Assembly: GCF_039889165.1 (NCBI RefSeq)
Contig: NZ_JAYMYY010000008.1
Span: 82,200 to 146,199, forward strand
From: Pseudocitrobacter cyperus
GTDB taxonomy: Bacteria; Pseudomonadota; Gammaproteobacteria; Enterobacterales; Enterobacteriaceae
Direction of reading: 5' to 3'
Length of the DNA: 64,000 bases
This document shows positions 1-64,000 of this stretch, in pieces. Positions within the stretch are counted from its first letter, which is position 1. Each line of letters starts with the position of its first letter. Below the pieces are notes generated by a model. The model saw only the letters and a list, made by a program, of their open reading frames with translations, was not told the DNA's origin and did not search any database. The translations under genes were made by a program, and so were the position numbers.

Positions 1-192
1 CCGCGAACGGATACATTCCTGACGCTGCAAACGGAATATCAGCGGCTTCATGCCCGATTTTCTCAACAGCAGCGCGCCTTTACCCCGGCACAGTTCACTA
101 TTTTTGGCCAACAGATACACCTTATGTATCAACTGGCGGCCGACGGCGAGTGCGCGCGTAGCGGCGCAGACTGTGCATCGGGAGGCGTCTGA
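1..192 (+). CDS. C-terminal fragment of unknown ORF (frame 1, ...TLQTEYQRLHARFSQQQRAFTPAQFTIFGQQIHLMYQLAADGECARSGADCASGGV*), stop overlaps next start (TGATG)
   Basis: Open frame from window edge to TGA at about 190-192; 1-nt overlap with ATG of the 108-aa ORF suggests translational coupling. No family recognised. Confidence 0.4.
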   Translation, partial: PRTDTFLTLQTEYQRLHARFSQQQRAFTPAQFTIFGQQIHLMYQLAADGECARSGADCASGGV

Positions 193-518
193 TGAAACTG
201 CTAACTGAATTAACCAGCATATTGATTGCGGCTAACGTTAATCAGAAGATACGGGATGAATTTGTTTCGCTCGTCCATCAATCGTTGCTGGATGAGGATG
301 ACGGTATTCGCGATAGCGGGCGGCTGATTGCAATGGCAATCAGGGAAAAAGCCAATGGCTGGCTTGAGCAGGAGGATATGATCCTGCTGCTGGAGGCACA
401 GCGTGATATTGCCCACATCCGCGCCAATAATGCGCAAATAGCCCTCAACCAACGCATTCAGACGCTGGTGATACGCTTGATTGATATCACACTGATGTCA
501 TTGACAGGCGTACTGTAG
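192..518 (+). CDS. hypothetical protein, 108 aa, coupled to upstream ORF
   Basis: Six-frame ORF. Occupies the position of yjbQ in K-12 but is unrelated to YjbQ as I recall it. No recognisable motif. Confidence 0.45.
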   Translation: MKLLTELTSILIAANVNQKIRDEFVSLVHQSLLDEDDGIRDSGRLIAMAIREKANGWLEQEDMILLLEAQRDIAHIRANNAQIALNQRIQTLVIRLIDITLMSLTGVL

Positions 519-551
519 CGGGTGGCGGTTGCTACCACACCCGTTTACGTA

Positions 552-905
552 TCAGCGGCTCAGTTGTTTTCTCGCGTCTTCTGACACATTCCCCAACGCC
601 TGTTGGTAGGAAGCATCAACCAGATAGTAAATCTGCGAATCCGGCAATGTGCCATCGAGATAAACCGTGCTCCAGTGCGCTTTGTTTAAATGGCGGCTTG
701 GGCGAACATCGCTGTGCTGCTGGCGGAGAAGATCGGCCAGCTCCGGGCTGGTTTTCAGCGACACGGCCGGGCGATCTTCCACCTCTTTGACCATCGCGAA
801 AAGCACATCCGCAACCTTGATCTGTGTCGCCTTCCAGTCGCTGTGGACGCTTTGTTCTGCGCCTCGTTTAGCCATGCAGTACAGCAAAAGATCCGAACTG
901 GTCAT
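552..905 (-). CDS. yjbR: YjbR (MmcQ/YjbR family) protein; start at internal Met (MTSSDLLLYCMAKRGAEQSVH...)
   Basis: Near-identical over most of its length to E. coli YjbR as I recall it (YCMAK.GAEQSVH.DWKATQIKV...SRHLNKAHWSTVYLDG). Confidence 0.85.
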   Translation of the reverse strand: MTSSDLLLYCMAKRGAEQSVHSDWKATQIKVADVLFAMVKEVEDRPAVSLKTSPELADLLRQQHSDVRPSRHLNKAHWSTVYLDGTLPDSQIYYLVDASYQQALGNVSEDARKQLSR

Positions 906-957
906 CTTATACCTCTTAGTCTCACGAGCCACGGTGTGCAAAAAGCCATCGTCTCAG

Positions 958-992
958 TGTGCAACAAGTTGCCGAAAGGTTAAACCTTCCGG
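958..992 (-). terminator. imperfect hairpin GTTGCCGaAAGGTT-taa-AACCTTcCGGCAAC downstream of aphA
   Basis: Inverted repeat seen in sequence; flanking T-tract is weak. Confidence 0.3.
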
Positions 993-1036
993 CAACTAAT
1001 TCCGACTAAAAAAGCATCATTTTTACGCGCGAGCGT

Positions 1037-1750
1037 TTAATACTCAGAGTTAACGATCACCTCTTCATTAAACTTCCCGGCCTGCGGCAATGGGCGGTAG
1101 GTCGAGTTTGACGCGCGCAGAACGCGAATACCGCGGGCTCCCGCTTCACGCGCCGCCGAGATATCGTTATCCGAATCGCCGTAGAAAACTTTCACGCCCT
1201 TCTCTTTCAACCATTGGGTTTTAGTATTCTGCCCAGGCTTATCACCGGCAAAAATAACCGGGTTCATGCTGGTTGCCGGGATGAGGAAGTCATCCTGGAG
1301 GGTTTTTGAGACTGTTTCAGTTTTGGTTTCACTGCGCCCGGTGATGAAGTAAATGCTGTCCCCACGCTTTACGTGCATCGCAATCAGCGAGCGCGCCACT
1401 TCTTTAGGAATGCTGAACTCATCCCAACCGTTATTCATTTTTTCCCAGAATGCCGGATTCTTCAGATACGCTTCGCTGCCCGGAGACCAGGTTTTCTGCC
1501 CACGCCAGAAACCCGGGCTGGAAAACAGCACCGTATCGTCAATATCGAAACCTACGGCCATTGGCGGATGGCTCATCAGGCTGCTTTCAATCTGTGCCAC
1601 CGATACCCAGTGAATGGGGGCTTGTTCAGCGAGTCTGGCGACATCCGTACCCGGATAGAGCGGAGAAGGAGATGAAGCGTGAGCGGTGACTGTGTTATTT
1701 AACGCGAACAACAAACAAACGGCGCTCAGCGCCTGTGTGATCTTGCGCAT
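1037..1750 (-). CDS. aphA: class B acid phosphatase/phosphotransferase AphA
   Basis: 237 aa; signal peptide followed by the DDDG-type HAD motif ([12 protein letters not shown]); close match to E. coli AphA. Confidence 0.95.
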
Positions 1751-1945
1751 AGTTTTCCCTAAATCGTCGTCTTGTTTTTGTTTTGATATGAGTGATGCAT
1801 CAAAAAATTAGAAAGACCTTAACGGTTAGAGGGAGTGAAGGGAAGGATTTTCCAGGATTTATCCGAGAAAAAGGATAGGAGATCACATTTTTACTTATCA
1901 CACTCTCCGCACGGCAGCGATACCATACAGAGAGTGAGTACTCGC

Positions 1946-3139
1946 TTACATTACCGCCGCAAATGCCTGCGCCACACGATGCACGTTGCGGGAATTTAGC
2001 CCGGCGACGCACATACGACCGCTGGCAATCAGGTAAACGCCGAACTCATCACGCAGGCGATCGACCTGCGCGGCGCTCAGGCCGGTGTAGCTGAACATAC
2101 CGCGCTGCTTAAGAAGGTAATCGAAATTTCCTTCCGGCATGGCGTCTTTCAGCACGTTCACCAGCGCCTGACGCATGTCCAGAATGCGCGTGCGCATCGC
2201 TTCCACTTCCGCCAGCCACGACGCTTTCAGTGCCTCATCGTTCAGCACGGTAGACACAATCTGCGCCCCGGTGGTCGGCGGGCTGGAGTAGTTACGACGT
2301 ACCGTCGCTTTTAACTGGCCCAGCACGCGCCCTGCGGCGTCGGCATCTTCGCAGACCACGGACAAGCCGCCGATACGCTCACCATACAACGAGAAAATTT
2401 TCGAAAAGGAGTTGCTCACCAGAGCCGGTAATCCTGCCGCCGCAATCGTGCGGATAGCATATGCATCCTGTTCCATGCCGCCGCCAAAGCCCTGATACGC
2501 GATATCGAGGAACGGGATCAGGTTGCGCGCTTTCAGCACTTCCGTTACTGCATCCCACTGGCTGTTAGTCAGGTCTGCCCCTGTCGGGTTATGGCAGCAC
2601 GGGTGCAGCAGGACGATACTTTGCGCAGGCAGCGTGTTGAGCGTTTCCAGCAGCGCATCGAAACGTACACCGTTTGTTTCTGCGTCGAACCACGGATAGG
2701 TTTTCACCGTAAAGCCCGCGCCTTCAAAGATGGCAACGTGGTTTTCCCAGGTGGGGTCGCTGACCCAGACGCCGGAATCCGGGAAGTAGCGTTTGAGGAA
2801 GTCTGCCCCTACTTTTAGCGCCCCGGAACCGCCCAGCGTCTGAATACTGGCGATACGCTGCTTCTGAAGCGCGGGGTGATCGGCGCCAAACAACAGCGGC
2901 GCAATGGCCTGGCGGTAGCTGTTTAGCCCTTCCATCGGCAGATAAAGCGAGGCGCTATGCGGTTCAGCCGCGAGGCGCTTTTCAGCATCAGCAACCGCCT
3001 GAAGCTGGGGGATGATGCCCTCTTCGTTGTAGTACAGCCCGATGCTGAGATTCACTTTATCGCTACGCGGATCTTCTTTAAAACGCTCCATCAGCGAAAG
3101 GATGGGGTCGCCAGCGTAGGCGTCAACTTTTTGAAACAC
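1946..3139 (-). CDS. tyrB: aromatic-amino-acid aminotransferase TyrB (GTG start; (M)[13 protein letters not shown]...)
   Basis: Near-identity to E. coli TyrB; PLP lysine motif [12 protein letters not shown]. The ORF-table extension to 3292 lacks an ATG-initiated TyrB N-terminus and is leader sequence. Confidence 0.95.
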
Positions 3140-3288
3140 GTTGTGGTTCTCCAGGTTTACAGAAGGCAGGTAATAACACAATAAACCGGAAGCGTGAGAA
3201 GGTCGAGAGGATGTTTGAAGAAGAGAGCGGTTACAGGATGGCCGTAAGCCGGGCAGGCACAGCCGCCGCCCGGCAACACGACGCGTAT

Positions 3289-4368
3289 TCAATCAAGGTA
3301 CTGCATCGCCACGCGCGAGGTCAGGCGCGTGATAAGTTCATAAGCGCTTACTTTCGTGATCTCCGCAATGCGTTCAACGGGTAACCCTTCGCCCCACATC
3401 ACCACCGGATCGCCCGCTTTATCCTGCGCTTCCGGCCCCAGGTCAACGCAGATCATGTCCATCGCCACGCGCCCGACAATCGGCACTTCGCGGCCATTGA
3501 CCAGCACCGGCGTACCCGAAGGCGCAGCGCGCGGATAGCCGTCGCCGTACCCCATTGCCACCACGCCAAGGCGTGTGTCGCGTTCGCTAATCCAGGTACC
3601 ACCGTAGCCCACCGCTTCGCCCGCTTTATGTTCGCGCACGGCAATCAGGCTGGAGGTGAGCGACATCACCGGCTGAAAGCCGAAATCCGGCCCCCAGGGC
3701 TTTTGCTCCAGCGGTGAGACGCCGTAAAGGATAATGCCTGGACGCGCCCAGTCGAAATGCGATTGCGGCCACAGCAAGATGCCGCCAGATGCCGCAATAG
3801 AGCGCTTCCCCGGTTTGCCTTCGCAGAACGTGTTAAAGATATCGAGCTGTTTTTCCGTCGCACCGCATTCTGGTTCGTCGGCGCGGGCAAAGTGGCTCAC
3901 GATGTTGACCGGCTGGCTGACGTTTTTGCACTCGCTCAGACGCTGGTAAAACGCCTCCGCCTCTTCCGGGCGCACGCCAAGGCGATGCATCCCCGTATCG
4001 AGTTTCATCCATACTGTTACCGGGCGGCTGAGCTGCGCGGTTTCCAGCGCTTCCAGTTGCTCCATGTTATGTATGGCGGTGTGTAACTGTTTATCGGCGA
4101 TAACCGGGAGATCAGAGGCGTTAAAAAAGCCTTCAAGCAGTAAGATGGGCTGCGTAATGCCGCCTTCACGTAGCCGAAGAGCCTCTTCCAGACGGGCAAC
4201 GCCAAAAGCGTCGGCGTCGGGAAGCGTTCGCGCAGTCTCAAGAAGACCGTGTCCATAGGCGTTCGCTTTCACCACCGCAACCAGTTTGCTGGCGGGCGCC
4301 AGTTCACGCAGACGTTGCAGATTGTGTCGCAGAGCGCGGCGGTTAATCACTACAGTAGCCGCTTGCAT
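3289..4368 (-). CDS. alr: alanine racemase (biosynthetic)
   Basis: 359 aa; PLP site [10 protein letters not shown]; collinear with K-12 alr-tyrB. Confidence 0.95.
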
Positions 4369-4434
4369 TTGTATTCCTTGAAAATTGTTTGCTTTCGTTA
4401 CCTGATTTATTAGAGATAAAACACATTGATGACA

Positions 4435-5850
4435 TTACTCATCGTCGTACTGCGGCCCCGCATAGTTATCAAAGCGCGACCACTGACCATTAAAGGTAAG
4501 ACGCACGGTGCCGATCGGGCCGTTACGCTGTTTACCGATAATAATTTCTGCAATGCCTTTTAAGTCGCTGTTTTCGTGATAAACCTCATCACGGTAGATA
4601 AACATGATTAAGTCGGCATCCTGTTCGATTGAGCCGGATTCACGCAGGTCGGAGTTGACCGGGCGTTTATCGGCGCGCTGTTCCAGTGAGCGGTTAAGCT
4701 GCGACAGCGCCACCACCGGCACATGTAATTCTTTGGCTAACGCCTTGAGCGAGCGTGAGATTTCGGCAATTTCCAGGGTACGGTTGTCGGAGAGCGAAGG
4801 CACGCGCATCAACTGCAGGTAGTCGATCATGATAAGCCCAATGCCGTCGTGCTCACGGGCAATACGGCGCGCGCGCGATCGCACTTCCGTCGGTGTCAGA
4901 CCGGAGGAGTCATCGATGTAAATATTGCGCTTTTCCAGCAGAATGCCCATCGTTCCGGAGATCCTCGCCCAGTCTTCGTCGTCCAGTTGCCCGGTACGAA
5001 TTTTGGTCTGATCGACGCGCGACAGCGAGGCCAGGGAACGCATCATGATCTGTTCCGATGGCATCTCCAGTGAGAAGATTAGCACCGGTTTATCCTGCAA
5101 CATCGCCGCGTTTTCAACGAGGTTCATTGCAAATGTCGTTTTACCCATCGACGGACGCGCCGCAACAATAATCAGATCCGACGGCTGCAGGCCCGCGGTT
5201 TTTTTATTGAGATCGTCATAGCCGGTATTCACCCCGGTAACACCGTCGTGCGGCTGCTGGAACAGTTGCTCGATACGCGCGACGGTGGCGTCCAGCACAT
5301 CGGCGATATTTTTCGGGCCTTCGTCTTTATTGGCGCGGCTTTCGGCGATTTTAAAGACCCGGGATTCCGCGAGATCGAGCAGATCTTCACTGGTACGGCC
5401 CTGGGGGTCGAAACCGGCCTCGGCAATCTCATTGGCGACCGAAATCATCTCACGGACAACAGCACGTTCACGAACGATATCGGCATAAGCGCTGATGTTC
5501 GCCGCACTTGGCGTGTTTTTTGACAGTTCCGCCAGATAGGCAAAACCGCCAACGCTATCAAGCTGTCCCTGACGCTCCAGCGATTCCGCCAGCGTGATCA
5601 GGTCAATCGGGCTGCCGGTTTCCTGTAAACGCCCCATTTCAGTAAAGATGTGGCGATGCGGACGGGTATAAAAGTCGTCAGACACTACACGCTCGGCGAC
5701 GTCGTCCCAGCGTTCGTTATCCAGCATCAAACCGCCCAACACCGACTGTTCCGCTTCAATCGAGTGCGGCGGCACTTTCAGCCCCGCGACCTGGGGGTCA
5801 CGCTCACGAGCTTCAGTCTGTTGTTTGTTGAAGGGTTTATTTGCTGCCAT
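4435..5850 (-). CDS. dnaB: replicative DNA helicase DnaB
   Basis: 471 aa; Walker A GARPSMGKTTFA; near-identical to E. coli DnaB. Confidence 0.97.
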   Translation of the reverse strand: MAANKPFNKQQTEARERDPQVAGLKVPPHSIEAEQSVLGGLMLDNERWDDVAERVVSDDFYTRPHRHIFTEMGRLQETGSPIDLITLAESLERQGQLDSVGGFAYLAELSKNTPSAANISAYADIVRERAVVREMISVANEIAEAGFDPQGRTSEDLLDLAESRVFKIAESRANKDEGPKNIADVLDATVARIEQLFQQPHDGVTGVNTGYDDLNKKTAGLQPSDLIIVAARPSMGKTTFAMNLVENAAMLQDKPVLIFSLEMPSEQIMMRSLASLSRVDQTKIRTGQLDDEDWARISGTMGILLEKRNIYIDDSSGLTPTEVRSRARRIAREHDGIGLIMIDYLQLMRVPSLSDNRTLEIAEISRSLKALAKELHVPVVALSQLNRSLEQRADKRPVNSDLRESGSIEQDADLIMFIYRDEVYHENSDLKGIAEIIIGKQRNGPIGTVRLTFNGQWSRFDNYAGPQYDDE

Positions 5851-5913
5851 AGTGAATGGAGTTACCGAGATAAAGATTGGGTCGAAAGATTACCACATTG
5901 TTCAGGAGGAAGC

Positions 5914-6897
5914 ATGGCAACGCGCATTGAATTTGACAAGCATGGCGGCCCCGATGTTCTCAAAGCCGTGGAGTTCACTCCCGCCGATCCCGCCCACCAT
6001 GAAGTGCAGGTCGAAAACAAGGCTATCGGCATAAATTATATTGATACCTATGTCCGCAGCGGCCTCTATCCGCCGCCGTCGCTGCCGAGCGGCCTCGGAA
6101 CGGAAGCGGCTGGGGTGGTCACTAAAATTGGTAAAGATGTCAGGCACGTCAACGTGGGTGATCGCGTGGTTTACGCCCAGTCCTCATCTGGCGCATACAG
6201 CACTGTACATAATGTGGCTGAAGACAAAGTGGCGATATTACCGGACGCTATCTCTTTTGAGCAGGCTGCAGCCTCCTTCCTGAAAGGGCTGACGGTGTTC
6301 TATCTGCTGCGCAAAACCTATGAAATTCAGCCTGATGAGCCGTTTCTTTTCCATGCGGCGGCGGGTGGCGTAGGGCTGATTGCCTGCCAGTGGGCGAAAG
6401 CGCTGGGCGCGAAGTTGATAGGTACCGTCGGTAGCGCGGAGAAAGGCGAACGCGCGCTGAAAGCGGGCGCATGGCAGGTGATTAACTATCGCGATGAAAA
6501 TATCGTTGAGCGCGTAAAAGAGATTACCGGCGGTAAGAAAGTGCGCGTGGTGTATGACTCGGTCGGTAAAGATACCTGGGAGGCGTCGCTGGACTGCCTG
6601 CAACGCCGCGGATTAATGGTGAGTTTCGGTAATTCATCCGGGCCCGTGACGGGTGTGAATCTGGGTATCCTCAACCAGAAAGGCTCGCTGTATGTTACCC
6701 GCCCTTCCCTTTATGGCTACGTGAGCACGCGAGAAGAGCTACAGGAAGCAAGTAATGAGCTGTTCTCATTGATTGCCAGCGGCGTGATTAAAGTGGATGT
6801 GGCGGAAAAACAGAAGTTCAGGCTGACGGATGCAAAGCATGCGCATGAAGTGCTGGAGAGCCGGGCTACGCAGGGGTCAAGTTTGTTGATCCCTTAG
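5914..6897 (+). CDS. qor: NADPH:quinone oxidoreductase Qor (start MATRIEFDKHGG, RBS aggagga)
   Basis: 327 aa MDR-family enzyme; near-identical to E. coli Qor. The ORF-table extension from 5650 overlaps dnaB and is not coding. Confidence 0.95.
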   Translation: MATRIEFDKHGGPDVLKAVEFTPADPAHHEVQVENKAIGINYIDTYVRSGLYPPPSLPSGLGTEAAGVVTKIGKDVRHVNVGDRVVYAQSSSGAYSTVHNVAEDKVAILPDAISFEQAAASFLKGLTVFYLLRKTYEIQPDEPFLFHAAAGGVGLIACQWAKALGAKLIGTVGSAEKGERALKAGAWQVINYRDENIVERVKEITGGKKVRVVYDSVGKDTWEASLDCLQRRGLMVSFGNSSGPVTGVNLGILNQKGSLYVTRPSLYGYVSTREELQEASNELFSLIASGVIKVDVAEKQKFRLTDAKHAHEVLESRATQGSSLLIP

Positions 6898-6905
6898 AAA
6901 AGCTT

Positions 6906-6939
6906 AGGGCTTCCACATGGGAAGCCCTTACTTTTTTTA
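6906..6939 (+). terminator. rho-independent terminator of qor (AGGGCTTCC-acat-GGGAAGCCCT + TACTTTTTTT)
   Basis: Perfect GC-rich hairpin followed by a T-tract. Confidence 0.75.
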
Positions 6940-7062
6940 GTTCGGCTGTATGTAGGGTACAGCTCGATGAATTTGTCAGCGGCGTAATAGTGACAGATTT
7001 ACTACGCGAAACCTATGCCGTTTTATGCAAAATGTCTATTGTGTGACGAACCCCTCAATACC

Positions 7063-7317
7063 TTAGTAACGCCAACGGTTATTACTCCGGTATGCCCGGC
7101 GATACTCGGGAATTTTCGGCGATTTAATCGCCCGAATTACCCACACAACCGCTATCGCCAGCAGCAGCCAGGGCAGCAATTTAATCATCAAAGCAAACAG
7201 ACCGCCGACAAACATCAGCGCCGTGGCGACAAAAAGCGCAGCAATAATGCCCAGTAGTGAAATGCCCGTCACCAGCAGCATCACGAAAAATCCAATCACA
7301 AATAGCAGTTCGAGCAT
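7063..7317 (-). CDS. pspG: phage shock protein G
   Basis: 84 aa double-TM peptide, MLELLFVIGFFVML..., matches E. coli PspG. Confidence 0.9.
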   Translation of the reverse strand: MLELLFVIGFFVMLLVTGISLLGIIAALFVATALMFVGGLFALMIKLLPWLLLAIAVVWVIRAIKSPKIPEYRRAYRSNNRWRY

Positions 7318-7355
7318 GGCTCTCTCCCAAAGATATATTCATTCTCTGTTTGCTA

Positions 7356-7372
7356 TTACAAGATTCATGCCA
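7356..7372 (-). promoter_or_regulatory. sigma54 promoter of pspG (minus strand TGGCAT-gaatc-TTGTA)
   Basis: -24 GG and -12 (T)GT spacing is correct; pspG is a known PspF/sigma54 target in E. coli. Confidence 0.5.
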
Positions 7373-7385
7373 AACTTAAACTATT

Positions 7386-7425
7386 GATTTTAAAAAGACA
7401 CGCCCGGCAACAGTGTGCCGGGCGT
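7386..7425 (-). terminator. rho-independent terminator after dusA (CGCCCGGCACACTGTTGCCGGGCG + TGTCTTTTTAAAA on minus strand)
   Basis: Hairpin plus T-tract read on the minus strand. Confidence 0.65.
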
Positions 7426-7454
7426 GGTGAATTTGACCAGGTTTTAGTGAAATT

Positions 7455-8450
7455 TTAACGCTTGTCAGCAACCAGCTTGAGAGCATGCTCCAGCACGTTA
7501 ATATCCGCCCCGGCTTTGTGGGCGTTTTCACTCAGATAACGACGCCACTGGCGCGCGCCCGGAATGCCCTGGAACAGCCCCAGCATATGGCGGGTGACGT
7601 GGCCCAGATAGGTGCCATTGCTCAGCTCACGCTCAATGTAGGGATACATTGAGCGCACGACCGCAACCGGGTCTACATCCGCACCATCAACACCGAAGAT
7701 TTCACGGTCAACCGTCGCGAGAATGCCGGGGTTCTGATATGCCTCACGCCCCACCATGACGCCGTCCATATACTCCAGATGGCTTTTCGCCTCTTCCAGC
7801 GATTTGATGCCACCATTAATCGACATTGTCAGATGCGGGAAGTCGCGCTTCAGTTGATACACTCGCGGGTAATCCAGCGGGGGGATTTCACGGTTTTCTT
7901 TCGGGCTAAGGCCAGAGAGCCAGGCTTTTCGCGCGTGGATGATAAACATCTCGCACTCGCCGCGCTCGGCGACGGTGTTGATAAAGTCGCAAAGAAATTC
8001 GTAGCTATCCTGATCGTCAATGCCAATCCGGGTTTTCACCGTGACGGGAATCGACACCACATCGCGCATCGCTTTTACGCAGTCGGCCACCAGTTGAGCG
8101 TTCCCCATCAGACAGGCGCCAAACATACCGTTCTGCACACGATCGGACGGACAGCCGACGTTGAGGTTGATTTCGTCATAGCCGCGCGCTTCCGCCAGCT
8201 TCGCACACTGCGCAAGCTGGGCCGGGTCGCTACCGCCAAGCTGCAACGCAACCGGATGCTCTTCCTCGCTATAAGCCAGGTAATCGCCCTTGCCATGAAT
8301 AATCGCCCCGGTAGTGACCATTTCCGTGTACAGCAACGTATGTCGTGACAGTTGACGCAGGAAGTAGCGGCAATGTCTGTCAGTCCAGTCGAGCATCGGC
8401 GCGATAGAGAAACGGTGTGCAGGGAAAACGGCGGACGAAGATTCTGACAT
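7455..8450 (-). CDS. dusA: tRNA-dihydrouridine(20/20a) synthase DusA
   Basis: 331 aa; FMN/TIM-barrel Dus motifs; matches E. coli DusA. Confidence 0.95.
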
Positions 8451-8595
8451 GGCGATTATTTAAGCATTCTGAAAAAGGGGCGCTACTATAGCACAAAGCA
8501 AAAGCGGAGATCATGTCGCTCACCCGGTGGCGCTGCGCTTGCCGGGCCAACAGGATCAGCACCATTTGCTACGCAGCGCCATCCGGTAAAAAACA

Positions 8596-9894
8596 TCAGA
8601 ACGTCACGCTTAACTGCGCCCCTGCCCCCCAGGTTTCATCCTCACCAACCAGCCCCATCAGATCGACATGCACACGGTTAAACGGTGCGAACCCCACACC
8701 TCCGGTGAACACATTACTGTCGTTGTTCTTCACATCCGCACGATAACCGGCGCGCACGGCGAGCCAGTCGAGGGGGCGCACTTCGGCCCCCACACCAACA
8801 TATTGCGAATTTTCTTCGCTTTTGAAGCCCTTTGTTTCAGTCAGGTCACCGTCGGCGCTCACCGTTATCAGATCGTTATGCCACGCCACTCCGGCAGTCA
8901 CCAGCGGGCGGATCTGATAAGTATCTTTATAGTTGGTGGTAACACCCGTTTCCCCATTGGTGATAAAGACATCTTTCGTGTCGATATCCCGGGAGATCAG
9001 GTTTTGCCCGCTCACGCCCACCGTCCAGTTTTCGCCAAAGTCCGCCGCAATACCGGCATCGACGTTAAAGCCGGTGTCATCATTGCGATAGCGGCTGCTG
9101 TTCCAGTCGCTGCTGTCGTAGTTATAGACAGAAGTGGTGTAGTTATAGAGCCAGGTTTTTTGCAGTTTTGGCGTGATGCCGACGGAAACCGGCACTTCGC
9201 CCAACTGGAATTGCCGTGCAACCGCCACGCCATAATCAGAGACAATCGCCACGCGCCCGGACGCGGTAGAATTAAGATGTTTGGTAATTTCATCAGAACC
9301 CCCGACCACAGCCTTCCCGGCTTCGATAATCGCGGTTGTCTGGCTACCTTCGATACCGCGCAGATAATCAATATCGCCCTGGTCGATTGAGGAACTGACT
9401 CGCCCGTGCGCATAGGCTTTGGTGACAAACGCCACCGAGAGCACATCGTTTGGAATGCTGACTGCAATCCCCGCCCCGCCGCTGGCCCGCGCGGTTTTCC
9501 CCTTCAGATAGTCCAGCTCATTCGCCAAATCGCCAGCGGCTCCCTGAAACTGCCCTAACGTACCCTGCGGGTCGAGTAAAATATCCTCCAGTGTCAAATC
9601 ATTAAGTACGCCGCGATAGTGATTAACTTTGTCGTTAATCTCGTCGATTTCATCCTGGAGGTTATCTTTGTCAGAAATTTGTGCCCCAACGGCGGGAAGA
9701 ATAACCGTAATGTCATCGTCCGGTTTGGCCTTCGCCAGCAGCGCCGGGTTAATCAGCACGCCACTTCCGTAGTTTGCCGATGCGACGCCGGTTCCCCCCA
9801 TCGCATCATTACGCGCTTCTGACCAGGTATTGGCGGCAAACGCCTGATTTGCCATAAACAAAGATGCCGTAAGCGGGAGAATCGTGTTTCTCAT
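8596..9894 (-). CDS. outer-membrane beta-barrel protein, FadL/TodX/TraF-like family (start MRNTILPLTASLFMANQAFA signal peptide)
   Basis: Signal peptide; N-terminal NPA-type hatch motif (GSGVLINPALLAKAK); alternating amphipathic strands; C-terminal ...AQLSVTF aromatic terminus. Sits where K-12 has yjbL/yjbM. Confidence 0.65.
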   Translation of the reverse strand: MRNTILPLTASLFMANQAFAANTWSEARNDAMGGTGVASANYGSGVLINPALLAKAKPDDDITVILPAVGAQISDKDNLQDEIDEINDKVNHYRGVLNDLTLEDILLDPQGTLGQFQGAAGDLANELDYLKGKTARASGGAGIAVSIPNDVLSVAFVTKAYAHGRVSSSIDQGDIDYLRGIEGSQTTAIIEAGKAVVGGSDEITKHLNSTASGRVAIVSDYGVAVARQFQLGEVPVSVGITPKLQKTWLYNYTTSVYNYDSSDWNSSRYRNDDTGFNVDAGIAADFGENWTVGVSGQNLISRDIDTKDVFITNGETGVTTNYKDTYQIRPLVTAGVAWHNDLITVSADGDLTETKGFKSEENSQYVGVGAEVRPLDWLAVRAGYRADVKNNDSNVFTGGVGFAPFNRVHVDLMGLVGEDETWGAGAQLSVTF

Positions 9895-10219
9895 GTTTTT
9901 TTTCACAGTTATTCCGTTCATTTGCAGGTGAATACGCCCCATACCCATGAAGCATAAGGGAGAACTTTTGCTGTGAATGCGTTGAATTGAGAGGAAAAAA
10001 TACAGGATATATCAGGATTATTGGCAATTTATAATTATGATTAACGTCCGCTTTATTTATAGATGAGGTCAAAAGCGCTTCCCAGCTTTTCTCGCGTTGT
10101 CGGCAAGAAATAGTGATGTTTAGGATTTACCTCAGATTGGCGATTATTCAGGCACTCGGTGTTTTTGCCATAACATGGTAAAGTAGAGGTCTATTTCCCC
10201 CGTATCACGAGGACGCAAA

Positions 10220-10735
10220 ATGGATAAGACCACTTCGCAAGAGATGTTGGCGCAGGCTGAAAAGCTCTGTGCGCAGCGCGGTGTGCGCCTGACTCCACAA
10301 CGTCTGGAAGTGCTGCGTCTGCTGAGCCTGCAGCAGGGGGCAATCAGCGCCTACGATTTGCTCGATTTGCTACGCGTCAAAGAGCCGCAAGCCAAGCCGC
10401 CTACCGTTTATCGGGCGCTGGAGTTTTTACTCGAGCAGGGGTTTGTACATAAGGTCGAGTCCACCAACAGCTACGTGCTCTGTCATCTCTTTGACCAGCC
10501 AACGCATACCTCAGCGATGTTTATCTGCGATCGCTGCGGTGTGGTGAAAGAAGAGTGTGCGGAGGGCGTGGAAGATATCATGCACATGGTTGCCGCCCGA
10601 ATGGGCTTTGCGCTGCGTCATAATGTGATTGAGGCGCATGGCCTGTGTGCAGAATGCGTGGAAGTAGAGGCCTGCCGTTCACACGAACATTGCCACCACG
10701 ACCACACCATTCAGATTAAGAAAAAGGCACGTTAA
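10220..10735 (+). CDS. zur: zinc uptake regulator Zur
   Basis: 171 aa Fur-family protein; near-identical to E. coli Zur. Confidence 0.95.
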   Translation: MDKTTSQEMLAQAEKLCAQRGVRLTPQRLEVLRLLSLQQGAISAYDLLDLLRVKEPQAKPPTVYRALEFLLEQGFVHKVESTNSYVLCHLFDQPTHTSAMFICDRCGVVKEECAEGVEDIMHMVAARMGFALRHNVIEAHGLCAECVEVEACRSHEHCHHDHTIQIKKKAR

Positions 10736-10814
10736 TTCGAGGGTTGGCACATCCTTGTACCTGCGGGCAGGTTACGCTCATTGAGGGGAGTTGAGCGTGG
10801 TGCCGTCAGCGTGA

Positions 10815-11024
10815 CTACCAATGATAGTCGTTACGGGTTTCCCAGTCTTTGACCTCTTTTTCGGCCTGATCTTTCGCGTATCCATACCGCTCCTGGATTT
10901 TCCCGACAAGCTGATCGCGTTTACCTTCGACGACGGTCATATCATCGTCGGTCAGTTTGCCCCATTGTTCTTTCGCTTTACCTTTGAACTGTTTCCAGTT
11001 ACCGCTGAGTTCGTCTTTATTCAT
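10815..11024 (-). CDS. yjbJ: CsbD-like stress protein YjbJ
   Basis: 69-70 aa; NWKQFKGK.KEQWGKLTDDDM...; matches E. coli YjbJ (RpoS regulon). Confidence 0.9.
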   Translation of the reverse strand: MNKDELSGNWKQFKGKAKEQWGKLTDDDMTVVEGKRDQLVGKIQERYGYAKDQAEKEVKDWETRNDYHW

Positions 11025-11132
11025 CATCGGCTCCTTATCGTTCGATCATGGTTGCGTTATCGCATCGTCCTTCGACGTTCATTTCTGCTGAACGTGATAA
11101 TAAGTGTAGATGAGGATATCGCCGATGATTCA

Positions 11133-12488
11133 CTATTCAGAATCTTTAACCATCGGGTGAGATGAGGGGGCGGCAAACCACGTCCCATTCTGCCAATGGC
11201 GACGCCAGATAACTGCCAGAGACAGCCCACGCAGAGCAAGGAAGACCGCCAGCGCCAGCCACAGGCCATGATTGCCCAACATCGGTACTGTCAGGAGCGT
11301 CAGGGCAAAACCCGCGGCAGCAACCGCCATACTGTTACGCATCTCCGCGCCGCGCGTCGCACCAATAAACATGCCATCCAGCAGATAACACCAGACACCA
11401 ATCACCGGAAGCACCGCCTGCCAGAATACGTAGCGATCGGCAAGCTGCTGCAGGGAGGGTAATGACGTCAACATTGCGACGATGTGCCCGCCAGCCAGCG
11501 CGTAAACCAGCGCAAAAGCCAGTGCGACGATCCCCGCCTGGCGGCAGGCCGCGCGCCAGACGCTGAGTAACTGACTGTCATCACGCGCACCGTAAGCCTG
11601 CCCGGAGTGCGCCTCAACGGCATAAGCGAAGCCATCCAGCGCATAGGCGGTGAAGGTGAGCATCGTCATCAACACCGCGTTAACCGCGACGACATCGCTA
11701 CCCAGCCGCGCACCAAACACAGTCAACGCGCCAAAGCAAAGCTGAAGTAATAACGAGCGCAGCATGATGTCGCGATTGAGCGCCAGCAGGCTACGGATGT
11801 TGCCGCGCCAGGCCATTTTCAGCATTGCAACCGAAATGCCCCGCAGAACCAGCACCTTGCGCGCCATCAGCAGGCCGATTGCCATGGTGGCATATTCGGC
11901 GATGACCGTTGCCAGCGCGGCACCCTGCACATTCATGTGCAGGCCCATCACCAGCCAGAGGTCGAGGACGATATTCAGAATATTACCGACAATCAGCAGG
12001 ATAACCGGAGCCCGGGCGTACTGAACACCCAGCAACCGGCCCAACAGCACCAGGTTCGCCAGCGATGCCGGCGCACTCAGCCAGCGGATTTCAAGAAAAC
12101 GCCGCGCCTGCTCCAGCACCGCATCGCTGCCACCGACAATAGCAAGCGCCAGATTAATCAGCGGCTCTTTGAACAGTACGATAAGTAGCCCCGCCCCCAG
12201 CGCCAGCAGCAGCGGCTGCACCAGCGCGCGAGCCAGACGAACAGGGTCTTTCGCGCCAAAAGCCTGCGCGGTCAAACCGGTCGTGCTCATACGTAAAAAA
12301 AGCAGCAGCATAAACAGGAAGCTGGTTGCCGTTGCGCCAATCGCCACGCCGCCGAGGTACACCGCACTATCGAGATGGCCAATCACCGCGGTATCCACCA
12401 GGCCCAGCAGGGGAACCGTGATATTGGAGAAAATCATGGGAAGGGCGAGACGCCATAATGCCTTGTCGGCAGCCGTGAAGAGCGACAT
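11133..12488 (-). CDS. dinF: MATE efflux family protein DinF (start MSLFTAADKALWRLALPM)
   Basis: Near-identical to E. coli DinF; forms the lexA-dinF operon. Confidence 0.93.
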   Translation of the reverse strand: MSLFTAADKALWRLALPMIFSNITVPLLGLVDTAVIGHLDSAVYLGGVAIGATATSFLFMLLLFLRMSTTGLTAQAFGAKDPVRLARALVQPLLLALGAGLLIVLFKEPLINLALAIVGGSDAVLEQARRFLEIRWLSAPASLANLVLLGRLLGVQYARAPVILLIVGNILNIVLDLWLVMGLHMNVQGAALATVIAEYATMAIGLLMARKVLVLRGISVAMLKMAWRGNIRSLLALNRDIMLRSLLLQLCFGALTVFGARLGSDVVAVNAVLMTMLTFTAYALDGFAYAVEAHSGQAYGARDDSQLLSVWRAACRQAGIVALAFALVYALAGGHIVAMLTSLPSLQQLADRYVFWQAVLPVIGVWCYLLDGMFIGATRGAEMRNSMAVAAAGFALTLLTVPMLGNHGLWLALAVFLALRGLSLAVIWRRHWQNGTWFAAPSSHPMVKDSE

Positions 12489-12556
12489 GGTTAGGAACCT
12501 GAACAGAAAAGAGAACGAACAACGGCGCATGATGCGCCGTTGTTATCGGGAGAGGA

Positions 12557-13165
12557 TTACAGCCATTCGCCGTTGCGGATCACGCCAACGGCCAGCCCTT
12601 CAATGGAGAAGTTCTGACGGCGAAGATCGACGACAATCGGGGAAAACTCGCTGTTTTCCGGCAACAGTTCAACGACGTTGCCCTGTTTTTTCAGGCGTTT
12701 CACGGTCACTTCTTCGTCGATGCGAGCCACGACGACCTGGCCATTTCGAACATCCTGCGTTTTATGCACCGCGAGCAGGTCGCCATCCATAATGCCGATG
12801 TCTTTCATCGACATACCGCTAACCCGCAGCAGGAAGTCGGCATTCGGTTTGAACAGCGACGGGTCAACCTGGTAGTGACCTTCAATATGCTGCTGCGCCA
12901 GCAGCGGCTCACCGGCGGCGACCCGGCCAATCAGCGGCAGGCCGGTTTCTTCTTCCACCAGCAAGCGAATGCCGCGCGATGCGCCCGAAACAATTTCAAT
13001 GACGCCTTTGCGCGCCAGCGCTTTCAGATGCTCTTCCGCCGCATTCGGGGACCGGAACCCCAGGCGCTGAGCAATTTCCGCACGTGTTGGCGGCATGCCC
13101 GTTTGGCCGATATGATCTCGAATGAGATCAAACACCTCTTGCTGCCTGGTCGTTAACGCTTTCAT
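12557..13165 (-). CDS. lexA: SOS repressor LexA
   Basis: 202 aa; cleavage site A-G and Ser/Lys dyad conserved. Confidence 0.97.
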
Positions 13166-13173
13166 TCCGCCCC

Positions 13174-13210
13174 CTGGGTGTATATACAGTTATGCTGTGA
13201 GTATATACAG
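13174..13210 (-). promoter_or_regulatory. two LexA (SOS) boxes: CTGTATATACTCACAG and CTGTATATACACCCAG
   Basis: Two CTGT-N8-ACAG boxes immediately upstream of lexA, as in E. coli. Confidence 0.9.
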
Positions 13211-13274
13211 TTGATGGCTATTTTGGAACCGCAAAACACACAAAATACAGGAGTTTTCGCAGATTATGCGAGAC

Positions 13275-13643
13275 TCAGCGGAAAAGCGGCCACAGCAACA
13301 TAGCCCAGGTCATCAGCGCAACGAAAATCGCCAGCAGCACCGCCGCCGACCCCATATCTTTCGCCCGTCCGGAGAGTTCGTGATACTCAGAACCAATACG
13401 GTCAACCACCGCTTCCAGCGCACTATTGAGAATTTCCACTATCATCACCAAAAGAACAGAGCCAATCAGTAATACGCGCGTAATGGCGTCTACATCCAGC
13501 CAGCAGGCGATGATAATGGCCACAACCGAGGCGACCCCTTCCTGGCGAAACGCGGCTTCATTGACCCACGCCGCACGAAAACCTTTCCAGGAATAACCAG
13601 CCGCTTTGATAATTCGGGTGAGTCCAGTGGTATTATTGGCCAT
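13275..13643 (-). CDS. dgkA: diacylglycerol kinase
   Basis: 122 aa, three TM helices; matches E. coli DgkA. Confidence 0.93.
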   Translation of the reverse strand: MANNTTGLTRIIKAAGYSWKGFRAAWVNEAAFRQEGVASVVAIIIACWLDVDAITRVLLIGSVLLVMIVEILNSALEAVVDRIGSEYHELSGRAKDMGSAAVLLAIFVALMTWAMLLWPLFR

Positions 13644-13773
13644 CAAATAGAACCTTTTAGCGTTATACGCATCAATGACAGTAGTTGTTATCGGCGGTAG
13701 AACAGAAATCCTGCTGACTTTCTGATATTCTTGCCGCGCATTTGCATGATTAACCAGAGGCTTTACATCGTTT

Positions 13774-16197
13774 ATGTCCGGCTGGCCACGAATTTACTAC
13801 AAATTACTGAATTTACCATTAAGTGTACTGGTAAAAAGCAAGTCTATTCCGGCAGAACCTGCCCAGGAATTGGGGCTCGATACGTCGCGCCCTATCATGT
13901 ACGTCCTGCCTTATAACTCAAAGGCCGACCTACTGACCTTGCGCGCCCAGTGCCTGGCGCACGATCTCCCCGACCCGCTAGAACCGCTGGAGATCGACGG
14001 CACCCTGCTGCCCCGCTACGTGTTTATTCACGGCGGCCCGCGGGTGTTCACCTATTACACGCCGAAAGAAGAGTCTATCAAGCTGTTCCACGACTATCTC
14101 GATCTGCATCGCAGCAATCCGAATCTGGATGTGCAGATGGTGCCGGTATCGGTGATGTTTGGTCGTCGTCCGGGGCGTGAAAAAGGCGAAGTGAATCCGC
14201 CGCTGCGCATGCTGAACGGCATTCAGAAATTCTTTGCCGTTTCCTGGCTCGGCCGCGACAGCTTCGTGCGCTTCTCGCCGTCCGTCTCGCTGCGCCGTAT
14301 GGCCGATGAGCATGGCACCGATAAAATAATCGCGCAGAAACTGGCGCGCGTGGCGCGCATGCACTTTGCCCGCCAGCGCCTGGCTGCTGTAGGGCCGCGC
14401 CTGCCTGCGCGTCAGGATCTCTTTAACAAGCTACTCGCCTCCCGGGCGATTGCGAAAGCGGTTGAAGATGAAGCGCGTAGCAAAAAAATCTCCCATGAAA
14501 AAGCGCAGCAGAACGCCATTGCACTCATGGAAGAGATTGCAGCCAACTTCTCTTATGAAATGATTCGCCTGACTGACCGTATTCTGGGCTTCACCTGGAA
14601 CCGTTTGTATCAGGGGATCAACGTCAACAACGCCGAACGCGTTCGCCAACTGGCGCACGATGGTCACGAGATTGTGTATGTGCCGTGCCACCGTAGCCAT
14701 ATGGACTACCTGCTGCTCTCCTATGTGCTGTATCACCAGGGCCTGGTGCCGCCGCATATTGCTGCCGGTATCAACCTGAACTTCTGGCCAGCCGGCCCGA
14801 TTTTCCGCCGCCTGGGCGCATTCTTTATTCGCCGCACCTTTAAGGGCAACAAACTCTATTCCACCGTGTTCCGTGAGTATCTCGGCGAGCTGTTCAGCCG
14901 TGGCTACTCTGTTGAATACTTTGTGGAAGGCGGGCGTTCCCGTACTGGCCGTCTGCTGGACCCGAAAACCGGCACCCTGTCGATGACCATTCAGGCAATG
15001 CTTCGCGGCGGGACTCGACCTATCACCCTGGTGCCGATTTACATCGGTTACGAGCATGTGATGGAAGTGGGCACTTACGCTAAAGAACTGCGCGGTGCGA
15101 CCAAAGAGAAAGAGAGCTTGCCGCAAATGCTGAAAGGCCTGAGCAAGCTGCGTAATCTGGGCCAGGGCTATGTGAACTTCGGCGAGCCGATTCCGCTGAT
15201 GAACTACCTGAACCATCACGTACCGGAGTGGCGCGAATCTATCGACCCTATCGAAGCCATTCGTCCGGCATGGTTGACGCCGACGGTGAACGGTATCGCC
15301 GCCGAACTGATGGTGCGCATTAACAACGCAGGCGCGGCGAACGCCATGAACCTGTGCTGTACTGCGCTGCTGGCGTCTCGTCAGCGTTCTCTGACCCGCG
15401 AACAACTGACTCAGCAACTGGATTGCTACCTGTCGCTGCTGCGTAACGCGCCGTATTCCCCGGATGCCACCACGCCGAATGCGACGGCCAGCGAGCTTAT
15501 CGACCATGCATTGCAGATGAACAAGTTCGAAGTCGAGAAAGACACCATTGGCGACATCATTATTCTGCCACGCGAGCAGGCAGTACTGATGACCTACTAC
15601 CGCAACAACATCGCCCATATGCTGATCATGCCGTCACTGCTGGCCACCATCATGACTCAGCATCGACATGTTTCTCGCGCGGACGTGCAGAACATGGTTG
15701 AAGTGCTCTACCCGATGCTGAAAGCGGAACTGTTCCTGCGCTGGGAGAAAGCAGAGCTGGCGTCGGTGATTGATACGCTGGTTGATGAGATGGAACGTCA
15801 GTCGTTAATTACCCGTCAGGGCGATGAGCTACATATCAACCCGTCTCACTCGCGTACTCTGCAATTGCTGGCGGCTGGCGCGCGTGAAACGCTGCAACGC
15901 TATGCCATCACCTTCTGGCTGCTGAGCGCCAACCCATCAATGAACCGCAGTTCGCTGGAGAAAGAGAGCCGCACCGTGGCGCAACGTCTCTCCGTCCTGC
16001 ACGGTATTAACTCGCCGGAATTTTTTGATAAAGCGGTGTTCTCATCACTGGTGCTGACGCTGCGTGATGAAGGTTATATTAGCGACAGCGGCGACGCCGA
16101 GCCGGAAGAGACGATGAAGGTTTACCAGATGATGGCGAACCTGATTACGTCTGATGTCCGTTTGACGATTGAGAGTGTGACGCAGGACGAGGCGTAA
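13774..16197 (+). CDS. plsB: glycerol-3-phosphate 1-O-acyltransferase PlsB
   Basis: 807 aa; HXXXXD acyltransferase motif ([11 protein letters not shown]); near-identical to E. coli PlsB. Confidence 0.97.
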
Positions 16198-16214
16198 TTA
16201 GCACCGTTTGTTCC

Positions 16215-16300
16215 CCCTCACCCTAACCCTCTCCCACAGGGAGAGGGAACCGATTGTGCCGTGTTCTCCCTCTCCCTGTGGGAGAGGGCCGGGGTGGGGG
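16215..16300. repeat. inverted pair of a 33-bp GC-rich palindromic unit (CCCTCAYCC..CCCTCTCCC-N4-GGGAGAGGG), 20-bp spacer; between convergent plsB and ubiA
   Basis: Unit 16215-16247 and its inverse 16268-16300; the same unit family recurs at 23040-23120. Confidence 0.8.
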
Positions 16301-16321
16301 CATCAGCCCGCACAGTGCGTT

Positions 16322-17194
16322 TTAAAGGTGCCAGTAACTCATCGCCAGACCGATAAACAACACCAGCCCAACGTAGTTATTATTCATAAACGCCTGGAAA
16401 CAGGCCGCACGTTCACGATGGCGGATCAGCTTTTGCTGATACACAAACAGTGTGCCCGCAATAAAGATTGACCAGTAGAATACCCAGTTAAGCCCGTTCA
16501 GGTAGCCAATTGCTGCCATCAGCACCAGCACGCCAGCCTGTAAGATACCGATAATTAAGCGGTCATACTGGCCAAACAGGATAGCCGTCGACTTCACGCC
16601 GATTTTAACGTCGTCATCGCGATCAACCATCGCATACTGCGTATCGTAAGCCACCGCCCACAGGATATTCGCCAGCAGCATCAGCCAGCAGCTTAGCGGC
16701 AGCGATTCGCTGACGGCGGCAAACGCCATAGGAATTGACCAGCCGAAAGCCGCGCCCAGCACCACCTGCGGCAGATGGGTGTAGCGCTTCATAAACGGGT
16801 AGACCCACGCCAGCGCCAACCCGGCAACGGAAAGCAGAATGGTCATGGTGTTGAGCGTCAGCACCAGCAGGAACGACAGCAGCACCAGCACAGCAAACAG
16901 CGTTCGCGCTTCTTTCTCCGTCACCGCGCCACTCGGCAACGGGCGATTGGCAGTGCGCTTTACGTGGCCGTCAAATTTACGGTCGGCGTAGTCATTCACC
17001 ACGCAGCCGGCTGCGCGCATCAGCCAGACACCTGCGACAAATACCGCCAGGATCCACAGCGGCGGAACGCCCGGCGCGGCAACCCATAGCGCCCACAGTG
17101 TCGGCCACAGCAGCAACAAGGCGCCAATCGGCTTGTCAGTACGCATCAGACGATGAAACGCCAGCAGCTTATTCTGCGTCAGGCTCCTCTCCAT
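16322..17194 (-). CDS. ubiA: 4-hydroxybenzoate octaprenyltransferase
   Basis: 290 aa; NDYADRKFD motif; matches E. coli UbiA. Confidence 0.95.
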
Positions 17195-17206
17195 TTTTTC
17201 TTCCTC

Positions 17207-17701
17207 TTAGTACAACGGCGATGCCGGCAGAAACAGCTCGGTCAGGAGCAACGGTTTCCCGCTTAGCCGGAGGCGGGAACGGCGCCCCCAAAGGCTGGCA
17301 TCACAACCTATCTCAATAAAATCACGCGTTAACATGGAAGACGTAAACAGGTAACGACCCAGCGGCGTCTTCCCAAGCTGTTGCAGCGCCAGTTCCGGCC
17401 CGCTCAGTGTCGACTCCGGCACCACGGTGCGCCCGGCAAGCCAGGGGGTGCCATCCACACACAGTAATATTTCACGTAACCAGTAACGTTGTTCATCCGG
17501 CAACAGCGGTAACTCTTGTGCTATAGCATCGCGGCTGACAAACCCTTCGTCAATCAATGTGACGCTCACCACACCATATTGTTCGAAACGTTTGGTCATG
17601 GAGTCTTCCAGCAACAGCCAGTCGAGCTTCTCCGCGTCGAGTGAAGGGATGGTGTCAAAGTAGTTCAGCGCACGCAGTTGCGTCAGTGCGGGGTGCGACA
17701 T
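17207..17701 (-). CDS. ubiC: chorismate pyruvate-lyase (start [12 protein letters not shown])
   Basis: 165 aa from the internal Met; matches E. coli UbiC. The ORF-table N-terminal extension is not conserved. Confidence 0.92.
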
Positions 17702-17817
17702 GACTGTCTCTCCAGTACATAAAGTGGGGCTATTGTATCGCAGAAAATCATTGTCGGGAGTGCAGTAATGGCTAAATACGATCATTAACGCAACAGTTAT
17801 GCAACAGTATGAATCGC

Positions 17818-17848
17818 ATCCAAAAAAAAGTGCGCCCCAAGGGGCGCA
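17818..17848 (-). terminator. rho-independent terminator of malK-lamB-malM (GTGCGCCCCTTGGGGCGCAC + TTTTTTTT)
   Basis: Perfect hairpin plus 8-T tract read on the minus strand. Confidence 0.8.
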
Positions 17849-17889
17849 CCGAAAGGCATAGCCTAAACATCAGCGCTGTGGGGATATCA

Positions 17890-18831
17890 TTACCCCTTGC
17901 CTTTTACAGAGCTGATAAAGGTGGATCTCGCAGAGGTGGAACCCAGGCGTTCAGCTTCATCCAGCAGTTTCAATGCTTTATCGACATCCCCTTTCGCAAC
18001 AGCCTCTTTGATGGCCTTGTTGAAGTAGGATTCCGTATCATTCAGCATCGGCTCACTTTTCTTCGCTGTAGTTGGCGCAGGTGCGGCGGCTACAGCGGCA
18101 GGTGCAGCGTAAGTCGGTGCAGCGGTGTTACCGACGGTAACCGGTGCCGGGCCGGAAGAGCCAAACAGCGGGCCAACCAGTACGCTGGAGGTGCTATTGG
18201 TTTTCACTTTCAGCTTCAGCGTGCCATCGGTGATATGACGGGCAATCGGATCCGGGATATCCGGAATCGCGTTACCTACGCCTTTAGCGTAGGACTTAGC
18301 CGGGTCAAGTAATTGGGTAGTTTTCTGCAGATCCTGTTCGGTGGTAAACACCAGCACATACAGTTTCTGCTGACCCAGCGCAGGCGTCAGACGCATTTCG
18401 CCTTCAAGACGGTCAGCGCTCATGACCCCCGGTTCCTGATAGGTGAAGTAGCTTGACGGGAAGTACGCCGATGGCGTCATGTTCTGGTCAAGAATCAGGA
18501 CGTTCGGGGCAAATACGCTGGTTTGTTTATTCACTTCGCTGGTCAGTGTTAACGTCAACTCACCAATATTAGCCGGGACACTATAAGCGGCAACCGGGCC
18601 AGTGATGCCAGGCACATTCAGGCTCTGGCCAGCCGTGGAGAGCGTTGTGGTCTGGACTTTAGATTGATCCACCGGCGTCCAGGTCAGTTGCTGTAACGCG
18701 GCAGTCGGAATGGTTGGCGCAGCAGAGGTGTTCTGCGGCACATAGTTAACATCAGCAAAGCTGACTGCCGGTACGCTTGCCAGCAGGCCAGCGGAGAGGC
18801 AGAGGGCGACGAGACTTTTCTTCATTTTCAT
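17890..18831 (-). CDS. malM: maltose operon periplasmic protein MalM
   Basis: Signal peptide MKMKKSLVALCLSAGLLASVPAVSFA; matches E. coli MalM. Confidence 0.93.
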   Translation of the reverse strand: MKMKKSLVALCLSAGLLASVPAVSFADVNYVPQNTSAAPTIPTAALQQLTWTPVDQSKVQTTTLSTAGQSLNVPGITGPVAAYSVPANIGELTLTLTSEVNKQTSVFAPNVLILDQNMTPSAYFPSSYFTYQEPGVMSADRLEGEMRLTPALGQQKLYVLVFTTEQDLQKTTQLLDPAKSYAKGVGNAIPDIPDPIARHITDGTLKLKVKTNSTSSVLVGPLFGSSGPAPVTVGNTAAPTYAAPAAVAAAPAPTTAKKSEPMLNDTESYFNKAIKEAVAKGDVDKALKLLDEAERLGSTSARSTFISSVKGKG

Positions 18832-18943
18832 TGTTATCACCTCAGATACAGAGCTCAGCGTTGGCCAGGCAATAGCGCGCTGCGCGTAAAGAGAGAGGGG
18901 CTTACGCCCCTCTTTTCAGGCATTACATCGGGTTAAACGACGA

Positions 18944-20347
<1,404 letters not shown>

Positions 20348-20356
20348 TTATGGGAA

Positions 20357-21466
20357 TCAAACGCCGGGCTCTTTGTGCAACCGACGACATGCAGTGCCAT
20401 CTTCACGGAACAGATGGCAGCGCTCTGGTGGCAAGCCAATAGCGAATGTGGCTCCCTCTTCTACTAACACCACATCATTCTGGCGATAGACCAGGTTCTG
20501 ATGGATGGCGGGGATCTGGATATGAATTTGCGTTTCGTGACCAAGCTGTTCCACAACGTGGACTTCACCTTCCAGGGTGACATCAGCGATGTCGCTGGGC
20601 AGCAGATGTTCAGGGCGGATACCAAGCGACATATTGGCGCCGACCTGCACGTTGTTACTTTCGACGGGCAGCCAGACCTGCTGGCGGTTTGGCAGCTCAA
20701 CCTGCACTTGGTCGATGGCCGTTGCCGTCACTTTTACCGGCAGGAAGTTCATCTTCGGCGAGCCGATAAAGCCCGCGACGAAACGGTCGGCCGGGTAGTG
20801 ATAGAGTTCAAGCGGTTTACCGACCTGCGCCACGCGGCCAGCGTCGAGCACCACGATTTTGTCGGCCAGCGTCATCGCTTCGACCTGATCGTGGGTGACG
20901 TAAATCATCGTGCGACCCAGACGTTTGTGCAGACGGGAAATTTCGATACGCATCTGTACGCGAAGCGCGGCGTCCAGGTTGGAAAGGGGTTCATCAAGCA
21001 GGAACACATTCGGTTCAGCGACCAATGTGCGGCCAATCGCCACGCGCTGACGCTGACCACCGGAAAGCGCTTTTGGTTTACGCTCTAACAGATGCGCCAG
21101 TTGCAGAACTTCAGCCACCTGATTAACGCGCTGGTTGATGACATCTTTCTTTGCACCCGCCAGCTTCAGACCGAAGGACATATTCTCGGCAACGGAGAGA
21201 TGCGGATACAACGCGTAAGACTGGAACACCATCCCCACACCGCGTTCAGCAGGCGGGATTTCGTTCATCCGGGTTTCCCCGATATAAAGGTCGCCGCTGG
21301 TAATCGTCTCAAGACCGGCAATCATACGCAGCAGCGTGGATTTACCGCAGCCCGACGGCCCAACAAACACCACGAACTCCCCTTCCTGGATATCCAGGTT
21401 GATATCTTTCGATACCACCACGTTACCCCAGGCTTTCGTTACATTTCGTAGTTGTACGTTTGCCAT
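20357..21466 (-). CDS. malK: maltose ABC transporter ATPase MalK
   Basis: 369 aa; Walker [15 protein letters not shown] signature, regulatory C-domain. Confidence 0.97.
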
Positions 21467-23029
<1,563 letters not shown>

Positions 23030-23039
23030 TGCTTTTATC

Positions 23040-23120
23040 CCCTCTCCCTCAGGGAGAGGGTTAGGATGAGGGTTGTGTTAAAAGTTCGCCCTCACCCCGG
23101 CCCTCTCCCCCAGGAGAGGG
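23040..23120. repeat. second inverted pair of the CCCTCTCCC-N4-GGGAGAGGG palindromic unit, in the malE-malF intergenic region
   Basis: Units 23040-23072 and 23089-23120 with a 16-bp spacer. Occupies the position where E. coli carries REP elements that stabilise malE mRNA. Confidence 0.8.
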
Positions 23121-23153
23121 AGAAAAGATCAATCGCTGTAGAGGAAGATCCCC

Positions 23154-24698
23154 ATGGATGTCATTAAAAAGAAACATTGGTGGCAAAGCGACACGCTGAA
23201 GTGGTCAGTGGTAGGTCTGCTGGGCCTGCTGGTGGGTTACCTTGTAGTTTTAATGTACGCACAAGGGGAGTACCTGTTCGCCATCATGACGCTGATTTTA
23301 AGCTCTGTTGGCCTGTATATTTTTGCCAATCGCAAAGCCTACGCATGGCGTTATGTCTATCCGGGCATGGCCGGGATGGGTCTGTTCGTTCTGTTCCCGC
23401 TGATTTGCACCATTGCTATCGCCTTCACCAACTACAGCAGTACCAACCAGCTCACCTTTGAACGTGCACAGCAAGTACTGATGGACCGCTCTTATCAGGC
23501 CGGTAAATCCTACAACTTCACGCTGTTCCCGGCGGAAGATGAGTGGCAACTGGCGCTGACCGACGGTGAAAGCGGCAAGAATTACCTCTCCGATGCCTTT
23601 AAATTGGGCGGTGAGCAGAAAATTACGCTGAAAGAAACCGACGCCCTGCCGGAAGGCGAGCGGGCGATGCTGCGCGTGATCACCCAGAATCGTCAGGCAC
23701 TGAATCAGTTAACAGCGGTGCTGCCGGATGAAAGCAAAGTTGTAATGAGTTCTCTGCGCCAGTTCTCTGGTACCCGTGCGCTATACACGCTGGGCGCCAA
23801 TGACGAACTGACCAATAACCAGACCGGCGTGAAGTATCTGCCAAACAACGCTGAAGGTTACTATCAGGCGGTCGATGCCGCAGGCCAGTTGACCGGTGAG
23901 AAACTGAGCCCTGGCTATACCGTCACTATCGGCTGGGATAACTTCAGCCGCGTCTTCACCGACGAAGGGATCCAGAAACCGTTCTTCGCCATCTTCATCT
24001 GGACGATTGTCTTCTCCGTCCTGACCGTCATTCTGACCGTTGCCGTCGGTATGGTGCTGGCGTGTCTGGTACAGTGGGAAGCCCTGAAAGGCAAAGCGGT
24101 TTACCGTGTGCTGCTGATCCTGCCTTACGCCGTACCGTCGTTTATCTCGATTCTGATTTTCAAAGGCTTGTTCAACCAGAGCTTTGGTGAAATCAACATG
24201 ATGCTGAGCGCGCTGTTTGGTATCAAACCAGCCTGGTTCAGCGACCCAACCACCGCGCGCTCGATGATTATTATCGTCAACACCTGGCTCGGTTATCCGT
24301 ACATGATGATCCTGTGCATGGGCCTGCTGAAAGCGATTCCGGACGACCTGTATGAAGCCTCGGCAATGGATGGCGCAGGCCCGTTCCAGAACTTCTTCAA
24401 GATTACGCTGCCGCTGCTGATTAAGCCGCTGACGCCGCTGATGATCGCCAGCTTCGCCTTTAACTTTAACAACTTCGTGCTGATTCAACTGTTGACCAAC
24501 GGCGGCCCGGATCGACTCGGCACCACGACCCCTGCCGGTTATACCGACCTGCTGGTGAGCTACACCTACCGTATCGCCTTCGAAGGCGGCGGCGGGCAGG
24601 ACTTCGGCCTCGCCGCGGCGATTGCCACGCTTATCTTCCTGTTGGTGGGTGCGCTGGCGATAGTGAATCTGAAAGCCACGCGCATGAAGTTTGATTAA
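23154..24698 (+). CDS. malF: maltose ABC transporter permease MalF
   Basis: 514 aa; EAA loop; large periplasmic P2 loop. Confidence 0.97.
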
Positions 24699-24712
24699 GG
24701 GAGATAACGACA

Positions 24713-25603
24713 ATGGCTATGGTACAACCGAAATCTCAGAAACTGCGCTTGTTTACAACGCACCTGTTACTCCTGATCTTCATCGCGGCAATCATGTTCC
24801 CGCTGCTGATGGTTATCGCCATTTCACTGCGCGAAGGTAACTTCGCCACCGGGAGCCTGATCCCGGAAAAAATCTCCTGGGAGCACTGGCGGCTGGCGCT
24901 GGGTTTCAGCGTAGAACACGCTGATGGCCGCGTCACGCCGCCCCCCTTCCCGGTTCTGCTGTGGTTGTGGAACTCGGTGAAAATTGCGGGCATCACTGCG
25001 ATTGGCATCGTCACCCTCTCCACGACCTGTGCTTACGCCTTTGCGCGTATGCGTTTCCCGGGCAAAGCGACGCTGCTGAAAGGGATGCTGATTTTCCAGA
25101 TGTTCCCGGCGGTGCTGTCTCTGGTGGCGTTGTATGCGTTGTTTGACCGCCTCGGCCAGTACATTCCGTTTATCGGGCTGAACACCCACGGCGGCGTGAT
25201 CTTCGCTTACTTAGGCGGTATCGCCCTGCACGTCTGGACGATTAAAGGCTACTTCGAAACCATCGATAACTCGCTGGAAGAAGCGGCGGCACTGGATGGC
25301 GCGACTCCGTGGCAGGCCTTCCGCCTGGTGCTGCTGCCGCTCTCCGTACCGATTCTGGCGGTGGTGTTTATTCTGTCGTTTATCGCCGCGATTACCGAAG
25401 TGCCGGTTGCATCGCTGCTGCTGCGCGACGTGAACAGCTACACCCTGGCGGTTGGTATGCAGCAATATCTCAACCCGCAAAACTACCTGTGGGGCGACTT
25501 TGCCGCAGCAGCCGTACTTTCCGCCATCCCGATTACCGTCGTGTTCCTGCTGGCGCAGCGCTGGCTGGTTAATGGCCTGACGGCGGGCGGTGTGAAAGGT
25601 TAA
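24713..25603 (+). CDS. malG: maltose ABC transporter permease MalG
   Basis: 296 aa; matches E. coli MalG. Confidence 0.97.
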
Positions 25604-25674
25604 GACCCTCGTTTTACCCTCCCGGAAACGGGAAAAGCCACTGCAATCCTCGATTTAACTTGTGACTGTTGTTT

Positions 25675-25701
25675 GGCGCTCCTCGGAGCGCCATTTTTTT
25701 G
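25675..25701 (+). terminator. rho-independent terminator of malEFG (GGCGCTCCTCGGAGCGCC + ATTTTTTT)
   Basis: Perfect hairpin plus T-tract. Confidence 0.8.
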
Positions 25702-25718
25702 AGCCTAATGGGATAGGT

Positions 25719-26129
25719 TTATTCGCGTTTCAGGCGTTTGGAGTTACACAGCCAGAGCGTGATCACCAGTAACAGGATCGCCCCGGAGTAGATCAACACG
25801 TCGAGCGGCGAGGTGTGATCGACAATGATCAGACGCACAATCGCGGTGATCCCGATATAGATAAAGTAGCGCAGCGGAAAGTGAAACCCGGACTGAAAGT
25901 ACTTCACAATCAAGGCAATAAATTCGAAATAAAGAAAGTAAACAACCAGTCCTTCCACCAGCTCATATTTACTGGTGCGCTCAGGCGCAAAGAGCACATC
26001 GGCTAAATGCAGCGTCTCTTTACCCAGAAAAATAACCAGAATCATACCAAGGCAGAGTAGCCCAAGGTTGAGGACAGTCTGTAAGACGGTCGAGATAAAC
26101 TCGACTCGGGGACGTGGGAGTGATGTCAT
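25719..26129 (-). CDS. psiE: phosphate-starvation-inducible protein PsiE (start [11 protein letters not shown])
   Basis: 136 aa membrane protein; matches E. coli PsiE. Confidence 0.9.
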
Positions 26130-26205
26130 GGCGGCATCTCCTGTGCAGGCTGAGCCTCTTGTATAACGCAAAAATGTGATCCAGATCTACATTTTTTACA
26201 TCAGC

Positions 26206-26240
26206 AGTGCCGGATGGCGGCTACGCCTTATCCGGCACAC
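26206..26240. repeat. REP element (GTGCCGGATGGCGGCTACGCCTTATCCGGCAC)
   Basis: Canonical enterobacterial REP/PU consensus between psiE and yjbH. Confidence 0.75.
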
Positions 26241-26251
26241 AGACAGCACAG

Positions 26252-28348
26252 TTACCGGAAATTCATGCTTTTATCGCTGGTGATCCCATACAAATCAAAC
26301 TTGCGGCCCAGTTTCTGACCGCCGTCACGGGTCAACGGTACCCAGTTCACCGCCGCACGGCTGCGCGTCGCGCCGGATGAGAAGAGATCCAGCGGCACCG
26401 AAACGTACACGCCTTTGGTGAACTCCCCTTCCCCGTACTCATCGCCGGAAACGTTGGTGATGGTGGCATACCCTCCCACCACAACACCGCTGTCAAAGTG
26501 TTTGGAGATATCGAGCGTACCGCCCTTATCGCCCGCCAGATATTGCCCCACGCTGGCTTTGACCAGCACGTCCTGAGCAAACGGCGGCGTCCAGTAAGCG
26601 GTGAGATGCCCGGTTTTCACGCTGTAGTCGGTGAATTTCATCATGTCCTGCGCGCTGCGCCAGTCACGCTGCTTCACGTAGTTAGCGTCAATACCCACCG
26701 CCCAGTTACTGTCTACCGGGCGATACAGCGCCTCGACGCCCGCCCCGCCGAACATGGTTTCCAGATAGCCGCCGTACACCTGGCCGTAGAAATTATTCCC
26801 CAGATACTGGAAATAGTTGGCCTGCAGGTTGTTTACATAGACATCGTTTTCAACGTATTCACGCACGTGAGTACGCACGCGCGGCAGTTTCGAGTCGCTC
26901 GGCGGGTTAGTGTAGTTAAACTTGTCATAGTTGTTGGCGATGTTGGCAAACAGGCTACCGCTGGTCAGCAGGTGGTCAGTGACCCACCAGTCCGCCGTGC
27001 CCATCACGCCCAACTGGTACATGTAGAAACTTTCCGGGCCGCCGACGGACTGGCTGAGTACCGGGTCGATATGGAAATCGAAGCTCGATTTGTCGATGTA
27101 CCAGCCCTGTTCGGTGCTTTCCGGCACAATCGGCGTGACGCGCTTCTGCTCCAGCGGCGTTTCGTGGCCGAGCGGCTCACCTTCCAGATGACGTTGCAGG
27201 CTGGCGACATTGGTTTCTGTCGTCACCTGCGGCATGTTAAGGCGATTTTCAGTGATGCGAATGGTGCGAATGCCCTCTGGCAAATCATTCATGATGATGC
27301 GATTCGCCCGCTCGATACCCTCACGCGAGTCACGGTATTTCACCTGTTCCCCGGTAACGTAAAGCGTATCGCCTTTGGTCTGGATATTCGGATCAGCAAA
27401 ACCGGCGTTGTATTTCAGTAATGTAAGCTGATTCGCCACCACCGAATGTTGCAGAATCTCGTCCTGCGGCTGTGGGCGGTATTTTGGCCGCGCGTTGTCG
27501 TTATAAGACGGGCGCAGATCGTTAAAGTTAGTGCGCAGGGTGAAGCCGAACATAACGGTATTACCGCGCTCATAGCTCAGGTTAACGTCGGCCCAATCCG
27601 CGACGCGATAAATAGCGCCGACGTTAAACTTGCTCTTCTGATCCAGTTTTCCGGCAAAATCTTCCTGATAGTTATTGCCTTCATACTCCAGTTTCAGACG
27701 CAGCGGCTGCCAGGGCGTTTGATACTCCACCCCGCCAAAGAATGCCGCCGGGCCCCGGAACATCTGACTGCTGTCCATCGAACCCGCCTGGCGATAGCTA
27801 TTATCGCGATGACAGTATTTGTCACTGTAAGAACAAAACGGGTTAGTGGCGTTACCGCTGGTGCCAAGATAGCCCCAGCCCAGGCCGAGGGAGAAATCGA
27901 ACGGCCCCCAGGCTTTGTTGGCGACAATATATTCGGAATCGAACAGACCCGTCCCGCCGATATCGCGCGCGCCAACAGACACCTGCGGCATCCAGTAGCT
28001 CTCTTCCCACAGGCGCAGCTTCAGATCGAAGGCTTTATCTTTATAGGTCTGATCGCCGGAGAAAGAGTCCACGCTGCTGTACTGTTTAGTACGTACATCC
28101 GTATAACGCAGCGTCGTTTCCAGCCACGGGAACAACTGTACGGAGGCGGAGTAGTAGCGATACTGATCGTTATCCCGATAGTTGAGGCTGATCTCCCCTT
28201 CACGCGCCATACGTGCCGTGGGCGTTTGCAGCAGGCCGACGCCACCAAAATCAGACTGTGAAGGGCCAACAGGCGCCGGATACGTTTCGGCGTGGCACGC
28301 GGCGCTTACGCCCAGCGCCAGCAGGCTATAAAGGTATTTTTTTTTCAT
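26252..28348 (-). CDS. yjbH: YjbH, outer-membrane GfcD-family protein of the yjbEFGH exopolysaccharide operon
   Basis: 698 aa with signal peptide; matches E. coli YjbH; start overlaps yjbG stop (TAATG). Confidence 0.9.
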
Positions 28349-29085
28349 TAATCAGGTATCCGCTGCGACAGGGAGCGAAGAATGGCGACATTCAGTTCAT
28401 CGTATTTCTTCGTCCACAGTGAATCGGCAAAGCCAACAAACACGATGCTGCCGGGCATCGGCTCAATGTGACGTCGGTTCCAGTAGGCGATGGGCGCTTT
28501 CAGCGTGCGTCCATCCGGGTAGATAACCCACGCGTAGCTGCGTTCGCCGCCGCTTAACCGGTCGATATCTTTGAGGTAGCCTGCGACGTCACGTCCCGGT
28601 GTGAAAGCCACTTTTCCAGGACGATTGATCAGACCAAAGAGCGTGATAGTGGAGGGTTCATGACCCACCCACAGGCTATATTTTCCCTGTAGCGGCGGTT
28701 TTTTCCCTTCCCCGATACGGACTTCATCCGGATCCAGCGAGACAAATTGCCGACCCGTCACCTTGATGCCCTGAAGTTGCTGGCGAAGGGCATTGATTGC
28801 GGCAGCGTCCGCCCCGCTCGCCTCCATCGCCGCGCGGCTTAGCGCTGCGAGTAATGCCATGTGCTGTTGCTCAGCGACCGTGCTGGCCTGTTGTTCGGCA
28901 ATCACCGCGCCACGCCACCAGCTTCCGGCTAATCTCGGCTGAGCGACGAGATCGGCCAGGTGAGCGGCATTGGTCAGGGTTATTGTTTTAGCGTCCCCCG
29001 CACGATGAACATCTACGGTACCTGCTGCTAAAGCGCCACCAGAAATGGCGCATAAAAGTCCTGCGATCAGGGTGATTTTTTTCAT
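28348..29085 (-). CDS. yjbG: YjbG (GfcC-family periplasmic protein)
   Basis: 245 aa with signal peptide; 4-nt overlap with yjbF. Confidence 0.88.
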
Positions 29086-29750
29086 TGTTTTGCTGCCTTG
29101 ATCAGGGTCGTTTTCACCGGGAAATAGCCCGCCCCAAGGTATTGTTCTGATTGACGGATCTGGCCTTCGCTGTCTACCCAGAAGCGGTTGCGCCAGCTTG
29201 TCTGGTCGGTGACGACCTCTTCTTCCAGCACACGAACTGGCGTGTCGCTTCCGGCTAAGGTGAGCGTTTCACTTTCCCCCCAGCGGAAGGTGGATCGCGC
29301 AGTGGCGTAGCGCACCTGTCGGTGTTCAGTCCAGCCCATGGTGCGCGTCCAGACTGCGCCATCAACCACCTGGTTAGGTTTGGCTAATGGGTCACTGGCG
29401 AGATTATTGACCTCCAGCAGGTTGTCGCCCGCCAGTTGCGTCTTCACGATGCGCCCATGCTGAGTCACCAGCGTGGCCTGATCCTGCGTTACCCACTTAT
29501 GCTGACCGTTTTCCGAGTAAGCCAGCGCGACAAATATCTGCGGGCCGTTATTAAGCTGAACGTACTGGCTGGCGTAGGGCATGTTCTGGATATCGTCGGC
29601 GGTGAGCTGCACGCCAGGCGTACCGAACAGACTGTCCCATAACGATTTTCCCAGCCCTTTAGTGCTGGCTGAACACGCCTGAAGCAGCAGGCAAAGAGTG
29701 ATAATGGCAAGTCGCTTCACGACGCTTCTCCGAAGGGGCAAAATAACCAC
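29082..29750 (-). CDS. yjbF: YjbF lipoprotein (GfcB family)
   Basis: Lipobox LLQAC; operon context. Confidence 0.85.
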   Translation of the reverse strand: MVILPLRRSVVKRLAIITLCLLLQACSASTKGLGKSLWDSLFGTPGVQLTADDIQNMPYASQYVQLNNGPQIFVALAYSENGQHKWVTQDQATLVTQHGRIVKTQLAGDNLLEVNNLASDPLAKPNQVVDGAVWTRTMGWTEHRQVRYATARSTFRWGESETLTLAGSDTPVRVLEEEVVTDQTSWRNRFWVDSEGQIRQSEQYLGAGYFPVKTTLIKAAKQ

Positions 29751-29784
29751 ACCGAAGTGTGGTTATGGGTAAACGCACCCGTTA

Positions 29785-30027
29785 TTACTGGGTACTGGTT
29801 GTTGTGGTGGTCGTGGTTCCGGTATTGGAGCCATCACCGCCACCTGTCGCTGCCAGCGCAACCCCCACCGCGGAACTCACGGTGCTGGCGCTGGTCGCGG
29901 TAGAACTCCCCGCGGAGACAGACGTCGCTGCAGAACCTGCCGCATCGCCGGTTTCAACCGGTGCTGCTGACGCGGAAGCCGCCGCAAACGCAGATATGGC
30001 AAAAATGCCATAAAGGATTTTTTTCAT
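29785..30027 (-). CDS. yjbE: YjbE, Ser/Thr/Gly-rich secreted protein (GfcA-like)
   Basis: 80 aa; near-identical to E. coli YjbE, including the [11 protein letters not shown]-terminus. Confidence 0.9.
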
Positions 30028-30049
30028 AACAATTTCCCTTCATTGAATG

Positions 30050-30350
30050 AATGGAGGTACATACCCTGAAAATTTCGGGCTGCAGAGTGAAAGTCAGCAT
30101 GAAATAGATGCGTGGCTAACGCACATACAACCTGAAAATAAGCGGGCATACCTGAAATATTCAGGCGTCATCGAGTATACACAACTCAAACAATGGAATT
30201 AGCGTTGCGAAGATGTGGCGGAGGATTTTAAGAAAATGAGAAAAAAGAAAAAGATAAATATATTTTATTAATTATAAATTATTTTAAATCAGCTAGTTAT
30301 GTGATCAATAAAATTTCACGACCTGCGTATTATCTTAAAATAAGACCTTA
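30050..30350. promoter_or_regulatory. AT-rich yjbE control region: three direct CATAC(C/A)-CCTGAAAAT repeats, a perfect palindrome CCTGAAATATTCAGG (about 30150-30164) and a TCTTAAAATAAGA palindrome (about 30333-30345)
   Basis: Repeats read directly from sequence; yjbEFGH is Rcs-regulated in E. coli; site assignment is inference. Confidence 0.4.
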
Positions 30351-30432
30351 TTTAATTAAAGGAATTACATGTTTTAGGATTATACTCATCATTAATTTCC
30401 GGCGAAGATCACGGACAAGAGGATTTATCCGA

Positions 30433-30461
30433 TAAAAAAATGCCGGCTATTAAGCCGGCAT
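30433..30461 (-). terminator. rho-independent terminator of pgi (TGCCGGCTTAATAGCCGGCA + TTTTTTTA), bidirectional
   Basis: Perfect hairpin flanked by an A-tract on the plus strand and a T-tract on the minus strand. Confidence 0.8.
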
Positions 30462-30478
30462 TTTCAGATTAAGATGAC

Positions 30479-32128
30479 TTATGCGCGCCAGGATTTATAA
30501 CGGTTAATCAGGCCGTTAGTCGAGCTATCGTGGCTGCTAATTTCGCTACCATCTTTCAGTTCCGGCAGAATACGGTTTGCCAGTTGTTTACCCAACTCGA
30601 CGCCCCACTGATCGAACGTGAAGATGTTGAGGATTGCGCCCTGAGTAAAGATTTTGTGCTCATACAGCGCAATTAACGCACCCAGGCTAAACGGCGTGAT
30701 TTCGCGCAGCAGGATGGAGTTCGTTGGGCGGTTGCCTTCGAACACTTTGAATGGCACCACGTGATCAAGCTGAGACGGGTCTTTACCCTGATCGCGATAC
30801 TCCTGCTCAACCACCTCGCGGGATTTACCAAACGCCAGCGCTTCCGTCTGTGCGAAGAAGTTAGACAGCAGCTTCTGATGGTGATCGGAAAGCGGGTTGT
30901 GAGTAATCGCCGGTGCGATAAAGTCGCAAGGCACCATCTTCGTGCCCTGGTGAATCAACTGGTAGAACGCATGCTGGCCGTTGGTGCCCGGTTCGCCCCA
31001 GATGATTGGGCCGGTCTGGTGCGCCACTTTGTTGCCGTTGCGATCAACATACTTACCGTTGGACTCCATGTTGCCCTGCTGGAAGTACGCGGCAAAACGG
31101 TGCATATACTGGTCGTAAGGCAGAATCGCTTCTGTTTCCGCACCGAAGAAGTTGTTGTACCAGATGCCAATCAGCGCCAGCAGAACCGGCAGGTTTTTCT
31201 CGGCAGGCGTGGTGGAGAAATGTTTGTCCATCGCATGCGCGCCGGAGAGCAGCTCAACGAAGTTGTCGAAGCCCACGGACAGGATAATAGACAGACCGAT
31301 AGCAGACCACAGCGAGTAACGACCGCCGACCCAGTCCCAGAACTCAAACATGTTGGCGGTATCGATACCAAACTCACCGACGGCTTTGGCGTTGGTCGAA
31401 AGCGCGGCGAAGTGTTTCGCAACGTGTTTCTGATCGCCCGCGGTCGCCAGGAACCAGTCGCGCGCGCTGTGGGCGTTGGTCATGGTTTCCTGGGTAGTGA
31501 AGGTTTTCGATGCCACCAGGAACAGGGTGGTTTCCGGGTTAACGGTTTTCAGCACTTCCGCGATGTGGGTGCCATCGACGTTAGAGACAAAGTGCATGTT
31601 GAGATGGTTTTTGTACGGGCGCAGTGCTTCAGTCACCATGAACGGGCCGAGGTCAGAACCACCGATACCGATGTTCACCACGTCGGTAATTGCCTTACCG
31701 GTATAGCCTTTCCAGTTACCGGAGATAATCGCTTCGGAGAAAGCTTTCATCTTATCCAGCACGGCGTTCACTTCCGGCATCACATCTTTGCCGTCAACGA
31801 TAATCGGGGTATTGCTGCGGTTACGCAGGGCAACGTGCAGCACAGCACGATCTTCAGTACGGTTGATCTTCTCACCGGAGAACATGGATTTAATGGCGCT
31901 GCTCAGATCGGTCTCTTTCGCCAGATCCTGCAACTTGCTCAGCGTCTCTTCCGTAATACGGTTTTTAGAGAAGTCCACCAGCATCAGATCGTCAAACGTC
32001 GCGGAAAATTTGCTGAAACGGTCACTATCTTTAGCAAACAGTTCAGCAATCGTGACATCTTTCATTTCATCGAAGTGTTTCTGTAGTGCCTGCCACGCAG
32101 CAGTCTGCGTTGGGTTGATGTTTTTCAT
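30479..32128 (-). CDS. pgi: glucose-6-phosphate isomerase (start [12 protein letters not shown])
   Basis: 549 aa; near-identical to E. coli Pgi; the ORF-table extension to 32299 is leader. Confidence 0.97.
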
Positions 32129-32344
32129 TAGCAATACCCTTCTGATTTGAGAATCGTTACTGCCCTCGATTGTAGCGCCAGTTACAAAAATTTGTGATCG
32201 TTTTAGTGTTTCAGGGCTCAAAGAGGGAAAGAAGACGCAAAAAGTATAGCTGTCATAAGTGATTTTTCTGACACCCCTTTTTGCATGAAAAATCCGCATA
32301 ACCCCGGCGTTGACAGGGGTGGCATAAGCCTTTATTTATAAAGG

Positions 32345-32540
32345 CACTAGAAGAGGCGCGTTGCCCAGGTAAGGTACATGAGACACCGGTTCGATGACGG
32401 TATCCGAGGGGGAGCAACGCCGAGGTGGTGAAGAGTTCGGTAGCATTCACTATCGGCCGCAGGGGCTGAATCCCCTGGGTTGTCACCAGAAACGTTGGCA
32501 GTCCGGCGTTTCGCAAGGTGGAGCACTTCTGGGGAATCCG
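32345..32540 (+). ncRNA. lysine riboswitch (L-box) in the lysC 5' leader
   Basis: Conserved AGAAGAGGCGCGTTGCCC...GGGGCTGAATCCCCTGGGTTGTCACCAGAA...GAGCACTTCTGGG blocks as in E. coli lysC. Promoter TTGACA at about 32311. Confidence 0.8.
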
Positions 32541-32619
32541 TAGTTTCTGCGCCCCTGTATATCGCTCTTCCCTTGTGCCAAGGCTGAAAAATGGAACCCC
32601 TGACACGAGGCAGTACACA

Positions 32620-33969
32620 ATGACAGATTTTGTCGTCGCCAAATTTGGCGGCACCAGCGTAGCCGATTTTGATGCCATGAACCGCAGCGCGGACGTGGTT
32701 CTCTCCGATTCCCGCGTCCGTTTAGTGGTGCTCTCCGCCTCCGCAGGCGTCACCAACCTGCTGGTTGCGCTGGCCGAAGGCCTGGAAGCAACCGAGCGCT
32801 TCGCTAAACTTGATGCCATCCGTAATATTCAGTTCTCGATTCTGGAACGTCTGGCAAACCCGAACGTCATTCGCGAAGAAGTGGAACGCCTGCTGGAAAA
32901 TATCACCACGCTTGCGGAAGCGGCTTCTCTGGCCACCTCAACTGCGCTGACCGATGAACTGGTCAGCCACGGCGAGCTGATGTCCACCCTGTTGTTCGTA
33001 GAAGTGCTGCGTCAGCGCGATGTGCAGGCACAGTGGTTTGATGTGCGCAAAGTGATGCGCACCAGCGATCGCTTTGGCCGTGCCGAGCCCGACGTCGCCG
33101 CGCTGGCGGAACTGGCGACGCAGCAGCTTGCGCCGCGTCTTGCAGAAGGCATGGTCATCACCCAGGGGTTTATCGGTAGCGAAGCCAAAGGCCGCACCAC
33201 CACGCTTGGCCGTGGCGGCAGCGACTATACCGCCGCCCTGCTGGGCGAAGCGCTACATGCCACCCGTGTCGATATCTGGACGGATGTGCCGGGTATTTAC
33301 ACCACTGACCCGCGCGTCGTCCCCACGGCAAAACGCATTGATGAAATCGCCTTTGAAGAGGCCGCTGAAATGGCAACCTTCGGCGCGAAAGTGCTGCACC
33401 CGGCAACGCTGTTGCCTGCCGTGCGCAGCGATATTCCCGTCTTTGTCGGTTCCAGCAAAGATCCGCAGGCGGGCGGTACGCTGGTGTGCAATAAGACCCA
33501 GAACCCACCGCTGTTCCGCGCGCTGGCCCTGCGTCGTAAGCAGACGCTGGTCACGCTGCACAGCCTGAATATGCTGCACTCCCGCGGTTTCCTGGCGGAA
33601 GTTTTCGGCATTCTGGCGCGCCACAATATCTCCGTCGATTTAATCACCACCTCAGAAGTGAGCGTGGCGTTAACGCTGGATACCACCGGCTCAACCTCCA
33701 CCGGCGATACGCTGCTGACGCAGTCGCTGTTGATGGAGCTGTCCGAACTGTGCCGCGTGGAAGTAGAAGAGAACCTCGCGCTGGTGGCGCTGATTGGTAA
33801 CGACCTCTCCAAAGCCTGCGGCGTAGGGAAAGAAGTATTTGGAGTTATGGAGCCGTTCAACATTCGTATGATTTGCTACGGCGCATCCAGCCATAATCTT
33901 TGCTTCCTGGTGCCAGGTAGCGAAGCCGAACAGGTTGTGCAGAAGCTGCATCATAATTTGTTTGAATAA
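32620..33969 (+). CDS. lysC: lysine-sensitive aspartokinase III (start MTDFVVAKFGGTSV)
   Basis: 449 aa; near-identical to E. coli LysC except for N-terminal residues; ACT domains at the C-terminus. Confidence 0.97.
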   Translation: MTDFVVAKFGGTSVADFDAMNRSADVVLSDSRVRLVVLSASAGVTNLLVALAEGLEATERFAKLDAIRNIQFSILERLANPNVIREEVERLLENITTLAEAASLATSTALTDELVSHGELMSTLLFVEVLRQRDVQAQWFDVRKVMRTSDRFGRAEPDVAALAELATQQLAPRLAEGMVITQGFIGSEAKGRTTTLGRGGSDYTAALLGEALHATRVDIWTDVPGIYTTDPRVVPTAKRIDEIAFEEAAEMATFGAKVLHPATLLPAVRSDIPVFVGSSKDPQAGGTLVCNKTQNPPLFRALALRRKQTLVTLHSLNMLHSRGFLAEVFGILARHNISVDLITTSEVSVALTLDTTGSTSTGDTLLTQSLLMELSELCRVEVEENLALVALIGNDLSKACGVGKEVFGVMEPFNIRMICYGASSHNLCFLVPGSEAEQVVQKLHHNLFE

Positions 33970-33984
33970 ATTGGCACGGAATAA

Positions 33985-34013
33985 TGCCCGACAAGCAATA
34001 TCGCTGTCGGGCA
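33985..34013. terminator. hairpin GCCCGACAAGCAATATCGCTGTCGGGC between convergent lysC and the NTase gene
   Basis: 10-bp perfect stem; flanking T-tracts weak. Confidence 0.45.
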
Positions 34014-34019
34014 ATATGA

Positions 34020-34805
34020 TCACACCATCACCGTTTGATAAAGCAGTTTATCAAGCGCGCTGACATTTCCCGTTCGGGCATCTGGCAACGTAGGTGTCAC
34101 TTCGCCTCTCGCCAGTTCCGAGTGGATGAATGCATGCAACAACGGACGCCGCATGCCATATTCCGCTTCACCTGCGCGCATTTTACGCACCAACAATTCG
34201 TCTATCTCCCGACGCAATGCGGTCTCCAGATCGCTACCTGCCAATAGCTCGGCAAAACGCATCGGTGGAGCGCCTTTTCCTGCCTCAATCCAGCGAACTG
34301 CCAGCAGCGGACGCAGTACGTAGAAGTATTTTTTCAATCTGACTTCATCCCCCTGCAGATAACCACGAAAGTTTTTCCGCGCCATTGAGAGGTAGTGCCA
34401 GCGTGCGCGAAGCGGTGAGAACCAATGAGGGATCTGCTCTTTCAGCGCCGAAAATGTCACATCGTCCTGCCGATAAACGATTGGCGAATCCAGCCATTCG
34501 ATAAGCGTCGGGTTTGCCCCTTTTAGTAGACCAAGAGCCTTACGCCACTCCCAACCACAAACATCCAGCTCATCATCTATCGGCAGTTCGATCACATCTC
34601 GCTGGGGCTCAACCCGCAAATACCATTCCGGCGGGTGAACATATAAAAAGCGCACGTCGTAATCACTATCAGGCGAGGCGAATCCCCAGCCCCGGCTACC
34701 GAATTCACAGGCAAAAAGCACCCTTACATCATAACGGCGCTCCACCTCTTCGAGCTGTCGTAACACCCGCTCGCGCATCGCGCCGTTAACGCCGTTATTC
34801 ATCAT
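34020..34805 (-). CDS. Pol-beta-superfamily nucleotidyltransferase, RlaP-like (RNA-repair-associated NTase family; COG3541-like), 261 aa
   Basis: NTase signature FGSRGWGFASPDSDYDV (G[SG]...D.D) near the N-terminus; about 260 aa with no HEPN partner. Family assignment is from motif and size only. Confidence 0.5.
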   Translation of the reverse strand: MMNNGVNGAMRERVLRQLEEVERRYDVRVLFACEFGSRGWGFASPDSDYDVRFLYVHPPEWYLRVEPQRDVIELPIDDELDVCGWEWRKALGLLKGANPTLIEWLDSPIVYRQDDVTFSALKEQIPHWFSPLRARWHYLSMARKNFRGYLQGDEVRLKKYFYVLRPLLAVRWIEAGKGAPPMRFAELLAGSDLETALRREIDELLVRKMRAGEAEYGMRRPLLHAFIHSELARGEVTPTLPDARTGNVSALDKLLYQTVMV

Positions 34806-34810
34806 TTACT

Positions 34811-35938
34811 CTACCCTTTTATATTCACTAAACCGTGTAGCAGCTGGTCAAGACCGCCAAAGACCGAGATTTTATCGATACGCTCAGCCACCTTTTCTAA
34901 GGTCTCCATTTCCTTGAGCCGCAGCGCAACCGGGTTGTTTTCCATGACTTTGGCTGTGTTTAAAAGCGAACGCGTTGCAGCCGTCTCTTCACGTCGACGG
35001 ATAACGTTCGCCTGCGCCGATTTCTCCGCTTCAACGACCTTCGCCAGGATGGTTTTCATTTCGCCCGGCAGCACAATGTCCTTCACACCTAAAGACGCGA
35101 TTTCAATACCCAATGGCGCCATACGGGCTTTCACCTGTGCGCTCACCACCTGATCGATAACCTGCTTATCTTCCAGCAATTCATCGAGCGTGCGTGTTCC
35201 CACGGCTTCACGTAGCGCGAATTGCAGCTCGCGGTACAAGTGATCTATCGGTTTCGCCAGTTGTCCAAAAGCCTGTAAAACATCCTGATAACGCCAGTTA
35301 GCCGCCAGATTCAAACGAAGATTCACTTTGTCTTTGGTCAGAATCTCCTGCCCGCCCACTTCCAGAACCTGAAGTCGGGTATCGACCGCCTCGGCCTCCA
35401 CAAGGTGATTCACCTTCCACCAGGCACTCAATCCGGGTGACAGCAATGCCTGTGTTTCACCATCAACTTTTAAAACCCCCACATGCCATGCAGCGATAGA
35501 TACCGTGAGAATAATATCGCGCCCTTTTACCGCACCACTGCGTCGTGGCTGTAACACCGCGTTCATAACCTCCGCAGGGACCTGAACCTGCCGCGTATCC
35601 ATACGCATCACGTGCATCTCCTCAATAGGCTTCCAGTACAAACGACGAGTGGAAGGCGCGAGAATCTCTTGCAACACGCCATTGATATACAAGGCGCCTG
35701 CTTCAGAATCGGTTAAATCCGCGATCACGCAGTAACGTTCAACCCATTCTGGCTGATAGCGACGCAGCCAGTTCGCCAGTACTTCAGGCACTTCGCCACC
35801 GTCCAGGTTTACCACCAACACATCCGGCGTGGTGAACCAGGATAAACGATGTTCGCCTGCTTCCAGGACACTGTAGTAATCGCCATTTTTTGCCAGTAAT
35901 CCCAACTGACCTTTTCGTATTGTGATTTTCTTCGACAT
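34811..35938 (-). CDS. SPFH/band-7 (slipin-like) domain protein with an about 170-aa N-terminal domain of unknown function, 375 aa
   Basis: C-terminal 200 aa matches SPFH-domain hallmarks (...IEIASLGVKDIVLPGEMKTILAKVVEAEKSAQANVIRRREETAA...NPVALRLKEMETLEKVAE). No obvious TM segment. Separated by 5 nt from the NTase gene, so a likely operon. Confidence 0.65.
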   Translation of the reverse strand: MSKKITIRKGQLGLLAKNGDYYSVLEAGEHRLSWFTTPDVLVVNLDGGEVPEVLANWLRRYQPEWVERYCVIADLTDSEAGALYINGVLQEILAPSTRRLYWKPIEEMHVMRMDTRQVQVPAEVMNAVLQPRRSGAVKGRDIILTVSIAAWHVGVLKVDGETQALLSPGLSAWWKVNHLVEAEAVDTRLQVLEVGGQEILTKDKVNLRLNLAANWRYQDVLQAFGQLAKPIDHLYRELQFALREAVGTRTLDELLEDKQVIDQVVSAQVKARMAPLGIEIASLGVKDIVLPGEMKTILAKVVEAEKSAQANVIRRREETAATRSLLNTAKVMENNPVALRLKEMETLEKVAERIDKISVFGGLDQLLHGLVNIKG

Positions 35939-36230
35939 TTTCTGTTCCTTTTAAAAATCAGGTGCGAGTGCAGAGGCGAAGCGACAGGGGAACTCCCTTT
36001 TGCCTGCCGCACGGCATCATTACCGGCAGCCTGTTTTGCGAATTGCCACCTGCACAATCCACGGTTTTGTTCGGTGAATAACAACCAGTGTTCATTGAGT
36101 AAATGAATCGGGAATCGAACCCTTGCGTGTCATCGACTGAGACGGAACGCTCTCGGGAAAACAGCCTCAACTGCTCCTGGGGCGCCGGCGGGGTTTTAAT
36201 CCCCTGCATTTTCAGCATGTTGACCGATGA
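35939..36230 (-). other. about 290-nt structured 5' leader or candidate ncRNA transcribed from the sigma54 promoter
   Basis: Includes a GGGGATTAAAACCCC hairpin (about 36190-36204), a tRNA T-arm-like GGGTTCGATTCCC (about 36110-36122), TTCATT/AATGAA and CTGCCG/CGGCAG stems. The only ORF (86 aa, 35958-36218) lacks an SD and has odd composition. Confidence 0.3.
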
Positions 36231-36235
36231 AGTTA

Positions 36236-36253
36236 TTGCCAGAAGCGTGCCAG
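36236..36253 (-). promoter_or_regulatory. sigma54 (-24/-12) promoter directed toward the SPFH-NTase operon: cTGGCACGcttcTgGCAa
   Basis: GG and GC are spaced exactly as in the mrNrYTGGCACG-N4-TTGCW consensus, with one mismatch in the -12 element. Lies divergent from the RtcR-like activator gene. Confidence 0.6.
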
Positions 36254-36317
36254 AAGAAGAAAATCACGATAAATATTTATAATCATATGATTAATAATGG
36301 TTTTATTTTTTCAGTCC

Positions 36318-36344
36318 GTAACAGGCATTGCCTGCCTGTCAGGA
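36318..36344. promoter_or_regulatory. candidate activator-binding site (UAS): inverted repeat ACAGGCATTGCCTG-CCTGTCAGG about 85 bp upstream of the sigma54 promoter, with an AT-rich (IHF-like) tract in between
   Basis: Palindrome CAGGC-att-GCCTG seen in sequence; its position fits bEBP promoter architecture; assignment is inference. Confidence 0.3.
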
Positions 36345-36388
36345 AAAATTTATCTTTTGATATCAATACTTATTTTTATGGATAAACC

Positions 36389-37969
36389 ATGAAAAAACGG
36401 CGGGTGGTGATTGGCGTCCTGGGTACAGTCCTGGATAAACGCGGCAAGCGAGCAAACCGATTTAAGAAATGGCGGCCCACTGTAGGATTATGCCAGCAGG
36501 CTGATTTCCCCATAGACCGCCTGGAATTACTCCACCAGCCACGTGATGAAAACATGGCGCAACGGCTGGCAGAAGACGTTGCCCTGCTCTCGCCTCGCAC
36601 CGATGTACGTCCACATACCGTGACGATTAATGACCCGTGGGATTTTGAAGAGGTTTACGCCGCCTTTCTCGACTTTGCGACACATTACCCTTTTGATACC
36701 GAGAATGAAGAGTATCTGGTGCATATCACCACCGGTACGCATGTGGCGCAGATTTGCTGGTTCCTGCTCACGGAGGCTCGCTATCTTCCCGCCAGCCTGC
36801 TGCAAACCAGCCCGGCGCCGAAAGATTCGTCTGATGAAGCCATCGCAGCAGGCAAGTACTCGGTTATCGACCTTGATTTAAGTCGTTACTCCACCCTGAC
36901 TAGTCGTTTTCAGCACGAACAGCAGCAATCGGTCTCTTTTCTGAAAGCCGGTATCGAGACGCGGAACGTCACATTTAACAAACTGATTGACCAGATTGAG
37001 CGCGTGGCCCTGCGTTCCTGTGCACCCATCTTGCTTACCGGGCCGACCGGTGCCGGGAAATCATTTCTGGCAAAACGGATATTTCAGCTTCGTCAGTCGC
37101 GTCATCGGGTCGACGGAAAATTCGTGGCCATCAACTGCGCCACATTGCGCGGCGATAACGCCATGTCCACGCTGTTTGGGCATGTCAAAGGCGCATTTAC
37201 CGGTGCATTAACGCCACGCGCCGGTTTGCTCCGGGAAGCCAATGGTGGCGTGCTGTTTCTTGATGAGATCGCCGAACTGGGGCTGGACGAACAGGCGATG
37301 CTGTTAAAAGCCATTGAGGAAAAAACCTTCTTCCCATTTGGCTCTGATAAAGAGGTGCATAGCGATTTTCAACTGATTGCCGGCACCCATCGCGATATGC
37401 GCCAATGGATCGCCGAGGGGCGTTTTCGCGAAGACCTTTACGCCCGTATTAATATGTGGAGTTTCGCACTGCCAGGACTGATACAGCGGCGGGAAGATAT
37501 CGCCCCCAACGTTGAGTATGAGCTGGGGCGATTTACGCGTGAACAACAATCACAGGTGCGTTTCGATAAAGAGGCGCGTGAGCGTTATCTCTCCTTTGCC
37601 TGCTCGCAACAAGCAGTATGGCGTGGAAACTTCAGGGAATTAAGCGCATCGATCACGCGTACGGCAACACTTGCAGAGAAGGGGCGCATAACGCTCGCTG
37701 TCGTCGATGAAGAAATTGCTCGCTTAAAGGCAGAGTGGCAAACCACAGGTGAAGCGACGATCATTAATCAGGAAATTGATCTCTTTGATCAGCGCCAACT
37801 GGAGACCGTTCTGGACGTATGCCGTACCAGCGCATCGCTTTCAGAAGCAGGAAGAATGCTGTTTGCTGTCTCCCGGCAGAAAAAGGCCAACCCTAACGAC
37901 GCCGATCGATTACGTAAATATCTGGCACGTTTTGGATTGAGCTGGGAGAGTATTCACAGGGGAACATGA
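36389..37969 (+). CDS. RtcR-like sigma54-dependent transcriptional activator (N-terminal CARF domain, AAA+ sigma54-interaction domain with GAFTGA, C-terminal HTH), 526 aa; paralogue-level similarity to E. coli RtcR
   Basis: Collinear with E. coli RtcR along its whole length (KWRPT..LCQQ...IDRLELLH...NPWDFEEVYA...YLVHITTGTHVAQICWFLL...GPTGAGKSF...HVKGAFTGA...FRELSASITR...DADRLRKYLARFGL), roughly 55-60% identity by eye. Confidence 0.85.
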   Translation: MKKRRVVIGVLGTVLDKRGKRANRFKKWRPTVGLCQQADFPIDRLELLHQPRDENMAQRLAEDVALLSPRTDVRPHTVTINDPWDFEEVYAAFLDFATHYPFDTENEEYLVHITTGTHVAQICWFLLTEARYLPASLLQTSPAPKDSSDEAIAAGKYSVIDLDLSRYSTLTSRFQHEQQQSVSFLKAGIETRNVTFNKLIDQIERVALRSCAPILLTGPTGAGKSFLAKRIFQLRQSRHRVDGKFVAINCATLRGDNAMSTLFGHVKGAFTGALTPRAGLLREANGGVLFLDEIAELGLDEQAMLLKAIEEKTFFPFGSDKEVHSDFQLIAGTHRDMRQWIAEGRFREDLYARINMWSFALPGLIQRREDIAPNVEYELGRFTREQQSQVRFDKEARERYLSFACSQQAVWRGNFRELSASITRTATLAEKGRITLAVVDEEIARLKAEWQTTGEATIINQEIDLFDQRQLETVLDVCRTSASLSEAGRMLFAVSRQKKANPNDADRLRKYLARFGLSWESIHRGT

Positions 37970-38015
37970 ACATAATTTGTTTGAATAATCCCCTCTCACG
38001 CGATAAACAATACCT

Positions 38016-38044
38016 ATGGCCGGGCTCGAACCCGGCCATTTTTA
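38016..38044 (+). terminator. rho-independent terminator of the rtcR-like gene (ATGGCCGGG-ctcgaa-CCCGGCCAT + TTTT)
   Basis: 9-bp perfect stem plus T-tract. Confidence 0.7.
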
Positions 38045-38086
38045 TAACAAACAACGCAAACACAACGCTATCGCAAGGAATACAAC

Positions 38087-39028
38087 ATGCTCGCTGTTCT
38101 GACCCGGCTGTTCCCGTTATGGGCGCTGCTGCTCTCCGTTATTGCTTATTACACGCCGCCCACCTTCACAGCCATCGGCCCGTGGGTGCCGACTCTGCTG
38201 ATGCTGATTATGTTCGGTATGGGCGTGCATCTCAAAGTGGACGATTTTAAGCGCGTGCTTTCACGTCCGGCACCGGTTGCGGCGGGGATCTTTCTGCATT
38301 ATCTGGTGATGCCGCTCGCCGCCTGGCTGCTGGCGTTGCTGTTTAAAATGCCCCCCGAACTCTCCGCCGGTATGGTGCTGGTTGGCAGCGTCGCCAGTGG
38401 GACGGCATCCAACGTGATGATTTATCTGGCGAAAGGCGACGTCGCGCTGTCAGTCACCATTTCCTCTGTTTCAACGCTGGTTGGCGTAATTGCCACGCCG
38501 TTGCTCACCCGTCTGTACGTCGATGCGCATATTCAGGTTGATGTAATGGGCATGCTGTTAAGTATTCTGCAAATCGTGGTGATCCCCATTGGCCTGGGGC
38601 TGATTGTTCACCACCTCTTCCCGCGGGTGGTCAAAGCGGTGGAGCCTTACCTGCCCGCCTTCTCCATGGTATGTATTCTGGCGATCATCAGTGCCGTGGT
38701 GGCCGGTTCCGCATCACACATTGCCTCGGTCGGTTTTGTGGTGATTATCGCGGTGATCCTGCATAACACCATCGGCCTGCTCGGCGGATATTGGGGCGGG
38801 AAACTGTTCGGCTTTGATGAATCCACCTGCCGCACACTGGCGATTGAAGTGGGGATGCAAAACTCCGGCCTCGCCGCCGCGCTGGGAAAAATCTACTTCG
38901 GCCCACTCGCGGCGCTGCCCGGCGCGCTGTTCTCGGTGTGGCACAATCTTTCCGGCTCCCTGCTGGCGGGTTACTGGTCCGGGAAGCCGATTGATGAGAA
39001 GGCTCGGGATGCGGTGAAAGAGGGATGA
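38087..39028 (+). CDS. BASS-family (bile acid:Na+ symporter-like, YocS/PanS-type) transporter, 313 aa
   Basis: About 10 TM helices; characteristic MGV-L crossover motifs of the BASS/SBF fold. Absent at this locus in K-12. Confidence 0.75.
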
Positions 39029-39059
39029 ATTACAGCCCGGTGAGGTGAACTTGCCGGGT

Positions 39060-39398
39060 TTAGCCTACTTGCAGTGTGACGGGTTTCCCCAACCTCACCA
39101 ACATCATAACCAAAGCGTCCAGGGTGAATTTATTGGTTTTATGATTCACAACGTCCGAAACCCGTGGTCGGGAAATATTTAATTTCAGGGCGGCGTCAGC
39201 TTGTTTCAGTTTGTGCTCGTTAATCCAGACGGAAATTTCCTGCATCAATTGCTGTTTAAGCGCAATGAGTTGCTCAACTTCTCGTTCAGCGTCCAGAAAA
39301 AGCTGTTGCGCTTCTTCGCCACTAAATCCCAGTTCAGAAAATATATTGGCATCCGCAGGCGTCACGTGATGGATTTTGACATCAATGGAGGAGCTCAT
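39060..39398 (-). CDS. XRE-family HTH antitoxin (HigA-like), 112 aa
   Basis: C-terminal HTH (ALKLNISRPRVSDVVNHKTNKFTLDALVMMLVRLG); homologous to the antitoxin at 47045-47368. Confidence 0.7.
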   Translation of the reverse strand: MSSSIDVKIHHVTPADANIFSELGFSGEEAQQLFLDAEREVEQLIALKQQLMQEISVWINEHKLKQADAALKLNISRPRVSDVVNHKTNKFTLDALVMMLVRLGKPVTLQVG

Positions 39399-39571
39399 TT
39401 TCGGTTCCTTAACTCTTGCTGTACCGCCTGATAACGGGCTTTTGCAATACGTTTATCTTGCTCAGAAGTGCGCTGTGTCTTTTTGCCGAAACAGTGCAAC
39501 ACATAAACAGCGTAAGTCATCAAATGACCGACCCAGGCAATAGGTCTCGACGCTTGCCTGATTGAAAGCAT
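39395..39571 (-). pseudogene. N-terminally truncated remnant (58 aa) of a Gp49/HigB-like RelE-superfamily toxin; stop overlaps antitoxin start (ATGA)
   Basis: My translation ...YAVYVLHCFGKKTQRTSEQDKRIAKARYQAVQQEL aligns with the C-terminus of the intact toxin at 47370-47717 (...YVLHAFQKKSSSGISTPKPEIDLIYQRLRAAQ). The roughly 55 N-terminal residues are missing. Confidence 0.5.
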
Positions 39572-39581
39572 AACACATCCT

Positions 39582-39599
39582 TGTATAAAATTTTATACA
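39582..39599. promoter_or_regulatory. perfect 18-bp palindrome TGTATAAAATTTTATACA, candidate TA operator, 11 bp upstream of the toxin remnant
   Basis: Seen in sequence; autoregulatory operator role is inferred. Confidence 0.45.
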
Positions 39600-39768
39600 T
39601 GCATTATTTGTGATGTTCACATACTTTGTCCAAACACAGGCATTACGCTAATTCAGGAGCATTTATTCGTCACCAGGGAAATAAATAATCTGCGATGCGC
39701 TTTCAGCATTAGTTTCTTTCGCACAATTTCCCGTACACTGGACTCTCTGGCCAACTGAGGGCACCACC

Positions 39769-40041
39769 ATGGCACTCCCCCGCATTACCCAAAAAGAGAT
39801 GACCGAGCGCGAGCAGCGTGAACTAAAAACGTTGCTTGACCGCGCGCGTATTGCGCATGGCCGCGTGTTGACCAATGCCGAAACCAACAGCATCAAGAAA
39901 GAGTACATCGATAAGTTGATGGTTGCGCGTGAAGCTGAAGCGAAGAAAGCCCGCCAGTTGAAGAAAAAGCAGGCTTATAAACCGGATGCGGAAGCATCCT
40001 TTTCCTGGTCGGCGAATACGCCAACGCGCGGCAGGCGCTGA
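39769..40041 (+). CDS. yjbD: YjbD (DUF3811) protein
   Basis: 90 aa; near-identical to E. coli YjbD. Confidence 0.85.
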   Translation: MALPRITQKEMTEREQRELKTLLDRARIAHGRVLTNAETNSIKKEYIDKLMVAREAEAKKARQLKKKQAYKPDAEASFSWSANTPTRGRR

Positions 40042-40911
40042 TTAACGTCCTTTCTTTTTACGCCCCGGCGACGCAAAACGCTTGCCGTTTGACGCCGGGC
40101 GCGCTTTCTCCGCCGTCTTTTCTATCTTCACTACCGGGCGTTTAATTCCCGCCGTTTTCGGTTTAGCCTTTGCTTTCGGTTTGGCCTCTGAAGAGGAGCC
40201 TTCGATAAGTTTAAACAGGTCGATCAGTTCATCATCGGTTAAGTCACGCCATTCACCCAACGGAATACCACTTAAACTGACGTTCATAATACGTGTGCGT
40301 TCCAGCTTTTTCACTTCGTAGCCAAAGTGCTCGCACATGCGGCGAATCTGACGGTTCAGGCCCTGCACCAGCGTGATGCGAAAGACAAACGGTGCTTCTT
40401 TTTTAACCTTGCACTTCTTCGTCACTGTACCGAGGATCGGGACGCCCGCGCCCATGCCACGCACAAACTCATCCGTCACCGGTTTATCGACCGTCACCAG
40501 ATACTCTTTTTCGTGATCGTTACCGGCACGCAGGATCTTATTGACCAGATCGCCGTGGTTGGTAAGGAAAATCAGCCCCTGTGAATCTTTATCCAGGCGG
40601 CCAATCGGGAACACGCGTTTGCTGTGGTTGACGAAATCGACGATGTTGTCGCGCTCGCCATCCTCCGTGGTGCTGACAATACCGACTGGTTTGTTCAGGG
40701 CAATCAGCACCAAATCTTCTGCTTCCCGTGGCTCAATCAACTGACCGTTTACTTTTACAACGTCGCCAGGTTTTACCTGATCGCCAATGGTGGCGCGCTT
40801 ACCGTTGAGGAAAACGTTACCTTGTTCAATGTAACGATCGGCTTCGCGGCGTGAGCAAATGCCACTTTCGCTGATGTATTTGTTTAAGCGGATGGATGAG
40901 TCGGGCAGCAT
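40042..40911 (-). CDS. rluF: 23S rRNA pseudouridine(2604) synthase RluF
   Basis: 289 aa; S4 domain plus RsuA-type catalytic Asp ([10 protein letters not shown]); matches E. coli RluF. Confidence 0.95.
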
Positions 40912-41086
40912 AAATTCTCCTCTAAAACGCGGAATATACCCTACCTCTTAACGATGAAAAACAGGGTTATGCGGCAACGTCGAAATTAAATGTGATCTGC
41001 AGCGCCTTTTATCACAAAAGTGTCATCCGCCACCCTGTGCAAGTTTGCGTAGCGAAAATCAGGTTAATCAATCAATTACACACTTC

Positions 41087-41245
41087 TGCACACCTGTGCT
41101 ACTGACTCCTGCGCAGAGAAACAAATGTGCAAGATAAAGCGCTCTTTCATCCGCCTGAAAGAGTTAAAAATCACTTTTAAACCGCATCATGATGGGGTTA
41201 TATCAGATTAAGCGGTTAAAAAGCACATTTGCACATATGTGCAGA
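41087..41245. promoter_or_regulatory. sorC control region with two palindromes: TGCACACCTGTGC (about 41087-41099) and TGCACATATGTGCA (about 41230-41243)
   Basis: Related dyads GCACA-N2/4-TGTGC flank the sorC promoter/start; SorC binding is inferred. Confidence 0.35.
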
Positions 41246-41259
41246 ATGAGGAGGCGGCA

Positions 41260-42207
41260 ATGGAAAACAGTGACGATATCCGTTTGATTGTGAAGATTGC
41301 CCAACTCTATTACGAGCAGGATATGACCCAGGCGCAAATCGCCCGCGAGTTGGGTATTTACCGTACCACCATCAGCCGCCTGCTTAAGCGGGGCCGCGAG
41401 CAGGGTATTGTCACCATCGCCATTAACTACGACTACAACGAAAATCTTTGGCTGGAGCAGCAGCTCAAGCAACAGTTTGGCCTGAAAGAGGCCGTGGTGG
41501 TGTCGGGCAGCGATGAAGAGGAAGAGGCGCAGCTCACCATGATGGGGTTACACGGCGCGCAGTTGCTGGATCGCTTGCTGGAGCCTGGCGATATTGTCGG
41601 TTTCTCCTGGGGTCGCGCGGTACGCGCGCTGGTCGAAAATCTGCCGCAGGCGGCGCAATCGCGGCAGTTAATCTGCGTACCGATTATCGGCGGGCCATCC
41701 GGGAAACTAGAAAGCCGCTATCATGTGAACACATTGACTTACGGCGCGGCGGCAAAGCTGAAAGGCGAATCGCATCTCGCCGATTTTCCTGCCCTATTAG
41801 ATAACCCGTTAATTCGTAATGGGATCATGCAGTCGCAGCACTTTAAAACGATCTCTGCCTACTGGGACAATCTGGACGTCGCCCTGGTGGGAATTGGTTC
41901 CCCGGCCATTCGCGATGGCGCTAACTGGCATGCATTTTATGGCGGCGAAGAGAGTGATGACCTGAATGCCCGCCAGGTCGCCGGTGATATTTGCTCGCGC
42001 TTTTTCGATATTCACGGCGCAACGGTCGATACCAATATGAGCGAGAAAACGCTCTCTATCGAAATGAGTAAATTAAAGCAGGCGCGCTATTCCATTGGTA
42101 TTGCCATGGGCGCAGAAAAATACAGCGGAATTATTGGCGCGCTGCGCGGAAATTATATTAATTGCCTGGTCACGAATAGCGACACGGCTGAATTGTTACT
42201 GAAATAA
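41260..42207 (+). CDS. sorC: SorC-family transcriptional regulator of the L-sorbose operon (start MENSDDIRLIVKIAQLYY)
   Basis: N-terminal HTH plus C-terminal sugar-phosphate-binding domain; operon context and order match the Klebsiella/E. coli sor operon. Confidence 0.85.
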   Translation: MENSDDIRLIVKIAQLYYEQDMTQAQIARELGIYRTTISRLLKRGREQGIVTIAINYDYNENLWLEQQLKQQFGLKEAVVVSGSDEEEEAQLTMMGLHGAQLLDRLLEPGDIVGFSWGRAVRALVENLPQAAQSRQLICVPIIGGPSGKLESRYHVNTLTYGAAAKLKGESHLADFPALLDNPLIRNGIMQSQHFKTISAYWDNLDVALVGIGSPAIRDGANWHAFYGGEESDDLNARQVAGDICSRFFDIHGATVDTNMSEKTLSIEMSKLKQARYSIGIAMGAEKYSGIIGALRGNYINCLVTNSDTAELLLK

Positions 42208-42277
42208 AAATCTGCCCGACTCTGTCTGTAATACAAAATTACAGCGGGCCTCTGTTACCTAAAATCAGGAGTCTGTT

Positions 42278-43084
42278 ATGCAAACGTGGTTAAATTTGCA
42301 GGATAAAATCATTATTGTCACCGGCGGCGCATCCGGCATTGGCCTGGCGATTGTCGAAGAATTATTAGCGCAAGGCGCGAATGTGCAGATGGCCGATATT
42401 CACAGCGGCGACGGTCAATATGCAGGGCATAAAGGCTATCAGTTCTGGCCGACCGATATTTCCAGCGCCAGCGAGGTGAATCATACGGTGGCGGAAATTA
42501 TCCAGCGCTTTGGCCGTATTGACGGTCTGGTCAACAACGCCGGGGTTAATTTCCCGCGTCTGCTGGTCGATGAGAAAGCGCCTGCCGGGCAATATGAACT
42601 CAACGAAGCCGCATTCGAAAAAATGGTCAATATCAACCAGAAAGGCGTGTTTTTAATGTCGCAGGCGGTGGCGCGGCAGATGGTGAAACAGCGCAATGGC
42701 GTGATTTTGAATGTCTCTTCGGAAAGCGGGCTAGAAGGCTCAGAGGGCCAGAGTTGCTACGCCGCCACCAAGGCCGCGCTCAACAGTTTCACCCGTTCCT
42801 GGTCGAAAGAGCTGGGTAAGCACGGTATCCGCGTCGTTGGCATCGCACCAGGGATTCTGGAAAAAACCGGGCTGCGCACGCCGGAGTATGAAGAAGCGCT
42901 GGCGTGGACGCGCAACATCACCGTCGAGCAGTTGCGTGAAGGCTACAGCAAAAATTCCATTCCTATTGGGCGTTCCGGAAGGTTAGCAGAAGTCGCTGAT
43001 TTTGTTTGTTATCTGCTGTCTGAGCGCGCCAGCTACATCACCGGAGTAACCACTAACATTGCGGGCGGCAAAACGCGCGGGTAA
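42278..43084 (+). CDS. sorD: SDR-family sorbitol/glucitol-6-phosphate dehydrogenase
   Basis: TGGASGIGLA NAD-binding motif; YxxxK present; sor operon position 2. Confidence 0.85.
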   Translation: MQTWLNLQDKIIIVTGGASGIGLAIVEELLAQGANVQMADIHSGDGQYAGHKGYQFWPTDISSASEVNHTVAEIIQRFGRIDGLVNNAGVNFPRLLVDEKAPAGQYELNEAAFEKMVNINQKGVFLMSQAVARQMVKQRNGVILNVSSESGLEGSEGQSCYAATKAALNSFTRSWSKELGKHGIRVVGIAPGILEKTGLRTPEYEEALAWTRNITVEQLREGYSKNSIPIGRSGRLAEVADFVCYLLSERASYITGVTTNIAGGKTRG

Positions 43085-43093
43085 GGAGGCTTT

Positions 43094-43501
43094 ATGGTCA
43101 ACGCTATTTTTTGCGCCCACGGCAAATTAGCCTGCGCCATGCTGGAATCGGTGCAGATGGTGTACGGCGACGCGAATGTTGAGGCGGTTGAATTTGTGCC
43201 CGGTGAGAACGCCAGCGACATCGTGGCAAAGCTGGAAAAGTTAGTAAGCATTCACAACCAGGATGAGTGGCTGATCGCCGTGGATTTACAGTGCGGCAGC
43301 CCGTGGAATGCGGCAGCGACGCTTGCGATGCGTAACCCGCGCCTGCGGGTGATCAGCGGCCTTTCCCTGCCGCTGGCGCTCGAACTGGTCGATAACCAGG
43401 GCAGCATGAACGTGGATGAACTGTGTGAACACCTGACGCAAATCGCAAAGCAAACCTGCGTCGTCTGGAGACAACTGGAAACGGCTGAGGAGGATTTCTG
43501 A
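43094..43501 (+). CDS. sorF: PTS sorbose-specific EIIA (mannose family)
   Basis: 135 aa; active-site His in FCAHGKLA. Confidence 0.85.
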   Translation: MVNAIFCAHGKLACAMLESVQMVYGDANVEAVEFVPGENASDIVAKLEKLVSIHNQDEWLIAVDLQCGSPWNAAATLAMRNPRLRVISGLSLPLALELVDNQGSMNVDELCEHLTQIAKQTCVVWRQLETAEEDF

Positions 43502-43995
43502 TGAACATTACGCTCGCCCGCATTGATGACCGCCTGATCCACGGCCAGGTCACCACCGTCTGGTCAAAAGTAGCTAACGCTCAGCGCATTATTATCTGCA
43601 ATGATGAAGTGTATAACGATGAGGTTCGCCGGACATTATTACGCCAGGCAGCGCCGCCGGGAATAAAGGTTAATGTAGTTAATATTGAAAAAGCCGTTGC
43701 GGTTTATCACAACCCGCAATATCAGGATGAAACGGTCTTTTATCTTTTCACCAATCCTCAGGATGCTCTGGCGATGGTTAAACAGGGCGTAAAAATTAAC
43801 GTGCTGAATATTGGCGGTATGGCCTGGCGCCCGGGTAAAAAACAGTTAACCAAAGCGGTTTCATTAGATGACGACGATATTAACGCATTTCATGCGCTGA
43901 ATAGTCTTGGCGTCACCCTGGATTTACGCGTCGTGGCGTCAGATCCCTCAATCAATATTATCGACAAAATAAACGAACAGTTAGTCGCAAATTAA
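43501..43995 (+). CDS. sorB: PTS sorbose-specific EIIB
   Basis: 164 aa; DDRLIHGQV phosphorylation-site motif. Confidence 0.85.
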   Translation: MNITLARIDDRLIHGQVTTVWSKVANAQRIIICNDEVYNDEVRRTLLRQAAPPGIKVNVVNIEKAVAVYHNPQYQDETVFYLFTNPQDALAMVKQGVKINVLNIGGMAWRPGKKQLTKAVSLDDDDINAFHALNSLGVTLDLRVVASDPSINIIDKINEQLVAN

Positions 43996-44060
43996 ATAAT
44001 AGCGCCTGTGCACGAATGCTTTAACAGGCAGGGATGATCACACTCAAAAGGTGACAGATT

Positions 44061-44858
44061 ATGGAAATAAGTACCCTACAAATCATTGCCATATTTTTAT
44101 TTTCCTGTATTGCCGGGATGGGCAGCGTGCTGGATGAATTTCAGACTCACCGCCCGCTTATCGCCTGCACGGTCATTGGCTTAATTCTTGGCGATATCAA
44201 AACCGGGATTATGCTCGGCGGTACGCTGGAGCTTATCGCGCTTGGCTGGATGAACGTCGGCGCGGCGCAGTCTCCGGATTCCGCGCTCGCCAGCATCATC
44301 TCCGCCATTCTGGTTATCGTCGGCCAGCAAAGCATCGCCACGGGCATCGCCATTGCCCTCCCCGTCGCGGCGGCAGGCCAGGTGCTGACGGTCTTCGCCC
44401 GCACCATCACCGTGGTGTTCCAGCATGCGGCGGATAAAGCCGCTGAAGAGGCGCGCTTTCGCACTATCGATATTCTGCATGTCTCCGCACTTGGCGTTCA
44501 GGCGCTGCGCGTCGCCATTCCGGCGCTGATTGTCTCGCTGTTCGTCAGCGCCGATATGGTCAGCAATATGCTGAGCGCGATACCGGAATTTGTCACCCGC
44601 GGTCTGCAAATCGCAGGCGGTTTTATTGTTGTCGTCGGCTACGCCATGGTGCTGCGCATGATGGGCGTGAAGTATCTGATGCCCTTCTTTTTCCTCGGTT
44701 TTATCGCGGGTGGCTATCTCGACCTCAGCCTGCTGGCTTTCGGTGGCGTCGGCGTGATTATCGCGCTGGTCTACATCCAGCTTAATCCACAGTGGCGTAA
44801 AGCCGCGCCGCAAACGCAGGCCACCTCCTCCACCGCCCTCGACCAGCTTGACGACTAA
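44061..44858 (+). CDS. sorA: PTS sorbose-specific EIIC
   Basis: 265 aa polytopic; mannose-family IIC. Confidence 0.85.
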   Translation: MEISTLQIIAIFLFSCIAGMGSVLDEFQTHRPLIACTVIGLILGDIKTGIMLGGTLELIALGWMNVGAAQSPDSALASIISAILVIVGQQSIATGIAIALPVAAAGQVLTVFARTITVVFQHAADKAAEEARFRTIDILHVSALGVQALRVAIPALIVSLFVSADMVSNMLSAIPEFVTRGLQIAGGFIVVVGYAMVLRMMGVKYLMPFFFLGFIAGGYLDLSLLAFGGVGVIIALVYIQLNPQWRKAAPQTQATSSTALDQLDD

Positions 44859-44869
44859 CGGAGCCCATC

Positions 44870-45694
44870 ATGGAACAGAGAAAAATCACACGCAGCGATC
44901 TGGTGAGCATGTTTCTGCGCTCCAACCTGCAACAGGCGTCCTTTAACTTTGAACGCATTCATGGGCTGGGTTTTTGCTACGACATGATCCCCGCCATTAA
45001 GCGCCTCTATCCGCTAAAAGAAGACCAGGTCGCCGCGCTAAAACGCCATCTGGTGTTCTTCAATACCACGCCAGCGGTGTGCGGCCCGGTTATCGGCGTC
45101 ACCGCCGCAATGGAAGAGGCGCGAGCCAACGGTGCGGAGATTGATGACGGCGCCATCAACGGTATCAAAGTCGGCCTGATGGGCCCGCTGGCCGGGGTCG
45201 GCGATCCGCTGGTGTGGGGCACCTTGCGCCCGATCACCGCCGCGCTTGGCGCGTCACTGGCGCTGTCCGGCAACATTCTTGGCCCGCTGCTGTTCTTCTT
45301 TATTTTCAATGCGGTGCGGCTGGCGATGAAGTGGTACGGCCTGCAACTCGGCTTTCGCAAAGGGGTGAATATTGTCAGCGATATGGGCGGCAACCTGCTG
45401 CAAAAACTGACCGAAGGTGCCTCGATTCTTGGTCTGTTTGTGATGGGCGTGCTGGTCACCAAATGGACGTCAATCAACGTGCCGCTGGTCGTTTCGCAAA
45501 CGCCGGGAGCCGATGGCGCCACCGTCACCATGACCGTGCAGAACATTCTCGACCAGCTTTGTCCCGGCCTGCTGGCGCTAGGGCTGACGCTGCTGATGGT
45601 GCGTTTGCTCAACAAAAAAATTAACCCGGTATGGCTGATCTTCGCCCTGTTCGGCTTAGGGATTATCGGCAATGCGCTGGGCTTCCTGTCCTGA
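44870..45694 (+). CDS. sorM: PTS sorbose-specific EIID
   Basis: 274 aa; mannose-family IID. Confidence 0.85.
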   Translation: MEQRKITRSDLVSMFLRSNLQQASFNFERIHGLGFCYDMIPAIKRLYPLKEDQVAALKRHLVFFNTTPAVCGPVIGVTAAMEEARANGAEIDDGAINGIKVGLMGPLAGVGDPLVWGTLRPITAALGASLALSGNILGPLLFFFIFNAVRLAMKWYGLQLGFRKGVNIVSDMGGNLLQKLTEGASILGLFVMGVLVTKWTSINVPLVVSQTPGADGATVTMTVQNILDQLCPGLLALGLTLLMVRLLNKKINPVWLIFALFGLGIIGNALGFLS

Positions 45695-45745
45695 TTCTTC
45701 GCCCCGGCCAGAGCGCCGGGGCCATCGCTCAACATGAGGTGGTTT

Positions 45746-46972
45746 ATGAAAACAACAGCTTTGCGTCTTTACGGTCAACGCGACCTGCGCCTGGAAACCT
45801 TTGATCTTCCGGACATGCAGGAGGATGAAATTCTGGCAACGGTGGTCACCGACAGCCTGTGCCTTTCCTCCTGGAAAGAGGCCAATCTGGGGGAAAACCA
45901 TAAAAAAGTGCCCGACGATGTGGCGACTAACCCCATCATCATCGGCCACGAATTTTGCGGCGACATTCTGGCCGTCGGTAAAAAGTGGCAGCACAAATTT
46001 CAGCCGGGCCAGCGCTACGTGATCCAGGCCAACCTGCAACTGCCCGATCGCCCGGACTGCCCCGGTTACTCCTTCCCGTGGGTGGGCGGCGAAGCGACAC
46101 ATGTGGTTATCCCAAACGAGGTCATGGAACAGGATTGCCTGCTGGCATACGAAGGCGAAACCTACTTTGAAGGCTCGCTGGTTGAGCCGCTCTCCTGCGT
46201 GATTGGCGCCTTCAACGCCAATTATCATCTTCAGGAAGGCACCTATAACCACACGATGGGGATCCGCCCGCAGGGGCGCACGCTGATCCTCGGCGGCACC
46301 GGCCCGATGGGGCTGCTGGCGATTGATTATGCGCTGCATGGGCCGGTTAACCCGTCGCTGTTAATCATCACCGATACCAATAACGACAAGTTAAGCTATG
46401 CGCAGAAACACTATCCGTCGGAGCCGCAAACGCTGATTCATTATCTCAATGCAACCGACGCCTCGTACGAGACGTTAATGGCGCTTAGCGGCGGCCACGG
46501 TTTCGATGATATTTTTGTCTTCGTGCCCAATGAAGAACTGGTTACCCTCGCTTCTTCACTGCTGGCGGCCGACGGCTGTATGAACTTCTTCGCAGGGCCG
46601 CAGGATAAACACTTCAGCGCGCCGATTAATTTCTACGATGTGCACTACGCCTTTACCCACTACGTGGGCACGTCGGGCGGCAATACCGACGATATGCGCG
46701 CGGCGGTCAAACTGATTGAAGAGAAGAAAGTGCAGGCGGCGAAAGTGGTAACTCATATTCTGGGGCTGAATGCCGCGGGCGAAACCACGCTGGAATTACC
46801 TGCCGTCGGCGGCGGGAAAAAGCTGGTGTATACCGGGAAATCCCTGCCGCTTACCTCGCTTACACACATTCAGGATGAAGGACTGGCGGCGATTATGGCG
46901 CGTCATCGGGGCGTCTGGTCTGGTGAGGCGGAGCAATATCTGCTCGCACAGTGCGACCCAATATGCAATTGA
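45746..46972 (+). CDS. sorE: L-sorbose-1-phosphate reductase (Zn-dependent MDR family; start MKTTALRLYG)
   Basis: About 408 aa; GHEFCG zinc-ADH motif; last gene of the sor operon. Confidence 0.85.
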   Translation: MKTTALRLYGQRDLRLETFDLPDMQEDEILATVVTDSLCLSSWKEANLGENHKKVPDDVATNPIIIGHEFCGDILAVGKKWQHKFQPGQRYVIQANLQLPDRPDCPGYSFPWVGGEATHVVIPNEVMEQDCLLAYEGETYFEGSLVEPLSCVIGAFNANYHLQEGTYNHTMGIRPQGRTLILGGTGPMGLLAIDYALHGPVNPSLLIITDTNNDKLSYAQKHYPSEPQTLIHYLNATDASYETLMALSGGHGFDDIFVFVPNEELVTLASSLLAADGCMNFFAGPQDKHFSAPINFYDVHYAFTHYVGTSGGNTDDMRAAVKLIEEKKVQAAKVVTHILGLNAAGETTLELPAVGGGKKLVYTGKSLPLTSLTHIQDEGLAAIMARHRGVWSGEAEQYLLAQCDPICN

Positions 46973-47011
46973 TTGCTGAAGCGGAAAGGTTTGCATGAGA
47001 GAGTAAGCAAA

Positions 47012-47048
47012 AGCGTTCTGGCAACAATTCGCGCCAGAACGCTTTTAC
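47012..47048. terminator. hairpin GCGTTCTGGC-aacaattcgc-GCCAGAACGC + TTTT, between sorE and the convergent TA module
   Basis: 10-bp perfect stem with T-runs on both sides, so bidirectional. Confidence 0.6.
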
Positions 47049-47368
47049 ATCTCACAAAAAATAACTTTTAGTGAACCGCGTACAGCGCTCTGTTTTCCAA
47101 CCACAATCTCAACATCTCGCCCCAGTTTTACCAGGCATTCGAGCATTTTCGCCTCACTAATTCCGCGAAACTGACCTCTCAGTAAATTAGACAATTTAGG
47201 TTGTGTCATACCGAGGATATGTGCGGCCTGCTGTTGGGTTAATCCCTTACGTTGCAGAATTTCACTAATAGCCTGCGCCAACTGCGCTTTCAGTTGCATC
47301 TGTTCGGCATCATGAATACCGAGATCTTCATAAACATTGCCACAGCTAACATCCACATTTTGAGACAT
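47045..47368 (-). CDS. XRE-family HTH antitoxin (HigA-like; start MSQNVDVSCGNVYEDLG)
   Basis: HTH LTQQQAAHILGMTQPKLSNLL; start overlaps the upstream toxin stop by a few nt. The ORF-table N-terminal extension is the toxin's alternate frame. Confidence 0.75.
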   Translation of the reverse strand: MSQNVDVSCGNVYEDLGIHDAEQMQLKAQLAQAISEILQRKGLTQQQAAHILGMTQPKLSNLLRGQFRGISEAKMLECLVKLGRDVEIVVGKQSAVRGSLKVIFCEM

Positions 47369-47369
47369 A

Positions 47370-47717
47370 TCATCCCCCCTGCGCATGGCGTTGAGCGGCC
47401 CTGAGCCGCTGATAAATAAGATCGATTTCCGGTTTTGGCGTGCTGATTCCGGAAGAGGATTTTTTCTGAAATGCGTGTAAGACATACACCGCATTACGCA
47501 AGGTAATGGTATAAACCGCACGCCAGGTATTACCGTGAAAATCTTCCACAACCTCCAGAACACCTGAACCCCCAAAGCCTTTTAGCGGCTTGGCCTGAGG
47601 ATGTCTCTGCCCCTGCTGCGCAAGCCAAAGCGCGTAACCAAAAATATCCTGGACATGCTCCGGCATCGCCTGGAGATCCTTTTTTGACTGTCCGACCCAA
47701 AACAGAGGCTTGCTCAT
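47370..47717 (-). CDS. Gp49-like/HigB-like RelE-superfamily toxin, 115 aa
   Basis: Typical Gp49/HigB features (...RAVYTITLRNAVYVLHAFQKKS...); toxin-first gene order as in HigBA. Confidence 0.7.
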   Translation of the reverse strand: MSKPLFWVGQSKKDLQAMPEHVQDIFGYALWLAQQGQRHPQAKPLKGFGGSGVLEVVEDFHGNTWRAVYTITLRNAVYVLHAFQKKSSSGISTPKPEIDLIYQRLRAAQRHAQGG

Positions 47718-47931
47718 CCCTCCTCCTGATTATATCCATATAGGTATAAATATCCATCGCCATAAGCGGAGAATAAAACAACGGTATCCATGCGGTATGA
47801 AAGATAATTCCAACCTGCGAGGCGCTTTCCAGAATATCTCTCCAGCTCCGTGAACCCCGTCAGCAAGTCTTATCACCATGCGTGATAGCATAGTCATCAA
47901 CCCCTTAATTCCCTGATTGTCTGGAGAAAGA

Positions 47932-48621
47932 ATGGAACTGCTGCTGTTAAGTAACTCGACGCTGCCGGGTAAGGCCTGGCTGGAACATGCGCTACCGCTG
48001 ATTCGTGGCGCGCTGAACGGTCGCCGTTCGGCGGTATTTATTCCCTTCGCGGGCGTGACGCAAACGTGGGACGCCTACACAGCAAAAACGGCAGCGGTCT
48101 TTGAGCCAATGGGCGTGACGGTCGTCGGTATTCATAACGCAGCCGATCCGATCGCTGCCATTGAAAATGCAGACCTGGTGATTGTCGGCGGCGGAAATAC
48201 CTTCCAGTTACTGAAAGAGAGCCGCGAGCGCGGGCTGCTGGCACCGATTGTTGATGTGGTGAAACGCGGCGCGCTCTACATCGGCTGGAGCGCGGGCTCG
48301 AACCTGGCTTGCCCAACCATTCGTACCACCAATGATATGCCGATTGTCGATCCACAAGGTTTTGGTGCGCTGGGGCTGTTCCCGCTGCAGATTAACCCTC
48401 ACTTCACCAATGCGCTGCCGGAAGGGCACCAGGGTGAAACACGCGAACAGCGGATCCGCGAACTGCTGGTTGCCGCGCCGGAGCTAACGGTGATTGGTTT
48501 GCCGGAAGGTAACTGGATTCAGGTGAGCGGTGAAGTCGCGACGCTTGGTGGGCCAAATACCAACTATCTGTTTAAAGCAGGTGAAGAGGCGGTACCGCTG
48601 GAAGCGGGACACCGCCTGTAA
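47932..48621 (+). CDS. pepE: dipeptidase E (alpha-aspartyl dipeptidase; start [13 protein letters not shown])
   Basis: 229 aa; Ser-His-Glu triad residues conserved; matches E. coli PepE. Confidence 0.93.
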
Positions 48622-48626
48622 AGGTC

Positions 48627-48657
48627 GTTGCCGGATACGCGCAGCGCATCCGGCATC
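48627..48657. repeat. REP element (GTTGCCGGATACGCGCAGCGCATCCGGCATC)
   Basis: Canonical REP between convergent pepE and yjbB. Confidence 0.75.
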
Positions 48658-48665
48658 AAAACGCA

Positions 48666-50297
48666 CTAATAATCATCCCGTTCGTCATCTTCATCCGGCT
48701 GCTCCAGCACGCTGTAAGCCACCGAGCAGAAGAGCGAGTTAAGACGCTGCATATCGCCCAGCAGGCCAAGGTGCAGCGAGCTGGTTTCAATACTCTGCAC
48801 GTTTTGTTGATGCAGACGATCGACATGCGCGTGCGAGTAGCGGCGATTCAGAATGCGAAAACGATGCTTACTGCGTCGCAGACGACGAGCGCTGGTGACG
48901 TCGCCGGAGAAGAACACCGACATCGCCAGTTGCAGGTTACTCAGCAACTGTTCGTAAAGTGCATCCAGCTCCTTCAACCCTTCAATCGAGAATGCGCGAC
49001 GGGCCGCCAGCGACTTATCGGCAATTTCGCTGCCCATACGCTCCACAATATCTGACGCCTGTTCGAGGTTGAGCGACATCTCGATAATTTCCGCCCAGCG
49101 GCGCGACTCCTCTTCCGCCAGTTCATCCTTTGGCATCCGCGCCAGATAGAGCTTGATGGCGGTGTAGAGCACGTTGATATCATCCGCCAGCTTACGCAGC
49201 TCTTTCTCTTCACGCGGCTCGCCGTGCATCACCTTTTTCAGCCCTTCCAGCATCTGCTCCATCGCGTCGCCGATGCGCAGCGCTTCGCGCGCGGCATTGG
49301 CCAGCGCCAGCGTAGGCGTGTCGAGGGCGGTGGTATCGAGGTGTTTTGGCTTCAGGCGCGCGTCCAGTTCGGGTTCATCGCGAATCATTCGTTTGCAGAA
49401 ACGCGCCATCGGCTCGGCGAATGGAATCATCACCACGCAGCGAATCAGGTTGTAGAAGACGTGGAAATAGATAACCAGTTCCGATTCCGGCAAGGGAAGT
49501 TTCTGCAGCGTATCGGCCAGCACATGGACGAATGGCAGGATAATCAGGCTACCCACCAGCTTAAACAGTAAACTGCCCAGCGCCACGCGGCGGGCCGCCG
49601 CATTGGCCGCGCTGTTGTTGAGCATCGCCAGCAGGCCAGAGCCGAGGTTGGCGCCAATCACCAGACACAGCGCCACCGGGAAAGAAATGATCCCCGCGGT
49701 GGTCAGCGTGGCGGTCAGCAGCACGGCGGCCAGGCTCGAATAACTGATGATGGCGAACATCGCGCCAATCAGCGCATCCAGCATGATATCGCCAGTCAGC
49801 GAAGCGAAAATCACCTGTACGCCGTTGGCCTGGGTGATCGGCGTGACGGCCTGGACGATGAGTTCCAGCGCCAGCAAAATCAGGCCAAGGCCGATACCAA
49901 CACGCCCCAGTTGCCCGGCGCGCGACTGTTTGCGGCCAAGGAAGAAGATCACGCCGATAAAAATCAGCAACGGCGACAGCCAGGATAAATCGAAGGTGAG
50001 GATACGCGCCATCAGCGCCGTCCCCACGTCAGCCCCCAGGACAATCACCAGCGCAGGCGTCAGGGCGACAAGATCCTGGGCGACGAACGACGTCACCAGC
50101 ATGGTCGTGGCGTTACTGCTCTGCACCAGCGCAGTAACGCCAATACCCGCGCAGAAGGCGAGCGGTTTCTTTTCAACACTGCGGCTGAGGACGGTACGCA
50201 GGCGCGCGCCAAAGACGCGCATCACGCCCGTGCGGACAATGTGGGTGCCCCAAACCAGCAGGGCGACAGCGGAAAGCAGGTGTAACAGAGTTAACAC
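48666..50297 (-). CDS. yjbB: Na+/phosphate symporter-family protein YjbB
   Basis: 543 aa; near-identical to E. coli YjbB. Confidence 0.93.
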   Translation of the reverse strand: MLTLLHLLSAVALLVWGTHIVRTGVMRVFGARLRTVLSRSVEKKPLAFCAGIGVTALVQSSNATTMLVTSFVAQDLVALTPALVIVLGADVGTALMARILTFDLSWLSPLLIFIGVIFFLGRKQSRAGQLGRVGIGLGLILLALELIVQAVTPITQANGVQVIFASLTGDIMLDALIGAMFAIISYSSLAAVLLTATLTTAGIISFPVALCLVIGANLGSGLLAMLNNSAANAAARRVALGSLLFKLVGSLIILPFVHVLADTLQKLPLPESELVIYFHVFYNLIRCVVMIPFAEPMARFCKRMIRDEPELDARLKPKHLDTTALDTPTLALANAAREALRIGDAMEQMLEGLKKVMHGEPREEKELRKLADDINVLYTAIKLYLARMPKDELAEEESRRWAEIIEMSLNLEQASDIVERMGSEIADKSLAARRAFSIEGLKELDALYEQLLSNLQLAMSVFFSGDVTSARRLRRSKHRFRILNRRYSHAHVDRLHQQNVQSIETSSLHLGLLGDMQRLNSLFCSVAYSVLEQPDEDDERDDY

Positions 50298-50349
50298 GGA
50301 ATCAGTTTCTCCTTATTGTTATGGGTTCCTGAGGCTCATCGTGTCGGCC

Positions 50350-50395
50350 TATTGCCTGATGGCGCTTTGCTTATCAAGCCTACAAACCATCCGGC
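50350..50395. repeat. REP-like element (TGCCTGATGGCGCTTTGCTTATCAAGCCTAC-type)
   Basis: Matches the Y-type REP consensus with substitutions. Confidence 0.45.
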
Positions 50396-50521
50396 AGAGA
50401 TCGCTCACGAACCTTCTTTCAGTATAAGGGTTTACGCACAATAAAGAGACAGGACACTCATTGAGTGCCCTGTTAGTTGTAAGGAAAAGTGACTTCACGC
50501 AATATCCGCATAGGAAAATGC

Positions 50522-50971
50522 TTAACCTGCACACCGTCTGTACCACCATAATGTTCCAACCTTGATAAACTCTGAAAAGGTAAAGAGCAAAATTCCGATA
50601 TAGGCTGGATAGCCGGGAATAAAATATAAAACAAAATGAATTATTGATACAGAGCAGGTGAAAGAACATAGTCGTAAAAATTCCTGACACACGAGAAACA
50701 AGACAGGTATTTTTCTTGAGGCGAAAAATAAATAAATTGAACACAAAAGAGAAACATAAAATATAATATTAAAAACAAACATCGCAATAATAAATAGCCC
50801 ACTCCAACCGCCAACATTCATTGACATGAAATTCATCAAAAAATGATGTGTATCGGTATAAAAGGGAATATTCCCACGAAATATTGAAAATCCGACATAG
50901 ATTAATATGGAGATAACATCCATCACGCCCCAAAAGATGTAGATCCTATTTTTTAAATTCATAACATTCAT
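50522..50971 (-). CDS. small integral membrane protein with about 4 TM helices; start uncertain (Met33/36/49 of the 181-aa ORF)
   Basis: Hydrophobic segments IYIFWGVMDVISILIYVGFSIF, GLFIIAMFVFNIIFYVSLLCSIYLFFA, IPVLFLVCQEFLRLCSFTCSVSIIHFVLYFI and AYIGILLFTFSEFIKVGTLWW. AT-rich; overlaps or abuts the upstream gene. Confidence 0.5.
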   Translation of the reverse strand: MNVMNLKNRIYIFWGVMDVISILIYVGFSIFRGNIPFYTDTHHFLMNFMSMNVGGWSGLFIIAMFVFNIIFYVSLLCSIYLFFASRKIPVLFLVCQEFLRLCSFTCSVSIIHFVLYFIPGYPAYIGILLFTFSEFIKVGTLWWYRRCAG

Positions 50972-51755
50972 CGCTAATTGTTGGTATCCAGTGCCAGGAT
51001 TTTCCTTCAGCAGCCCACACATCATCACTTTCAAGATAGCGTTGCGGAATCTCTCTTTGCTCACCATACCGTCTGATCACTGAGCGATTTGAAATGATCT
51101 CTTTATTCTCATTATCAATATACTCAGATAATGGTGACCATATCTGGATCTTATCCCTAATTGTATTCATGAAATCCTTTCCTTCAGACATAAATGGTCT
51201 TCCTTCATCTCCCATAGATGTAGCACGATTGATAGCCATAACTCCTACATTCAATAATGCATGATAATCGTTATCAGTTGTTTGCCAATAACCTGGACCA
51301 TACTCCCGTGTTAATGGAACAAAATTGCTACGCGTTGGTGATGGCTTGCCGTATGCCAGCACCTTCATAGAAAAAGAAATTAAAATATTCTTAATAAATA
51401 AAGAATCATAGACTGCATCATTTACACAAAAAAGTTCTCCATTTTCAGAAATGAAAAAAGGATATCGATAACCATCATCAGCGTCACGCCTTAAATCAAG
51501 TAAGATTAAAAGTCCTCTATCTATATCACTATCTAACTTACTCCAGCTTGATTGGTCATATAGATCATATGAATAATAACTGCGCAAACCATCATTTCTC
51601 TTCAATATATAACCATTCAGAGAACCGACCATCCCACCCAATGATTTTTCCAGGTGAAAAATCTCTTTAATCCGGCGTTTTGCCTGAAGTGGATCAATGA
51701 TATTTTCAAAATCTTTTGGCCTGATATAATCATTTAGTAAATCATAGAGTTCCAT
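50946..51755 (-). CDS. hypothetical soluble protein, 269 aa, no recognised domain, in an AT-rich islet
   Basis: Long ORF in a roughly 33% GC segment; acidic N-terminal half, Trp/Tyr-rich C-terminal half; no TM segment and no catalytic motif recognised. Confidence 0.55.
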   Translation of the reverse strand: MELYDLLNDYIRPKDFENIIDPLQAKRRIKEIFHLEKSLGGMVGSLNGYILKRNDGLRSYYSYDLYDQSSWSKLDSDIDRGLLILLDLRRDADDGYRYPFFISENGELFCVNDAVYDSLFIKNILISFSMKVLAYGKPSPTRSNFVPLTREYGPGYWQTTDNDYHALLNVGVMAINRATSMGDEGRPFMSEGKDFMNTIRDKIQIWSPLSEYIDNENKEIISNRSVIRRYGEQREIPQRYLESDDVWAAEGKSWHWIPTISDECYEFKK

Positions 51756-51902
51756 ATATTCATCAATAACACATATTAATTTATTTATGAATTATGAAGA
51801 TACACCACCTTTTTAATAAAAAATATATTCAATCACTCATTTAGCGATAAGGACGGTTGCCTTTCAAAAAAATTCCTCCAGCCAAAAGCCGGGGGGAGTA
51901 AG

Positions 51903-54900
51903 TTAATCCGCGTCATACCCCAGATTCGGGGCCAGCCAGCGTTCGACTTCTTCTACGCTCATCCCTTTACGACGGGCATAATCTTCTACCTGGTCGCGCT
52001 GGATTTGCGCGACTGCGTAGTATTTGCTGTCAGGGTGGCTGAAGTACCACCCTGAAACCGACGCGCCAGGCCACATGGCGAAGGATTCCGTCAGCTTCAT
52101 GCCGGTGTGTTTTTCCACGTCCAGCAGTTCCCAGATGGTGCCTTTTTCCGTATGTTCCGGGCAGGCCGGATAGCCCGGAGCCGGGCGAATGCCCTGATAG
52201 TTTTCGCGGATCAGTTCTTCGTTGCTGAGGTTTTCGTTTGGCGCATAACCCCAGTAAACTTTACGTACACGTTCATGCAGATATTCTGCAAAGGCTTCCG
52301 CCAGACGGTCGGCAAGCGCTTTGATCATAATCTTGTTGTAGTCATCGTGCTGCGCTTCGAAGGCATCGGCCAGCGCGTCCTCTTCCAGCCCGCCGGTGAC
52401 GGCAAACGCACCGATGTAATCCTCTTTCCCACTCAATTTCGGCGCGACGAAGTCAGAGAGGCAGTAGTTAGCGAAGCCGACTTTTTCCGTCTGCTGGCGC
52501 AAATGACGGCTGACGGTGAGCACGTGAGTACGCGTTTCATCACGGTAGATTTCAATATCATCGCCCACACGATTCGCCGGGAACAGGCCAACCACACCAC
52601 GCGGGTTAAGTGATTTTTCTGCGCTGATTTTATCGAGCATCTCATTGGCGTCTTTAAACAGACGCTGAGCCTCTTCCCCCACAACGTCATCTTCCAGAAT
52701 ACGCGGATATTTACCGGCCAGCGACCAGGTCATAAAGAACGGCGTCCAGTCGATGTAGTTGCGCAGCGTTTCGATGCTGGCTTCCACTTCCTGCACGCCG
52801 AGACGGTGGGCCACCGGCGGCGTGTAGCTCGCCCAGTCAAACGCCAGATCGTTTTCACGCGCGGCCTGCAAGGTCACTGGCGGCGTGCGCGGTTTCTTAC
52901 GCCCGTGCTGAATACGCACGGTCTCGTACTCTTTACGCGTGCGGGCGACAAAGTCGTCACGCTGGGTATCGGAAAGCAGCGCCGCAACCACACCCACGGT
53001 GCGCGAGGCGTTCTGCACATACACCGTCGGGCCGCTGTAGTTCTGCTCGATTTTCACCGCCGTATGCGCTTTCGAGGTGGTCGCGCCGCCAATCAGCAGC
53101 GGGATGGTGAAGCCCTGACGCTCCATCTCCTTCGCCACGTTAACCATTTCGTCGAGCGATGGGGTAATCAAGCCCGAAAGGCCGATGAGATCAGCGTTCA
53201 CTTCTTTGGCGGTTTTGAGAATTTTATCGGCGGGCACCATCACGCCCAGGTCGATGATTTCGTAGTTGTTGCACTGCAACACCACGCCGACGATATTTTT
53301 GCCGATATCATGGACATCACCTTTAACGGTGGCGATCACCATCTTACCGTTGCTGGAGCCTTTCTCTTTGCTGGCTTCAATGTACGGCTCAAGGTAAGCC
53401 ACAGCTTGTTTCATAACGCGCGCCGATTTCACCACCTGCGGCAGGAACATTTTACCTTCGCCAAACAGATCGCCGACCACGTTCATGCCGTCCATCAGCG
53501 GGCCTTCGATCACTTCAATCGGGCGCGTTGCCTGCTGGCGTGCTTCTTCGGTGTCCAGCTCGATAAATTCGGTAATGCCTTTCACCAGCGAATATTCGAG
53601 GCGTTTTTTCACGTCCCAGGAACGCCATTCGGCCTGCTGGGCGTTGGCGGTGTCGTCGGTTTTGCTGCCGCGATATTTCTCGGCGAGATCCAGCAAACGC
53701 TCGGTACCGTCATCACGGCGGTTGAGGATCACGTCTTCTACCGCGTCGCGCAGTTCTGCGGGCAAGTCGTCGTAAATCGCCAGTTGCCCGGCGTTGACAA
53801 TCCCCATATCCATGCCGTTGCGGATGGCGTAGTAGAGGAACACGGCATGGATTGCCTCACGCACCGGGTCATTGCCGCGGAACGAGAATGACACGTTGGA
53901 GACGCCGCCGGAGATCAGCGCATGCGGCAGCTCGCGTTTGATGTCTTCACAGGCGCCGATAAAGTCCTGCGCGTAGTTGTTGTGCTCTTCAATCCCGGTT
54001 GCTACTGCGAAAATATTCGGGTCGAAGATGATATCTTCCGGCGGGAAACCAACTTCCTCAGTGAGAATTTTGTACGCCCGGCGGCATATCTCGATTTTGC
54101 GCGCGCGGGTATCGGCCTGGCCCTGTTCGTCAAAGGCCATCACCACCACCGCCGCGCCGTAGCGACGCAGCAGTTTGGCATGGTGGATAAAGGTTTCTAC
54201 GCCCTCTTTCATTGAGATGGAGTTAACAATGCCTTTACCCTGAATGCACTTCAGGCCTTTTTCGATGACGTCCCATTTCGAGGAGTCGATCATGATCGGT
54301 ACGCGGGCGATATCCGGTTCGCCGGCAATCAGGTTGAGGAAACGCACCATCGCCGCTTCGGCATCGAGCATCCCCTCATCCATGTTGATGTCGATAATCT
54401 GCGCGCCGCTTTCCACCTGCTGGCGCGCCACATCCAGCGCTTCGCTGTATTTCTCTTCTTTAATCAGGCGCTTGAATTTAGCGGAACCGGTGACGTTGGT
54501 GCGTTCGCCGACGTTCACAAACAGGCTGTCGTCGCCAATATTCAGCGGTTCCAGGCCAGACAAACGGCAGGCGACAGGCAGTTCAGGCAACTTGCGTGGC
54601 GGCAGCCCGGCAACGGCACGGCTCATCGCCGCAATGTGTTCCGGCGTGGTGCCGCAGCAACCGCCGACGATATTGAGGAAGCCCGCTTCCGCCCATTCGC
54701 GGATCTGTTTTGCCATGGTGTCGGCATCAAGATCGTATTCGCCAAAGGCGTTTGGCAGCCCGGCGTTGGGGTGCGCGGTGACGTAGCACTCCGCAATACG
54801 CGACAGTTCCTGTACGTACTGGCGTAGTTCATCCGGCCCCAGCGCGCAGTTCAGGCCGAAAGTAAGCGCGTCGGCGTGGCGCAGGGAGTTATAAAACGCT

Positions 54901-55586
54901 TCGGTGGTTTGCCCGGAGAGCGTGCGCCCGGAGGCATCGGTGATGGTGCCGGAAATCATGATCGGCAGGTCAACGCCCAGCGCTTCAAACTCTTCTTTTA
55001 CCGCAAAAATCGCCGCTTTGGCGTTCAGGGTGTCGAAAACGGTTTCAATCAGGATCAGGTCGGCGCCGCCTTCCACCAGCGCTTTCGTCGATTCCCGGTA
55101 TGCGGCCACCAGCCCATCAAAGGTGATATTGCGGAATGCCGGGTCGTTGACGTCCGGTGAGATGGACGCCGTGCGGTTGGTGGGGCCGAGTACGCCAGCC
55201 ACGTAGCGCGGTTTCTCCGGGGTGCGCGCAGTCCATTCATCGGCACAGGCACGCGCGAGTTTCGCCGCCGCAAAGTTAATTTCCGCCGACAGGGATTCCA
55301 TCTGGTAATCCGCCATCGCGATGGTCGTGGAGTTGAAGGTGTTGGTTTCGATGATATCCGCGCCCGCTTCGAAGTAGGCATCATGAATGGCGGAGATCAC
55401 CTCCGGCTTGCTGAGCACCAGCAGGTCGTTGTTACCTTTGAGATCGCACGGCCAGTCGGCGAAACGCGCGCCGCGGAAATCGTCTTCACTCAGACGATAG
55501 CTCTGGATCATGGTGCCCATGCCCCCGTCCAGAACCAGAATTCGATCATTTAACTGCTGACGTAATTGTTCAACTTTGCTGCTCAC
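51903..55586 (-). CDS. metH: cobalamin-dependent methionine synthase MetH
   Basis: 1227 aa; near-identical to E. coli MetH (Hcy-binding, pterin-binding, B12 DxHxxG and AdoMet domains). Confidence 0.98.
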
Positions 55587-55777
55587 ACGCGCTCCCGACC
55601 AGACCCAGAGATAAAAAAGGCATCAGGACATACTGGCATAAACCCTGCGGGTGGAAAAGAGAACAAGGCGCTACATGAGACATGTTCACCATGACTCATC
55701 GGATCAGTAACGTTGGCGATTGCATTATAATCAGATAAAACGAAAATGATTTCCACGATACAGAAAAGGAGTCCGCT

Positions 55778-56602
55778 ATGGTTGCCACCGTTCCCGCGAA
55801 ACGCGGAAGAAAACCCGCAGCAGCCGCCGCGCCACAGAGCGGGCAGGTTCAGTCGCTGACGCGTGGGCTGAAATTACTGGAATGGATTGCTGAATCAAAC
55901 GGTAGCGTTGCGCTGACCGAACTCGCCCAGCAGGCCGGCTTGCCCAATTCCACCACTCACCGTTTGCTTACCACCATGCAGCAGCAGGGTTTCGTTCGCC
56001 AGGTGGGCGAGCTGGGGCACTGGGCGGTGGGCGCACACGCGTTTATCGTCGGCAGCAGCTTTTTGCAGAGCCGTAACCTGCTGGCGATTGTCCACCCGAT
56101 TCTGCGCTCGCTAATGGAAGACTCCGGCGAGACGGTTAACCTGGCGGTGCTCGACCAGAGCGACCATCAGGCCATTATTATTGACCAGGTTCAGTGCACG
56201 CAGTTGATGCGCATGTCTGCGCCCATTGGCGGCAAGCTCCCCATGCATGCGTCTGGCGCGGGTAAGGCTTTTTTGTCACAACTGAGCGAAGAACAGGTCA
56301 CTGGTTTGCTGCACCGTAAAGGGCTGCATGCCTATACCCACGCGACGCTGGTATCGCCGGTACATCTGAAAGAGGATCTCGCCCAGACGCGCAAGCGCGG
56401 GTATTCGTTTGACGATGAAGAGCATGCGCTGGGGCTGCGCTGCGTGGCGTCCTGCATTTATGACGAGCACCGCGAGCCGTTTGCGGCAATCTCCATTTCC
56501 GGGCCGATTTCACGCATTACCGACGACCGGGTAACGGAGTTTGGCGCGATGGTGATCAGGGCGGCGAAGGAAGTGACGCTGGCGTATGGTGGGGTACGCT
56601 AA
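55778..56602 (+). CDS. iclR: glyoxylate bypass repressor IclR
   Basis: 274 aa; near-identical to E. coli IclR. Confidence 0.95.
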   Translation: MVATVPAKRGRKPAAAAAPQSGQVQSLTRGLKLLEWIAESNGSVALTELAQQAGLPNSTTHRLLTTMQQQGFVRQVGELGHWAVGAHAFIVGSSFLQSRNLLAIVHPILRSLMEDSGETVNLAVLDQSDHQAIIIDQVQCTQLMRMSAPIGGKLPMHASGAGKAFLSQLSEEQVTGLLHRKGLHAYTHATLVSPVHLKEDLAQTRKRGYSFDDEEHALGLRCVASCIYDEHREPFAAISISGPISRITDDRVTEFGAMVIRAAKEVTLAYGGVR

Positions 56603-56910
56603 CACCTGTGGCAGGCCTGGAGATAATTATTGGGATCCTGCCTTTCATGCAACACGGCCAGAACCACAATCCCCTCCGCGACCTCCTGGTAGTAAATCAC
56701 GTGGCTTTCAACAGGAAAGCTACGCACGCCTGAAAAAAGGTCGTCACTGCGGTCGCGGCCTGGTGAGGGATGCTTGTCGAGAATACCCGTCATCGTGGCA
56801 CGTAATACATTCGCATATGTCTCAGCGACCTCTTTTCCCCATCGTTGCGCAGAGTAAACCCGGATCGCCCGGATATGCGCCTTCGCCATTGTGGTAAACC
56901 GCACGCTCAT
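56599..56910 (-). CDS. ParE/RelE-family toxin, about 96-103 aa (start Met1 or Met8)
   Basis: ParE hallmarks (A..IRAIRVYSAQRWGKE...SFPVESHVIYYQ...IVVLAVLHERQD); its 3' end overlaps the iclR stop by 4 nt, convergently. Confidence 0.75.
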   Translation of the reverse strand: MSVRFTTMAKAHIRAIRVYSAQRWGKEVAETYANVLRATMTGILDKHPSPGRDRSDDLFSGVRSFPVESHVIYYQEVAEGIVVLAVLHERQDPNNYLQACHRC

Positions 56911-56925
56911 CCCTGAATCGTATCC

Positions 56926-57192
56926 TTACTTTGCGTTGAGCTCATCATCAGTCAGTGGGCGAAATACGTCATCGGCGCTATGAAGTTCGCCTCTCTCCGC
57001 CTGGGCGATAGACTCTGCCAGCACGGATTTCAGGCTCTGTAATTTTAGCTGGGTGTAATGGTCATACTCTTCTGGTGAGATAACAACGGCCACACGTTTT
57101 CCATGCTTACTGATTTCCACGGGCTCACGCTGGGCTTTCATCAGTAACTCACCAAACTGGTTCTTGGCTTGCTGTGCGGGCATGCTCTGCAT
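56926..57192 (-). CDS. Phd/YefM-family antitoxin, 88 aa
   Basis: N-terminal Phd/YefM fold motif (QAKNQFGELLMKAQREPVEISKHGKRVAVVISPEEY); lies 16 nt upstream of the ParE-like gene. Confidence 0.75.
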   Translation of the reverse strand: MQSMPAQQAKNQFGELLMKAQREPVEISKHGKRVAVVISPEEYDHYTQLKLQSLKSVLAESIAQAERGELHSADDVFRPLTDDELNAK

Positions 57193-57329
57193 ACCGCCTC
57201 CTTCCGTCTAAAATGGCTCGAATAGCTCTTAGCAATATCATAGAAAGAAGGCATCGGTTGCTCCAGTGAAATCAACATGACATACGTCCTGATCCAAACT
57301 GGAGCCACAATAGAACGCAAAGTCACGTA

Positions 57330-59120
<1,791 letters not shown>

Positions 59121-59168
59121 TCAGTGCGCGATGTCGGCCCGGTAGCGGCGCGCCACCGGGCATCGGGA

Positions 59169-60473
59169 TCAGAACTGTGACTCTTCCGTTGAACCGGTCA
59201 ACGCGGTTACCGAGGAAGCGCCGCCCTGAATAATGGTCGTCACTTTATCGAAGTAGCCCGTCCCCACTTCCTGCTGATGAGAAACGAAGGTGTAACCGTC
59301 TTTGCCCGCTTCAAATTCAGGCTGCTGCACTTTCTCAACATAGTGCTTCATGCCTTCACCCTGCGCGTAAGAGCGCGCCAGGTCGAACATGTTGAACCAC
59401 ATGCTGTGAATGCCCGCCAGAGTGATGAACTGGTATTTGTAGCCCATATCCGACAGTTGTTGCTGGAAGCTGGCGATGGTTTTATCGTCCAGATTTTTCT
59501 GCCAGTTGAACGATGGCGAGCAGTTGTAGGCCAGCAGCTTGCCCGGATATTTAGCGTGTACCGCCTCGGCAAAACGGCGCGCGAGGTCGAGATCCGGCGT
59601 CGAGGTTTCACACCATACCAGGTCTGCATACGGCGCATACGCCAGGCCACGGCTAATCGCCTGCTCAATGCCCGCACGAGTACGGAAGAAGCCTTCGCTG
59701 GTGCGCTCACCGGTGATGAATGCGCTATCGTAAGCGTCGCAATCGGAGGTGATCAGATCTGCCGCATCCGCATCCGTTCGCGCAATGACCAGCGTCGGCA
59801 CGCCCATAACATCGGCCGCCAGGCGCGCCGCAACCAGCTTCTGAATAGCTTCCTGCGTCGGAACCAGCACTTTCCCGCCCATATGACCGCACTTCTTCAC
59901 CGACGCGAGCTGATCTTCGAAGTGAACAGCCGCTGCACCGGCTTCAATCATCGATTTCATCAGCTCATATGCGTTCAATACGCCACCGAAGCCCGCTTCC
60001 GCATCGGCGACGATCGGCAGGAAGTAATCGGTATAACGCGGATCGTTCGGTTCGATACCGGACGCCCACTGGATCTGATCCGCACGGCGGAAGGTGTTAT
60101 TGATCCGATCCACCACCGCCGGTACCGAGTTCGCCGGATAAAGCGATTGATCCGGATACATGCTCGATGCCAGGTTGGCGTCAGCCGCTACCTGCCAGCC
60201 GGAGAGATAAATCGCCTCAATACCCGCTTTCGCCTGCTGCAACGCCTGGCCGCCGGTCAGCGCACCGAGGCTGTTAACATAGCCTTTCTTCGACTCACCG
60301 TGCAGCAGTCGCCACATCTTCGCCGCGCCCAATTGCGCCAGCGTGCACTCCGGGTTAACCGAACCGCGTAATTTCACCACTTCCTCAGCGCTGTAGGGGC
60401 GACGAATACCTTCCCAGCGCGGTTGAGTCCACTCTTTCTGTAATTCTTCAATTTGTTGTGTACGGGTTTTCAT
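59169..60473 (-). CDS. aceA: isocitrate lyase (start [15 protein letters not shown])
   Basis: 434 aa; KKCGH active-site motif. Confidence 0.97.
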
Positions 60474-60504
60474 GTGCAGATGCTCCATATTGTTATGTGG
60501 TGAT

Positions 60505-62106
60505 TTACGCTAACAGGCGGTAGCCTGGCAGAGTCAGGAAGTCGATAAGGTCGTCGGAGGTGGTGATCTGCTCCATCAGGCGCGCGGCGGCATCGAAGCG
60601 CCCACTGCTGAAGCGGTGCTCTCCCAGCTCTTCCTGAATCACCAACAACTCTTCGGCCAGCATCTGGCGGAACAGCGCTTTGGTGACGGCTTTGCCGTTG
60701 CTCAGGGTTTTCTGATGATGGATCCACTGCCAGATAGAGGTACGGGAGATTTCCGCCGTTGCGGCATCCTCCATCAGGCCGTAAATCGGTACGCAGCCGT
60801 TGCCGGAGATCCACGCTTCGATGTACTGCACCGCAACGCGAATATTGGCGCGCATCCCCTCTTCGGTACGTTCACCGTCGCAAGGGGCCAGCAGTTGCTC
60901 AGCGGTGATAGGCGCATCGTCGCTGCGGGTCACGAATAACTGATTTTTATGCTCGCCGAGCACATCGTTGAAAACGGCCATCGCGGTGTCCGCCAGCCCC
61001 GGATGCGCCACCCATGTGCCATCGTGACCGTTGTTGGCTTCCAGCGATTTATCCGCTTTGACTTTATTGAGCACCTGCGTATTTCGCTCGGCGTCTTTGC
61101 TCGGAATAAACGCCGCCATGCCGCCCATCGCGAACGCGCCGCGTTTGTGGCAGGTTTTAATCAGCAGGCGCGAGTAAGCGCTGAGGAACGGCTTGTCCAT
61201 CGTCACTACCTGGCGGTCAGGTAACACGCGGTCGGGGTGGTTTTTCAGGGTTTTAATGTAGCTGAAGATGTAATCCCAGCGGCCACAGTTCAGGCCGACA
61301 ATGTGATCGCGCAGCGCGTGCAGGATTTCATCCATCTGGAAGACGGCGGGCAGCGTTTCAATCAGCAGAGTGGCTTTGATGGTGCCGCGCGGCAGGTCAA
61401 AGCGATCTTCCGCATAGCTGAAGACGTCACTCCACCAGGCCGCTTCCAGCCAGGCCTGGGTTTTCGGCAGATAGAAGTACGGGCCGCTGCCTTTCGCCAG
61501 TAACGCTTTGTAGTTGTGGAAGAAGTAGAGCGCGAAATCAAACAGGCTGCCCGGAATGGCTTCACCGCGCCAGGTAACGTGTTTCTCCGGTAAATGCAGG
61601 CCGCGCACGCGACAAATCAGCAGCGCGGGATTGGGTTTCAACTGGTAGATTTTCCCCGCTTCATTGGTGTAGCTGATGGTGCCGTTCACGGCATCGCGCA
61701 GGTTGATTTGCCCATCAATCACTTTGTTCCAGTCCGGCGCCAGCGAATCCTCGAAATCGGCCATAAACACTTTTACGTTGGCGTTCAGGGCGTTAATCAC
61801 CATTTTGCGTTCAACGGGGCCGGTGATCTCTACGCGGCGATCCTGTAAGTCTTCCGGGATACCGCGAATTTTCCAGTCACTGTTACGAATGGAAGCGGTT
61901 TCCGAAATAAAATCAGGCAACTTTCCGTCATCGATATCCTGCTGTTGCTGAATACGCGCAGCCAGCAGTTTATTGCGCTGCGACGTAAAGCGCGTCACCA
62001 GTTCACTGAGAAATTCAACGGCTTCTGCCGTTAAGATCTGCTGCTCCTGCCCGGTAAAAGGTTCGGTAAACGCCAGTTCATCCGCCGTTGTTGCCTGTTG
62101 TGTCAT
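60505..62106 (-). CDS. aceB: malate synthase A (start [13 protein letters not shown])
   Basis: 533 aa from the internal Met; near-identical to E. coli AceB. Confidence 0.97.
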
Positions 62107-62214
62107 TGTGCTGATCCTCATTATGTATTCCGATCGATCCCCCAGGGGTGAACGGACGATCGCTGCATAGTTTTCATTCAACACTTTTAAGACTATCCAG
62201 GAATTAATAAAAAT

Positions 62215-62245
62215 CAAAAACGATTTCCATTTTTAAATTAAATTG
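62215..62245 (-). promoter_or_regulatory. IclR operator in the aceB promoter (AAATGGAAATCGTTTTTGATTTT on minus strand)
   Basis: Matches the E. coli aceBAK IclR box. Confidence 0.5.
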
Positions 62246-62309
62246 CATGTAACATGATGATTAGAATGGAATTAAAATTTTTTAATTGATTGAGGTGCTT
62301 TTCGGAAAT

Positions 62310-62340
62310 GAAAAAGGCACCCGAAGGTGCCTGAGGAAGA
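62310..62340 (-). terminator. rho-independent terminator of metA (AGGCACCTTCGGGTGCCT + TTTTCATTTC on minus strand)
   Basis: Perfect hairpin plus T-tract. Confidence 0.75.
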
Positions 62341-62376
62341 GTGCTGAAACGCTTTAGGATCGAGAGATGTAGACGA

Positions 62377-63306
62377 TCAGTCCAGCGTTGGATTCATATT
62401 CCGCAGATCGTATGGCGTGATCTGGTAGACGTAATAGTTGAGCCAGTTAGCAAACAGCAGGTTGCCGTGGCTACGCCAGGTGGCGCGAGGTTTGTTTTGC
62501 GGGTCGTTTTTCGGGAAGTAATTATGCGGCACTTCCGGGCTAAGGCCGGCATCAACATCGCGGAAATATTCTCCCGCCAGCGTATTAGCATCATATTCCG
62601 GATGACCGGTGACAAACGCGATGCGCTTATCTTTACTGGCGAACAGGTAAGCATCCCCGTCTTCCGTCTCCGCCAGGATGTCGAGGTCGGTATAGTCGCG
62701 GATCAGGGCCGCCGGGAAGTCGGCATAGCGTGAATGCGGTGCAAGGAAACTGTCATCAAAGCCGCGCGTGAGGAGGGCATGAGGTTGCAGAATGTGGTGC
62801 TCATAGACGCCGGAGAGCTTGTCGGTGCGGGTTTGTTTCGGGATACCATAAAGGATATTCAATGCGGCCTGCACCGCCCAGCAAACAAAGAGCGTTGAGG
62901 TGACATGATCTTTTGCCCATTCCAGTACTTGTTTAATCTGCGGCCAATAAGCGACATCGTTAAACTCCACCAGGCCCAGCGGCGCGCCCGTCACAATCAG
63001 GCCATCAAAGTTCTGATCGCAGATTTCATCGAAATTACAGTAGAAGTTATTCAGATGTTCAGCGGGCGTGTTGCGAGACTCACGGGCATCAATACGCAGC
63101 AGTTGAATATCCACCTGTAGCGGTGAGTTGGACAAAAGACGCAGGAACTGGTTTTCCGTTTCGATTTTCTTCGGCATCAGGTTGAGTATCAGAACCTTCA
63201 GAGGACGAATTTCCTGACCTGTTGCACGCGATGCCGTCATCACAAAGACATTTTCATCACGCAAGAAATTGACGGCTGGTAGCTCGTCCTGTACCCGAAT
63301 CGGCAT
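62377..63306 (-). CDS. metA: homoserine O-succinyltransferase
   Basis: 309 aa; near-identical to E. coli MetA. Confidence 0.97.
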
Positions 63307-63339
63307 AACCTTGTTACCTCACAACATACGTATAAACGT

Positions 63340-63357
63340 TTAGATATCCAGATAGCT
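63340..63357 (-). promoter_or_regulatory. tandem MetJ boxes (AGCTATCT-GGATATCT on minus strand) upstream of metA
   Basis: Two 8-bp units approximating AGACGTCT. Confidence 0.4.
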
Positions 63358-63462
63358 GACAATAACCAGGAATAAGTGAAATGTCGAGTCGGCATGTGAA
63401 AGGTGAGAAAGTTTCACTAACAACATTACCGTAGAATATAAGAATAAATAAAAGGAGTAATT

Positions 63463-63906
63463 ATGGTTATTAATATTCGCCGTTCCCGGCACGATGAAGG
63501 GGAAAAACTGGTCGCTGTCTGGTGCCGTTCTGTTGATGCCACGCACCATTTTTTGTCTGCTGAGTATCGGGCTGAGCTGGAGACGCTGGTACGCTCATTT
63601 TTACCGGAGGCGCCGCTGTGGGTTGCGGCCAATGCGCAGGATGAACCGGTTGGTTTTATGCTGTTGAGCGGGCAGCATATGGATGCATTGTTTGTGGATC
63701 CTGATGCGCGTGGCAGGGGGGTTGGCCGTTTGTTGGTGGAACTTGCACTCTCTCAGGCGCCGGAGTTAACGACTAATGTGAATGAGCAGAACGAGCAGGC
63801 GGTTGGGTTTTATAAGAAGATGGGGTTTAAGGTTACAGGGCGCAGCGAGGTGGACGATCTTGGGAAGCCGTATCCGCTATTGAACCTGGCGTATTTGAAG
63901 GGGTAG
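63463..63906 (+). CDS. yjaB: GNAT-family N-acetyltransferase YjaB
   Basis: 147 aa; matches E. coli YjaB; acetyl-CoA motif RGRGVGRLLV. Confidence 0.9.
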   Translation: MVINIRRSRHDEGEKLVAVWCRSVDATHHFLSAEYRAELETLVRSFLPEAPLWVAANAQDEPVGFMLLSGQHMDALFVDPDARGRGVGRLLVELALSQAPELTTNVNEQNEQAVGFYKKMGFKVTGRSEVDDLGKPYPLLNLAYLKG

Positions 63907-63965
63907 TGCGGTGTGTTACCCGGTGGGCGGAGCTTACCGGGTCTTCGGGGCTTTTCCCGCTGCAA

Positions 63966-63995
63966 CGCAAAAAGGCCATCCTTTCGGATGGCCTC
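63966..63995 (-). terminator. strong rho-independent terminator on minus strand at window end (AGGCCATCCGAAAGGATGGCCT + TTTTGCG)
   Basis: Perfect hairpin plus T-tract; probably terminates a downstream gene or operon converging on yjaB. Confidence 0.6.
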
Positions 63996-64000
63996 CTGCT

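Follow-up and report, generated by a model that had tools for sequence, protein, structure and literature searches.

A probable orphan T6SS effector-immunity cassette at the metH-yjbB junction of Pseudocitrobacter cyperus

The DNA investigated here, the whole of which is termed the window, is a stretch of 64,000 nucleotides from Pseudocitrobacter cyperus. The list of open reading frames (ORFs) of the window gave a minus-strand gene order of metH, g1, g2 and yjbB. The features of this region, with the evidence for each in brackets, are as follows.

48666-50297, minus strand: yjbB (ORF list)
50354-50383, plus strand: REP-like unit, single copy in the window, in the core region upstream of yjbB (repeat search)
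50449..50473, minus strand: hairpin aligned to the K-12 post-metH terminator, core DNA (terminator scan and K-12 alignment)
~50494..51902, minus strand: inserted DNA, ~1.41 kb, GC 0.348 (blastn with the K-12 junction and GC values)
50522..50971, minus strand: g2, 149-aa inner-membrane protein, predicted cognate immunity protein (hydropathy, homolog P0029, synteny and motifs)
50946..51755, minus strand: g1, 269-aa predicted T6SS cargo effector, DUF8093 family (ORF, PF26362 in homologs, selection and AlphaFold2 model)
50949..51299, minus strand: g1 C-terminal predicted toxin core, residues 153-269, GPGxW to end (identity to VgrG proteins, fusions, conserved columns and domain boundary)
51315..51755, minus strand: g1 N-terminal domain, residues 1-147, family-specific (exhaustive phmmer and dN)
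51878..51892, minus strand: terminator-like hairpin and T-run just 3' of metH, on the islet side (terminator scan)
51903-55586, minus strand: metH (ORF list)

An earlier, sequence-only reading of this DNA had described yjbB and metH as near-adjacent in E. coli K-12 and as separated here by a two-gene insert of foreign composition, and direct comparison agreed with both statements. The gap between the two genes is 1,605 bp in the window and 219 bp in K-12. GC content lies between 0.31 and 0.39 over the islet and between 0.55 and 0.63 in both flanks; the whole insert has a GC content of 0.348, compared with 0.571 for metH and 0.590 for yjbB. When the K-12 junction was compared with the window by blastn, homology ended at the 3' end of metH and restarted at ~50493 with GTCACTTTTCCTTACAAC, followed by the hairpin ACAGGGCxCTCAATGAGTGxCCTGT. 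The insertion point, as judged from this alignment, lies between the metH stop codon and the presumed ancestral metH terminator. No target-site duplication was seen at the edges of the insert in the junction alignments.

The same reading had placed a stem-loop and a REP-like element at the distal edge of the islet. The hairpin at 50449-50473 is real, but the K-12 stretch that comes straight after metH can be aligned to this hairpin and its 5' flank, and the hairpin is therefore core DNA rather than part of the islet. We read this hairpin as the ancestral metH terminator, just outside the insert, and it is now positioned to terminate the g1-g2 transcript. The insert has a terminator-like hairpin of its own just 3' of metH (51878-51892), and at this position each of the other islet-bearing lineages has a different GC-rich palindrome and T-run, as judged by visual inspection of the junction sequences for E. 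coli F11, Kosakonia and Enterobacter ENT03. The REP-like element was rejected as an islet boundary, being a single-copy unit within the core DNA upstream of yjbB; with 0.27 expected by chance, its likeness to the canonical REP tail is no more than marginal.

The 269-aa ORF of g1 was confirmed and, in line with its earlier description as a soluble protein, the maximum 19-aa Kyte-Doolittle score was 1.22, with no TM-grade segment or hydrophobic helical hairpin detected by this measure. An AlphaFold2 model generated from a 63-sequence alignment was a confident two-domain alpha/beta structure (pLDDT 85.5, pTM 0.79), and the predicted toxin domain modelled alone from 72 sequences gave a pLDDT of 87.8. 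In the alignment, the common core starts at GPGxW (residue 153) and reaches the C-terminus, a length of ~118 residues. It contains the conserved motifs NRxTSMGDEGR, SxGKD and GKSWHW and many near-invariant polar and Trp residues, with five conserved Trp, and the model presents it as a hydrophilic alpha/beta domain. D183, R186, K193, D194, R200, E242 and D245 are among its invariant residues. A structure search of the PDB found no fold analogue of this domain, and it matched no known toxin family in the local Pfam copy and no solved fold; a profile search against PDB sequences returned only noise (TRF2 Myb domains).

The N-terminal domain of g1 appears to be confined to its own family. An exhaustive phmmer search of 1.84 billion representatives yielded eight matches, all members of the family or fragments of them, and at the sequence level it therefore does not behave as a delivery domain that is widely shuffled; no recognised T6SS loading marker was found in this domain. 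In comparison with Pseudocitrobacter faecalis it is more variable than the C-terminal domain (dN 0.127 vs 0.031). MAFFT alignment gave a hint of remote likeness to the N-termini of Pseudomonas proteins of 217-239 aa, which was not significant. In some VgrG fusions, tblastn similarity extended weakly to residues 90-147 of g1; this pre-toxin segment, which in those VgrGs we read as a TTR-like region, was left out of the core.

Scans of g1 and g2 against Pfam, PADLOC, NCBIfam and PHROGs returned nothing meaningful, as the earlier statement that neither protein could be matched to a described family would predict; matches to IFT20 and DUF2070 fell far under their cut-offs. Among 5.8 billion proteins searched, 28 were identified as related to g1, and almost all of them have been annotated in advance with PF26362 (DUF8093), which Pfam defines as a domain of unknown function. 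The named relatives were mostly Enterobacteriaceae (such as Kosakonia, Trabulsiella, Superficieibacter and Enterobacter), plus Affinibrenneria. PF26362 was not matched by g1 directly in the local Pfam copy, which is presumed to be older than the model, and the annotation is carried by homologs that are 45-94% identical to g1, so that membership of g1 in PF26362 is very likely. The VgrG- and PAAR-fused carriers of the toxin core described below were mostly without a PF26362 call, and the Pfam entry therefore seems to be centred on the stand-alone form. The database names of the family proteins were all 'hypothetical protein'. In the literature searched, no publications on DUF8093 or on the g1 and g2 proteins and no experimental data on any family member were found, and the surveys of T6SS effectors that were consulted describe domains other than that of g1.

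The second gene, g2, probably starts at ATG 50971, giving a protein of 149 aa, as in the homolog P0029, which is 95% identical with the same length and start; an alternative ATG lies at 50962. The g2 frame overlaps the end of g1 by 26 nt from the first of these codons or by 17 nt from the second, an overlap that suggests translational coupling. Hydropathy peaks were found at residues ~11-31 and ~56-84, and a wide hydrophobic region at ~86-136 is consistent with two more helices; we read g2 as having four TM segments. This corresponds to the small protein with about four TM helices overlapping the first gene that had been noted previously. The positive-inside rule predicts that both termini are cytoplasmic (N-in/C-in), which would make the loop containing the motif GRIPxxxD periplasmic.

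The C-terminal part of g1 was found at the ends of T6SS spike proteins. Residues 148-269 are 58-60% identical to the extreme C-termini of two VgrG-type proteins, P0027, which has a Gp5 trimerisation domain, and P0028, which has DUF2345, and a profile search widened the family to 94 proteins, many of them annotated as VgrG and two as PAAR. Genomic loci were collected by a scan with one genome per species, which gave 56 loci, and the match-bearing ORF was taken from each. Stand-alone proteins of 266-288 aa, as called, were present at 20 of the 56 loci; the 288-aa call (L024) probably includes an upstream alternative start. At most of the other loci the toxin domain forms the C-terminus of a protein of ~830-1,100 aa. 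A Pfam scan of ten such long carriers identified nine as complete VgrGs, with Phage_GPD, Phage_base_V and either T6SS_Vgr/DUF2345 or Gp5_trimer_C. PAAR fusions were found in L044, P0059 and P0061, and other shorter carriers include VgrG fragments. No secretion-related carrier domain other than VgrG and PAAR was seen, and several matches had unannotated N-termini; examples of the latter are the 217-239-aa Pseudomonas proteins and an 807-aa protein (L034). Carriers of the domain occur in Enterobacterales, Pseudomonas, Stutzerimonas and Lysobacteraceae, and further matches are labelled Burkholderia and Marinobacter. TM segments are associated with inner-membrane crossing, and the two PAAR-fused forms examined had no TM-grade segment.

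In some genera the pair is located within a T6SS cluster. In genomes of the Enterobacter ludwigii type, the main T6SS cluster includes genes for a 267-aa g1 homolog and a 146-aa partner; these follow tssE-tssF-tssG-tssH-ppkA and immediately precede vgrG, and PAAR-Rhs and further effector genes lie downstream. E. coli KOEGE 71 has a T6SS cluster with the order tssK-tssL-tagL-hcp-clpV-vgrG ... PAAR-tssM, in which the VgrG, split by a frameshift, has the domain at its end and a 143-aa partner comes next. The 64-kb window contains no T6SS structural genes. The pair of Trabulsiella, flanked by a GSDH-family gene and yliH, is an orphan islet too, without T6SS linkage. Orphan pairs are common among T6SS effector-immunity systems.

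A partner gene follows the toxin domain almost without exception. An ORF of 134-161 aa abuts or overlaps the toxin stop codon at 54 of the 56 loci, and at least two TM segments were predicted in 53 of these 54 ORFs. At L039 the ORF picked by the script had no TM segments; a different frame of this locus gave a tblastn match to g2. When g2 was the query of a word-based protein search, only one match (P0029) was returned, and further homologs were recovered from the DNA 3' of the toxin loci. By tblastn, homology to g2 was detected at 32 of the 56 loci, including VgrG-fused loci of both Serratia and Pseudomonas and a PAAR-fused locus of Lysobacteraceae. An alignment of 55 g2 sequences revealed the shared motifs FWGxxD in TM1, GRIPxxxD in the first (predicted periplasmic) loop, QxxR, PS/CS-x-S, and SExxK in TM4. 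Invariant residues of g2 include D18, Q94, R97, E132 and K135. None of the aligned partners has a sizeable soluble domain; every partner examined was small and largely hydrophobic, with at least two predicted TM segments. Mean identity was 61% for the toxin core compared with 37% for the partner, and the pairwise identities of the two were correlated (Spearman 0.59), from which it follows that the toxin core and its partner travel as a unit.

Comparison of the metH-yjbB junction across genomes, which the sequence-only reading had proposed, placed the pair at this site in several lineages. In P. faecalis the pair is present with g1 84% and g2 89% identical and flanking proteins 97-99% identical, and in about a dozen Kosakonia-type genomes g1 is ~47%, g2 ~40% and the flanks 90-95% identical. 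Full-length g1 is intact in all 13 Kosakonia-type junction loci that bear it. At the same junction in Enterobacter sp. ENT03 (L040), g1 is cut to its last 88 codons and g2 is intact. A locus of Pseudescherichia (L052) has a truncated g1 followed by three tandem g2 paralogs. Among 5,426 complete E. coli genomes, to which the islet gave no match by megablast, 4,292 have the K-12-type empty junction and 1,133 (21%), UPEC F11 among them, have a 1.04-kb insert of 34% GC between metH and yjbB. Two proteins are predicted from this insert, a hypothetical protein of 106 aa, which is unrelated, and a g2 homolog of 149 aa (36% identity, E 5e-27); none of the 1,133 genomes was found to have a g1 homolog beside the g2 gene. 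These data indicate that the metH-yjbB junction is a long-lived home of the cassette across genera.

The possibility of pseudogene decay had been raised for the islet, and it was addressed by comparison with P. faecalis. Values of dS were 0.49 for g1, 0.23 for g2, 0.55 for metH and 0.45 for yjbB. The islet dS is similar in magnitude to the values for metH and yjbB, and the islet was therefore inherited with its flanks. The dN values were 0.082 for g1 and 0.049 for g2, compared with 0.007 for metH and 0.005 for yjbB, and are thus 7-16 times higher in the islet. With dN/dS ratios of 0.17 (g1) and 0.22 (g2), both genes are real and under purifying selection, yet their protein sequences are changing fast, and the islet has the look of neither a pseudogene nor a recent acquisition.

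Fusion to VgrG or PAAR, a downstream partner, location in T6SS clusters and lone partner genes are the accepted signature of T6SS effector-immunity systems. Because the C-terminal domain of g1 is modular and VgrG/PAAR-fused, the partner is near-constant, the pair lies in T6SS clusters in some genera and g2 occurs alone or in arrays, the islet is probably an orphan T6SS effector-immunity cassette, with g1 as the toxin and g2 as the immunity protein. A toxin/immunity pair had been listed among the options in the sequence-only reading, and the fusions, the conserved downstream partner and the lone g2 genes all point to that class. The partner is kept directly 3' of the toxin domain whatever the carrier and is also found in lone and tandem copies, and g2 therefore behaves as an immunity gene. 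The toxicity of the g1 domain is suggested by this architecture; g1 would be secreted by a T6SS of the host and neutralised by g2.

As a cargo effector, g1 would be loaded onto a VgrG/PAAR spike through its N-terminal domain (residues 1-147), a role that we infer, and its C-terminal ~118 residues would be the modular toxin domain that is elsewhere fused directly to VgrG or PAAR. g2 would be the cognate immunity protein, held in the inner membrane by approximately four TM helices. The toxin may act from the periplasmic side, where its target could be the inner membrane itself or a molecule that is membrane-embedded or lipid-linked, with g2 blocking the toxin within the plane of the membrane; we judge the case for this mode of action to be evenly balanced. 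It was suggested because the partners are small and hydrophobic, the two PAAR-fused forms examined have no TM segments and many Trp residues of the toxin core are conserved. The hydrophilic alpha/beta character of the domain, unlike that of classical pore-formers, makes the membrane target a weak guess, and the model argues against g1 being a classical helical pore-former. A fuller proposal, in which the domain would be a structurally novel T6SS toxin whose way of acting at the inner membrane, for instance by attacking a lipid-linked or membrane-embedded target, is also new, with neutralisation inside the bilayer by a dedicated 4-TM protein, and the lone g2 of E. coli a functional shield, is tentative, and on balance we would not expect all of it to hold.

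Three other explanations were weighed. The first accepts the origin of the pair and proposes that in this host it is a stranded relic, kept for the protection given by g2 or as a selfish addiction element, with g1 not delivered by a T6SS. The window is without T6SS genes, the pair sits at a housekeeping junction and relatives have lost g1 and retained g2, all of which would fit. The window, P. faecalis and the 13 Kosakonia-type junction loci with a full-length copy nevertheless all have an intact g1, its purifying selection over a dS of ~0.5 speaks for use of g1 itself, and the title of PMC6125372 reports T6SSs in Kosakonia; we regard a stranded relic as unlikely. A second explanation reverses the roles within the T6SS, such that g2 would be a membrane-inserting effector and the soluble domain a VgrG/PAAR-fused chaperone or adaptor. 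T6SS chaperones that serve TM-containing effectors do exist, namely the Eag family (PMC7773334), and the soluble domain has no toxin-like fold match. Against such a reversal, g2 lacks a soluble toxin domain and consists almost wholly of hydrophobic sequence with some four TM segments, and its lone and tandem copies, partnerless in ~21% of E. coli, are an immunity signature. The soluble domain is also the better conserved of the two, as is usual for a toxin relative to its immunity protein, and it sits C-terminally, where evolved VgrG and PAAR proteins bear their toxins; a reversal of roles is thus very improbable.

A soluble protein paired with a small multi-TM protein is a shape that occurs among defence systems, and the sequence-only reading, from a foreign two-gene insert of this shape, had favoured an abortive-infection or anti-phage module in which the soluble protein senses or acts as an enzyme in the cytosol and the small membrane protein is the effector; in such a module g2 would kill the infected cell. 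We consider this scarcely credible: the proposed PADLOC scan of both proteins (PADLOC-DB v2) gave 0 families at E <= 10 and PHROGs was equally without a match at this level, a phage sensor would have no reason to be fused to VgrG or PAAR as the soluble domain is, the pair is found inside T6SS clusters in Enterobacter and E. coli KOEGE 71, and the membrane gene persists alone or in tandem without the 'sensor', which fits immunity and not a suicide effector, so that the roles originally assigned to the two proteins appear to be reversed.

The T6SS effector-immunity reading places the islet in a well-known kind of system, of which the toxin and immunity families are uncharacterised. It resembles evolved VgrG and PAAR effectors and the cargo effectors encoded next to vgrG, in that the same core is found in both forms and has a small downstream partner; it differs in that the toxin domain of g1 has no described family or solved fold and the copy in the window lies far from T6SS genes. 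VasX/TsiV2, Tse5/Tsi5 and Tme/Tmi are T6SS membrane-targeting effectors with integral-membrane immunity proteins. The predicted g2 protein is, like these, a small multi-TM immunity protein of the inner membrane, which implies a toxin that acts at or in this membrane. The toxins VasX, Tse5 and Tme have hydrophobic or colicin-like helical segments, whereas the g1 core is predicted to be hydrophilic alpha/beta without a TM-grade segment, and no sequence or fold likeness of g1 to membrane-targeting T6SS effectors was found.

The immunity protein of colicin A, Cai, is a 4-TM inner-membrane protein. Like the immunity proteins of pore-forming colicins, g2 is ~150 aa with four predicted TM helices and its gene adjoins that of the toxin; there is no homology, and delivery would be by T6SS spike fusion, not by colicin receptor and translocation domains. 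A close parallel is T6EC1/T6IC1, a bioinformatically discovered T6SS pair of a DUF3289 toxin and a DUF943 membrane-anchored immunity protein (bioRxiv 10.1101/2023.03.26.534264). In both systems a DUF-type toxin is found on evolved PAAR, the next gene downstream encodes a membrane-associated immunity protein, and this immunity gene is duplicated in tandem to a variable extent. T6EC1 is structurally colicin M-like, whereas the g1 domain has no structural match; the domains of the two systems are different, and T6IC1 has one anchor compared with the four predicted TM segments of g2.

These data offer a testable function for DUF8093 and for a widespread, unannotated family of 4-TM proteins, and remove a false lead for phage-defence screens. 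As the effector family has no known fold or chemistry, its characterisation might bring a new target for antibacterials to light. Only the immunity-type gene is kept in roughly a fifth of the complete E. coli genomes, which is relevant to competition between strains in the gut; if the proposed function is true, the lone g2 of E. coli would shape which Enterobacteriaceae kill which in that environment.

An insert between metH and yjbB was present in 1,133 of the 5,426 complete E. coli genomes, and measured 1.04 kb with a GC content of 34%. The E. coli insert encodes a 149-aa homologue of g2, that is, an immunity-type gene, and g1 is absent. The g2 homologue is preceded by an unrelated hypothetical protein of 106 aa, which had no Pfam match and is possibly the product of another orphan immunity gene. 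The insert is located in E. coli F11 as follows:

L062 (E. coli F11, NZ_CP076123.1), 2495-3536: E. coli insert at metH-yjbB

In a Pseudescherichia metagenome-assembled genome (MAG), a truncated remnant of g1 was followed by three g2 paralogues in tandem, which constitute an immunity-gene array:

L052 (Pseudescherichia MAG), 8266-9784: g1 remnant and g2 array

Two further loci carried the gene order iclR-metH-g1-g2-yjbB, which is Kosakonia-like, and their flanking proteins were 90-94% identical to those of the window. The record titles of these loci are 'Vagococcus sp. WN89Y' (L004) and 'Salmonella enterica strain s1' (L008), labels which look like misidentification or contamination.

The window contains a second small islet, a type II toxin-antitoxin pair at 47045-47717 on the minus strand, within the gap between sorE and pepE. 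The GC content of this islet is 0.45-0.50, and the corresponding gap in E. coli F11 is only ~380 bp. The pair comprises:

47370-47717, minus strand: Gp49/HigB-like toxin (PF05973, E 2e-21)
47045-47368, minus strand: HTH_37 antitoxin (PF13744, E 1e-28)

In E. coli KOEGE 71 (L065, 6191-9232) a toxin-core VgrG within the T6SS cluster is split by a frameshift into products of 524 aa and 267 aa, with a 143-aa partner downstream; this toxin-immunity segment was absent from all complete RefSeq E. coli genomes at megablast level. Pseudomonas sp. 286 encodes an 807-aa protein with the toxin core at its C-terminus (L034, 5964-8387, and L033). No VgrG or PAAR Pfam domain was detected in this protein, only a weak match to SH3_3, and this may be a carrier or delivery domain of another kind.

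At three Pseudomonas loci (L056, L053 and L048) the toxin proteins stand alone and are 217-253 aa long, and their N-termini showed faint similarity to the N-domain of g1 in a MAFFT alignment. At L056 and L053, the two loci scanned, the toxin pairs seem to be orphans without an adjoining vgrG.
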